Source of the DNA: Blastocatellia bacterium
Lineage (GTDB): Bacteria; Acidobacteriota; Blastocatellia; UBA7656
Direction: 5' to 3'
Length of the DNA: 11,930 nucleotides
Assembly: GCA_035709445.1 (NCBI GenBank)
Contig: DASTET010001092.1
Span: 1 to 11,930 of the forward strand
Part shown: piece by piece, positions 1-11,930 of the stretch
How positions within the stretch are numbered: the stretch's first letter is position 1
Layout: every line of letters begins with the position of its first letter
Notes under the pieces: generated by a model
What the model was told of the DNA's origin: nothing
Database searches by the model: none
What the model saw: the letters and a program-made list of their open reading frames with translations, nothing else
Position numbers and translations under genes: made by a program

Positions 1-80
1 TAAAGACGATATCAGATGCGGCGGCCCTGTGCTGCTGCCGTGTCTGTGTGCGCTGACTTAAGAGAGCACTGGAGGAGAAA

Positions 81-2921
81 ATGAGACCCAGATCTTTGCA
101 GGGCCGGACGCGAACGGCTCGCGCGCTTATGCTGTGCTGTACGCTCATTGCTATTGCCTGTACGCCCGCTCAGGCTTTAGCTCAACAGACAGTAACTTCG
201 GCCACGCTGAGCGGGCGGATCGAGGATGCGACCGGGGCAGGTATCGGCGGCGTCCTGGTCACGGCGAAGAGCGTCGATAAGAACTTCATATGGAAGACGA
301 CCAGCGACGAGGATGGGCGCTATCGCTTCTCGTACCTGCCCGCAGGCGATTATCAAATTCAAGCCGAGCATCAGGGGTTTACAGCCGCGAAAAGAGAGCT
401 GGCCCTGCTGCTCGGCCAGACTGTAAACCTCTCGATAAAGCTTTCGGTGGCCGCTATCGCCGAGCAGATTGACGTGGCTGCCGAGGCTCCGGTAATCGAG
501 GCCGCGCGCACCCAGGTCTCCGAAGCGGTCACCCCGAAAGAGATCGATGCGCTCCCGTTAAACGGGCGCAACTATCTGGACCTTGCGCTGCTCATTCCTG
601 CAGTCTCGCGGACGAATACGGGCAGCAACCAGCGTTTCGCGGAGACTTCAGCCGTGCCCGGCACGGGCATCTCAATCGCCGGCCAACGAAATCTGAACAA
701 CAGCTTTATCATTGACGGGCTTTCGGCCAGCGATGACGCGGCGGGGCTTTCGGGATCATTCTATAGCCAGGAGGTCATACGCGAGTTTCAGGTGGTGACC
801 TCCGGCGGCATAGCCGAGTTCGGTCGCACTTCAGCCGGCGTGGTGAACATAATCACCCGGTCGGGCACAAACCTCTGGCGAGGCCGGGCGTATGGCTATA
901 TGCGCAATCAGCGGCTCGATGCGAGAAACCCGCTCGCGCGCACAAAAGACCCTCTCACGCAGGCGCAGTACGGGGCGAGCCTGGGCGGCCCGCTGGCCAG
1001 AGACCGCGCCTTCCTGTTCTCGAACTTCGAACAGACCCGGCAGAACCGCGCGGGCTTTATCACCATCTCGCCAGCAAACGTGGCCTCGATCAACAGCGCG
1101 CTTGACGATATAGGCTACCGAGGGCCGCGCATAGAGACGGGCGAGTTCGCTACGGGGCTTGATTCGACGAATCTCTTTACGAGGCTCGATTACAGGATAA
1201 ACGACCGGAACATGCTTTCGGCCCGCTACAACCTCTATGACATCTCAAGCGAGAACGCTCGAACAGTCGGCGGTCTGAACTCGCTCAGCCGGGGCAGCAG
1301 TCTCGAAAACCGCGACCAGACATTCGCCCTCGACAACGTGACGACCCTCTCTCAAAAGACCGTAAACGAGGCGCGCATCCAGTTCACGCGCAGCCGGTTG
1401 AGCGCGCCCGTCAATGACGAGTTCGGGCCTGCGATCAATATCTCAGGCGTGGCGAGTTTCGGCACGGCAACCTTCTCTCCGACCGCGCGAAACATCGATC
1501 TTTATGAAGCCGTCGATAACATCTCGACCCTGAGGGGGGCGCATTCGGTCAAGGCGGGCATCGGCTTTCTTTATAACCGCGTCGATATCACCTTCCCCGG
1601 CCCGTTGCAGGGCGTCTATACCTTCGCCAATCTTGAAAGCTTTCTTTCAGGGCGGTACATAAACTTTCAGCAGGCGTTCGGCGAAGCGAGCCAGTTTCAA
1701 TCCAACCCTAACCTCGGCCTGTTTCTGCAAGACGAGTGGCGACCGCACGCGGACCTGACGATAAACGCCGGGCTTCGATATGACGCGCAGTGGCTGCCCG
1801 GCCCGATAGAGACCGATGCGAACAACTTCGCGCCACGGCTCGGCATAGCCTATGCCCCCGGAAACCACAGGACGGTCATCCGGGCGAGCGCGGGCCTGTA
1901 TTACGACCGCATACCTCTTCGCGCTACATCGAACGCGCTACAGCGGGACGGGGTAAAATTCAAGACCGCCATCCTGTCGTTCGGCCAGATGGGCGCGCCC
2001 GTCTTCCCCGGCGTGCTCGCGTCGTTCCCGCAGGGGCTTCTCACGAGCATCACCACGATAGACCCGAAGATAGAGAACGGCCACAGCCAGCAGGCCAGCC
2101 TTCAGATCGAGCGGGAGATTGGCACTCGCTCCAACCTGTCGATAGGCTATATTCACCTGCGAGGCTTGCACCTGATCATGTCTCGCAACGTTAATGTGCC
2201 TACGCTCTCGGCAGCCGATGCTGCGAGGCTCGGCGTGCCCAATCTCGGCAGGCCCGATCCGCGATTTGCAAACGTCGGCAGGTTTGAGAGCGCGGGCGAC
2301 TCTTACTACAACGCGATGACTCTCTCTTTCGATAATCGCCCGGCGCAATGGGCAGCCCTAAGGGTCTCTTACACACTCTCGAAGGCGATAGACACGGCGG
2401 GCAATTTCTTCTTCAGCTCGCCGCAGAACAATTTAGATATACGCGACGACCGGGGGCCATCGGATAACGATCAGCGTCACCGTCTCGCGCTCAGCGGGTG
2501 GTTTGAAACGCCGTCTTCGCAAAAAGGCTCGGCGCTCAGGCGAATAACCGGAGGATGGCAGTTGAGCTACATCTACACCTACGAGTCTGCGCTGCCGTTC
2601 AACATACAGACAGGCACAGACCGGAACTTCGACACCAACGTGAATGATCGACCGGCCGGGGTCGGTCGAAACACGGGCCGAGGGTTCGATTTCGCTTCGC
2701 TCGATCTGAGGCTGAGCAGGAGGTTCAGCTTCGACGAGCGCATCAGGCTCGAAGCGATCATCGAGAGCTTCAACACGCTCAACCGGACCAACTTTCAACT
2801 ACCGAACCGGGTAACAGGCACAGGCACAGCGCCTCTGTCGAGCTTTGGGCAGCCGACCGCCGCTGCCGACCCGAGACAGGTGCAGATCGGGCTGCGCCTC
2901 TCTTTCCAGGATCGATTTTAA
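81..2921 (+). CDS. TonB-dependent receptor-like outer-membrane beta-barrel protein with an N-terminal carboxypeptidase-regulatory-like (CarboxypepD_reg) domain
   Basis: 946-aa ORF. GGAGG lies 8 nt upstream of ATG 81. Signal peptide (...IACTPAQALA-QQ). Transthyretin/CarboxypepD_reg-like signature (GRIEDATGAGIGGVLVT...TSDEDGRYRF...LPAGDYQI). A plug-like segment (EIDALPLNGRNYLDLALLIPAV) is followed by a long Gly/Asn/Tyr-rich beta-barrel region. C-terminal ...SFQDRF (terminal aromatic residue typical of OM barrels). High GC3. Confidence 0.85.
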   Translation: MRPRSLQGRTRTARALMLCCTLIAIACTPAQALAQQTVTSATLSGRIEDATGAGIGGVLVTAKSVDKNFIWKTTSDEDGRYRFSYLPAGDYQIQAEHQGFTAAKRELALLLGQTVNLSIKLSVAAIAEQIDVAAEAPVIEAARTQVSEAVTPKEIDALPLNGRNYLDLALLIPAVSRTNTGSNQRFAETSAVPGTGISIAGQRNLNNSFIIDGLSASDDAAGLSGSFYSQEVIREFQVVTSGGIAEFGRTSAGVVNIITRSGTNLWRGRAYGYMRNQRLDARNPLARTKDPLTQAQYGASLGGPLARDRAFLFSNFEQTRQNRAGFITISPANVASINSALDDIGYRGPRIETGEFATGLDSTNLFTRLDYRINDRNMLSARYNLYDISSENARTVGGLNSLSRGSSLENRDQTFALDNVTTLSQKTVNEARIQFTRSRLSAPVNDEFGPAINISGVASFGTATFSPTARNIDLYEAVDNISTLRGAHSVKAGIGFLYNRVDITFPGPLQGVYTFANLESFLSGRYINFQQAFGEASQFQSNPNLGLFLQDEWRPHADLTINAGLRYDAQWLPGPIETDANNFAPRLGIAYAPGNHRTVIRASAGLYYDRIPLRATSNALQRDGVKFKTAILSFGQMGAPVFPGVLASFPQGLLTSITTIDPKIENGHSQQASLQIEREIGTRSNLSIGYIHLRGLHLIMSRNVNVPTLSAADAARLGVPNLGRPDPRFANVGRFESAGDSYYNAMTLSFDNRPAQWAALRVSYTLSKAIDTAGNFFFSSPQNNLDIRDDRGPSDNDQRHRLALSGWFETPSSQKGSALRRITGGWQLSYIYTYESALPFNIQTGTDRNFDTNVNDRPAGVGRNTGRGFDFASLDLRLSRRFSFDERIRLEAIIESFNTLNRTNFQLPNRVTGTGTAPLSSFGQPTAAADPRQVQIGLRLSFQDRF

Positions 2922-2936
2922 GCCCCGATTCACGCC

Positions 2937-2980
2937 GACGGGCGCGGATTTCAGTTTCGCGTCCGTCCGCTTTATAATGT
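2937..2980 (+). terminator. Candidate intrinsic terminator downstream of the TonB-dependent receptor gene
   Basis: 10-bp GC-rich stem gacgggcgcg (2937-2946) / cgcgtccgtc (2958-2967) with one G.U; 11-nt loop; followed by T-rich cgcTTTaTaaTgTTT. Confidence 0.4.
2950..2978 (+). promoter_or_regulatory. Candidate sigma70-type promoter for the SCO1/CusF gene (perfect -10 TATAAT at 2973-2978; weak -35 ttcagt at 2950-2955; 17-nt spacer)
   Basis: Perfect TATAAT hexamer 30 nt upstream of the start codon. GGGAGG RBS at 2991-2996. Overlaps the T-tract of the upstream terminator. Confidence 0.25.
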
Positions 2981-3007
2981 TTCGGCGAAAGGGAGGCATA
3001 ATCGATC

Positions 3008-4132
3008 TTGCGTTTTTATATCGAAAGGTCTGCGGCGACGGTTCTGCTGGTAGCGGTCTGCGCCCTTGCTGTCGGGTGCGATCGGGGAGAAGAGAAGCGG
3101 TATGACTTGAAGGGCAAAGTGGTCAGCGTCGATAAGAGAGGCTCGACCGTGACCATCGCTCACGAAGAGATACCGGGCTACATGGAAGCGATGACCATGC
3201 CGTTCAGGCTGAAGGATGAATGGGCGTTCGACAAGCTGGCTCCAGGCGATCAGGTGACGGCGACGCTCGTAGTCCGAGGCGACCGCTCGTGGATCGAGGG
3301 CATCGTCTTCAGCCGACAAGAGCCGATTCCGGAAGGCGAAGCATCACCGGCAGCTTTGAATGAACCCGCGCCGGGCAGTGAAGTGCCCGGATTTTCGCTT
3401 ACGAATCAGGACGGCAAGCGCATAGACTTCGAGAAGTATAAAGGGCGGCCCCTGGTCGTAACATTCATCTATACGAGGTGCCCGGTCCCGGATTACTGCC
3501 CGTTGATGAGCGAGCGATTCGCAGAGATCGATAAGGCCATCAAGAAAGAGCCTCAGCTTTACGGTCAGGCGCGACTCCTGAGCGTCACCGTCGACCCGGA
3601 GTTCGATACGCCGGATGTGCTCAAGGCTTATGGGTCGGCCTTCACCGATCCCGCATTTCAGCACTGGGAGTTCGCCACCGGCACGCGCGACGAGATCAAG
3701 AAAGTGGCGGGCTATTTCGGCATGCAGTACTGGCCTGAAAAGGGCGAGATAATACACTCGCTTCGGACTGCGCTGGTCACGCCGGAAGGAAGACTCTTCA
3801 AGCTGTACCGTGGCAACGAGTGGAAGTCGGCGGAAATCCTCGCCGACCTCGAAGCCATGCGAGGCCAGGCGACGGCCGATCAACCGCAGCCCGGTAAGAG
3901 CGCCGTAAAGTCCTACAGCGGTGTAGGGGTGGTCGAGGAGATCGACAGGCAGATGGCGACCGTGCAGATCAATCACGAGGACATAAAAGATTTCATGCCT
4001 GCAATGAGCATGCCTTTTGCAGTGCGCGACAAAAGGCTGCTCGACGCGGCGCGGCCCGGCGACCGAGTGGAGTTCTCGGTCCACGCCGATGCTTCGGGCA
4101 TGGTGCTGGTTGCGTTAAAGAAGAGGGAATAA
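3008..4132 (+). CDS. Lipoprotein copper chaperone: SCO1/SenC thioredoxin-fold domain flanked by N- and C-terminal CusF-like Cu(I)-binding domains
   Basis: TTG start preceded by GGGAGG. Lipobox LAVGC. Two CusF-like H...M-x-M-P-F motifs (TIAHEEIPGYMEAMTMPF and INHEDIKDFMPAMSMPF; compare E. coli CusF ITIHHDPI...WPEMTMRF). Central SCO1 C-x3-C (CPVPDYCP) with the downstream conserved His (IIHSLRTALVTPEGRLF). Confidence 0.85.
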   Translation: MRFYIERSAATVLLVAVCALAVGCDRGEEKRYDLKGKVVSVDKRGSTVTIAHEEIPGYMEAMTMPFRLKDEWAFDKLAPGDQVTATLVVRGDRSWIEGIVFSRQEPIPEGEASPAALNEPAPGSEVPGFSLTNQDGKRIDFEKYKGRPLVVTFIYTRCPVPDYCPLMSERFAEIDKAIKKEPQLYGQARLLSVTVDPEFDTPDVLKAYGSAFTDPAFQHWEFATGTRDEIKKVAGYFGMQYWPEKGEIIHSLRTALVTPEGRLFKLYRGNEWKSAEILADLEAMRGQATADQPQPGKSAVKSYSGVGVVEEIDRQMATVQINHEDIKDFMPAMSMPFAVRDKRLLDAARPGDRVEFSVHADASGMVLVALKKRE

Positions 4133-4137
4133 AAACA

Positions 4138-4254
4138 GGAAGCCAGAAGTCAGAAGCCAGAAGTCCGTCGTTAAAGATTCTGATTTCATTCACCCCGCAG
4201 CAATCGAGAGACTGCGCGAGAGATTCCGGCTTCTGACTTCTGGCTTCTGGCTTC
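4138..4254. repeat. 117-nt inverted repeat. Arms of 27 nt are built from tandem heptamers GAAGCCA/GAAGTCA; the loop is 62 nt; A5 and T5 runs flank it. Probable bidirectional intrinsic terminator after the SCO1/CusF gene.
   Basis: Left arm 4139-4165 (gaagccagaagtcagaagccagaagtc). Right arm 4228-4254 (ggcttctgacttctggcttctggcttc). In full register the arms pair with two G.U and one C.A mismatch; a 7-nt register shift gives 20 perfect bp. Upstream aaaaa (4131-4135) and downstream ttttt (4255-4259). Confidence 0.6.
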
Positions 4255-4400
4255 TTTTTACAATACTTTACTTCTGGTCCCGGGAGGGGCGTGATAATCT
4301 TGATCGGCCAGGCTCCACGCGGCGGGCGGAACTTCAGCCTTTTTGCCGCGTGAGAGCCCTTTAAGGCGCGAGGAAATCAGACAATTACGGGAGAGACAGG

Positions 4401-5642
4401 ATGAAGTTGAGATATCTGTTTTCCATTTTGCTCTCGCTTGCGCTCGTGCAGGTATCTGCGGGTCGGTCGGCCCGCGATTACGACTGGCCGCAGTGGAGAG
4501 GCGCGGACCGAACGGGTCTATCGAGAGATACCGGGCTGCTGAAATCGTGGCCCGCCGAAGGCCCGTCTGTCGTCTGGACGATCTCGAATCTTGGCGAAGG
4601 CTACGGCTCAGTCGCAATCCAGGGCAATTATATATTCGTACAGGGGGCGAAGGGGAGCGAGAGCGTCGTATTCTGCCTGAACCGCGCCGACGGCAAGACC
4701 ATCTGGACGCAGGCGCTCGGCCCCCGTCTCGACCAGGACCGTGGAGGCGGCCCGCGCGGCACGCCCACCGTTGACGGCGATAGGGTCTATGTGCTCACGG
4801 AAAACGGCGACCTGGCCTGTCTTAAAGCCAGGGACGGGGCGGTCGTCTGGCGTAAGAACATCATGAAAGATTTCGGTGGCCGCAACATCACCTGGCTCAT
4901 AAGCGAGTCGCCGCTAATCGATGGGAACAACCTGATAGTCACTCCCGGCGGAGAAGGAGCGGCGATAGTCGCGCTCGACAAGATGAGCGGAAAGACCGTC
5001 TGGACGAGCAAAGAGCTGAGCGACCCTGCCGGGTATTCATCATGCCTGGTCGCCGATGTGGGCGGGGTGCGCACGATAATGGGATTTACGGCGAGGGCCG
5101 CCGTCGGTCTTCGCGCCACGGACGGAAAGCTTATGTGGCGTTATGAGCCCGTATCCAACCGCACGGCCAATTGCACGACCCCCGTCTATCATGACAACAA
5201 GGTCTTCTACACATCGGCCTACGGGACGGGCTGCGCCCTGCTCGGTCTCAAACCGGAAGGCGGAGAGGTCCGCGCCCAGGAGGTCTATTTCAGCAAAGAC
5301 ATGATGAACCATCACGGCGGCGTGGTGCTGATCAACGGATACCTCTACGGCTTCTCAAACGCGATACTCACCTGCATAGAGTTCAACACGGGCAAAGTCA
5401 TGTGGAAAGACCGCAGCGTGGGGAAGGGCTCGCTCACCTATGCCGACGGCCACCTTTACCTGCTCGGCGAGAACAACACGGTCGGGCTGGCCGAAGCCAC
5501 GCCCGAAGGCTACAGGGAGAAGGGCAGGTTTAAGATCGCCGACCAGGGCTGGCCAAGCTGGGCGCACCCGGTCGTCGCAGGCGGAAGGTTCTATATACGG
5601 AACCAGGGCATGCTCACCTGCTACAACGTGAAAGCGAAATGA
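4401..5642 (+). CDS. Secreted PQQ-like beta-propeller repeat protein (BamB/PQQ-enzyme-repeat family)
   Basis: 413 aa. Signal peptide MKLRYLFSILLSLALVQVSA. DWPQWRGADRTG motif typical of PQQ-repeat propellers. Recurring (V/I)Y-x-x-(D/N)G...L-x-A-x-D-x-x-x-G-x-x-x-W blades. Confidence 0.85.
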   Translation: MKLRYLFSILLSLALVQVSAGRSARDYDWPQWRGADRTGLSRDTGLLKSWPAEGPSVVWTISNLGEGYGSVAIQGNYIFVQGAKGSESVVFCLNRADGKTIWTQALGPRLDQDRGGGPRGTPTVDGDRVYVLTENGDLACLKARDGAVVWRKNIMKDFGGRNITWLISESPLIDGNNLIVTPGGEGAAIVALDKMSGKTVWTSKELSDPAGYSSCLVADVGGVRTIMGFTARAAVGLRATDGKLMWRYEPVSNRTANCTTPVYHDNKVFYTSAYGTGCALLGLKPEGGEVRAQEVYFSKDMMNHHGGVVLINGYLYGFSNAILTCIEFNTGKVMWKDRSVGKGSLTYADGHLYLLGENNTVGLAEATPEGYREKGRFKIADQGWPSWAHPVVAGGRFYIRNQGMLTCYNVKAK

Positions 5643-5649
5643 GATCTGA

Positions 5650-5692
5650 GACAGGATTAACAGGTCTTTTTGTACGACCTGTTAATCCTGTC
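5650..5692. terminator. Perfect 17-bp palindrome (GACAGGATTAACAGGTC, 9-nt loop tttttgtac) at the junction of convergent genes. Candidate bidirectional terminator or protein-binding palindrome.
   Basis: Left arm 5650-5666; right arm 5676-5692, an exact reverse complement. The right arm contains the last three codons and the TAA stop (5682-5684) of the minus-strand 157-aa gene. No clean U-tract follows on either strand. Confidence 0.5.
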
Positions 5693-6155
5693 CGATGACG
5701 CTGTACTCGACCGACCCGTCCTTCAGCGAATCCGCAAAGTACAATTCGACGCGCCTGCCTGAGAAGCGCTCCAGGAGCGCCTTTCGCGCCCTCTTCAGGT
5801 TCGCGATCTGCTTCTGATTGAACTCCGGCTCGGTGAAAAAGTACTGCACACTCTCTTTGAAGAAGAGACAGTCGTCGTGCCCTACGAGCACGATCTCGGG
5901 CGACCGGGTGCGCTTGAGAAGAAAAGAGAGCGATTGCAGGTTGACCTTGAAGAACTTGGGCATCAAGTGCTCGAGCGTGACGAAGTGGCCGCCGCCCGGC
6001 ACGGCTTGCAGCGCGTAAGACGACAGGCGCAGCCCTTCGGTCAGGAACTCGTGAAACCCGGCCTGAAACCGGTGATCGCTGCAATGGATGACCACCGCCT
6101 CCGAGGTCGCGTCTTCCAGTCTGGCCTTTGATATGTAGATGGTCGGGGCTTTCAT
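5682..6155 (-). CDS. Small soluble hypothetical protein with a beta-carbonic-anhydrase-like metal-ligand pattern (C25-x-D27-x-R29 ... H93-x-x-C96); last gene of the NfeD-flotillin operon
   Basis: 157 aa, high GC3, no TM segment. VVIHCSDHRF resembles the beta-CA motif (...CSDSRV) and IVLVGHDDCLFF resembles the beta-CA motif (...VxGHxxCG), with 68-residue spacing (beta-CA about 56). An overlapping alternative-frame ORF (5614-6198) is Arg-rich and was rejected. Confidence 0.7.
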   Translation of the reverse strand: MKAPTIYISKARLEDATSEAVVIHCSDHRFQAGFHEFLTEGLRLSSYALQAVPGGGHFVTLEHLMPKFFKVNLQSLSFLLKRTRSPEIVLVGHDDCLFFKESVQYFFTEPEFNQKQIANLKRARKALLERFSGRRVELYFADSLKDGSVEYSVIGQD

Positions 6156-6174
6156 CGTCTCTAAAAATATTCAA

Positions 6175-6233
6175 CCGCAGAGGAGCGCAGAGGATCAATA
6201 ATGATCAAAATAACCTCTGCGCCCTCTGCGCCC
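6175..6233. repeat. Intra-operon inverted repeat between the flotillin gene and the small downstream gene. Arms are built from GCAGAGG units; the loop is 20 nt and AT-rich.
   Basis: Left arm ccgcagagg-a-gcgcagagg (6175-6193) pairs with cctctgcgccctctgcgg... (6214-6231), giving 17 bp with one bulged A. Loop atcaataatgatcaaaataa. On the minus-strand transcript the stem is followed by uugaauauuuuua and then the start codon of the 157-aa gene. Confidence 0.5.
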
Positions 6234-6261
6234 TTTGCGGTGATTAACTCCGACTCTTACA

Positions 6262-7860
6262 CTAATCCAACCGCTCAATCGATTCGGAGGAGACCTTCGT
6301 GGCGCGCTCAGCCGGGATCGCCGTGGCTGCGTCCGCGCCGGTCTTGATGCCGAGCTGCTGCATCATGGTCGGGATATCGAGGCCGAGCGCCTCAAGCTGC
6401 TGTAGCAGCCCGAAGATGACGGACGGGGCGGTTGAGGCGAAGCGACCGACTCCGCTCTGTCCGTGGCCGTTGCCGTTTCCCTGCTCGATGACTACTACCT
6501 TGTCGATGTTGCCGAGCGGGGCAGCGACCGCGCCGAAGACGGGGGCGGAAGCCTGAAGGATCGACGGCAGCTTCTCGAGTATAGTCTGGAGCCGCGCCGC
6601 CTCATTGAACTCTTTCCACGCATCGGCCTTCTTCAAGATGGCGTTCGCTTCGGCAAGCCCCTGCGCTTCTATCGCCTTCGCCTGCGCAAGCCCCATAGCT
6701 TCGATCTTTGCGGCTTCGGCCCGGCCTTCGGCCTCTATAGCTGCGGCGCGACCTGCGCCCTCTTTCTTGAGCCGCTCCTGCTCGGCCTCGGCTATAGCGA
6801 TGAGCGAAGCCTTCTTGCCTTCGGCTTCGAGTATGGCGGCCTGCTTGGCGGCCTCGGCTTTCAAGACGGCTGCCGTTCGCGCGGCATCGGCGGGCTTGAC
6901 GACGGTTGCTTCAAGCTCTTTTTCGCGCCGGAGAATCTCCTGTTCTTGAACGGCGATCTGCTCCTGGGTGCGAATCCTTTCGATGCGGACCTCTTCGGCC
7001 ACGACCGACTGGCGGGCTTTGGCCGACGAGAGCGGGCCGGACTGGTCCGCCGTCGCGCGCTCTTTTTCTACTTCTGCCTGATACTGGGCCTTTTTGACTT
7101 CGAGGTCGCGGTGCGCGAGCGAGATATTGGCCTCGGTGTCGAGCTTGACCTTTTCGCCCTCCTGCATGGCGAGGCTCGACTGAATCTTCGAGTCGCGCAG
7201 GGCTTCGGCCTCGCCGATCTGCGCATCGCGTTTGACTTCGGCGGTCCTGCTTTTTCCGAGCGCGTCGAGATAGCCCTCCTCGTCGCTTATCTCCTGGATC
7301 GTGAGCACGTCGACGCCTATGCCCATACGCTCGAGGTCGGTTGTGGCCTCGCTCGTCAGCTTCTGGGCGAAGCTCTGGCGGTCATTGTTTATCTCTTCGA
7401 CCGTCAGCGTGCCGAGTATCGCGCGGAGGTGGCCTTCGAGGGTCTGAAAGATGACGCGCTGCACCTCCTGAAGCGACATGCCGAGAAAGCGTTCGGCAGC
7501 CGCCTGTAGCGAGATGTCATCGCTTTTGATCTTGACGTTGGCGACGGCCTTGACCGAGACCGGCACGCCTTTGAGCGTGTAGGCGCGGCGTATCTCAAGC
7601 GGTATGGTCACGACGTTGAGCGCGAGGTAGTCGACCTTTTCAAGTAGCGGTATTCGAAGGGCCGCGCCTCCCTTGATTATGCGGTAGCCGACCACGCGCC
7701 CGTCCGGGAGCTTGCGCTTGCGGCCCGAAAAGACCGCCGCAGCGTTGGGCGGCACCTTTATGTAGTTGCGCGAGATCACTGACATACCGATAAAGAATGT
7801 GATGACGATGACCGCCACAATCAGAATTATCAATGGCCATTGATTTCCTAGAATATCCAT
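6262..7860 (-). CDS. Flotillin-like SPFH/band-7 protein (FloT/YuaG type)
   Basis: 532 aa. N-terminal membrane anchor (WPLIILIVAVIVITFFIGMSVI). SPFH domain, then a long coiled-coil with Glu/Ala-rich flotillin repeats (AEAEQERLKKE...AIEAEGRAEAAKIEA...). C-terminal tail. Confidence 0.9.
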   Translation of the reverse strand: MDILGNQWPLIILIVAVIVITFFIGMSVISRNYIKVPPNAAAVFSGRKRKLPDGRVVGYRIIKGGAALRIPLLEKVDYLALNVVTIPLEIRRAYTLKGVPVSVKAVANVKIKSDDISLQAAAERFLGMSLQEVQRVIFQTLEGHLRAILGTLTVEEINNDRQSFAQKLTSEATTDLERMGIGVDVLTIQEISDEEGYLDALGKSRTAEVKRDAQIGEAEALRDSKIQSSLAMQEGEKVKLDTEANISLAHRDLEVKKAQYQAEVEKERATADQSGPLSSAKARQSVVAEEVRIERIRTQEQIAVQEQEILRREKELEATVVKPADAARTAAVLKAEAAKQAAILEAEGKKASLIAIAEAEQERLKKEGAGRAAAIEAEGRAEAAKIEAMGLAQAKAIEAQGLAEANAILKKADAWKEFNEAARLQTILEKLPSILQASAPVFGAVAAPLGNIDKVVVIEQGNGNGHGQSGVGRFASTAPSVIFGLLQQLEALGLDIPTMMQQLGIKTGADAATAIPAERATKVSSESIERLD

Positions 7861-7869
7861 CGTACCCTC

Positions 7870-8469
7870 CTATGCCGGGTTATTCGGCTTGAACAAATAG
7901 ACGCCGTCGGCCTTATCTGTTTGAAAGAGGCTGACGATCACGCCATCGCCTGTGATCTCTTCGATCCTCACCAGCGAGTTATAGGGGATCTCGAAGCCTT
8001 CGCGCGAGCGGGCTATCTTTTCAACCATGCTCTCGCCCACCAGACAGCGAACCTGCCCAAAGCCGTTATTCGGGATCGCAACGGTCACCTGCGCGGTCAG
8101 CCCTACGAGGTCCGAAGAGGTGATAACGCTCGTCGCCTGCTGCGAGTAGAGCAGGCGGGCGAAGAAATAGACCGCCGCGCCGAGCGTCACGCCGCCCGCA
8201 AGCCCCAGAGCGGTGCTTGCGAAGACGCCCAGGCCCTGATAAATCCCGATGGCGCCGAACCCGCCAAAAGCGGTGATGAACACGCTGATGACCTTCGTGT
8301 TGAAAAAGCTCGGCCCGTCGTGGCCTATATCGTGGTCTATGTCATGATCGAACTCGAAATGCTCGAATATCTCGCCGAAGACAAGCGTCACGAGCAGGAA
8401 CAGGAACCCTATTGCCCCTATGGCAAGAAAGACCGAAGAGGCGCTGATCTGAGAAAGCCATTCCAACAT
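7870..8469 (-). CDS. Short NfeD-like membrane protein (YuaF type), with a His/Asp-rich insert
   Basis: 199 aa. GGAG RBS 10 nt upstream. Hydrophobic N-terminal half with 3-4 predicted TM segments. C-terminal OB-fold-like beta domain (GQVRCLVGESMVEKI...RIEEITGDGVIVSL). Lies 9 nt upstream of the flotillin gene, the classic NfeD-SPFH pairing. Insert EHFEFDHDIDHDIGHDG lies between TM1 and TM2. Confidence 0.8.
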   Translation of the reverse strand: MLEWLSQISASSVFLAIGAIGFLFLLVTLVFGEIFEHFEFDHDIDHDIGHDGPSFFNTKVISVFITAFGGFGAIGIYQGLGVFASTALGLAGGVTLGAAVYFFARLLYSQQATSVITSSDLVGLTAQVTVAIPNNGFGQVRCLVGESMVEKIARSREGFEIPYNSLVRIEEITGDGVIVSLFQTDKADGVYLFKPNNPA

Positions 8470-8591
8470 CTCATCCGCTCCTATCAGATGGTGCTATGGA
8501 TGCGGCCAGCAGACGATGGCGATGTTTGATCGTCCGCCGCTCGCCACGACGTTGCTCAGTGATAAGACCTGACCTGTAAAGAGGCGGCCAG

Positions 8592-8620
8592 ATTCTATCA
8601 CCGCCATCAACCGGAGAGAA
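8592..8620 (-). promoter_or_regulatory. Candidate sigma70 extended -10 promoter (minus strand TGaTAGAAT; weak -35 TTCTCT) for the NfeD-flotillin operon
   Basis: Minus-strand reading: ...ttctct-N17-tagaat, with TG two nt upstream of the -10. Lies immediately downstream of the anti-sigma stop and about 120 nt upstream of the NfeD start. Confidence 0.2.
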
Positions 8621-8622
8621 GG

Positions 8623-9540
8623 CTATTTCGAGGGGTCGGGCCGGGGTTTGAGGCTTTCGATGAAGTCGCGGTCTTTCGTCCCGGCGTGGCAGACTATGCA
8701 GGACTGCTGGCCGCGCTCTTCGAGGTCCGACACGAGCCCATAGGTCAGGCCGCGATCCGACCAGGTGATGACCTTTAGCCCCTCGATGGTTTCGTAATGA
8801 AAGGTGAGTCCCTTCGAGGCGATCTCTTCTCCGCCGCGCGGCGTGGCCACCCGGTCCGAGGTGACTACGAGCGTGATCGGACGGCCCTGCATCTGATAGG
8901 CGATATAAGCCGCATAATCATTCTTGAATCCGACCAGCCGCGCGCCTTCGATCTCGTAGAGCTTCTCCTGCCCGGATGTCTTCTGGTAATCCGGCAGCAC
9001 TAAACTGAACGAGACCTTTCCCGCAAACCAGCGCGACACCTCGTCGGGCGACCCGGAAGTGATCTCGAACGGGAGCTGGCCGCGCAGGTGGCGGAGGTGA
9101 GTATCGACGGCCATTATCGCAAACTCTGAGGTAAGCGAGGGCGGCGCGAGCGCAGGACGCCGCGCCGCGTACCAGAGCGCCGCTGCGATGATGAAGACGG
9201 CAACGGTGGCGAGCGCGAAGACCCGTCGGCCTTTCAGACTGAAGGGGGCGGCGGTCTTCCATAAAGACTTCTGCACGCGAGTCCGCAATTCGGGCGGAGC
9301 GGCATACACGGGCGGCGCATCGCTCAGCACACGCTCGGACTTCGCGCGAAGCTCGGGAGGCGCGGTATAAATCGGACGGGCCCGGCGTATGCTCTCGATG
9401 AACTGCCGCTCATCAGATACCATCTGCTCGCACGAACGGCATTCGGCCAGGTGCGCTTCGAATCGGGCGAGGTCCGAGCCGCTCAACTCGTCGTCGAGAT
9501 AGAAGGCTATCCGAGAGCGTATGTCGTCACAATAATTCAT
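8623..9540 (-). CDS. Transmembrane ZAS-type (zinc-finger HC2) anti-sigma factor with a periplasmic C-terminal domain ending in a CxxCH haem-c binding motif
   Basis: Start chosen at ATG 9540 (MNYCDD...). It forms an ATGA overlap with the stop codon of the upstream ECF sigma gene. ZAS signature C...H-x3-C-x2-C (FEAHLAECRSCEQ). Single TM helix (VFALATVAVFIIAAALWYAA). About 165-aa periplasmic domain. CIVCH is encoded at 8686-8700. The six-frame ORF extends to 9654, but the upstream extension is Arg/Gly-rich and lacks an RBS. Confidence 0.8.
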   Translation of the reverse strand: MNYCDDIRSRIAFYLDDELSGSDLARFEAHLAECRSCEQMVSDERQFIESIRRARPIYTAPPELRAKSERVLSDAPPVYAAPPELRTRVQKSLWKTAAPFSLKGRRVFALATVAVFIIAAALWYAARRPALAPPSLTSEFAIMAVDTHLRHLRGQLPFEITSGSPDEVSRWFAGKVSFSLVLPDYQKTSGQEKLYEIEGARLVGFKNDYAAYIAYQMQGRPITLVVTSDRVATPRGGEEIASKGLTFHYETIEGLKVITWSDRGLTYGLVSDLEERGQQSCIVCHAGTKDRDFIESLKPRPDPSK

Positions 9541-10109
9541 GCTTCTTTGGCCCGCATCGGTTTTCCCGCCGCTTCGGCCTGCCACTGACTGAGCAGCGAT
9601 CTCAGTTTTTCTCGCGCCCGTCCGAGCCGCGACATGACGGTCCCGGCGGGGCATCCCAGGATTCCGGAAATCTGCTGATAGCTGAAGCCTTCAAGGTCCC
9701 TGAGCACGATCACTTCGCGGTACAGCCGGGGAAGGCTTTCAATGGCGGCCCTTACCTCTTCGCGCTCTATCTTTCTAACAAAGACCGTATAAGGGTTGCT
9801 TGCAAGGCTGTCGAGCCATTCAGCGCGGCCCTCTTCTTCCTCATCCAGCTCGACAAATCGCGGGCCGCTACGCGCGTGGCGGAGCTGGTTGAGCCAGATA
9901 TTTCGGCAGATGGCAAACAGCCAGCCTTTCAGATTGCTGTCAGGCATGAGCTGACCGAAGGCCCTCACGGCCCGCAGATAGGTCTCCTGCACAAGGTCTT
10001 GAGCTTCGGCCTCATTGCGCGCAAGCGCCATGGCGTATCCGTACAGCGCATCGATATGCTCGATTGCCGCCTGGCGAAAGTCCACGCTGTCGCCTTTATT
10101 CTCGCTCAT
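9537..10109 (-). CDS. ECF (group IV) RNA polymerase sigma-70 factor
   Basis: Region 2 (DLVQETYLRAVRAF...WLFAICRNIWLNQLRH) and region 4 (REVIVLRDLEGFSYQQISGILGCPAGTVMSRLGRAR) are present. Start chosen at ATG 10109 (MSENKGD...), giving 190 aa, typical for ECF factors. The longer ORF to 10214 adds a hydrophobic non-homologous extension. The stop overlaps the anti-sigma start (ATGA). Confidence 0.85.
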   Translation of the reverse strand: MSENKGDSVDFRQAAIEHIDALYGYAMALARNEAEAQDLVQETYLRAVRAFGQLMPDSNLKGWLFAICRNIWLNQLRHARSGPRFVELDEEEEGRAEWLDSLASNPYTVFVRKIEREEVRAAIESLPRLYREVIVLRDLEGFSYQQISGILGCPAGTVMSRLGRAREKLRSLLSQWQAEAAGKPMRAKEA

Positions 10110-10206
10110 GATGAGCCCTGCGCCGTTGTAAAGGGCGCATAATAATAACACATGACCTCTTAAATTATTCCCTCCGCGCCCGAATAAATTCACCGGCGTG
10201 AGTGCC

Positions 10207-10233
10207 GTCACCATTCGAGGTGACTCGTGTCAC
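10207..10233. promoter_or_regulatory. Overlapping palindromes GTCACC-N6-GGTGAC and GTGAC-N4-GTCAC in the divergent sigma/CCP intergenic region. Candidate operator.
   Basis: gtcaccattcgaggtgactcgtgtcac read directly from the sequence. About 100 nt upstream of the ECF sigma start and about 145 nt upstream of the CCP start. Confidence 0.3.
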
Positions 10234-10263
10234 AGTCGCCGCGGACAAACCCGATTACAATGT

Positions 10264-10291
10264 TTGTCTGCGCCACCTGTATTTCTATGAC
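10264..10291 (+). promoter_or_regulatory. Weak candidate sigma70 promoter for the cytochrome c peroxidase gene (TTGTCT-N16-TATGAC)
   Basis: Hexamer matches 4/6 and 4/6 to consensus, 85 nt upstream of ATG 10376. Low information content; listed only as a candidate. Confidence 0.15.
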
Positions 10292-10375
10292 TTTTTCGGG
10301 CTGGTGATGGAATAAAAAAGCGATTCGCGTGTTATTACCTGGGAAGTCGAAGGTGGCCAACAGGGATCAATCATC

Positions 10376-11533
10376 ATGAAAAACAGACTACGCAATATAA
10401 AGCTGCTGCTGATTGCTGCGGCGACTGTTTTTGTCGTCATAAATCTTCTTCCCGTCACGGGGGTCGCCCAGAAAGAGAAATACAAGCCGGACCTGCCCCC
10501 GGCAATCCCGGCTGATCTATGGGAGATGCTCATCCCCGAAGACAATCCCATGACCGAAGCCAAGATCGCTTTAGGACGCGACCTCTATTTCGACAAGCGT
10601 CTTTCAGTAGATAACACCGTGAGCTGCGCGACCTGCCACGATCCGAAGACCGCTTTCGCAGAATCGAAGATCGTCGCCGAAGGGATAGGCGGCAAGAAGG
10701 GCGCGCGCAACTCTCCCACGGTCCTCAATGCGATGTTCAACGTCGAGCAGTTCTGGGATGGCCGCGCAAAAACGCTCGAAGAACAGGCCAAGGGGCCGCT
10801 CACGAACCCCTTAGAGATGGGCATGCCCTCGCACGACGCGGTCGTCGATCGGGTAAAACAGGCGCCCGACTATGTGAAGCGGTTCCAGGAGGTGTTCGGC
10901 GGCCCGGTCACCATCGACAACATTGCCAAGGCTATAGCCTCTTTCGAGCGCACGCAGCTTTCCGGCGATTCTCCGTTCGACCGTTTCAACGCTGGCGATA
11001 AGTCCGCCATAAGCGCCGAAGCCCAGCGCGGGTTCGAGATATTCAAGGGCAAGGGCCGCTGTATAACCTGTCACGAGTTCAACGCCTCTTCGCCTTTCTT
11101 CACTGACTTCAAGTACCACAATGTCGGCGTCGGAATGAAAGCGACGAAGAACTTCGAATCGCTCGCCCGGCAGGTCCAGCAGATGGCTCAGCAGCAGCAG
11201 CTCACCGCCGAATCTTTGGACCAGCTTTCGCTCAGCGAAGGGTTCTCCGAGCTTGGCAGGTTCCTCGTCACGCGCGAGCCGAAAGACGTAGGAGCATTCA
11301 AGACGCCTCCGCTACGCGACATAGAGCTGACCGCTCCTTATATGCACGACGGCAGCCAGAAGACGCTGCGCGAGGTCATAGACTTTTACAACAAAGGGGG
11401 CGAGCCGAACCCCAATCTCGACGGCGGGATTCGCAAGCTCGATCTCACAGACCAGGAGATAAGCGACCTGGAAGCGTTCCTGAAATCATTGACCAGTGAT
11501 CGCGTTCGCAAACTAGTGTCTGGCGAGTCGTAA
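10376..11533 (+). CDS. ccp: Di-haem cytochrome c peroxidase (CCP/MauG family), secreted
   Basis: Signal peptide MKNRLRNIKLLLIAAATVFVVINLL. Two CxxCH motifs (CATCHDP, CITCHEF). Family signature TAPYMHDGS. Conserved FWDGRA and PLTNPLEMG segments. A Gln-rich insert (QVQQMAQQQQLTAESLDQLS) lies between the haem domains. Confidence 0.9.
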   Translation: MKNRLRNIKLLLIAAATVFVVINLLPVTGVAQKEKYKPDLPPAIPADLWEMLIPEDNPMTEAKIALGRDLYFDKRLSVDNTVSCATCHDPKTAFAESKIVAEGIGGKKGARNSPTVLNAMFNVEQFWDGRAKTLEEQAKGPLTNPLEMGMPSHDAVVDRVKQAPDYVKRFQEVFGGPVTIDNIAKAIASFERTQLSGDSPFDRFNAGDKSAISAEAQRGFEIFKGKGRCITCHEFNASSPFFTDFKYHNVGVGMKATKNFESLARQVQQMAQQQQLTAESLDQLSLSEGFSELGRFLVTREPKDVGAFKTPPLRDIELTAPYMHDGSQKTLREVIDFYNKGGEPNPNLDGGIRKLDLTDQEISDLEAFLKSLTSDRVRKLVSGES

Positions 11534-11542
11534 ACAGTCCAG

Positions 11543-11666
11543 CGAGTCTGGCGAGTCGCGAGTCTGGCGAGTCGCTTTCGAGACAGACACCGCTTTAAAC
11601 AGGTGTTGCAAAGTAATCAGCGCCGCGAGGAGCGGGACTCGCTAGACTCGCGACTCGCCAGACTCG
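11543..11666. repeat. 124-nt inverted repeat with 31-nt arms built from tandem GCGAGTC(TG) units and a 62-nt loop. The unit series begins inside the 3' end of the CCP gene.
   Basis: Left arm 11543-11573 (cgagtctggcgagtcgcgagtctggcgagtc). Right arm 11636-11666 (gactcgctagactcgcgactcgccagactcg). This gives 31 bp with a single G.U. An additional copy of tctggcgagtcg at 11519-11530 encodes the CCP C-terminus ...SGES immediately before the TAA stop. No flanking T-tracts. Confidence 0.6.
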
Positions 11667-11691
11667 TTAGACTCATTATGGAGATGAACTT

Positions 11692-11930
11692 ATGTGGCCA
11701 TTAAAATGGAAAAAAAGAGAACAGCAGTATCAGGCCGAACGAGCCGAGTTCTTCGATGCGGTCAAACGGCTTGATAGGCGGTCGTTTCTGAAGGTGGCGG
11801 GCATGTCAGCGGCCGTGGCCGCTGCGCACACGACGTTTCCACCTCACTCGTTTCAGCTCGTAGATGTCGTTTCGGCCCAGACTATGGAGAAGCCGCACTT
11901 CAGGTTCGCCTATATCTCGGACTCGCACCT
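11692..11930 (+). CDS. Tat-secreted metallophosphoesterase (calcineurin-like), 5' partial (runs off the window end)
   Basis: GGAG lies 9 nt upstream of ATG 11692. Twin-arginine motif LDRRSFLKVAG with an Ala-rich h-region. The first metallophosphoesterase motif (FAYISDSHL, a D-x-H type) lies right at the window end. Confidence 0.6.
   Translation, partial: MWPLKWKKREQQYQAERAEFFDAVKRLDRRSFLKVAGMSAAVAAAHTTFPPHSFQLVDVVSAQTMEKPHFRFAYISDSH

Follow-up and report, generated by a model that had tools for sequence, protein, structure and literature searches.

The lipoprotein gene of the window, by which the whole 11,930-nt stretch of DNA analysed is meant, encodes a SCO1/SenC domain joined covalently to two CusF domains, and relatives of its product are encoded in at least 587 GTDB species genomes, nearly all of them Acidobacteriota. 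The protein is considered, with a rough probability of 0.55, to be a periplasmic copper relay in which the CusF domains take the role of PCuAC beside Sco and which is coupled to copper-responsive outer-membrane import. Soils harbour few bacteria more abundant than Acidobacteriota, whose metal economy is, to our knowledge, almost unstudied. The novelty of the arrangement is real but moderate: both kinds of copper module are known, the family of soil Acidobacteria that combines them in one chain is large and unstudied, and current models are extended, not overturned. Because the Met/His and Cys2His types of copper site are covalently fused in a widely conserved protein, hand-off between them would be accessible to study in one polypeptide.

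The 374-aa protein is annotated, in identical form, on four public contigs. As the sequence is read, the TTG at 3008 is the sole start that retains the signal peptide, and an in-frame TAA lying 5' of it at 2999-3001 means that no start is possible further upstream (Table 1). The putative lipobox L-A-V-G-C24 is preceded by R2, R7, and an uncharged stretch and appears to satisfy the PROSITE PS51257 rule, as judged by inspection instead of a dedicated predictor. C24 is invariant across the 32 homologues of alignment A1 (51–77% identity to the query), and on this rule-based reading LAVG-C24 would provide the membrane anchor, be it a TM helix or a lipid, that characterizes SCO1/SenC proteins.

Table 1. 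Positions of the lipoprotein gene, its parts, and adjoining elements in the window.
Feature	Position	Strand	Details
Leader-receptor intergenic region	1..80	+	GC hairpin 13-46; SD GGAGGAG 71-77
Type A receptor, TonB-dependent-receptor-like outer-membrane barrel	81..2921	+	946 aa; CarboxypepD_reg + OMP_b-brl_4 (9.8e-121)
Shine-Dalgarno-like GGGAGG	2991..2996	+	11 nt 5' of TTG; sequence reading
CusF-SCO-CusF lipoprotein gene	3008..4132	+	374 aa, TTG start, TAA stop
Putative lipoprotein signal peptide and lipobox (MRFYIERSAATVLLVAVCALAVG-C24)	3008..3079	+	sequence reading
N-terminal CusF_Ec domain (residues 32-98)	3101..3301	+	PF11604; strand-rich, pLDDT ~90 in model
N-terminal Met/His site H52-x6-M59-x2-M62-x-M64	3161..3199	+	predicted ligands; conservation
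Linker 1 (residues 103-122), predicted flexible	3314..3373	+	pLDDT <50 at residues 105-116
SCO1/SenC thioredoxin-fold domain (residues 123-290; Pfam match 128-262)	3374..3877	+	PF02630
Cys motif C158-P-V-P-D-Y-C164 (C-x5-C)	3479..3499	+	alignment to B. subtilis Sco
H250 (IIHSL), equivalent to Sco copper-ligand His	3755..3757	+	aligns with 'VIHQS' His
Linker 2 (residues 291-301), predicted flexible, variable length	3878..3910	+	pLDDT <50 at residues 290-299
C-terminal CusF_Ec domain (residues 303-372)	3914..4123	+	PF11604, own-segment scan
C-terminal Met/His site H323-x6-M330-x2-M333-x-M335	3974..4012	+	predicted ligands; conservation
Terminator-like element, 28-bp stem, large loop	4137..4259	+	T-run 4255-4259; starts 5 nt past stop
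Downstream PQQ_2 beta-propeller	4401-5642		

The whole protein matches the Pfam families CusF_Ec in two stretches (3.3e-36) and SCO1-SenC (6.1e-24), and each domain stays above its cut-off (27 bits for CusF_Ec and 22.8 bits for SCO1-SenC) when its segment is scanned alone, with 63 bits (2.4e-17) for the N-terminal segment, 87.2 bits (1.2e-24) for the middle segment of residues 112-292, and 68.8 bits (3.6e-19) for the C-terminal segment. The CusF-SCO1-CusF architecture proposed in the first-pass annotation is thereby confirmed, as are its SCO1/SenC copper-chaperone domain, which also retrieves Sco structures in Foldseek, and its lipobox LAVGC, given the fit to PS51257 and the invariance of C24. 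An artefactual gene fusion is rejected because the same architecture is kept in hundreds of genomes. The AlphaFold2 model (pLDDT 81, pTM 0.51) contains three folded domains, and the pTM of 0.51 makes any inter-domain packing in it unreliable. Linker 1 is weakly conserved in alignment A1, and linker 2 carries up to ~35 additional low-complexity residues in homologues; the model indicates domains that are tethered and mobile instead of held in a fixed relay geometry. The intramolecular hand-off of copper suggested in the first-pass annotation is an inference.

Both flanking domains share with CusF/SilF proteins (PF11604) the small beta-barrel, the Pfam threshold being passed twice, and the His plus Met-x-Met set of Cu(I)/Ag(I) ligands in the same order, represented by H52/M62/M64 and H323/M333/M335. 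The two Met sites read H-x6-M-x2-M-x-M (HEEIPGYMEAMTM and HEDIKDFMPAMSM), their residues H52, M59, M62, M64, H323, M330, M333, and M335 are all invariant in the 32 sequences of alignment A1, and both motifs are present in 118 of the 120 closest homologues. The Trp cap at H+8 (W44 of E. coli CusF) is lacking in both domains, where a Met stands at H+7 (M59, M330) and presumably occupies the position of W44; the spacing from the His to the first ligand is one residue shorter than in CusF/SilF. A score of 55.9 bits against the NCBIfam model PRK09838 CusF, below its cut-off of 143, means that the CusF domains are not an equivalog of that protein. CusF/SilF is moreover a free, stand-alone periplasmic protein encoded with CusCBA, whereas the CusF units described here are domains inside a lipoprotein, with no CusCBA partner genes (RND, OEP, or HlyD) nearby in ~87 loci. 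The C-terminal CusF domain is ~40% identical to the N-terminal domains and forms a separate clade, a pattern of sequence divergence consistent with an old internal duplication.

The middle domain has the thioredoxin-like fold of the Sco/SenC/PrrC proteins, such as B. subtilis Sco/YpmQ, human SCO1, and B. diazoefficiens ScoI, and shares with them two Cys and a distal His at equivalent positions as well as the DPE.DTP motif; a lipoprotein anchor is held in common with B. subtilis Sco. A PDB sequence search matches it to B. subtilis Sco (1xzo, 1.7e-18), and its AlphaFold2 model finds the solved Sco structures 4hde, 1xzo, 1wp0, and 6n5u with Foldseek at E ~1e-12 to 1e-13 and target-normalised TM-scores of 0.78–0.86 among the top matches. 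H250, invariant in alignment A1, aligns with the His of 'VIHQS' in B. subtilis Sco, presumably the ligand H135, and represents the distal His of the Sco signature CXXXCXnH. The Cys pair departs from this signature: CxxxC is the form in Sco/SenC/PrrC, whereas here five residues lie between C158 and C164 (C-P-x-P-x-x-C, or C-x5-C), and in the alignment CPVPDYC amounts to a two-residue insertion relative to CETIC of B. subtilis Sco. C158, C164, P159, P161, Y163, and P165 are invariant in the 32 sequences of alignment A1, and 119 of the 120 closest homologues have the C-x5-C spacing, as do 80/80 loci and all 147 representatives with a locatable motif among the best 150 of the Sco subfamily, so that by sequence it marks the entire subfamily. 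Since C-x5-C departs from the defining CxxxC, copper binding by the Sco domain is not assured. The family-wide occurrence of C-x5-C is at odds with the CXXXC by which textbooks define Sco. Further differences from Sco/SenC/PrrC are the fusion with one or two CusF domains and the absence of cox gene linkage at any locus examined. Two spacings given in the first-pass annotation are thus corrected, namely H-x7 for the Met sites, which is H-x6 in H-x6-M-x2-M-x-M, and CxxxC for the Sco site, which is C-x5-C (CPVPDYC).

Counted at E<=1e-30, the Sco subfamily comprises 231 clusters at 50% identity, and among its best 150 representatives 104 are CusF-SCO and only two are CusF-SCO-CusF. On these sequence counts the two-domain CusF-SCO would be the ancestral and commonest form, and the tri-domain form appears as an elaboration within Blastocatellia. 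Retention of the sites, family size, and shared architecture together indicate that the pairing of CusF with Sco is ancient and under selection. No paper describing CusF-Sco fusions or extended Sco motifs was found in the searchable literature, and in this respect the initial remark that the arrangement is not a characterised one stands; the architecture is not rare, relatives being encoded in at least 587 species. Among the carriers of the gene are the Acidobacteriota genome records OY970389.1, OY969418.1, OY761556.1, and CAWDRU010000002.1. The same annotation had held that the finding would fall if the architecture were common and already characterised, and of these two properties the former applies and the latter does not.

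Gene neighbourhoods were compared at ~87 loci in all, including 80 GTDB loci and six long contigs. In the window, the type A receptor gene is separated from the lipoprotein gene by an 86-nt gap with no predicted terminator and is likely its operon partner. Orthologues of the type A receptor (64–72% identity) lie near CusF-SCO genes at six further loci (L055, L089, L010, L063, L003, and L087), on the 5' side in the window, L055, and L089 and on the 3' side in L010, L063, L087, and L003. A second receptor family, type B, with 44–82% identity among its members, is encoded directly upstream in L029, L041, L042, L047, and L054. A module of leader and receptor adjoins the CusF-SCO gene at 16 of the ~87 sampled loci (~18%), which makes any coupling to import facultative. 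Of the Pfam profiles for the plug and the 22-strand barrel that mark TonB-dependent transporters, type A matches TonB_dep_Rec_b-barrel (3.5e-7) and has no Plug match, and type B has a Plug match (9.8e-11). Like OprC/NosA, the receptors would be outer-membrane barrels of the TonB-dependent type, and they are genetically associated with copper-handling genes; they differ in the N-terminal CarboxypepD_reg, which is typical of Acidobacteriota receptors, and type A differs further in having no sequence match to solved transporters and no CxxxM/HxM-type site. No Cys or Met is invariant among the seven type A orthologues, which means that they carry no OprC-like copper site; in type B a His cluster is invariant and no Cys is, and an OprC-like copper site is rejected for both types. 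A PDB sequence search returned no useful solved homologues for either type. If the link to the receptors is true, candidate outer-membrane copper importers are indicated.

A small exported Cys-rich ORF precedes the type A receptor at 7/7 loci. All seven type A leaders have a signal peptide, CxMxCC..G.CCC, CPxxC, 49–53 residues, R(A/P)PP, and 4–8 residues to the stop, and the spacing from the Cys to the arrest motif is 49 residues in five of the seven and 51 and 53 in the remaining two. The leader of the window ends ~11 nt before position 1 and has RPPP in place of RAPP. In type B leaders, the Cys are followed by 52–53 residues, QPPR, and three residues to the stop. Of the six type A leaders that are full-length, four measure 140–146 aa, that of L063 186 aa, and that of L010 ~227 aa; type B leaders measure 119–123 aa. 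The gap to the next gene is 67–222 nt, and all N-termini are hydrophobic, the export signal being judged by eye only. The leaders are judged to fit the rule set of Ozturk et al. (<150-170 aa, an N-terminal export signal, a Cys motif, a PP motif among the final 15 residues, and a downstream gene <=1 kb away on the same strand), those of L063 and L010 being longer. None of five leaders has a Pfam match at E<=1, PF11162 (DUF2946) included, and 59 leader homologues carry no Pfam annotation.

In sequence, the product of the leader ORF is similar to CruR and CutF, arrest peptides that sense copper. Such CutF-like and CruR uORFs head copper operons, including those with TonB-dependent transporter genes (PMC9426467; PMC8456105; 10.1101/2022.11.11.516240), and CusF, SenC, and TonB-type genes have been reported as neighbours of CutF-like genes (PMC8456105; 10.1101/2022.11.11.516240). 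As in Bordetella pertussis CruR(Bp2923)-BfrG-Bp2921 and Rhodobacter capsulatus CutF-CutO, the product of the small ORF is exported and its Cys motif is followed at fixed spacing by RAPP or PP near the C-terminus, few residues from the stop, and a same-strand gene of the TonB-dependent-receptor type lies directly downstream. The acidobacterial leaders differ in lacking any Pfam match, in their extra Cys clusters (CxMxCC..CCC), and in a spacing of 49–53 residues as against 45 in CruR (PMC9426467). The third gene of the CruR operon encodes a PepSY_TM protein, whereas here it encodes CusF-SCO(-CusF), and published surveys of CutF-like genes concern chiefly Pseudomonadota and Bacteroidota (10.1101/2022.11.11.516240), whereas the present leaders belong to Acidobacteriota. 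If the link to the leaders is true, copper-sensing regulation by leader peptides extends to a new phylum.

In the proposed mechanism, the protein would be a lipid-anchored periplasmic copper chaperone with three independently folded modules on flexible linkers, namely two CusF-type beta-barrels, each with a site of one His and three Met suited to Cu(I), and a Sco-type domain contributing a Cys2His site in the unusual C-x5-C form. The Met/His domains would take up Cu(I) in the periplasm and pass it by ligand swap to or from the Sco Cys2His site, a client protein, or both, and the Sco domain may metallate, and possibly reduce, Cys-containing copper sites, for example CuA of haem-copper oxidases. 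The gene unit would run from the Cys-rich leader (R-P-P-P) through the receptor to the lipoprotein gene, which is last, and on to the terminator-like hairpin. If the leader acts as its counterparts do in CruR-BfrG of Bordetella and CutF-CutO of Rhodobacter, expression would respond to copper, and the module would join entry of copper through the outer membrane to its chaperone-mediated distribution. What has been shown is the recurrent linkage of the genes, the size of the family, the identity of its domains, and the conservation of the ligands; the binding of copper, the direction in which it passes, the enzymes served, the substrate of the receptor, and the regulation are inferred. The result would be a covalent version of the two-protein relay of Sco and PCuAC (PccA-SenC), in which a Met/His Cu(I) protein is paired with a membrane-anchored Cys2His Sco (PMC9145763; PMC9470648). 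The proposed mode of action is alike to that of this relay for CuA/CuB assembly by functional analogy only: PCuAC has a cupredoxin-like fold, whereas the Met/His partner here has the CusF fold, and PCuAC and Sco are two proteins, whereas here the partners are covalently joined 1:1 or 2:1. A bolder version, advanced tentatively and regarded as somewhat doubtful, is that leader, receptor, and CusF-SCO(-CusF) constitute a self-contained and previously unrecognised copper supply line of Acidobacteriota, with a copper-sensing nascent-peptide switch from a new, Pfam-invisible branch of the CruR/CutF class that controls an outer-membrane importer, this importer feeding a tethered multi-site chaperone, CusF replacing PCuAC, a new C-x5-C class of Sco whose coordination or redox chemistry would be distinct, and, in the tri-domain form, a second port of entry or exit.

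The protein may instead serve detoxification or buffering, as a sponge for Cu(I)/Ag(I) in the periplasm or as a chaperone feeding efflux like E. coli CusF, in which case the Sco domain would be a third high-affinity site or a thiol keeper and the leader would induce expression at high copper. CusF_Ec domains are indeed best known from CusCFBA efflux (PMC9470648), CutF-like leaders mostly head efflux and detoxification genes and CutF induces on copper (10.1101/2022.11.11.516240), and three predicted metal sites per chain would give a high buffering capacity. However, RND, OEP, HlyD, CopA, and multicopper-oxidase genes do not adjoin the CusF-SCO gene at any of the ~87 loci, CusCBA, CopA, PCuAC, and cox genes are not consistently linked to it there, and no gene for a client enzyme is linked. 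The Cus efflux context is thus rejected for want of consistent RND, OEP, HlyD, or CopA linkage, and its absence from ~87 loci means that the CusF domains do not act in a CusCBA setting; this bears on the role of CusF homologues in organisms without RND systems, a question raised earlier (PMC6769254). The recurring partner is a TonB-dependent-receptor-like protein, of a class known for import, copper represses the operon in the sole characterised case of a leader with a transporter (PMC9426467), and Sco domains are assembly factors, not storage proteins (PMC9145763), all of which make a detoxification role unlikely. A mainly redox role, in which the C-x5-C domain is a thiol-disulfide oxidoreductase of the TlpA, ResA, or Thermus Sco1 type that reduces client Cys, with Cu(I) going straight from the CusF domains to the client and no CusF-to-Sco transfer, is held to be distinctly improbable. 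The middle domain does have sub- to near-threshold Pfam matches to AhpC-TSA and Redoxin, ResA and peroxiredoxin structures are among its Foldseek matches, an altered Cys spacing could retune redox instead of metal chemistry, and the literature allows a reductant role for Sco (PMC9145763). Against this, H250 is invariant together with both Cys and would be superfluous in a pure oxidoreductase, and copper-binding Sco proteins lead the domain's matches in both sequence and structure, with TlpA, ResA, and peroxiredoxins ranking below them.

The copper relay coupled to import also has to be weighed against an incidental linkage of receptor and leader, which would make the lipoprotein a housekeeping Sco variant that stands alone and the 'operon' an accident of neighbourhood, as may be reasoned from the very many CarboxypepD_reg-type receptor genes that Acidobacteria carry. 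About 82% of the loci are without the module, the contexts of tri-domain genes vary between loci, the receptors have no recognisable copper site, and in Pyrinomonadaceae the gene lies within a housekeeping block (a Slt-like transglycosylase, folD, etfAB, fabF/D/H, plsX, and coaE), although these neighbours are shared through relatedness and are therefore uninformative on function. An accident is nevertheless very improbable. The order leader, receptor, CusF-SCO recurs with two receptor families that are unrelated to each other and are each headed by a distinct Cys-rich leader with a PP motif; the type A orthologue remains near the CusF-SCO gene despite rearrangements; and 13/13 receptor-like ORFs within +/-10 kb of the 80 loci are co-oriented with the CusF-SCO gene. 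Leader matches also lie on contigs of the same lengths as contigs bearing additional tri-domain genes.

The terminator-like element behind the lipoprotein gene folds at -56.5 kcal/mol (z = -6.1), none of 200 shuffles being as stable; its inverted repeats are confirmed, and it is found at this site only. A scan of 2700-4500 for consensus promoters and terminators gave nothing above shuffle expectation. The downstream PQQ_2 beta-propeller is rejected as a member of the unit, as it is not a recurrent neighbour of homologues and the terminator-like hairpin lies between, and by BLAST it is unrelated to the BNR_2 propellers behind type A receptors elsewhere. In the fold of L081:270-410, the RPPP codons pair with the Shine-Dalgarno sequence (z = -2.2). 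Such masking by the arrest codons occurs at three of seven loci (the window, L089, and L087) and is absent from the other four; it is therefore rejected as a general feature and kept as a lead only. CCU-CCU is inherently complementary to the Shine-Dalgarno sequence.

The tri-domain CusF-SCO-CusF lipoprotein described in the first-pass annotation is real and lies at the coordinates given there, as its three Pfam domains, lipobox, and folded model attest. The whole protein matches CusF_Ec (PF11604) twice (3.3e-36 overall) and SCO1-SenC (PF02630) once (6.1e-24), and when the segments are scanned singly the two CusF segments reach 63.0 and 68.8 bits (curated cut-off 27) and the Sco segment 87.2 bits (curated cut-off 22.8). 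The AlphaFold2 model, with an alignment of 32 homologues as input, has a mean pLDDT of 81 and three folded domains (approximately residues 30–102, 123–290, and 302–370), the middle one giving target-normalised TM-scores of 0.78–0.86 among its top matches to solved Sco proteins; both linkers have a pLDDT <50 and the pTM is just 0.51, at which inter-domain geometry is unreliable. TTG is the sole start codon that retains the signal peptide, and four public contigs carry a gene call for the identical lipoprotein. The N-terminus MRFYIERSAATVLLVAVCALAVG-C24 reads as a lipobox-containing lipoprotein signal, in agreement with the earlier proposal, and C24 is invariant in an alignment of 32 sequences with 51–77% identity to the query, as are the predicted metal ligands (H52/M59/M62/M64; C158/C164/H250; H323/M330/M333/M335). 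The metal-site motifs themselves require correction: the Sco site, previously read as CxxxC, is C158-P-V-P-D-Y-C164 (C-x5-C), and the CusF spacing, previously given as H-x7, is H-x6-M-x2-M-x-M at both sites, with a Met at the position of the capping Trp of E. coli CusF. HMMER alignment with B. subtilis Sco places a two-residue insertion in the C158–C164 motif relative to C-E-T-I-C and pairs H250 (IIHSL) with the ligand histidine.

Both Pfam domains occur in all 120 of the closest homologues from a 5.8-billion-protein collection, which are mostly from Blastocatellia or other Acidobacteriota and are named at source just "copper-binding protein" or "protein SCO1/2"; 118 of these 120 carry two CusF motifs and 119 carry C-x5-C. 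Scanning a single genome for each GTDB species finds relatives in at least 587 species, nearly all Acidobacteriota. C-x5-C is present in each of the best 80 loci, six of which encode the tri-domain form and the other 74 a CusF-SCO lipoprotein of ∼290–310 aa without the C-terminal CusF domain. With just the Sco domain as query, an exhaustive search (E ≤ 1e-30) gives 231 clusters at 50% identity, and among the best 150 representatives the architecture is CusF-SCO in 104, CusF-SCO-CusF in 2, and Sco-only by motif in 41 (some being fragments), with C-x5-C in all 147 that have a locatable motif. This family-wide spacing departs from one of the features by which Sco is defined. Among the CusF domains, the C-terminal ones group in a clade of their own (∼56% mutual identity, ∼40% to N-domains). 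These counts and this clade identify the tri-domain protein as an elaboration, lineage-specific and probably made by internal duplication, of a large, old CusF-Sco(C-x5-C) fusion family. An artefactual gene fusion is ruled out by the conservation of the architecture. P0178, an unrelated metagenomic tri-domain protein (373 aa), has a C-terminal CusF domain 46–50% identical to N-domains, compared with ∼40% for the Blastocatellia type; by sequence this C-domain looks like an N-domain copied recently, which suggests more than one origin of the tri-domain form.

The lipoprotein gene lies 86 nt beyond a type A outer-membrane receptor gene, with no terminator predicted in the gap. A 28-bp stem that begins 5 nt past the lipoprotein stop codon, found nowhere else in the window or in the fetched loci, looks in folding predictions like an unusually long intrinsic terminator; because this stem and its T-run directly follow, the unit is argued to end at the lipoprotein gene and the PQQ_2 gene to be separate. 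The PQQ_2 propeller was rejected as a unit member, since it is not conserved beside homologues and the terminator-like stem intervenes.

Features of the window and of homologue loci (L-numbers denote fetched contigs)
Feature	Location	Strand	Details
Window's leader ORF	L081 nt 2-298, outside window		L081 carries window's own gene; ends ∼11 nt before window position 1
GC hairpin, intergenic RNA	13-46		13 bp; folding prediction
Receptor Shine-Dalgarno	71-77	+	GGAGGAG
Type A receptor	81-2921	+	946 aa; Pfam CarboxypepD_reg + OMP_b-brl_4; weak TonB_dep_Rec barrel match
GGGAGG	2991-2996	+	11 nt 5' of TTG start
In-frame TAA	2999-3001	+	upstream of TTG start
CusF-SCO-CusF ORF	3008-4132	+	TTG start at 3008; 374 residues encoded
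Putative terminator	4137-4259	+	28-bp stem, duplicated GAAGCCAGAAGTC units, large structured loop, then TTTTT; z = -6.1
Secreted PQQ_2/BamB-like beta-propeller	4401-5642	+	413 aa
Pro_CA_2-like ORF	5682-6155	-	157 aa
SPFH/flotillin protein and membrane protein	6262-8469	-	532 aa and 199 aa
zf-HC2 anti-sigma	8623-9654	-	
ECF sigma factor	9537-10214	-	
Di-haem CCP/MauG peroxidase	10376-11533	+	
Type A receptors	L055, L089		directly upstream of CusF-SCO gene
Type A receptors	L010, L063		∼850 nt downstream
Type A receptor	L087		∼1.7 kb downstream
Type A receptor	L003		4.2 kb downstream
Type B receptors	L029 (7559-9847), L041, L042, L047, L054		directly upstream; His cluster present
Type B receptors	L056, L005		within 1.3-2.6 kb; His cluster present in L005
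BNR_2 (sialidase-like) beta-propeller lipoproteins	L010:14562-15866, L063:14579-15874, L087:13898-15097		∼400-434 aa
Cu2_monoox_C-like gene	L090:5756-7081	-	weak match; two genes upstream of tri-domain gene, divergent
NorB/COX1-type gene	L090:1-277		∼7 kb from tri-domain gene

Neighbouring ORFs were clustered across the 80 loci. Type A orthologues (64–72% identity) lie beside CusF-SCO genes in six further loci, and a second family, type B (∼740–780 aa, with a Plug domain), shows 44–82% mutual identity and only ∼22% identity to type A. All 13 receptor-like ORFs detected in the flanks of these 80 loci share the strand of the CusF-SCO gene, and type B units terminate after that gene, with housekeeping genes beyond. 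Sequence searches found no solved relative of either receptor, and comparison of orthologues found no conserved Cys or Met in type A and no invariant Cys in type B (L029 and its orthologues in L041, L042, L047, L054, and L005). The plug region of type B contains an invariant His cluster (consensus HDMLHMRGGHQ; L029 residues H170, H174, and H179), which could be a metal site. In three loci BNR_2 propellers (34–52% mutual identity) sit after the type A receptor and may be a further module component in those lineages; the window's PQQ_2 propeller is unrelated to them by BLAST. In Pyrinomonadaceae the CusF-SCO gene has housekeeping genes around it in a syntenic block that is uninformative on function, and the surroundings of the six tri-domain genes on long contigs are variable.

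A small ORF with a hydrophobic N-terminus precedes every type A receptor gene and encodes, in order, a C-x-M-x-C-C...G-x-C-C-C cluster, C-P-x-x-C, and R-A-P-P, the last two being exactly 49 residues apart except in two loci (51 and 53) and R-A-P-P lying 4–8 residues before the stop. The window's leader (...CCIEDGYCCC...CPSGC, 49 aa, RPPP, SSSF, stop) differs in having R-P-P-P in place of R-A-P-P at the same spacing. The type B leader is different, being Cys/His-rich with QPPR 52–53 residues past the last Cys and three residues before the stop. B. pertussis CruR consists of an export signal, CXXC, 45 residues, and RAPP three residues from the end, and heads the cruR-bfrG-bp2921 operon (bfrG encoding a TonB-dependent transporter), which copper switches off via CruR, by relieving ribosome arrest (PMC9426467). 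TonB-type, PCuAC, and CusF genes often come directly after CutF-like genes, whose neighbourhoods also include SenC (PMC8456105; 10.1101/2022.11.11.516240). The acidobacterial leaders fit the rule-based definition that has been published for CutF-like and CruR (DUF2946) proteins; no Pfam model matches them and all 59 leader homologues are labelled "hypothetical," and the likeness is therefore best described as a strong resemblance rather than demonstrated membership. On the L081 contig, folding predicts pairing of the RPPP codons (CCUCCUCC) with the receptor Shine-Dalgarno sequence across the GC hairpin (z = -2.2), and analogous pairing is predicted in L089 and L087 and absent in the other four type A loci; arrest-codon pairing as a regulatory feature is thus a lead from folding predictions.

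The best-supported reading, from sequence and model, is that CusF-SCO-CusF would be a lipid-anchored periplasmic copper chaperone whose modules are tethered and mobile. Of these, the His/Met3 CusF domains, suited to Cu(I), would capture Cu(I), and the Cys2His Sco domain would metallate, and possibly reduce, cysteine-containing copper centres; copper binding at each site, transfer and its direction, and the client enzymes are putative. Unrelated small proteins can take the second role in a Sco-plus-partner copper relay (PMC9145763), and by analogy the fusion looks like a two-protein partnership of Sco and a small copper protein (PCuAC-type) made covalent. A purely redox Sco-like domain is a weakened alternative, as the His ligand is invariant. 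A role in copper detoxification or buffering is similarly weakened, since efflux partners are wholly absent from the examined loci and the neighbour is of the import type; no consistent linkage of cox, Cus, CopA, or PCuAC genes was found in the neighbourhoods examined, and the sole candidate cuproenzyme neighbours seen are the two L090 genes.

Incidental linkage of receptor and leader is weakened by the existence of two independent receptor-and-leader families and by receptor proximity that survives rearrangement. The coupling of the chaperone gene to leader and receptor, seen in the window's organism and ∼18% of sampled loci, suggests a supply line in which a leader-controlled TonB-dependent-type receptor and the lipoprotein would connect outer-membrane entry to cuproenzyme assembly; the receptor substrate and the sign of regulation are likewise presumptive. 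What is new is that, in Acidobacteriota, CusF-SCO is linked to TonB-dependent-type receptors and to leaders of the CruR/CutF-like kind. The fusion itself is not categorically new, because CusF and Sco are textbook proteins whose fusion is widespread within one phylum and carries generic names in databases. The earlier view did not recognise it as a characterised arrangement, and the fusion indeed appears uncharacterised, no characterisation being found in the accessible literature.

Elsewhere in the window, the 199-aa membrane protein has no Pfam match and immediately precedes the SPFH/flotillin gene, the usual position of NfeD-type partners. The sigma and anti-sigma ORFs overlap by 118 nt, and the anti-sigma start therefore probably lies further downstream. 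In L086, too, the tri-domain gene has such a block of sigma, anti-sigma, and CCP genes next to it, and in L085 it has a sigma/anti-sigma pair.

Follow-up and report, generated by a model that had tools for sequence, protein, structure and literature searches.

Genomic context of the hairpin

A 117-base inverted repeat, here called E1 (4138/4139–4254), lies just 3′ of a copper-chaperone gene in a contig of a Blastocatellia bacterium. It was analysed within the window, by which we mean the whole 11 930 nt stretch of DNA. The SCO1–CusF gene ends with a TAA stop codon at 4130–4132, and the left arm of E1 begins 6 nt later, in a spacer of 268 nt; the start codon of the next gene, a PQQ-propeller gene (4401–5642), is 145 nt beyond E1. 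The genes of the window also include a CarboxypepD_reg TonB-dependent receptor, and a domain search of the window ORFs identified no transposase or RAYT gene. Consensus terminator matches numbered 17 in the window, and no gene end coincided with any of them. Where gene ends of the window are structured, they bear long hairpins, namely E1, a second element, E2, and a perfect 17 bp palindrome at 5650–5692. The features of the E1 locus are listed below.

3008–4132, + strand: upstream gene, a SCO1/SenC and CusF fusion (copper chaperone); Pfam CusF_Ec 3.3e-36, SCO1-SenC 6.1e-24
4131–4135, + strand: A5 run, overlapping the stop codon by two bases and able to pair with the T5 run; sequence and register count
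4139–4165, + strand: E1 left arm, GAAGCCA GAAGTCA GAAGCCA GAAGTC, 3.9 units of the YCAGAAG family; repeat search (13 nt repeat at a spacing of 14)
4166–4223, + strand: E1 loop, 58 nt (61–62 nt unpaired in the two best registers); sequence, fold and alignment
4224–4254, + strand: E1 right arm, TTCCGGC TTCTGAC TTCTGGC TTCTGGC TTC, CTTCTGR units, the reverse complement of the left arm; repeat search
4255–4259, + strand: T5 run directly abutting the E1 stem, T4–T6 in the orthologues L170 and L168; sequence and alignment
4256–4325, + strand: conserved block TTTTACAAYACTTTAC...GCGTGATAMTCTT, outside the hairpin and common to L170 and L168; alignment

Read from the stop codon, the order is TAA, AAACAG, the left arm, 58 nt, the right arm and TTTTT. 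The conserved block may serve the PQQ-propeller gene as its promoter or 5′ UTR.

E1 is a hairpin built from tandem heptamers

The E1 arms read as tandem heptamers, (YCAGAAG)n on the left and (CTTCTGR)n on the right, the right arm containing 4.4 units. E1 therefore has the make-up of a heptanucleotide-SSR hairpin, with at least three tandem 7 nt units in each arm (3.9 and 4.4) and a complementary array nearby on the same strand. A register-by-register count identified six pairing registers in all, successively offset by 7 nt. In the register 4134–4165/4228–4259, the arms lie 62 nt apart and form 27 Watson–Crick and 3 G·T pairs with 2 mismatches; in the register 4138–4162/4224–4248, they lie 61 nt apart and form 20 perfect consecutive pairs.

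These results bore out the outline given by the first-pass annotation. It had described tandem heptads in inverted orientation, which both the sequence and the repeat search confirmed, and had placed them after a copper chaperone gene, the SCO1/SenC and CusF fusion recognized by Pfam. The 27 bp imperfect stem around 62 nt and the 20 perfect base pairs in a shifted register were each reproduced in the registers given above, the A5 and T5 flanks were located at 4131–4135 and 4255–4259, and the slipped registers it had anticipated are the six that we counted. Its remark that the element looks like a terminator was also justified, as a strong stem is followed directly by T5, with A5 upstream.

We compared the inverted-repeat scores of E1 (21) and E2 (29) with those of 200 dinucleotide shuffles of the window, which had a mean of 10.6 and a maximum of 15. 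Folded as RNA, E1 had a predicted free energy of −56.5 kcal/mol (z −7.0) for the + strand and −64.8 kcal/mol (z −8.3) for the − strand; none of 200 shuffles reached the same stability on either strand. The E1 hairpin is therefore real, and chance is excluded.

No match to the covariance models of Rfam 15 was found at E ≤1 over the whole window on both strands, and a consensus terminator and promoter scan around E1 and over the window did not call E1, because a stem of 27–30 bp and a loop of ~62 nt fall outside canonical dimensions. E1 does have one feature of an intrinsic terminator, a U-rich tract immediately behind a stable stem on the transcribed strand, with the stem ending at 4254, T5 at 4255–4259 and the gene on the + strand.

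A sister element in the same window

The second element, E2 (11536–11673), is also real, with 43 nt arms that are 88% complementary and separated by 62 nt. It is composed of units of 7 nt (GAGTCGC) and 9 nt (GAGTCTGGC), with a compound period of 16 nt, and begins 3 nt (3–8 nt) past the stop codon (TAA) of a gene for a di-haem cytochrome c peroxidase (10376–11533).

11536–11573, + strand: E2 left arm, GAGTCTGGC and GAGTCGC units; repeat search and fold
11574–11635, + strand: E2 loop, 62 nt; repeat search
11636–11673, + strand: E2 right arm, followed by GGAG and the ATG at ~11693 of a TAT-signal protein gene, without a T-run; sequence and domain search

Alignment of E1 with E2 revealed no common core or loop, only AGYC similarity at the level of the arms. 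No direct repeats flank E1 (AAACAG/TTTTTA) or E2 (AAACAGTCCA/TTAGACTCATTA). All of the Logan contigs at E2 terminate inside the element.

The E1 locus in related genomes

The nearest reference genomes are Blastocatellia MAGs with no more than 58% protein identity, which together with the gene content assigns the window to the class Blastocatellia of the Acidobacteriota. Relatives with 54–58% protein identity carry no heptamer hairpin at the E1 position. Closer relatives of the locus were found by means of the upstream SCO1–CusF protein. In L088 (77% protein identity), the CAGAAGY array GGGAATAAAGCAGGATTCAGAAGCCAGAAGTCAGAAGTCAGAAT directly follows the same stop codon, after which the contig ends. 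L170 (76% protein identity; 88% to L088) contains a complete E1 orthologue, with the left arm GAAGTCAGAAGCCAGAA and the right arm ATTCTGA ATTCTGG ATCCTGA CTCCTGC. The loop of L170 is ~130 nt in length and contains an inner hairpin; its right arm is followed by T6 and then by the block TTTTACAACACTTTAC...GCGTGATACTCTT, which is conserved with the window. Approximately 30 nt of the E1 loop beside the right arm (GCAATCGAGAGACTGCGCGAGAGATTC) is homologous to L170, while the remainder of the loop is not conserved. Because position and loop-proximal sequence are held in common, the elements of E1 and L170 are orthologues by descent. Additional NTYCTGR-like units occur past the T-run, within the conserved block.

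The hairpin is absent from L168 (76% protein identity), which keeps the T-run and the conserved block. Only 18 nt (GCCTGTCGCCCTGAGACC) separate the stop codon of L168 from the T-run, and nothing folds in place of the hairpin at the E1 site (z 0.1). Because these 18 nt resemble degenerate right-arm units, we interpret L168 as having arisen by deletion and not as a clean empty site. As L168 retains the T-run and block without the hairpin, this locus can do without E1, and the T-run is not peculiar to the hairpin. In a JGI 3300056388 contig encoding a protein 96% identical to that of the window, the spacer is 233 nt rather than 268 nt, a difference (from lengths alone) of 35, or 5×7. Overall, at least two lineages have kept the element while the protein encoded next to it diverged by ~24%.

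Similar changes were observed at other loci. The flanks of L015, L097 and L103 are 89% identical and their arms differ by 7 nt indels, with one comparison showing one indel per arm; L102 and L145 are 95% identical except for a 15 nt indel in one arm; and heptamer units have been homogenized in L017 and L030. A hairpin of NTYCTGA units occupies one orthologous locus in the Pyrinomonadaceae L012, L019, L022 and L030, with differing numbers of units, and in this L012 group and in L169 the heptamer of E1 occurs at other loci than its own. Unit number thus varies at orthologous loci in four sets of comparisons (window/L088/L170, L015/L097/L103, L102/L145 and the L012 group). At a fixed locus, arms gain and lose whole 7 nt units and are partly homogenized; loop turnover is also seen, as is loss of the element. 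From these comparisons, at the E1 locus and elsewhere, it follows that the elements evolve as resident SSR-like sequences and not by transposition.

The first-pass annotation had raised the possibility of a MITE-like or REP-like family, and a MITE or REPIN-type mobile element, its arms serving as terminal inverted repeats for a transposase or RAYT, would account for several observations. The terminal arms are inverted, as in MITEs, the size of 117–125 nt is typical, the element is present or absent among relatives (missing from L168), and its heptamer recurs elsewhere, in L169 and in the L012 group. Against this, E1 and E2 lack target-site duplications, neither of them shares a loop with the other or with class members built on an identical heptamer, and there is no conserved core. 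Moreover, L170 is related to E1 by vertical descent, as position and loop-proximal sequence indicate, L168 with its degenerate right-arm units offers no clean empty site, orthologues differ by unit indels within arms and not by insertion or excision, and the window encodes neither a transposase nor RAYT. We consider mobility very improbable and this reading largely refuted. The MITE-like label falls with it, the multiplicity of heptamers also counting against it. The REP-like label holds loosely, insofar as these elements are intergenic, hairpin-forming and situated next to stop codons; the many different heptamers argue against it, and no RAYT was found in the window.

A class of heptamer hairpins specific to period 7

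We used our own scripts to scan 80 related genomic loci (1.36 Mb), extended with 80 metagenomic loci to a total of 1.96 Mb of Blastocatellia/Pyrinomonadaceae DNA. Among periods of 4–12 nt, period 7 accounted for 39 tandem arrays in the 1.36 Mb, where each of the remaining periods gave 0–2 and shuffled sequence gave none; in the 1.96 Mb, period 7 accounted for 68 arrays and no other period for more than 5. Period 7 is the only over-represented tandem repeat in the related DNA.

An array was scored as paired if an inverted copy of the same heptamer was found within 260 nt. Before the removal of duplicate loci, 47 of 74 arrays were paired (45 unique); the other 27 were unpaired, including some located at the ends of contigs. 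The class comprises 33 heptamer types, such as CAGTTTT, GATTGCG, GTGACAA, AGTTCAA and ATTTCAG, and in this sample of loci many different heptamers occur inside single 20 kb stretches, with no RAYT in the window. Paired elements have spacers of 4–90 nt and total lengths of 35–222 nt. Of the 45 unique hairpins, only 1 fell within an open frame, where random placement would have put ~30. Hairpin density per 100 kb was 4.3 in Pyrinomonadaceae, 1.6–1.7 in other Blastocatellia/Acidobacteriota and 0.33 in other classes or phyla.

With a period-7 excess, several heptamers and an intergenic location, as measured in the relatives and in this window, a class of intergenic heptanucleotide-repeat hairpins specific to period 7 exists in Blastocatellia/Pyrinomonadaceae. 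The suggestion that E1 belongs to an element family is accordingly upheld at the level of architecture, by E2 at 11536–11673 and by dozens of hairpins in related genomes. The likeness of E1 to E2 noted in the first-pass annotation is real, in that both have a 62 nt spacing and their sequences differ, but because class spacers extend from 4 to 90 nt and the L170 loop is ~130 nt, the shared 62 nt is no property of the class. A fixed spacer of ~62 nt was ruled out as a class feature by this spread and by L170.

Position, strand symmetry and possible RNA functions

Orientation by an adjacent stop codon was possible for 31 elements of the class. The median distance from stop codon to array was 6 nt in these 31, and in many of them the ATG of the next gene was positioned 2–15 nt past the stem, without a T-run. 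TTTT was present within 12 nt downstream in 7/31 members, compared with a background of 6.8% (~3-fold, binomial P=0.004). E1 belongs to this T-run-bearing subset. Because a T-run is found in only 7/31 members, termination is not a general function of the class. Convergent, tandem and divergent spacers were assigned from crude ORF-based gene calls, and this classification was noisy, placing orthologous loci in different classes.

Sense and antisense folds did not differ in stability across the class (15 versus 15, Wilcoxon p=0.47), and G·U pairs were not enriched on the sense strand (46 versus 39). Selection on an RNA strand predicts asymmetry, yet the class shows none, which argues against termination. 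Because neither stability nor G·U content is asymmetric, any function as RNA is one that we infer.

A different intercistronic RNA function, as a site of RNase III processing or a device for translational coupling, would not require termination. The base of the stem would join the upstream stop codon and the downstream start, setting the relative expression of the two cistrons. The many members without a T-run that sit between a stop codon and a nearby ATG are suggestive of such a role, and E2, followed by GGAG and ATG, is of this type. Stems of 21–35 bp satisfy the length requirement for RNase III substrates, and class stems fall in this range. The perfect stem of E1, at least 20 bp, could be an RNase III substrate instead of a terminator. 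Coupling has been proposed for the STRR hairpins between hupS and hupL (PMC2670836). The missing sense-strand bias counts against these RNA functions also, and coupling is inapplicable to E1 itself, because its next start is 145 nt away and a U-tract is present. We judge this explanation improbable.

Could the arrays act as double-stranded DNA?

Strand-symmetric behaviour would suit a role at the level of DNA, with the arrays binding a nucleoid-associated or regulatory protein, comparable to the IHF/HU idea in Geobacter. MTYCTGA/NTYCTGR units are found in E1 and L170, in the 8 class 3 pairs of Geobacter and at a second locus that four Pyrinomonadaceae genomes have in common, and the extra NTYCTGR-like units past the T-run could be viewed in the same light. 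However, a lineage with at least 33 heptamer types, often several in one 20 kb locus, has arrays that a single protein could not all read. The spacing of the arms is unconstrained (4–90 nt), and adjacency to stop codons is atypical of promoter-proximal regulators. Four-unit arrays of NTYCTGR were found in at least 120 viral contigs, compared with 71 and 110 for two composition-matched permuted heptamers. Since these control heptamers are similarly frequent, a special status of NTYCTGR is not demonstrable and the Geobacter match may be coincidence. DNA-binding arrays are, in our assessment, quite improbable.

A more radical idea is that heptamer hairpins, rather than being passive products of slippage, are the footprint of a dedicated cross-phylum machinery, reading or extending nucleic acid with a 7 nt register, which builds and symmetrizes both arms. 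This could be a protein that binds the repeats, or a polymerase activity prone to template switching or stuttering. If so, NTYCTGR in Blastocatellia, Pyrinomonadaceae and Geobacter would be one 'allele' of a system resembling REPIN–RAYT but with SSR arms. We regard this as a long shot.

Proposed origin and function of E1

We propose that E1 is a resident, non-mobile hairpin of heptamers built by slippage, which acts as a terminator or 3′-end barrier, and we give this combined claim a probability of roughly 55%. Replication slippage in 7 nt steps would build the arms, and template switching between them, as in a quasipalindrome, may keep the two alike. Cruciform extrusion in duplex DNA is unlikely with a central spacer of ~62 nt, so that any effect of the hairpin would be exerted in RNA or in single-stranded DNA. 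E1 would be transcribed as the 3′ end of the SCO1–CusF mRNA, and its 27–30 bp RNA stem with U5 may form a factor-independent terminator or a barrier to 3′ exonucleases ahead of the PQQ-propeller gene; it is from this geometry that we infer a terminator or stabilizer function. Because the repetitive arms can re-pair in any of six registers, the stem would tolerate unit indels, and its strength would drift in steps.

The main rival to the terminator or barrier explanation is that E1 has no function, and is a neutral or selfish by-product of heptamer slippage and palindrome-homogenizing template switching. Hairpins would then inflate in non-coding DNA until constrained by the flanking genes, and T5 would be part of a pre-existing spacer. 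Much of our data is compatible with this: stability and G·U content lack strand asymmetry, loops are not conserved, unit numbers drift among close relatives, and elements tightly fill spacers from stop codon to next start. L168 lost the element with no substitute structure and kept its T-run, relatives at 54–58% identity bear nothing at the site, and arbitrary heptamer arrays are common elsewhere, as the viral contigs show for all three patterns searched (71, 110 and at least 120). Long palindromes are unstable, and the persistence of E1 over ~24% protein divergence in at least two lineages, despite such instability, counts against the absence of function. The same is true of the pairing of 47/74 arrays, which could have been single, of the ~3-fold enrichment of T-runs 3′ of hairpins, and of a start that lies consistently a few nucleotides after the stop codon. 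We therefore consider a functionless origin somewhat unlikely, and retain the terminator or barrier as our preferred reading of E1.

Significance

The odd over-representation of heptamer repeats in some bacteria has been recognized since 1990 (STRR). To our knowledge, neither the '7' nor any function of these repeats has been explained so far. Our findings add a soil lineage, within Acidobacteriota, in which the paired, hairpin-forming version dominates, and the density of 4.3 per 100 kb in Pyrinomonadaceae extrapolates to roughly 200 elements per 5 Mb genome. The orthologous series display evolution directly, in the form of 7 nt steps, arm homogenization, loop turnover and loss. They offer a comparative system for two questions: whether selection acts on such hairpins as 3′-end or intercistronic RNA structures, and how slippage comes to be quantized at seven.

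There are practical consequences as well. Heptamer hairpins break short-read assemblies, as illustrated by the Logan contigs that end inside E2, and gene-end annotation in Acidobacteriota MAGs will miss them, because standard terminator and Rfam scans do not detect them.

Comparison with known systems

E1 resembles intrinsic terminators in having a G+C-containing stem followed by T5, an A-run upstream that gives it a bidirectional look, and a position right after a stop codon. It differs in its dimensions, as canonical terminators are compact, with a stem of about 5–14 bp and a loop of 3–8 nt, whereas E1 has a stem of 27–30 bp and a loop of ~62 nt. Most of its sister elements, unlike intrinsic terminators, have no T-run.

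REP, BIME and REPIN sequences act as barriers at mRNA 3′ ends and occasionally as terminators, and REPINs are inverted doublets of ~100–120 nt. REPs, whose arms lack tandem repeats, have one conserved sequence per genome, present in hundreds of copies and moved by a cognate RAYT transposase. Like the present class, the REP/BIME/REPIN elements of Proteobacteria are intergenic, form hairpins and lie near stop codons, within operons or at their ends. In contrast to REPs and REPINs, the arms described here are SSRs of many sequences that evolve in place.

Heptamer SSRs are over-represented in many bacteria, an excess that has been attributed to polymerase slippage (Rehm et al. 2015, PMC4692102). 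The G-rich heptamers GGGAATC and GGGGAYT of Xanthomonas and Nostoc are in strong intergenic excess and have been studied as G-quadruplex formers; at a given locus, the unit number of the Xanthomonas heptamers varies among close relatives, and a subset consists of inverted pairs that are possible stem-loops (PMC4692102). Whereas those repeats are G-rich and only a minority are paired, the units of E1 lack G-tracts and most arrays in our sample are paired (47/74).

The STRR of cyanobacteria are 7 bp tandem repeats that form hairpins between genes, for example between hupS and hupL and upstream of hoxW (PMC2670836). Roles in transcript stability, termination and translational coupling have been proposed for them, none of which is established (PMC2670836). 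As in our class, several tandem 7 nt unit sequences occur per genome, in intergenic positions and often forming hairpins. The STRR differ in belonging to heterocystous cyanobacteria and in that many of their arrays are long and unpaired, and the likeness is drawn from published descriptions.

The genome of Geobacter metallireducens contains paired, opposite-strand arrays of tandem 7–9-mers with variable spacing, for which a role as IHF/HU sites was speculated (PMC2700814). Aklujkar et al. (2009) listed 8 such pairs of 72–115 nt, Gmet_I301–I308, as "class 3 predicted global regulator binding sites" (PMC2700814). Each array has about five tandem heptanucleotides, and the pairs, which lie beside genes, were drawn as hairpins by the authors (PMC2700814). 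The Geobacter units ATTCTGA, CTCCTGA and CTTCTGA (consensus MTYCTGA) are of the same family as the CTTCTGA and CTTCTGG of E1, and are the variants present in the right arm of L170. The differences are that Geobacter belongs to the Desulfobacterota, and that the authors described one heptamer family in 8 pairs per genome, compared with dozens of heptamers here.

Within the literature library searched, we found no description of heptamer hairpins in Acidobacteriota. By analogy of architecture, the STRR hairpins and the class 3 pairs of G. metallireducens appear to be the closest described relatives of E1, which is a member of a known but under-described kind of repeat, newly documented here for Blastocatellia.

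The intergenic region downstream of E1

The heptamer-arm hairpin E1 lies between the SCO1/SenC-CusF fusion gene and a PQQ-propeller gene, and is followed by a block, TTTTACAAYACTTTAC...GCGTGATAMTCTT, at window positions 4256-4325. The same block was observed at 1399-1450 of L170, a related locus with an E1 orthologue, and at 1359-1410 of L168, a related locus without the hairpin. It is kept across lineages that are ~76% identical in protein, with the hairpin present or absent, and contains extra units resembling the NTYCTGR family of the right arm (CTTCTGG TCCCGGG and CTTCTGA TCCCTGA). Possibly it serves the PQQ-propeller gene as promoter or 5' UTR; alternatively, it could be the remnant of a longer array.

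The spacer between the SCO1-CusF and PQQ-propeller genes is 268 nt in the window versus 233 nt in the contig encoding P0001 from JGI sample 3300056388, which comes from a relative with 96% protein identity to the window. In length, the two spacers differ by 35 nt, the size of five heptamers.

The heptamer of E1 was also found at another position. In the related locus L169, an unpaired (GAAGCCA)x4 array is located at 3408-3438, directly 3' of the polA stop codon, and the SCO1-CusF gene is next. L169 lacks the TonB-receptor gene that stands between polA and SCO1 in other relatives, and its array possibly sits where a deletion or rearrangement took place.

Other features between the two hairpins

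Two further features were identified between E1 and E2, the sister hairpin that follows the di-haem cytochrome c peroxidase gene:

5650-5692, 17-bp perfect palindrome GACAGGATTAACAGGTC-N9-GACCTGTTAATCCTGTC, between convergent genes
8623-9654 and 9537-10214, minus strand, sigma/anti-sigma factor gene pair (ECF and zf-HC2, respectively)

On one side of the palindrome, the PQQ-propeller gene ends with its stop codon at 5640-5642; on the other lies a minus-strand gene (5682-6155), the stop codon of which is overlapped by the right palindrome arm. No T-run follows it on either strand. The element looks like a bidirectional gene-end hairpin, with arms that lack heptamer units. The sigma and anti-sigma genes overlap by ~118 nt in our ORF calls, which is probably an artefact of start-codon calling; the gene calls in the Logan short-read assemblies give products of 305 and 190 aa.

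Architecture and distribution of the hairpin class

Many hairpins of this class have little space on either side: a stop codon lies 0-10 nt upstream, the ATG of the next gene follows 2-15 nt downstream, and a Shine-Dalgarno sequence would not fit outside the stem. This arrangement suggests that stop and start are juxtaposed at the stem base. Examples are:

L015, 4735-4819
L103, 20394-20511
L128, 13023-13097
L066, 6118-6190

A giant member was observed at 12680-12943 of L027, with arms of 66-75 nt built from CTTGGTG, CTTTGAA and CTTTGTA units, a total length of 222-264 nt and an RNA fold of -108 to -116 kcal/mol.

All seven Logan contigs carrying the peroxidase gene of the window (L001-L007) break off within the left E2 arm, 27-37 nt past the stop codon of that gene. 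Assemblies based on k-mers are broken by these repeat hairpins, which should therefore be under-represented in short-read MAGs.

Five loci (L011, L021, L024, L033 and L063) that share 41-54% identity with the Acidobacteriota gene in the window belong to MAGs deposited under Heliobacteriaceae, Heliomicrobium or Bifidobacteriaceae names. Some of these MAGs (L011, L033) contain Pyrinomonadaceae-type heptamer hairpins, and the submitters' taxon names for all five look wrong.

Finally, four-unit arrays of three heptamer sequences proved common in scans of IMG/VR, with 71, 110 and at least 120 positive viral contigs (L171-L441), including:

L209, 1397-1480 and 9504-9588
L245, 8244-8339
L430, 2495-2607

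Some of the viral arrays form close inverted pairs, and heptamer hairpins thus extend beyond cellular chromosomes.

Follow-up and report, generated by a model that had tools for sequence, protein, structure and literature searches.

The nfeD-floT-CAL locus

The window, that is, the whole stretch of 11,930 nucleotides from a Blastocatellia bacterium that was analysed here, carries three genes on the reverse strand in the order nfeD, floT and CAL. The last of these was described in the first-pass annotation as the third, co-directional gene of an NfeD-flotillin operon, and the order and common strand of the three genes bear this out. The nfeD gene (7870..8469) encodes an NfeD2/YuaF-like membrane protein of 199 aa; it has an OB domain at its C-terminus and, behind the first hydrophobic segment, a loop rich in His and Asp, HFEFDHDIDHDIGHDG. 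This protein alone gave no Pfam match. A family profile, built by aligning it with its counterparts from related loci, matched two PDB structures, YuaF (2k14, E=4e-7) and 3wwv, a stomatin operon partner, and 8 of the 11 family members matched PF01957 NfeD, so that the name NfeD-flotillin operon is right. The floT gene (6262..7860, reverse strand) encodes a FloT-type flotillin (SPFH2) of 532 aa with an N-terminal membrane anchor, a Band_7 domain (Pfam E=1.9e-24; Flot E=8.8e-5) and an Ala/Glu-rich coiled coil; the NCBIfam FloT model matches it with 338 bits (E=1e-100), under its 700-bit equivalog cut-off.

The operon had also been called tightly packed, which holds for nfeD and floT, separated by 9 nt, and fails for floT and CAL, separated by 106 nt that contain a strong RNA hairpin. 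The hairpin, located by folding at 6176..6230 on the reverse strand, is made of GCGCAGAGG repeats followed by UAUUUUU; all three copies of the repeat in the window lie inside it. Its centroid energy of -35.9 kcal/mol (z -3.6) was equalled by none of 200 shuffles, and Rfam gave no match to a known RNA element in the window. It may act as an attenuator or a partial terminator, or may be a repeat element that was inserted here. The spacer measures just 21 nt in the closest relative (L082). At the other end of CAL lies a perfect inverted repeat of 17 bp (5650..5692, not assigned to a strand; arms 100% complementary, -34.4 kcal/mol, z -7.7) with a loop of 9 nt. It overlaps the stop codon of CAL, lies between this gene and a PQQ beta-propeller gene that converges on it, and is probably a terminator common to both, with which the operon ends.

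The CAL gene itself (5682..6155, reverse strand) has an ATG start and a product of 157 aa. Direct reading of the codons confirmed the CxDxR...HxxC pattern noted at first pass. The codons of C25-S-D27-H-R29 occupy 6069..6083 on the reverse strand (C25 at 6081-6083, gca, reverse complement tgc; D27 at 6075-6077; R29 at 6069-6071) and encode the predicted first zinc ligand and an Asp-Arg dyad at the end of beta1, and those of H93-D-D-C96 occupy 5868..5879, also on the reverse strand (H93 at 5877-5879; C96 at 5868-5870), and encode the predicted second and third ligands at the end of beta3. The two motifs stand in the contexts VVIHCSDHRF and IVLVGHDDCLFF, as described before, and the predicted ligands follow the model strands E20-24 and E87-93. 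A family-specific motif, P53-G54-G55 (5991..5999, reverse strand), comes right after beta2 (strand E47-51). In canonical beta-class carbonic anhydrases (beta-CAs) a Gly, usually as Gly-Gly or Gly-Ala, immediately follows HxxC; the window CAL reads HDDCLFF and has no Gly at this place, again as first described. The N-terminus shows no hydrophobic stretch by eye, and CAL should therefore be cytoplasmic. The earlier estimate that CAL is about 60 aa shorter than beta-CAs applies to chains of about 200-230 aa (E. coli Can, 220 aa) and does not extend to the solved minimal beta-CAs of 164-171 residues, for which we compared the chains 6jqc, 1g5c and 6lac.

Family membership and predicted fold of CAL

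The Pfam family PF20393 (Pro_CA_2, "putative carbonic anhydrase") matches CAL with 22.2 bits (E=1.8e-4), aligning residues 20-142 with positions 6-116 of the 125 positions of the model. As this score falls under the gathering cut-off of 30 bits, the Blastocatellia-like clade to which CAL belongs stands at the edge of the model. PF00484 matches residues 69-126 only, with 16.1 bits (E=0.014), below its 25.7-bit threshold; this failure and the missing Gly after HxxC are the reasons why CAL is not filed as a canonical beta-CA. Among 31 aligned homologues, 29 match PF20393 individually at E<=0.01 and two reach this level with PF00484, and divergent relatives score 33-49 bits on PF20393. No NCBIfam model matches CAL. 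A word-indexed search returned 75 homologues, every one named "hypothetical protein", many of which carry a precomputed PF20393 annotation. Judged from these sequences, the membership of CAL in PF20393 is sub-threshold by score and clear by family context. An exhaustive profile search at E<=1e-3 gave 1,902 cluster representatives (50% identity), which makes the family a sizeable one. Uncultured Acidobacteriota are its main hosts, and further members come from bins with the labels Bacteroidota, Planctomycetota, Verrucomicrobiota and candidate phyla.

A search of the PDB with the single CAL sequence gave only noise (E>=0.097), and a family profile was therefore needed to detect the beta-CAs, which are its best matches among PDB sequences. 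The profile alignment to yeast Nce103 (3eyx) places CsDhR on CSDSR and HdDC on HTDC. When the CAL family was compared by hhalign with the single sequence of E. coli Can (identical to PDB 1i6o), H93 and C96 fell on its HxxC (His98...Cys101) in a match of 24 columns with a probability of 10%, which serves to establish the register and not homology. The AlphaFold2 model calculated from the CAL alignment is of very high confidence (pLDDT 94.7, pTM 0.87); it has five strands and six helices and shows the alpha/beta fold of beta-CAs, a mainly parallel sheet with flanking helices. CAL is thus predicted to fold as a minimal beta-CA, and the structural similarity to beta-CAs suspected at first pass is found in the model. 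This likeness is not new in itself, since Pfam already lists PF20393 as a putative carbonic anhydrase.

Linkage to flotillin across related loci

We drew 160 related loci from collections of genomes and metagenomes and searched them by tblastn with the FloT and NfeD of the window. The survey found the linkage of CAL homologues to FloT and NfeD genes that had been proposed: 89 of the 111 loci with at least 2 kb of upstream DNA have a co-directional FloT-type gene upstream, which ends within 700 nt of CAL in 78 cases (adjacent) and within 3.3 kb in another 11, and 22 loci (about 20%) have none. The other 49 loci have a shorter upstream stretch (under 2 kb), and 30 of these retain the last part of a flotillin gene at the contig edge. 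The distance from the floT stop to the CAL start in 108 adjacent pairs has a median of 14.5 nt, with 16 overlapping pairs and 38 pairs at 0-20 nt, a spacing of the kind typical of translational coupling. The bins from which the linked loci derive are assigned to Acidobacteriota (several orders), Ca. Xenobia, Bacteroidota, Planctomycetota, Verrucomicrobia, Gammaproteobacteria and three groups of the candidate phyla radiation, at least seven phyla by labels that can be wrong.

An all-against-all clustering of neighbouring genes identified FloT (position -1) and NfeD (position -2) as the only recurrent neighbours of CAL; the genes downstream of CAL vary, which rules out a conserved fourth gene. 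Among homologues, identity to the window CAL correlates with the identity of the neighbouring proteins, at r=0.59 for FloT and r=0.68 for NfeD. The unlinked members are spread over the neighbour-joining tree, a distribution that suggests an ancestral linkage which was lost repeatedly. Ten upstream neighbours in unlinked loci, judged by eye, do not look like hidden SPFH proteins; they resemble aldo-keto reductase, response regulator, histidine kinase, GGDEF protein, threonine synthase and similar proteins. A gene for a secreted amidohydrolase-like protein is inserted between floT and CAL in some relatives from the Blastocatellia.

Five divergent representatives had an informative gene context. 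P0101 and P0093, which have long N-terminal extensions, directly follow a Band_7/Flot gene; P0203 follows a Flot gene and one unknown gene, with NfeD upstream; P0211 and P0146 have no flotillin linkage. N-terminal extensions occur in some relatives, and a few of them give weak coiled-coil-like matches. No fusion of CAL to flotillin or NfeD was found among the best 150 of the 1,902 representatives, and the single candidate, P0085 with 564 aa, seems to be a frameshift artefact that runs into a molybdopterin oxidoreductase. There are no canonical beta-CA genes in the fetched loci.

Other roles and origins were considered for the module. Regulation by an ECF sigma/anti-sigma pair was discarded as a family feature, as only the closest relative (L082) has kept this pair upstream. 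None of the three module proteins matches PADLOC models at E<=0.01, which speaks against anti-phage defence, and viral contigs and plasmids contained no CAL relatives, which speaks against a mobile or viral origin.

Conservation of the predicted metal site and proposed function

In the alignment of the 31 homologues, with identities down to 28%, the residues C25, D27, R29, H93 and C96 are invariant, and so are F37, L38, L42, P53-G54-G55, F78, D95 and Y139. The conservation of the C/D/R/H/C set that the first reading relied on is thus found in the close family, where the residues are in register with Nce103 and, for HxxC, with Can, and their invariance at such low identity indicates that the pattern in CAL is not due to chance. 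We then calculated family-wide conservation on 144 sequences (143 cluster representatives and the query). The metal triad is almost universal (Cys25 99%, His93 99%, Cys96 100%), the dyad is less so (Asp27 88%, Arg29 85%), and F37 (96%) and the PGG motif (P53 86%, G54 99%, G55 88%) are conserved as well. Position 97 is variable (A 29%, G 26%, R 14%) and is followed by an aromatic pair at 98/99; the family consensus is H-[DEQ]-D-C-x-[WF]-[YF], with LFF in the clade of the window.

The five residues that define beta-CAs are the Cys/His/Cys ligands and the Asp-Arg pair. Smith and Ferry's work on Cab reportedly showed that canonical beta-CAs have the three zinc ligands and the pair in common and that full catalytic rate requires the dyad. 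All five are intact in the window CAL, which for this reason probably interconverts CO2 and bicarbonate at the flotillin assembly or hydrates a closely related small molecule. On the strength of sequence, predicted structure and gene context, on which the case rests entirely, we consider it moderately probable that CAL is a minimal zinc protein of beta-CA fold which forms the third member of nfeD-floT-CAL, works at or on the flotillin assembly and carries out such a reaction there. The fold, the metal site and a functional coupling to flotillin are very probable, and carbonic anhydrase activity in the specific sense is a tentative assignment that we place somewhat short of an even chance.

In the mechanism that we propose, a soluble cytoplasmic CAL would hold one zinc through Cys25, His93 and Cys96 and use Asp27-Arg29 as its catalytic dyad. 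The gene would be co-transcribed with flotillin in many genomes, probably with translational coupling, and the protein would act at or on the flotillin assembly at the inner face of the membrane; the SPFH domains of bacterial flotillins and the OB domains of NfeD proteins are on the cytoplasmic side. A direct association of CAL with FloT is suggested by the tight co-translation and by the persistence of the pair where NfeD is absent. CAL would activate a zinc-bound water for CO2 hydration or for the reverse reaction from bicarbonate and proton, near the flotillin assembly, or would act in the same way on a closely related small molecule. The cell might gain local buffering of protons and bicarbonate at flotillin domains, the provision of bicarbonate for a client or its clearance, or a means of sensing. 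The analysis shows the ORF, its residues and their conservation, the predicted fold and the linkage and spacing of the genes; from these we infer zinc binding, dimerisation, catalysis, contact with FloT and a physiological purpose in local pH/CO2 handling. Several observations count against this explanation: the cut-offs of both carbonic anhydrase Pfam models are missed, HxxC lacks the Gly that usually follows it, the canonical N-terminal arm helices are absent, the dyad is less strictly conserved than the triad, a fifth of the loci are unlinked, and in the window a hairpin separates floT from CAL.

The loss of the dyad in part of the family bears on whether catalysis is what has been selected. 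A motif census of 120 flotillin-linked genes found 10 that have lost Asp and/or Arg and kept Cys...His-x-x-Cys. The replacements (HCSSSLY, HCSTAPF, HCSEAAF, LCSEAHY and HCSAARM) differ from each other, so that the loss occurred more than once. One dyad-less lineage (L054/57/58/61/62) has no NfeD gene before floT, and its CAL gene overlaps the floT stop codon by 20-47 nt. Universal selection thus acts on the metal site and on the pairing with flotillin, and not necessarily on catalysis. The dyad is dispensable in about 12-15% of lineages, which keeps alive the alternative that CAL is a metal sensor or another non-enzyme: a non-catalytic Zn(Cys2His) partner that binds or regulates flotillin, with CO2 hydration not the selected function, such as a switch responsive to redox, zinc or CO2/bicarbonate or an adaptor for clients. 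The stricter conservation of the triad than of the dyad, the repeated losses among flotillin-linked genes, the overlapping lineage just described and the conservation of positions outside the canonical carbonic anhydrase set (F37 96%, G54 99%, the aromatic residues at 98/99) all fit this explanation.

A thiolate-zinc switch would also make sense in the setting reported for S. aureus, where flotillin/NfeD stabilises stress-unfolded proteins and is needed for oxidative-stress resistance (PMC11222466, and as cited in PMC13086221). Against it, the window CAL and about 85% of lineages keep the full catalytic set under obvious purifying selection, which is hard to reconcile with a purely structural zinc site, and the dyad-less members could be derived pseudoenzymes. 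We therefore regard a non-catalytic CAL as rather unlikely, and catalysis as probably retained in most lineages, that of the window included, and dispensable in some.

A more specific form of the partnership would make CAL a dedicated client of flotillin, docked to or enclosed by a dome of FloT, with or without NfeD, at the cytoplasmic face of the membrane. Closed cages of SPFH proteins have been reported, with or without an NfeD partner (Tan et al. 2024; Fu and MacKinnon 2024, as cited in PMC13086221). Such a cage might serve as a small membrane-attached chamber for the handling of CO2, bicarbonate and protons, or the Cys2His zinc site might act as a switch through which the scaffold senses redox, zinc or CO2 status, and the N-terminal extensions of some relatives could be docking segments. 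We regard this client role as speculative and unlikely.

Returning to the enzyme reading, a CAL of beta-CA fold could act on carbonyl sulfide, carbon disulfide or another small heterocumulene instead of CO2. The COS/CS2 hydrolases of beta-CA fold exclude CO2 chemistry by a restricted hydrophobic tunnel and a special oligomer, and we judge this substrate choice very improbable for CAL. Finally, the view that CAL is an unrelated small gene that lies downstream of floT by chance, with the hairpin ending the operon and the motif fortuitous, draws on the 106-nt spacer with its strong hairpin and U-rich run and on the 22 unlinked loci of 111, and is effectively refuted by the same order and strand in the other 89 loci, from at least seven phyla by label and with stop and start often overlapping, by the invariant motif residues and by the predicted beta-CA fold.

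Significance of the nfeD-floT-CAL module

Bacterial flotillins and their NfeD partners are widespread, their biochemical role is vague and their known operon partners give few clues. A third gene that is conserved, often overlaps floT and encodes a predicted, enzyme-like zinc site offers a concrete, testable handle on them, and raises the question whether the flotillin assembly organises CO2/bicarbonate/proton chemistry or is regulated by a zinc-thiolate switch. If CAL were indeed a dedicated client, a widespread class of bacterial flotillins would gain its first defined biochemical activity. For the carbonic anhydrase field, the data describe a minimal subfamily with a predicted beta-CA fold and about 1,900 clusters at 50% identity, which may include both enzymes and pseudoenzymes, as the triad is kept more strictly than the dyad. 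The family may have been overlooked so far because it is biased toward uncultured groups.

Comparison with known systems

CAL shares with the other members of PF20393 a near-complete coverage of the domain and differs from those above the cut-off in its score, 22.2 against 30 bits. We found no experimental characterisation of PF20393 proteins in the open-access literature and no paper naming the family; a search for Pro_CA_2 gave only papers on the lanthipeptide ProcA2. Among characterised proteins, the closest comparison is with the minimal Cab-type beta-CAs (M. thermoautotrophicum Cab, 1g5c, 169 residues; A. fumigatus CafC/CafD, 164-171 residues), which are 12-18% identical to CAL. In contrast to these, the CAL clade has no Gly after HxxC and has conserved PGG and aromatic-pair motifs of its own, and the Asp-Arg dyad is not universal in the family; P53-G54-G55 has no obvious counterpart in canonical beta-CAs. 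Canonical beta-CAs are obligate homodimers with the active site at the interface. CAL is a remote relative of the Cab-type enzymes and would work likewise. The divergent beta-CA-fold proteins LCIB/LCIC and the carboxysomal CsoSCA are much larger and multi-domain, unlike CAL. They belong to carbon-concentrating mechanisms and have no known SPFH link, and the neighbours of CAL show no carbon-concentrating context.

The nearest published idea, a conceptual parallel and not evidence, comes from erythrocytes. The carbonic anhydrase associated with stomatin and the anion exchanger AE1 is of the alpha class. Stomatin modulates AE1 (PMC5383999), so that an SPFH scaffold is functionally coupled to bicarbonate handling; the system differs in being eukaryotic, in having no operon and in showing no homology to CAL. 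A recent survey of P. aeruginosa SPFH proteins does not mention carbonic anhydrase, and we found nothing in the open-access literature on a bacterial flotillin/SPFH/NfeD module with one. The nfeD-floT-CAL module and the stricter conservation of the triad than of the dyad appear to be unreported in the literature searched. Both the observation and the reading of the first pass are supported, with the likeness to beta-CAs already contained in Pfam.

The nearest genomic counterparts of the locus are the NfeD2-SPFH2 operons yuaF-floT(yuaG)-yuaI of B. subtilis and yqiJ-yqiK of E. coli (Hinderhofer et al. 2009, PMC2636767). That study notes a third gene, yuaI, in B. subtilis only, with further genes omitted from its figure for clarity (PMC2636767). 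The B. subtilis operon and the window share the order of nfeD followed by flotillin, a tight coupling of the two (9 nt in the window) and a third gene after floT. The third genes differ, as the first-pass annotation had stated: yuaI is annotated as a GNAT acetyltransferase, whereas CAL gave no acetyltransferase Pfam match at E<=1 and its predicted fold is that of a beta-CA. In comparison with yuaI, which is noted in B. subtilis only, the third gene of the window encodes a protein of predicted beta-CA fold that recurs in bins labelled with many phyla.

Nearest relatives and variant loci

The exact sequence of CAL, the 157-aa beta-carbonic-anhydrase-fold protein of the window, was found in a single public contig, L001 (Logan SRR36068199, 2.5 kb), whose flanking FloT and PQQ genes are 100% identical to those of the window at the protein level by tblastn. 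The next-nearest relative is the family representative P0001 (JGI), 96% identical. Of the long contigs, Ga0073934_10007880 is the best, with 73% identity to the window in CAL and 91% in FloT.

Among the related loci, one lineage (L054, L057, L058, L061 and L062) has lost the Asp and Arg of the CxDxR motif from CAL, which reads HCSSSLY or HCSTAPF; these loci have no NfeD gene upstream of floT, and the floT stop is overlapped by the CAL start by 20-47 nt. In four other loci (L004, L005, L090 and L123) a gene of ~455 aa is inserted between floT and CAL, its product appearing by eye to carry a signal peptide and to resemble amidohydrolases. The CAL start abuts the stop of this inserted gene directly in three of the four.

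Some CAL family members carry N-terminal extensions of 90-300 aa, giving proteins of 424-444 aa (P0093, P0115 and P0147), 313-332 aa (P0100, P0105, P0110 and P0148), about 266 aa (P0101 and P0162) and 228-246 aa (P0114 and P0117). The three longer groups were scanned, and their extensions gave no confident Pfam match; a weak ATP-synthase-b-like coiled-coil similarity was detected in P0101 and P0162. The genes of P0101 and P0093 still directly follow a flotillin gene. The extensions could be docking segments.

Genomic context and putative regulatory elements in the window

Two genes that directly precede nfeD, in the same orientation (8623-10214, minus strand), were recognised by eye as coding for an ECF-type sigma factor and its neighbour, a zf-HC2-like anti-sigma factor. 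L082, the closest relative, alone shares this arrangement. Counterparts of these two genes and of the cytochrome c peroxidase gene also occur close to an unlinked CAL gene in L002 and L084, where no flotillin is present. Further genes of the window, on the plus strand and assigned by eye only, encode a large TonB-dependent-receptor/carboxypeptidase-regulatory-like outer-membrane protein (81-2921), a lipoprotein whose core is thioredoxin-like, of the SCO1/SenC type (3008-4132), and a protein resembling di-haem cytochrome c peroxidases, with two CxxCH motifs (10376-11533).

The floT-CAL spacer contains a strong minus-strand hairpin (6176-6230), made up of three GCGCAGAGG units and followed by UAUUUUU, for which Rfam returned no match. 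Since the corresponding spacer of L082 is just 21 nt, the hairpin seems to be either a recently inserted element or an attenuator acting locally. At the other end of the CAL gene, a perfect 17-bp inverted repeat (5650-5692; arms GACAGGATTAACAGGTC and GACCTGTTAATCCTGTC, 9-nt loop, z -7.7) lies between the CAL gene and the PQQ beta-propeller gene that converges with it, overlaps the CAL stop codon, and is probably a terminator common to both genes.

His/Asp-rich loop of the NfeD-like protein

After its first hydrophobic segment, the NfeD-like protein (7870-8469, minus strand) has a His/Asp-rich loop, HFEFDHDIDHDIGHDG, at residues about 34-52. The loop, whose family consensus in alignment A2 of NfeD-like counterparts is GHDHDxxHDxxHD, recurs in NfeD partners of several phyla. 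It may bind metal, and a possible metal-binding loop beside CAL, a putative zinc protein, is intriguing. The loop gave a weak, low-complexity match to PA4063 (7ahw, E=0.51).

Follow-up and report, generated by a model that had tools for sequence, protein, structure and literature searches.

A gene pair in the window of Blastocatellia DNA studied here (the whole stretch of 11,930 nucleotides that was analysed) encodes an ECF sigma factor and a membrane-anchored anti-sigma factor, whose exported domain carries a CxxCH motif conserved among its homologues. The same promoter motif stands upstream of this pair and upstream of a divergent gene coding for a secreted di-haem peroxidase. On balance, it is probable that the pair comprises a c-haem-bearing anti-sigma factor controlling periplasmic peroxide defence, in which the haem attachment and the nature of the signal are what we infer. 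ECF sigma/anti-sigma pairs rank among the main signalling systems of bacteria, and the signal is known for few anti-sigma sensor domains.

Gene pair, zinc domain and membrane topology

The genes of the pair, and the cytoplasmic and membrane segments of the anti-sigma factor, were located as follows.

9537 to 10109, minus strand: ECF sigma factor gene, SigH/SigR-like, 190 aa, with Pfam Sigma70_r2 and Sigma70_r4_2 matches
8623 to 9540, minus strand: anti-sigma factor gene, 305 aa plus stop
9430 to 9531, minus strand: cytoplasmic zinc-binding anti-sigma motif, formed by C4 (9529-9531) and H30-x3-C34-x2-C37 (9430-9453)
9283 to 9363, minus strand: APPELR helix motif present twice in the cytoplasmic linker, at residues 60-65 and 81-86, and also in the family consensus
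9163 to 9228, minus strand: single transmembrane helix, residues 105-126, from a hydropathy scan

An earlier note on this DNA had placed the anti-sigma ORF at 8623-9540(-), and both its coordinates and its features were found as described there. The 305-aa protein is identical in sequence to the NCBI entry 'zf-HC2 domain-containing protein [Blastocatellia bacterium]'. The translational coupling to the ECF sigma gene, also proposed in that note, corresponds to an ATGA at 9537-9540, in which the anti-sigma start overlaps the sigma stop codon, and the sigma gene was found directly upstream of the anti-sigma gene in 82/84 related loci. These 84 loci were fetched with an alignment of closer homologues (A2) and not with the diverse 106-sequence alignment (A1), and the bases of the counts given below differ: 84 fetched loci, 82 loci (1.02 Mb) for the promoter motif, and 80 species-level loci for the CxxCH. 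Among solved structures, M. tuberculosis SigH is nearest to the sigma factor (E=8e-27).

In the cytoplasmic part of the anti-sigma factor, Pfam zf-HC2 covers residues 4-37 (E=2.9e-11), and the ligands H30, C34 and C37 are invariant across homologues, with C4 conserved in at least 90% of them. A family profile over residues 1-79 matched RsiW (E=2.7e-9) and RsrA (E=1.1e-7), with C4 aligning with the first Cys of both proteins, which in RsrA is the first zinc ligand. Having the sequence motif, the helical anti-sigma domain fold and the gene context that define the ZAS (class I) proteins, the anti-sigma factor is assigned to this group, and zinc binding and sigma sequestration are predicted for it. 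The linker that follows is predicted by AF2 to form helices at residues 62-74 and 83-96. Only one segment, residues 105-126, rose above 1.2 in the hydropathy scan (Kyte-Doolittle maximum 2.34); AF2 puts the transmembrane helix at 106-127, and it is flanked by KGRR on its N-side and by RR on its C-side. The membrane ZAS with an H-x3-C-x2-C zf-HC2 motif and one transmembrane helix, as it had been pictured from the sequence, is thus borne out by the zf-HC2 match and the one hydrophobic segment. Since the helix is single and the sigma-binding N-terminal domain is necessarily cytoplasmic, the C-terminal 179 aa must be periplasmic. In this way, the reverse orientation, which the note had named as fatal to its proposal, is opposed by the single helix together with the RsiW/RsrA-like N-domain, which place the CxxCH side in the periplasm.

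The periplasmic domain and its CxxCH motif

The exported part of the protein comprised one domain with a putative haem attachment site and two candidate distal ligands.

8626 to 9162, minus strand: periplasmic domain, residues 127-305 (179 aa), belonging to no Pfam family
8686 to 8700, minus strand: C281-I-V-C284-H285, conserved motif, putative covalent haem c attachment site
9097 to 9099, minus strand: H148 in the first periplasmic helix, candidate distal haem ligand, His in 109/123 clusters (89%)
8797 to 8799, minus strand: H248 in a beta-strand, second candidate distal ligand, His in 122/144 clusters (85%)

The C-I-V-C-H had been read at these positions near the periplasmic C-terminus, and it maps to residues 281-285. 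The domain was likewise recognised, with a length estimated at about 165 aa, which has to be revised to ~179 aa (127-305). All five Cys residues of the anti-sigma factor lie within either the zinc motif or the CxxCH. The expectation for a chance CxxCH, calculated from the protein's own composition, was 1.3e-3, in agreement with the order of 1e-3 proposed previously. The retention of the motif by orthologues, which had been suggested as a check, was observed in 120/120 close homologues, in 80/80 species-level genome loci and in 133/142 representative clusters (50% identity, covering the site), down to ~30% identity; the clusters lacking it were mostly frameshifted-looking. Moreover, H285 is as invariant as C281 and C284, being His in 137/140 of the alignment column in the representative clusters, while the two middle residues vary freely across homologues. 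Judged by sequence comparison, the CxxCH is beyond chance, and the combination of an invariant His, both Cys and free middle residues is that of a haem c site.

The domain consists of a helix at 139-152, a seven-stranded antiparallel sheet spanning 196-271 and C-terminal helices at 278-285 and 288-296. In its predicted fold it is similar to TM1622 and to the N-domain of RseB/MucB and not to a cytochrome, and the likeness to RseB/MucB is one of fold only, at a sequence identity of 8-10%. No PDB sequence homologue of the domain was found, and a Pfam search with 106 family members returned no significant match to it. Membership of a cytochrome family was rejected on the same grounds, the best matches being SoxA-TsdA (E=0.023) and P460 (E=0.19) in 2-4/106 members; these weak matches (P460, SoxA, MtrC, Tll0287) are insignificant local alignments around the CxxCH.

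The earlier note had also asked whether a structural model would set the CxxCH on an ordered element with a conserved distal ligand, and the answer was divided. The motif does lie on a predicted helix, the confidence of which was moderate to low (pLDDT 72-81 for the full-length protein and 53-72 when the domain was modelled by itself), and no strictly invariant distal ligand was found among the representative clusters, in which H148 (89%), H248 (85%) and M217 (53%) are conserved to different degrees. Position 148 is His in 100/106 sequences of the diverse alignment A1, and H248 is invariant in a second subfamily of these anti-sigma factors (described below).

Proteins of the c type are also found nearby: the adjacent peroxidase has two CxxCH and a signal peptide, and related loci encode di-CxxCH proteins and SoxA/TsdA-type cytochromes. 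On the two CxxCH and the signal peptide of the neighbouring peroxidase, the host organism probably makes periplasmic c-type cytochromes. Most likely, a cytochrome c maturation system would attach haem covalently to C281 and C284 of the anti-sigma factor, with H285 as the proximal ligand.

Promoter motif, peroxidase genes and other neighbours

Upstream of the sigma gene, the window contained two exact matches to an ECF-type promoter and the divergent genes listed below.

10147 to 10171, minus strand: ECF-type promoter GGAATAATTTAAGAGGTCATGTGTT, exact match, 35 nt upstream of the sigma ATG
10309 to 10333, plus strand: second copy of the ECF-type promoter, GGAATAAAAAAGCGATTCGCGTGTT, exact match, 42 nt upstream of the CCP ATG
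10376 to 11533, plus strand: divergent gene for a di-haem cytochrome c peroxidase (CCP/MauG family) with a signal peptide, PF03150 E=6.6e-60
11692 to 11930, plus strand: first part of a Metallophos (calcineurin-like phosphoesterase) gene that follows CCP and runs past the window end (tblastn, family F4 members, 43-48% identity)

The motif GGAAT-N15-GTGTT therefore precedes the sigma gene as well as the divergent CCP gene, the latter having been correctly named as a di-haem CCP in the earlier note. In 82 Blastocatellia loci (1.02 Mb), 128 copies of it were counted, against ~2 expected from its ten fixed bases, of which 66 faced the sigma gene and 62 the divergent gene. A sigma-facing copy was found in 61/74 loci with a called sigma ORF, and this copy points to autoregulation of the sigma operon. 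The CCP gene is likely a regulon member of the sigma pair, and its sharing an ECF-type promoter with the sigma operon fits such control. A scan of 8300-10450 gave no sigma-70-type promoter, and the one terminator-like hairpin, at 10404-10423 (+), is internal to the CCP coding sequence and does not exceed what shuffled sequences yield.

The identity of the divergent gene varied among the loci. In 28/69 loci it encodes a ~465-aa di-CxxCH protein, whose C-terminal half is homologous to CCP (PDB 1iqc, E=1.6e-6); in 8/69 it is CCP itself, and in 5/69 a KatG-type peroxidase, a type that is present in 8 loci. Signal peptides start all three types. CCP as the universal partner was discarded, since it is present in only 11/82 loci, and the link to peroxidases holds when the other two types are added. 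The divergent gene in Blastocatellia thus usually encodes a secreted peroxidase of one of these three types. In addition, the gene order CCP-Metallophos-SoxA/TsdA cytochrome recurs in other loci.

Other neighbouring genes were considered as members of the system and set aside. The earlier note had linked the pair to an NfeD-flotillin operon directly downstream, and this link was abandoned: the promoter motif is missing there, and the 'NfeD' ORF (7870-8469), for which no Pfam or NCBIfam match was obtained, and the flotillin gene lie next to the sigma pair in 0/84 related loci. Consequently, of its suggestion that the pair could control CCP or envelope genes, the first half agrees with the shared promoter, whereas the second finds neither motif nor synteny. 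A CusF-Sco1-CusF fusion gene occurs in the window at 3008-4132 and within 8 kb of the pair in 10/84 fetched loci, one of them a duplicate (9 distinct). It was rejected as a regulon member with the promoter motif on 0/9 genes, as was an M64 peptidase (0/17).

In a second anti-sigma subfamily (80 loci), the promoter motif and the CxxCH domain are the same and peroxidases are missing from the neighbourhood, which includes a second sigma-like gene, SDR, glycosyltransferase, DUF3455, O-methyltransferase and BBE oxidase. Peroxidase linkage was accordingly dropped as a family-wide rule, considering the other target genes of this subfamily and two further distant loci without peroxidase neighbours. 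Because the second subfamily combines the same motif and domain with no peroxidases, peroxide cannot be assumed as the signal of the whole family.

Proposed mechanism, rival explanations and known systems

In the mechanism that we favour, the SigH/SigR-like sigma factor would recognise GGAAT-N15-GTGTT in front of its own operon and of the divergent gene for the secreted di-haem CCP, while the anti-sigma factor would hold it at the membrane through its RsiW/RsrA-type zinc domain (C4/H30/C34/C37). Beyond the one transmembrane helix, the exported, previously unclassified alpha/beta domain would present the CxxCH on its C-terminal helix, with H148 or H248 as a possible labile distal ligand of the haem. 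Oxidation of this haem by peroxide, or the binding of a ligand to it, may alter or destabilise the periplasmic domain, leading to site-1 cleavage and then, as in RsiW and RseA, to intramembrane proteolysis. Release of the sigma factor would in this way induce the periplasmic peroxidases. The RsrA-like zinc-thiolate site could provide a second, cytoplasmic oxidant input.

That same site could also be the real sensor. In this alternative, which we regard as rather unlikely, C4/H30/C34/C37 would act as in RsrA or RslA, with disulphide formation and zinc loss freeing the sigma factor, and the periplasmic domain would be an anchor, a stabiliser or a binder, for instance of lipid in an RseB-like pocket, with or without haem. 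An RsrA-like site alone could explain oxidant sensing, and several features agree with it, such as the profile matches to RsrA and RsiW, the equivalence of C4 to the first ligand of RsrA, the SigH-like sigma factor with its sigmaR-like promoter, and the resemblance of the periplasmic fold to the lipid-binding RseB/MucB N-domain. However, the periplasmic domain, with its 179 aa and invariant CxxCH, is kept in two acidobacterial subfamilies, which speaks for a role in its own right; the peroxidases of the local regulon are secreted and not cytoplasmic, and RsiW, which has the same zinc site, is not known to be redox-switched.

The conserved residues of the periplasmic domain may also be read in terms other than haem. 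It is quite improbable that C281, C284 and H285, with H148 and/or H248, form a periplasmic site for Cu, Zn or Fe and that the protein is a metal sensor, as could be supposed from two Cys and three well-conserved His and from the CusF-Sco1-CusF genes of the window and of related loci. Those genes lack the ECF promoter motif (0/9), the promoter-linked partner genes being peroxidases, and neighbouring Cys and His residues seldom coordinate the same metal ion. Furthermore, H285 is as invariant as the Cys and H148 and H248 are less so, the opposite of what a Cys2His2 site including H148 and H248 would lead one to expect. A thiol-disulphide switch or a structural disulphide formed by the CxxC in the oxidising periplasm, in which the His would be incidental or would tune reactivity, is very improbable: many periplasmic proteins do have redox-active CxxC motifs and the regulon is oxidant-related, but the His is invariant (137/140), the middle residues vary freely, unlike those of thioredoxin-type CxxC, and Dsb systems would keep a periplasmic CxxC constitutively oxidised, which would make it a poor sensor.

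Returning to the c-haem reading, a broader form of it is put forward tentatively, with the odds somewhat against it. The protein would be the first representative of a large family of ECF anti-sigma factors with a covalent c-haem sensor across Acidobacteriota, in which at least 687 clusters at 50% identity were counted. In Blastocatellia the haem would directly detect periplasmic H2O2, possibly sacrificially, its oxidation leading through proteolysis to the secreted peroxidases, and together with the zinc switch the protein would read two compartments. The earlier note did not recognise a haem-c transmembrane anti-sigma sensor as a characterised architecture, and in keeping with this no earlier description of a haem-c anti-sigma factor was found in the literature, nor does the main text of the ECF re-classification paper mention a haem-bearing one. 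A paper on a 'haem binding tag' was considered as support and dropped, since it is not CxxCH-based. If confirmed, sensing by a covalent haem on an anti-sigma factor would be a principle for which no description was found in this class, and transcription would be coupled directly to peroxide or redox chemistry in the periplasm. A diderm would then regulate its secreted peroxidases (CCP, the new CCP-like di-haem protein and periplasmic KatG) from their own compartment, in contrast to the cytoplasmic sensors OxyR or PerR. Members of the family are plentiful in soil Acidobacteria, which form a dominant and poorly understood phylum, and the GGAAT-N15-GTGTT motif offers a means of genome-wide regulon prediction and a reporter.

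Among known systems, RsrA-sigmaR and RshA-sigmaH (ECF12), the thiol-oxidative stress switches of Actinobacteria, share with the Blastocatellia pair the zinc ligand set Cys...H-x3-C-x2-C, the SigH-like sigma factor, an oxidant-related regulon and an autoregulated promoter with GGAAT at -35 and GTT at -10. The Blastocatellia motif can be read as GGAAT-N17-GTT, a spacing one base under the N18 of sigmaR promoters. The sigmaR consensus is GGAAT/GTTG (PMC5005934). The curated equivalog scores of these systems were not reached: the sigma factor scored 128.8 bits against NCBIfam SigH_actino (TIGR02947; cut-off 251.55), and the anti-sigma factor 46.8 against antisig_RsrA (TIGR03988; NCBIfam equivalog cut-off 62.5). 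RsrA and RshA are soluble and cytoplasmic, whereas the Blastocatellia protein has a transmembrane helix and the periplasmic CxxCH domain, and the sigmaR/sigmaH regulon comprises thioredoxin or mycothiol genes in place of secreted peroxidases. RsiW-sigmaW of Bacillus subtilis, with a membrane zinc anti-sigma factor under regulated proteolysis, presents the same order of zinc anti-sigma domain, one transmembrane helix and extracytoplasmic domain, and homologues are annotated as 'anti-sigma factor RsiW' by JGI. The match to RsiW is confined to profile positions 1-79, a comparison of which the extracytoplasmic domains are not part, and we know of no CxxCH-bearing domain in RsiW.

Extracytoplasmic sensor domains with covalent c-haem are known, and CxxCH conservation (99%) defines the sCache_heme group (PMC12889525). 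These domains (GSU0582/GSU0935, Tll0287/DUF3365; DcrA) likewise have a non-cytochrome scaffold with a short CxxCH helix, a near-totally conserved CxxCH (99%, versus at least 94% in the anti-sigma family) and a periplasmic location on a transmembrane signalling protein (PMC12889525). Their fold, however, is Cache/PAS-like, with the motif between beta3 and beta4, in contrast to the TM1622/RseB-like sheet of the anti-sigma domain with the motif on a C-terminal helix, and the Pfam Tll0287-like model (PF11845) was not significant on 106 family members (3/106, best E=0.065). The sCache_heme outputs are chemoreceptors, histidine kinases and GGDEF/EAL proteins, sigma/anti-sigma factors being absent from the text of that paper (PMC12889525). 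An analogous logic, with extracellular haem-based sensing and peroxidase output, is found in HbpS-SenS-SenR of Streptomyces reticuli, in which HbpS is an extracellular haem-binding oxidative stress sensor controlling a catalase-peroxidase gene (PMC3184428). HbpS is a separate secreted protein that acts on a two-component kinase and not an anti-sigma factor, and neither its sequence nor its fold is related to the anti-sigma periplasmic domain. Its haem is bound non-covalently. Finally, RseA/RseB-sigmaE and MucA/MucB-AlgU are the paradigm for the release by site-1 and site-2 proteolysis that is proposed here. RseB lacks a CxxCH, and the RseB-like fold, which in those systems belongs to a separate anti-sigma-binding protein, is fused to the anti-sigma factor in Blastocatellia.

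Conservation of the CxxCH motif in the anti-sigma factor

The window is a contig from a metagenome-assembled genome of Blastocatellia (Acidobacteriota). Around the anti-sigma gene, whose product is identical to an existing NCBI protein entry, it presents the following features:

8623-9540, minus strand: anti-sigma gene, 305 aa; start ATG overlapping the sigma gene's TGA
N-terminus MNYC and H30-x3-C34-x2-C37: zinc motif (Pfam zf-HC2, E=2.9e-11)
residues 105-126: membrane segment, the sole hydrophobic segment
C281-I-V-C284-H285 (nt 8700-8686): CxxCH, within the 179-residue periplasmic part
9537-10109, minus strand: ECF sigma gene, directly upstream of the anti-sigma gene
10376-11533, plus strand: divergent di-haem cytochrome c peroxidase (CCP) gene; product with a signal peptide

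The earlier note had correctly described the zinc motif, the one membrane segment, C281-I-V-C284-H285, the ATG/TGA overlap and the divergent CCP, and its chance estimate for a CxxCH (order 1e-3) agreed with the 1.3e-3 computed from the anti-sigma factor's own composition. All five Cys of the protein belong to the zinc motif or the CxxCH. In the cytoplasmic linker that joins zinc domain and membrane helix (9283-9363, minus strand), a Y-x-A-P-P-E-L-R-x-[KR] helix motif occurred twice (residues 60-65 and 81-86), and both copies were kept in the family consensus.

The conservation of the motif in orthologues, which the note had proposed as a check, was confirmed: CxxCH was found at the same position in 120/120 of the closest homologues (56-100% identity) and was encoded in 80/80 species-level genome loci. 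A search of the periplasmic part against 1.84 billion cluster representatives retrieved 687 clusters at E<=1e-3, of which 65 reached E<=1e-30, the looked-up named members of distant clusters belonging to Terriglobia and Bryobacteraceae; among the top 149 representatives, 142 covered the site and 133 of these kept C..CH. In a 106-sequence alignment, H30, C34, C37, G199, C281, C284 and H285 were invariant, with free variation between C281 and C284. In the top representatives, W171, W260, Y267 and G199 were each more than 95% conserved, and the candidate distal ligands were less conserved than CxxCH (H148, 89%; H248, 85%; M217, 53%).

Among the nine exceptions, the cluster representatives P0261 (CLVCR) and P0203 (one Cys) looked real. 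Four others (P0187, P0210, P0211 and P0230) lacked CxxCH and read '(A/I)(V/I)LHGLP...' at the site, which hand translation identified as the expected product of a frameshifted 'C-x-V-C-H-G-S-P'. This apparent frameshift just before the motif was seen repeatedly, in independent clusters; genuine pseudogenes or an error in sequencing a repeat could explain it.

Predicted fold and reading of the sensor domain

The periplasmic domain had no significant Pfam match and no sequence relative in the PDB. AlphaFold models of the full-length protein (pLDDT 88.6) and of the domain only (pTM 0.81) presented a helix (139-152), a seven-stranded antiparallel sheet (196-271) and two C-terminal helices (278-285 and 288-296), the CxxCH being placed at the end of helix 278-285. 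The core exceeded a pLDDT of 90, and the CxxCH segment reached 72-81 in the full-length and 53-72 in the domain-only model. The fold matches were TM1622, RseB and MucB, followed by START, UTRA and PsbP-type ligand-binding folds; the predicted fold is not that of a cytochrome. Known c-haem sensors of the extracytoplasmic side belong to chemoreceptors, kinases and GGDEF/EAL proteins (PMC12889525); they have a Cache fold, which the fold modelled here is not.

Covalent haem attachment is the most economical reading of the CxxCH, since the motif is periplasmic and invariant, its His is as conserved as its Cys, and the organism exports c-type cytochromes. A periplasmic metal site or a disulphide switch would be less likely: the His adjoining C284 is invariant, the middle residues of the motif vary, and the copper-chaperone neighbour lacks the ECF promoter motif. 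The main rival is that the RsrA-like zinc site is the only input; under covalent haem attachment, this site would be a possible second input. Following the RsiW/RseA paradigm, the sigma factor would be freed by regulated proteolysis.

Neither the full-text library searched nor the ECF re-classification paper (main text) yielded a report of a haem-c anti-sigma factor; an earlier description elsewhere is possible. The signalling architecture is a familiar one, here with a new and probably haem-bearing sensor domain. HbpS-SenS-SenR, which controls a catalase-peroxidase, is a functional analogue (PMC3184428).

The promoter motif and the divergent partners

The sigma factor had M. tuberculosis SigH as its closest solved relative (E=8e-27) and did not reach the cut-off of NCBIfam SigH_actino. 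When 5-mer/spacer/4-mer pairs 5' of sigma genes were counted de novo, the result was GGAAT-N15-GTGTT, found upstream of the sigma genes in 62/78 loci, with its reverse complement in 55. The consensus, GGAATA(A)...GTGTTATT, resembles the sigmaR promoter, which has GGAAT at -35 and GTTG at -10 (PMC5005934). The window contains two exact copies:

10147-10171, minus strand: promoter copy 1, 35 nt before the sigma ATG
10309-10333, plus strand: promoter copy 2, 42 nt before the CCP ATG

Across the 82 non-duplicate loci (1.02 Mb), 128 exact copies were counted versus ~2 expected from ten fixed bases, 66 oriented toward the sigma gene and 62 toward the divergent gene.

In these 82 loci, ORFs were called and clustered and representatives were scanned against Pfam; neighbour counts are approximate because the ORF calling was a simple procedure. 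Considering the 69 loci where the gene upstream of sigma was interpretable, the commonest divergent partner was a ~465-aa protein with two CxxCH motifs (28/69; encoded in L021:5715-7133, L003:5714-7126, L004:5570-6889 and ~30 other loci), followed by CCP (8/69; present in 11 loci) and a KatG-type peroxidase (5/69; present in 8 loci). All three partner types started with signal peptides. The exact promoter motif was located 5' of 26/33 genes of the ~465-aa di-haem protein, 6/11 CCP and 7/8 KatG genes, and of none of the CusF-Sco (0/9) or M64-peptidase (0/17) genes. In Blastocatellia, the local regulon of secreted peroxidases suggests that periplasmic peroxide or oxidative stress is the signal.

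The ~465-aa protein had no significant Pfam match, the best being a weak one to DHOR (E=0.003). Homology to the di-haem CCPs was seen over its C-terminal 135 aa (PDB 1iqc, E=1.6e-6), and the protein appears to form an undescribed branch of the CCP/MauG superfamily. The KatG-type catalase-peroxidases adjoining the pair (L024, L031, L032, L043, L049 and L062; e.g. L032:4877-7156) all carried N-terminal signal peptides and are thus periplasmic enzymes. The start of a Metallophos gene lay 3' of CCP in the window, an order repeated in other loci.

A second subfamily and other neighbouring genes

A second subfamily comprised 80 soil-metagenome loci (L087-L166), with anti-sigma factors 46-60% identical to the diverged subfamily query, whose alignment was ~34-47% identical internally. 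The CxxCH domain was the same, H245 being invariant in it, and GGAAT-N15-GTGTT was shared as well (126 exact matches in 464 kb). The targets were different ones: a second sigma-like gene, SDR, glycosyltransferase, DUF3455, O-methyltransferase and BBE-type oxidase. The motif preceded the short second sigma-like gene, located just downstream of the anti-sigma gene, and also genes for enzymes usual in secondary metabolism, namely the O-methyltransferase, BBE oxidase, glycosyltransferase and SDR; this pattern suggests a cascade of sigma factors and another regulon. Peroxidases were also absent from two further distant loci. With promoter and CxxCH shared and targets differing, comparison of the loci indicates that sensor module and promoter specificity are family-wide and that output differs between clades.

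Eight loci (L013, L032, L034, L038, L040, L043, L056 and L072) came from MAGs bearing the title 'uncultured Clostridia' or 'Heliobacteriaceae'; they carried the same acidobacterial gene pair (51-61% identity) in surroundings that matched those of the Blastocatellia loci, and these organism labels are probably wrong.

A link of the pair with the NfeD-flotillin genes, which the earlier note had placed next to it, was not upheld, as the window's NfeD-like ORF and flotillin gene had no counterpart near the pair in any other locus. The ORF labelled NfeD in the note matched nothing in Pfam or NCBIfam, even with the threshold relaxed to E=5:

7870-8469, minus strand: 199-aa membrane protein ORF, immediately 5' of the flotillin gene (6262-7860), gap 9 nt

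The window also encodes a 374-aa CusF-Sco1/SenC-CusF fusion protein (3008-4132, plus strand), with homologues within 8 kb of the pair in 10/84 fetched loci (9 distinct), none with the ECF promoter motif. For a 157-aa ORF (5682-6155, minus strand), the match to Pro_CA_2 (putative carbonic anhydrase) stayed under the threshold, at 22.2 bits versus a cut-off of 30; in one further locus, L026, a 60%-identical homologue lay close to the pair.

Follow-up and report, generated by a model that had tools for sequence, protein, structure and literature searches.

The window, by which we mean the whole stretch of 11,930 nucleotides analyzed here, contains a long inverted repeat between the gene for a di-haem cytochrome c peroxidase (CCP) and that for a Tat-signal metallophosphoesterase. 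The locus raises the question of what kind of element this is, how it came to lie between two genes of one operon and whether it takes part in their expression. The original prediction suggested an inserted repeat element that had remodelled the 3' end of the CCP gene and that occupied the promoter or 5' leader region of the gene downstream.

Architecture of the hairpin

The features of the locus are listed in Table 1. A repeat finder identified two arms of 43 nt each that are 88% complementary, are separated by 62 nt and share a 17-nt perfect core. The predicted inverted repeat with one G.U pair proved to be real: within the inner 31 bp (11543-11573/11636-11666), the only pair that is not of the Watson-Crick type is a G.T at position 11566. 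Folding of positions 11500-11700 yielded -104.2 kcal/mol, compared with -67.0 +/- 4.5 kcal/mol for 200 dinucleotide shuffles (z = -8.4; 0/200 as good), and the top inverted-repeat score was 29, compared with 10.9 +/- 1.0 (maximum 15) in 100 Markov resamples of the window.

Each arm consists of tandem repeats with a period of 16 nt (9+7), with 2.1 copies at 100% in the left arm (GCGAGTCTG plus GCGAGTC) and 1.9 copies at 93% in the right arm, so that units of 7 and 9 nt with a GCGAGTC core are mixed. The 13-mer GTCTGGCGAGTCG starts at positions 11518, 11546 and 11562, the first of them inside the coding sequence, and its reverse complement is found at 11651. The arms are not self-palindromic and carry no conserved tetranucleotide head. 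No Rfam covariance model matched either strand of the window at E <= 1.

It had also been reported that the loop has the same length as that of a second hairpin near 4166-4227, and this agreement was upheld. The mutual alignment of the two 62-nt loops was no better than that of shuffled sequence. In the class of hairpins described below, loops are 4 to about 176 nt long and have no motif in common; among 20 of them no shared motif was found beyond chance, and the candidate TCGAGA (4/20 loops) was not sustained.

Table 1. Positions of the hairpin, its flanking genes and its siblings in the window
Feature	Position	Strand	Details
CCP gene	10376..11533	+	385 aa; Pfam CCP_MauG, 6.6e-60; ORF; named as a Blastocatellia MAG protein
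Arm-unit copy GTCTGGCGAGTCG	11518..11530	+	Within the CDS, codons V-S-G-E-S; right-arm partner absent
Left arm	11531..11573	+	TAA stop (11531-11533) forms the first three bases; degenerate AGTCCAGCG, then GCGAGTCTG, GCGAGTC, GCGAGTCTG, GCGAGTC
Loop	11574..11635	+	62 nt; not conserved in the sister L217 (about 57 nt there)
Right arm	11636..11678	+	GACTCGCTA, GACTCGC, GACTCGCCA, GACTCGTTA, GACTCATTA; left-arm unit order mirrored
Shine-Dalgarno site and start codon, Tat-signal metallophosphoesterase	11680..11694	+	GGAG 11680-11683, ATG 11692-11694; anti-SD duplex -6.4 kcal/mol; TAT_signal match
Sibling A	4133..4270	+	CAGAAGY heptamer arms (4134-4163/4230-4259), strict period 7; loop 61-66 nt by register
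Sibling C	5650..5692	.	Perfect stem of 17 bp made of ACAGGATTA units; flanking genes convergent
Sibling D	6174..6247	-	Arms of CGCAGAGGA(G)/CCTCTGCGC units; both flanking genes on the minus strand

Operon context

The left arm begins with the CCP stop codon and the right arm ends 2 nt ahead of the Shine-Dalgarno site of the metallophosphoesterase gene, so that the hairpin takes up exactly the stretch in between; the right arm stops 13 nt short of the ATG. Assignment of the downstream gene is supported by an orthologue that carries PF00149. The gene order CCP-metallophosphoesterase-cytochrome c is conserved in relatives, and in two of them (L016 and L017) the first two genes are only 5 nt apart, with the Shine-Dalgarno site lying within CCP. 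A promoter search of the hairpin returned a single weak match, which overlapped the start codon. The conserved order, the 5-nt gap and the position of this match argue against the earlier view of the region as a promoter or 5' leader.

On the other hand, the statement that the repeat is not a canonical terminator was borne out. An intrinsic (Rho-independent) terminator was rejected on account of the 43-bp stem, the 62-nt loop, the lack of a T-run after the right arm and the lack of any detected terminator-like site on the + strand. An integron attC site was also considered, as GTTAGAC at 11666-11672 fits GTTRRRY, and was rejected because the neighbouring genes form part of a conserved core operon and an inverse core is lacking in the left arm.

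Seven independent Logan contigs with an identical CCP all end inside the hairpin arm, so copy-number polymorphism is not visible in them. In practice, hairpins of this kind break short-read assemblies, alter annotated C-termini and stop codons and, in MAGs, are easily confused with mobile elements or terminators.

C-terminal tail of the CCP

As had been proposed, the repeat units begin inside the CCP gene. AGTC or TGTC recurs every 7-9 nt from the codon for V across the stop codon into the left arm, and the last five codons (VSGES) and the TAA are in phase with the array. Since this phase continues through the end of the gene, the C-terminal tail of the CCP appears to be written in repeat units. 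In an 86%-identical sister (L217) the tail reads Q-S-R-K-S-stop, with equal length and the same phase, and in a 90%-identical relative (L216) V-E-stop is followed by in-frame AAG TCT GGC GAG. In general, the CCP ends of close relatives diverge after ...RKL (VSGES, VE, INEQ, KSSS and QSRKS).

More distant orthologues end in ...RRLVSGEEK or VSGDEK and do not contain GCGAGTC units; their Ser codon is AGC, whereas that of the window is TCT. Thus, VSGE may be ancestral in the CCP and may have seeded the repeat unit. The alignment of CCP orthologues therefore gave a divided answer with respect to an element-derived tail, in that the tails of close relatives differ, that of L217 in phase with the array, whereas distant orthologues have VSGE or VSGD without the units.

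A class of foldback elements in Blastocatellia

The inverted repeat after the CCP gene is not the only one of its kind: four hairpins whose arms are made of tandem 7-10-nt units, with four unit types, are present in the 11.9-kb window. Sibling A begins directly after the stop codon of an SCO1/CusF gene and is followed by the T-run CTTCTTTTTAC. Between the window and the relative L008, its arms are about 95% identical and its loop about 45%, compared with 60% at 4-fold sites. The right arm of sibling C contains the stop codon of the minus-strand gene, and its arms are also conserved in L008. Sibling D is missing in L008, where the equivalent gap measures 21 nt, and D aligned poorly to that empty site.

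A uniform scan of 292 kb of Blastocatellia-type loci detected 40 inverted repeats with repeat-unit arms, or 13.7 per 100 kb, compared with two in 1,053 kb of DNA of other phyla, or 0.19 per 100 kb. Most elements of the relatives have a period of 7, and the cores RGTC and CAGT recur among them. The same unit may be used repeatedly, as with CAGTGGT at five loci of L218, and many types may occur together, as in L094 with about seven in 13.5 kb of a single contig. L157 and L160 contain GCGAGTCTR units, as does the ispD-ispF gap of L094, a Pyrinomonadaceae contig. A metagenome scan for three GCGAGTC units returned at least 120 contigs in which the arrays were mostly coding repeats in ORFs of high-GC DNA, so that raw scan counts say nothing about copy number; clear hairpins of GCGAGTC 9-nt units were present in three contigs (L094, L157 and L160), and related hairpins in several more.

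The elements are unevenly placed. Of the co-directional gaps, 28 of 59 contained an element, as against 2 of 13 between convergent genes and 1 of 13 between divergent ones (Fisher p 0.011; gap classes assigned by hand), the single divergent case being L218 6027-6114. The left arm started -19 to +9 nt from the stop codon in 24 of 26 elements, and the right arm ended 0-16 nt from the start codon in 19 of 26. With start codons taken from automatic gene calls, except for ispF, which was checked by eye, only 5 of 22 element-adjacent starts had a motif resembling a Shine-Dalgarno site, compared with 51 of 92 other starts (p 0.008); the corresponding anti-SD duplex energies were -1.7 and -5.4 kcal/mol (p 8e-5). 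In four Pyrinomonadaceae contigs the ispF start (MFRI...) lies directly 3' of the right arm. Taken together, the hairpin after the CCP gene very probably belongs to a class of intercistronic foldback elements of Blastocatellia, built from mirrored arrays of 7-10-nt units that often have an RGTC or CAGT core.

Unit turnover at the orthologous site

Apart from the two relatives with the 5-nt gap, the space between CCP and metallophosphoesterase genes is 52-188 nt long and taken up by arrays or hairpins whose units differ. The GCGAGTC/GACTCGC units of the window are replaced in L217 by GAGAGTC/GACTCTC; the 9-9-7-9 unit pattern is common to both, and L217 retains GACTCGC as the outermost unit on the right. 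Judging from the aligned arms, the difference between the two is a concerted, compensatory change. Variant units are mirrored in order between the two arms in L008. The right arm has 2.5 units in L010 and 5 in L011. Arrays also overrun the ends of coding sequences, and in L011 the stop codon has been lost.

These observations bear on the idea of a mobile non-autonomous element (MITE, foldback or REPIN-like) that was moved by a transposase, inserted after CCP and remodelled its end. Unit types that turn up again at unrelated loci and in other genomes (as noted above for GCGAGTCTR and CAGTGGT) would fit such an origin, and so would the variable presence of elements at some sites. However, the orthologous site is occupied across the class by units that are linked by gradual, concerted change, copies with the same arms have unrelated loops, and no transposase was seen in any locus examined. 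The target-site duplication expected of an insertion was also not seen in the copies inspected by eye, which comprised the flanks of the CCP-side hairpin (..GAGTCG/TAAAC.. and ..CATTA/TGGAG..), sibling A and the L218-L220 copies. We thus consider transposition very unlikely. Of the proposed remodelling of the CCP 3' end by insertion, the tail written in repeat units has stood, whereas no duplication or common loop marks a discrete mobile element.

Possible origin and function

It is proposed instead that the arrays would grow and alter by replication slippage, that changes would be copied from arm to arm by template switching across the hairpin, and that the arrays would spread outward up to constrained sequence. 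According to this proposal, the units would evolve in concert because changes are copied between the arms. It should be noted that local slippage alone fails to explain the same unit types at unrelated loci of different genomes.

With respect to function, the element would fold away in a polycistronic mRNA, so that the stem base would bring the CCP stop codon next to the initiation region of the following gene. On reaching that stop, a terminating ribosome would melt the outer 12-15 bp and free this region, and in this way the translational coupling of genes that once abutted would be preserved or enforced although 158 nt now separate them. This coupling account does not require loops of about 60 nt. 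As a side role, the stem might also shield the CCP segment of the mRNA from 3' decay. Related suggestions exist for other repeats: transcript stability or translational coupling has been proposed for the hairpins of 7-bp STRR repeats in the hupS-hupL gap (PMC2670836), and TAACTGA heptamer repeats stop a few nucleotides before start codons without canonical ribosome-binding sites (PMC4679880).

For the CCP and metallophosphoesterase genes themselves, a role of the element in translational coupling is a tentative reading of the sequence that we hold with somewhat less than even confidence. Coupling is perhaps unneeded here because a good Shine-Dalgarno site is kept just outside the stem, and the metallophosphoesterase gene may not depend on it. 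As for the overall account, that of an STRR-like intercistronic foldback preserving or enforcing translational coupling, we regard the chances of its being right or wrong as equal. The elements in some convergent gaps and the one in a divergent gap count against coupling.

An explanation without function would regard the elements as by-products at the DNA level, in which slippage and template switching give rise to perfect palindromes and homogenise them; these would be no more than tolerated at the least harmful places, after stop codons and inside operons, and would expand up to constrained sequence. Sense and antisense folding of 21 elements showed no asymmetry (11 against 10; Wilcoxon p 0.86), and by our own count the + strand mismatches were about equally divided between G.U (roughly 13) and A.C (17); thus, nothing in these comparisons favours selection at the RNA level over that at the DNA level. 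The lack of asymmetry is consistent with a by-product, as are the varying unit copy number in close relatives (L010 and L011), coding sequence ends that are overrun by arrays, the lost stop codon in L011, the absence of D from L008 and loops that change like neutral DNA. However, the arms of A and C are conserved at about 95%, compared with 60% at 4-fold sites, which unbiased copying between arms would not yield. Moreover, essential downstream genes beside elements have no Shine-Dalgarno site; since such genes have lost it there, the element context must at least allow initiation. On balance, a by-product without function seems unlikely.

The hairpin might also serve as an mRNA decay barrier, RNase III site or partial terminator that sets unequal levels of CCP and downstream products, as REP and processing-stabilization stem-loops do. 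A perfect duplex of at least 31 bp is a typical RNase III substrate, and a very stable stem lies directly 3' of the CCP stop; sibling A is in addition followed by its T-run. Operon stem-loops of such a kind are known (PMC4423207, PMC8219983), and mRNAs containing REP sequences are acted on by RNase R and PNPase (PMC12320835). However, no T-run follows the CCP-side hairpin, strand asymmetry is absent, and right arms that reach start codons and missing Shine-Dalgarno motifs would be left unexplained, so that this role as the main one appears improbable.

Finally, the arrays might be DNA or RNA binding sites at which one heptad-reading protein (ribbon-helix-helix, cold-shock or S1-type) per unit regulates transcription or translation. 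The strict 7-nt periodicity and the recurring RGTC and CAGT cores would suit this explanation; in heptamer repeats each unit is bound by one CspB molecule, and for the TAACTGA repeats S1, Csp and CsrA have been put forward (PMC4679880). In contrast, contigs with many unrelated units, such as L094, would not be expected, and the pairing of arms survives unit changes although a binding-site model does not require it. We consider this explanation extremely unlikely.

If translational coupling is accepted, it may be extended to the class as a whole: in Blastocatellia, foldback spacers of self-renewing heptamer arrays would have replaced Shine-Dalgarno initiation at many operon-internal genes, and a start freed only by upstream termination would make coupling obligatory. 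We regard this extension as rather doubtful.

To our knowledge, intergenic heptamer tandem repeats of bacteria have been known since 1990 (STRR) and still lack an accepted function. Our data add a second phylum in which heptamer-type repeats are very abundant, a clear anatomy in which mirrored arrays adjoin the stop codon on one side and the next start codon on the other, evidence of arm constraint and of concerted, compensatory unit change, and a measurable correlate in the loss of Shine-Dalgarno motifs beside elements. Together, the anatomy, abundance, constraint and motif loss give what had been a loose idea of translational coupling the form of a testable model. If coupling were indeed obligatory, it would provide a function for the STRR of cyanobacteria and the TAACTGA repeats of Beggiatoaceae, which have lacked one for decades, and slippage with inter-arm copying would be a means of forming and sustaining a regulatory RNA structure and of rewriting the C-termini of proteins.

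Comparison with known systems

MITEs and foldback transposons (for example, Correia elements) are similar to the present elements in being short and non-coding, with long terminal inverted repeats that fold into a hairpin, and in eukaryotic foldback elements tandem repeats make up the arms. The present elements differ in that a target duplication, conserved internal sequence among copies and a parent transposon were not seen. Operons with selective RNA processing and stabilization also have a stable stem-loop just after a cistron (PMC4423207, PMC8219983), but those are ordinary short hairpins without tandem units, which neither abut the next start nor replace a Shine-Dalgarno site.

REP, BIME and REPIN sequences are likewise extragenic palindromes found mostly at 3' ends and inside operons; a REPIN consists of two inverted repeats around a spacer and folds into a hairpin, and roles in mRNA stabilization are known (PMC3733652, PMC2817692). 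However, a REP is one imperfect palindrome of 20-40 nt that has a GTAG or CGTC head, is linked to RAYTs and is present in many near-identical copies, whereas the present arms are tandem arrays with many unit types and unrelated loops. No RAYT gene was found among the called genes of the loci examined.

A closer likeness is seen in the TAACTGA repeats of Beggiatoaceae, some cyanobacteria and Bacteroidetes (MacGregor, 2015; PMC4679880), heptamer arrays that also end near starts without canonical ribosome-binding sites. The right-arm unit AAACTGA of L220 and L010 is nearly identical to TAACTGA. This combination of an array at the start and no ribosome-binding site is not found at the CCP-side hairpin, where GGAG is kept, but occurs at 17 of 22 element-adjacent starts of relatives. 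Almost all TAACTGA repeats are direct, with one inverted set reported, whereas here an inverted array at the stop side pairs with the one at the start side.

The cyanobacterial STRR, which are dispersed over many loci, share with the present elements 7-nt tandem units and an intergenic position, and they form hairpins between co-transcribed genes for which stability or coupling has been proposed (PMC2670836). The Nostoc STRR unit ttgtcagttgtcagttgtca, present in 44 copies (PMC2408588), is identical to the unit of an array at 15353 of L010. In contrast to STRR, the host here belongs to the Acidobacteriota, class Blastocatellia, and units of both 7 and 9 nt, with a GCGAGTC core, make up the CCP-side copy. 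We know of no description of STRR with paired inverted arrays around loops of about 60 nt or more, flush stop-to-start placement or Shine-Dalgarno loss. Mazel et al. in 1990 reportedly defined STRR in (heterocystous) cyanobacteria, with the units CCCCAGT, TTGGTCA and CAACAGT. The CCP-side hairpin thus lies outside the STRR family as first defined, because its host is a Blastocatellia MAG and its units differ (CAGT cores being common in relatives), yet it is STRR-like in look and working.

Structure and operon context of the hairpin

The inverted repeat originally noticed between the cytochrome c peroxidase (CCP) gene and the next gene was recovered with its arms, its single G.T and its 62-nt loop. 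The repeat finder reported a 43-nt arm pair with 88% complementarity and 62-nt spacing, and the inner 31 bp contained one G.T only, at position 11566 (coordinates are listed in the table). Both arms are tandem arrays with a period of 16 (GCGAGTCTG + GCGAGTC), and the 13-mer GTCTGGCGAGTCG occurs in three copies on the + strand. The fold energy of the region was -104 kcal/mol compared with -67 +/- 4.5 kcal/mol in shuffles (z -8.4), and no Markov resample of the window gave an inverted repeat of more than about half its quality. No Rfam match was found anywhere in the window, and no T-run was present 3' of the right arm, bearing out the earlier view that this is not a canonical terminator.

In the 11,930-nt window, from a Blastocatellia (Acidobacteriota) MAG, the gene 5' of the hairpin encodes a di-haem CCP, and the 3' gene, which begins with a Tat signal, has metallophosphoesterases as orthologues; a SoxA/TsdA-type cytochrome c gene follows the orthologous genes. 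Among the contigs compared, only 5 nt separate the CCP stop from the next start in L016 and L017, with the Shine-Dalgarno (SD) site within the CCP end, and 36 nt in L211. This close spacing indicates that CCP and the downstream genes form an operon and that the 158-nt gap of the window is intercistronic. The gap is not the 5' leader/promoter region that had been proposed for the metallophosphoesterase gene; the sole promoter-like match overlaps the start codon. An ECF sigma factor and zf-HC2 anti-sigma pair is located divergently upstream of the CCP operon, and the arrangement is kept in L008, L010 and L215, which suggests ECF control of the operon.

Close relatives all differ in the CCP tail after ...RKL (VSGES, VE, INEQ, KSSS and QSRKS). 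In the window, the first GTCTGGCGAGTCG copy lies in the final codons V-S-G-E-S, followed directly by TAA. The tails of the window and of L217 (CCP 86% identical) are equal in length and align codon by codon, and in both the array phase AGTC/TGTC extends through tail and stop codon; the heptamer phase also enters the last CCP codons in L008, L010 and L012. L216 has an earlier TGA, and AAG TCT GGC GAG comes after it in frame. In L011, the CCP stop is lost and the ORF continues 21 codons into the CAGTTTT array (..QFSVFSFQ..), so that the array has turned into annotated protein sequence. Phase and read-through together indicate that the outermost left units serve as the gene end, in line with the proposal that the CCP 3' end is repeat-derived. 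On the other hand, farther orthologues lack GCGAGTC units, end in ...RRLVSGEEK or VSGDEK and encode Ser by AGC where the window has TCT. Either an ancestral SGE sequence may have seeded the unit, or the unit may have overwritten the CCP tail.

A class of repeat-unit hairpins

Three further hairpins with short-tandem-unit arms were identified in the window (elements A, C and D). A uniform scan that covered 292 kb of Blastocatellia-type loci detected 40 repeat-unit inverted repeats (13.7 per 100 kb), and 1,053 kb of DNA of other phyla yielded 2 (0.19 per 100 kb). Of the 53 inverted repeats in Blastocatellia whose arms reached 18 nt or more, 40 had such arms. Loop length varied from 4 to about 176 nt; 9 of 25 elements had loops of 56-68 nt, giving a mode close to 60 nt, and most others fell at 5-27 nt. 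No common loop motif was found among class elements, so none explains this mode; the two 62-nt loops of the window aligned with each other no better than shuffled sequence, and their equal length marks one class but no shared core.

Table. Coordinates and units of the features discussed (L-numbers denote other contigs or loci compared with the window)
Feature	Contig	Positions	Units or remarks
CCP gap (CCP-metallophosphoesterase), arm pair	window	11531-11573 / 11636-11678	GCGAGTC(TG)
Inner 31 bp	window	11543-11573 with 11636-11666	
First GTCTGGCGAGTCG copy	window	11518	
CCP stop codon	window	11531-11533	TAA
ECF/zf-HC2 pair and CCP gene, respectively	window	8623-10214 and 10376-11533	
Element A	window	4133-4270	CAGAAGY heptamers; immediately 3' of SCO1/CusF gene stop
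Element C	window	5650-5692	ACAGGATTA; gap between convergent genes
Element D	window	6174-6247	CGCAGAGGA; gap between two minus-strand genes
Gap homologous to element D	L008	3862-3882	21 nt
CCP gap	L216		GCGAGTCYG
CCP gap	L217		GAGAGTC(TW)
CCP gap	L008, L215		CAGTGGY
CCP gap	L010, L011		CAGTTTT
CCP gap	L012		TCCTTTG, paired with CGAATGA/CAAATGA
CCP gap	L013		AGACAAG-like
CCP gap	L015		TTTCAAA, direct repeats only
CCP read-through	L011	11099-11218	
ispD-ispF gap	L094	8999-9087	GCGAGTCTR
ispD-ispF gap	L219	14434-14564	
ispD-ispF gap	L220	14120-14198	
ispD-ispF gap	L218	13550-13593	
CAGTGGT/ACCACTG hairpins	L218	12732-12819, 16429-16510, 19132-19212, 21150-21204, 6027-6114	
Heptamer arrays	L038	4440-4524	AGGGACT... 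/ CCCTGAC...
Heptamer arrays	L056	14523-14762	GAGTGGA
Heptamer arrays	L081	2933-3082	TTAGCTG x5, TTTCAAG x11
DnaB gene with intein	L218	1274-3892	
DnaB gene with intein	L220	2648-5266	

GCGAGTC-unit hairpins were not unique to the window: in L094, a contig that RadA similarity places in the Pyrinomonadaceae, the ispD-ispF gap is filled by GCGAGTCTR hairpins, and these are also present in the metagenome contigs L157 and L160. In addition, a single genome tends to re-employ one unit, as CAGTGGT at five loci within 21 kb of the Pyrinomonadaceae contig L218. Such recurrence speaks for a mobile element, but the loops of copies that share their arms are unrelated, the copies inspected by eye showed no target duplication, and no transposase was seen. 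An ordinary mobile element was rejected on these grounds. The original observation was confirmed, and its interpretation was supported in part, for the CCP end and not for an inserted repeat element. A metagenome scan for three GCGAGTC units gave at least 120 matches, most of which were coding repeats in high-GC DNA and not hairpins.

Heptamer arrays were sporadic in other phyla. The Planctomycetes contig L038, whose arrays begin 4 nt past the end of the CCP match, is an isolated case of a similar site type outside Blastocatellia; arrays about 180 nt apart in inverted orientation were found in L056, and long direct arrays in the Stieleria chromosome L081. Seven Logan contigs with identical CCP all end 27-37 nt past the stop, within the left arm. 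Hairpins break k=31 short-read assemblies, and the class is therefore probably under-represented in MAGs. The DnaB inteins of L218 and L220 contain a LAGLIDADG endonuclease domain, and DnaB of L219 is intein-free.

Turnover of units and constraint on arms

In every CCP-metallophosphoesterase gap above about 50 nt among the loci compared, arrays span the whole stretch between the stop codon and the ribosome-binding site, with units that differ between contigs. The window and L217 have a common 9-9-7-9 unit pattern. Relative to the window, C is replaced by A throughout the left units of L217 and G by T throughout the right ones, with GACTCGC persisting as the outermost right unit; the substitution is concerted and compensatory. 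In L008, variant units appear in mirror order between the arms and the right arm has one or two additional copies, and right-arm copy number differs between the close relatives L010 (2.5 units) and L011 (5 units). A second orthologous site is the ispD-ispF gap, where units also vary (GCGAGTCTR, CAGTAGT and GGAGTCT; CTGACTT occurs solely as direct repeats). Element D has no counterpart in L008, although the CCPs of the two genomes are 89% identical, and the alignment is too poor to trace its origin.

Such arrays might be altered by slippage, and template switching across the hairpin would carry the changes to the opposite arm. The hairpins could then be a functionless by-product at the DNA level, and the loops do diverge like neutral DNA. 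When the window was compared with L008, identity was 60% at the 4-fold degenerate sites in three flanking genes, about 95% for the arms and 3' flank of element A (77/81 positions, hand count on the alignment) and about 45% for its loop; the arms of element C were identical and its loop differed by a 21-nt indel. Inter-arm copying alone cannot keep arms constant between species, and the arms thus appear to be under selection. Protein-binding arrays would be another, unlikely explanation for the hairpins.

Position relative to genes and possible role

Gaps of 25 nt or more in the seven loci with gene calls were assigned to classes by hand; elements were present in 28/59 co-directional, 2/13 convergent and 1/13 divergent gaps (p 0.011). 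In 24/26 cases the start of the left arm fell between -19 and +9 nt relative to the upstream stop, and in 19/26 the right arm ended 0-16 nt upstream of the next start. An SD-like motif was found at 5/22 element-adjacent starts versus 51/92 other starts (p 0.008), and anti-SD pairing was much weaker at the former (-1.7 vs -5.4 kcal/mol, p 8e-5). The metallophosphoesterase gene of the window retains its SD GGAG, 2 nt 3' of the stem. At the ispD-ispF arrays of four contigs, the right arm runs straight into the start of ispF (N-terminus MFRI..., checked by eye), which has no SD site.

We propose that the element folds away on the operon mRNA, so that the stop codon would lie beside the initiation region of the next gene at the stem base. 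The ribosomal helicase opens roughly 12-15 nt ahead of the ribosome; a terminating ribosome could open the stem base and free the initiation region. The hairpin may thereby preserve or enforce the translational coupling of the 5-nt ancestors. Two observations count against an RNA-level reading: folding was equal for sense and antisense strands (11 vs 10, p 0.86), and G.U and A.C mismatches were about equal in number. A decay barrier or processing site would be a less likely alternative to coupling.

Comparison with known repeats

In the literature searched for Acidobacteria, Blastocatellia, Pyrinomonas and Chloracidobacterium, no description of these hairpins was found. The CCP-gap locus is an ordinary member of the class; as a whole, the class makes a long-standing question accessible to concrete tests. 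Heptamer repeats as a sequence type are already known. What appears to be new is that the arrays are paired into hairpins reaching from stop to start, that such hairpins are abundant in Blastocatellia and that SD motifs are lost alongside them. Known from Beggiatoaceae, cyanobacteria and Bacteroidetes, the TAACTGA heptamer repeats are the next closest system; they end just upstream of starts without canonical ribosome-binding sites (PMC4679880). The nearest known system is the cyanobacterial STRR heptamer repeats, which form hairpins between hupS and hupL; their proposed role is in transcript stability or else in translational coupling (PMC2670836), and a 44-copy Nostoc unit (PMC2408588) is identical to one unit found in this analysis.
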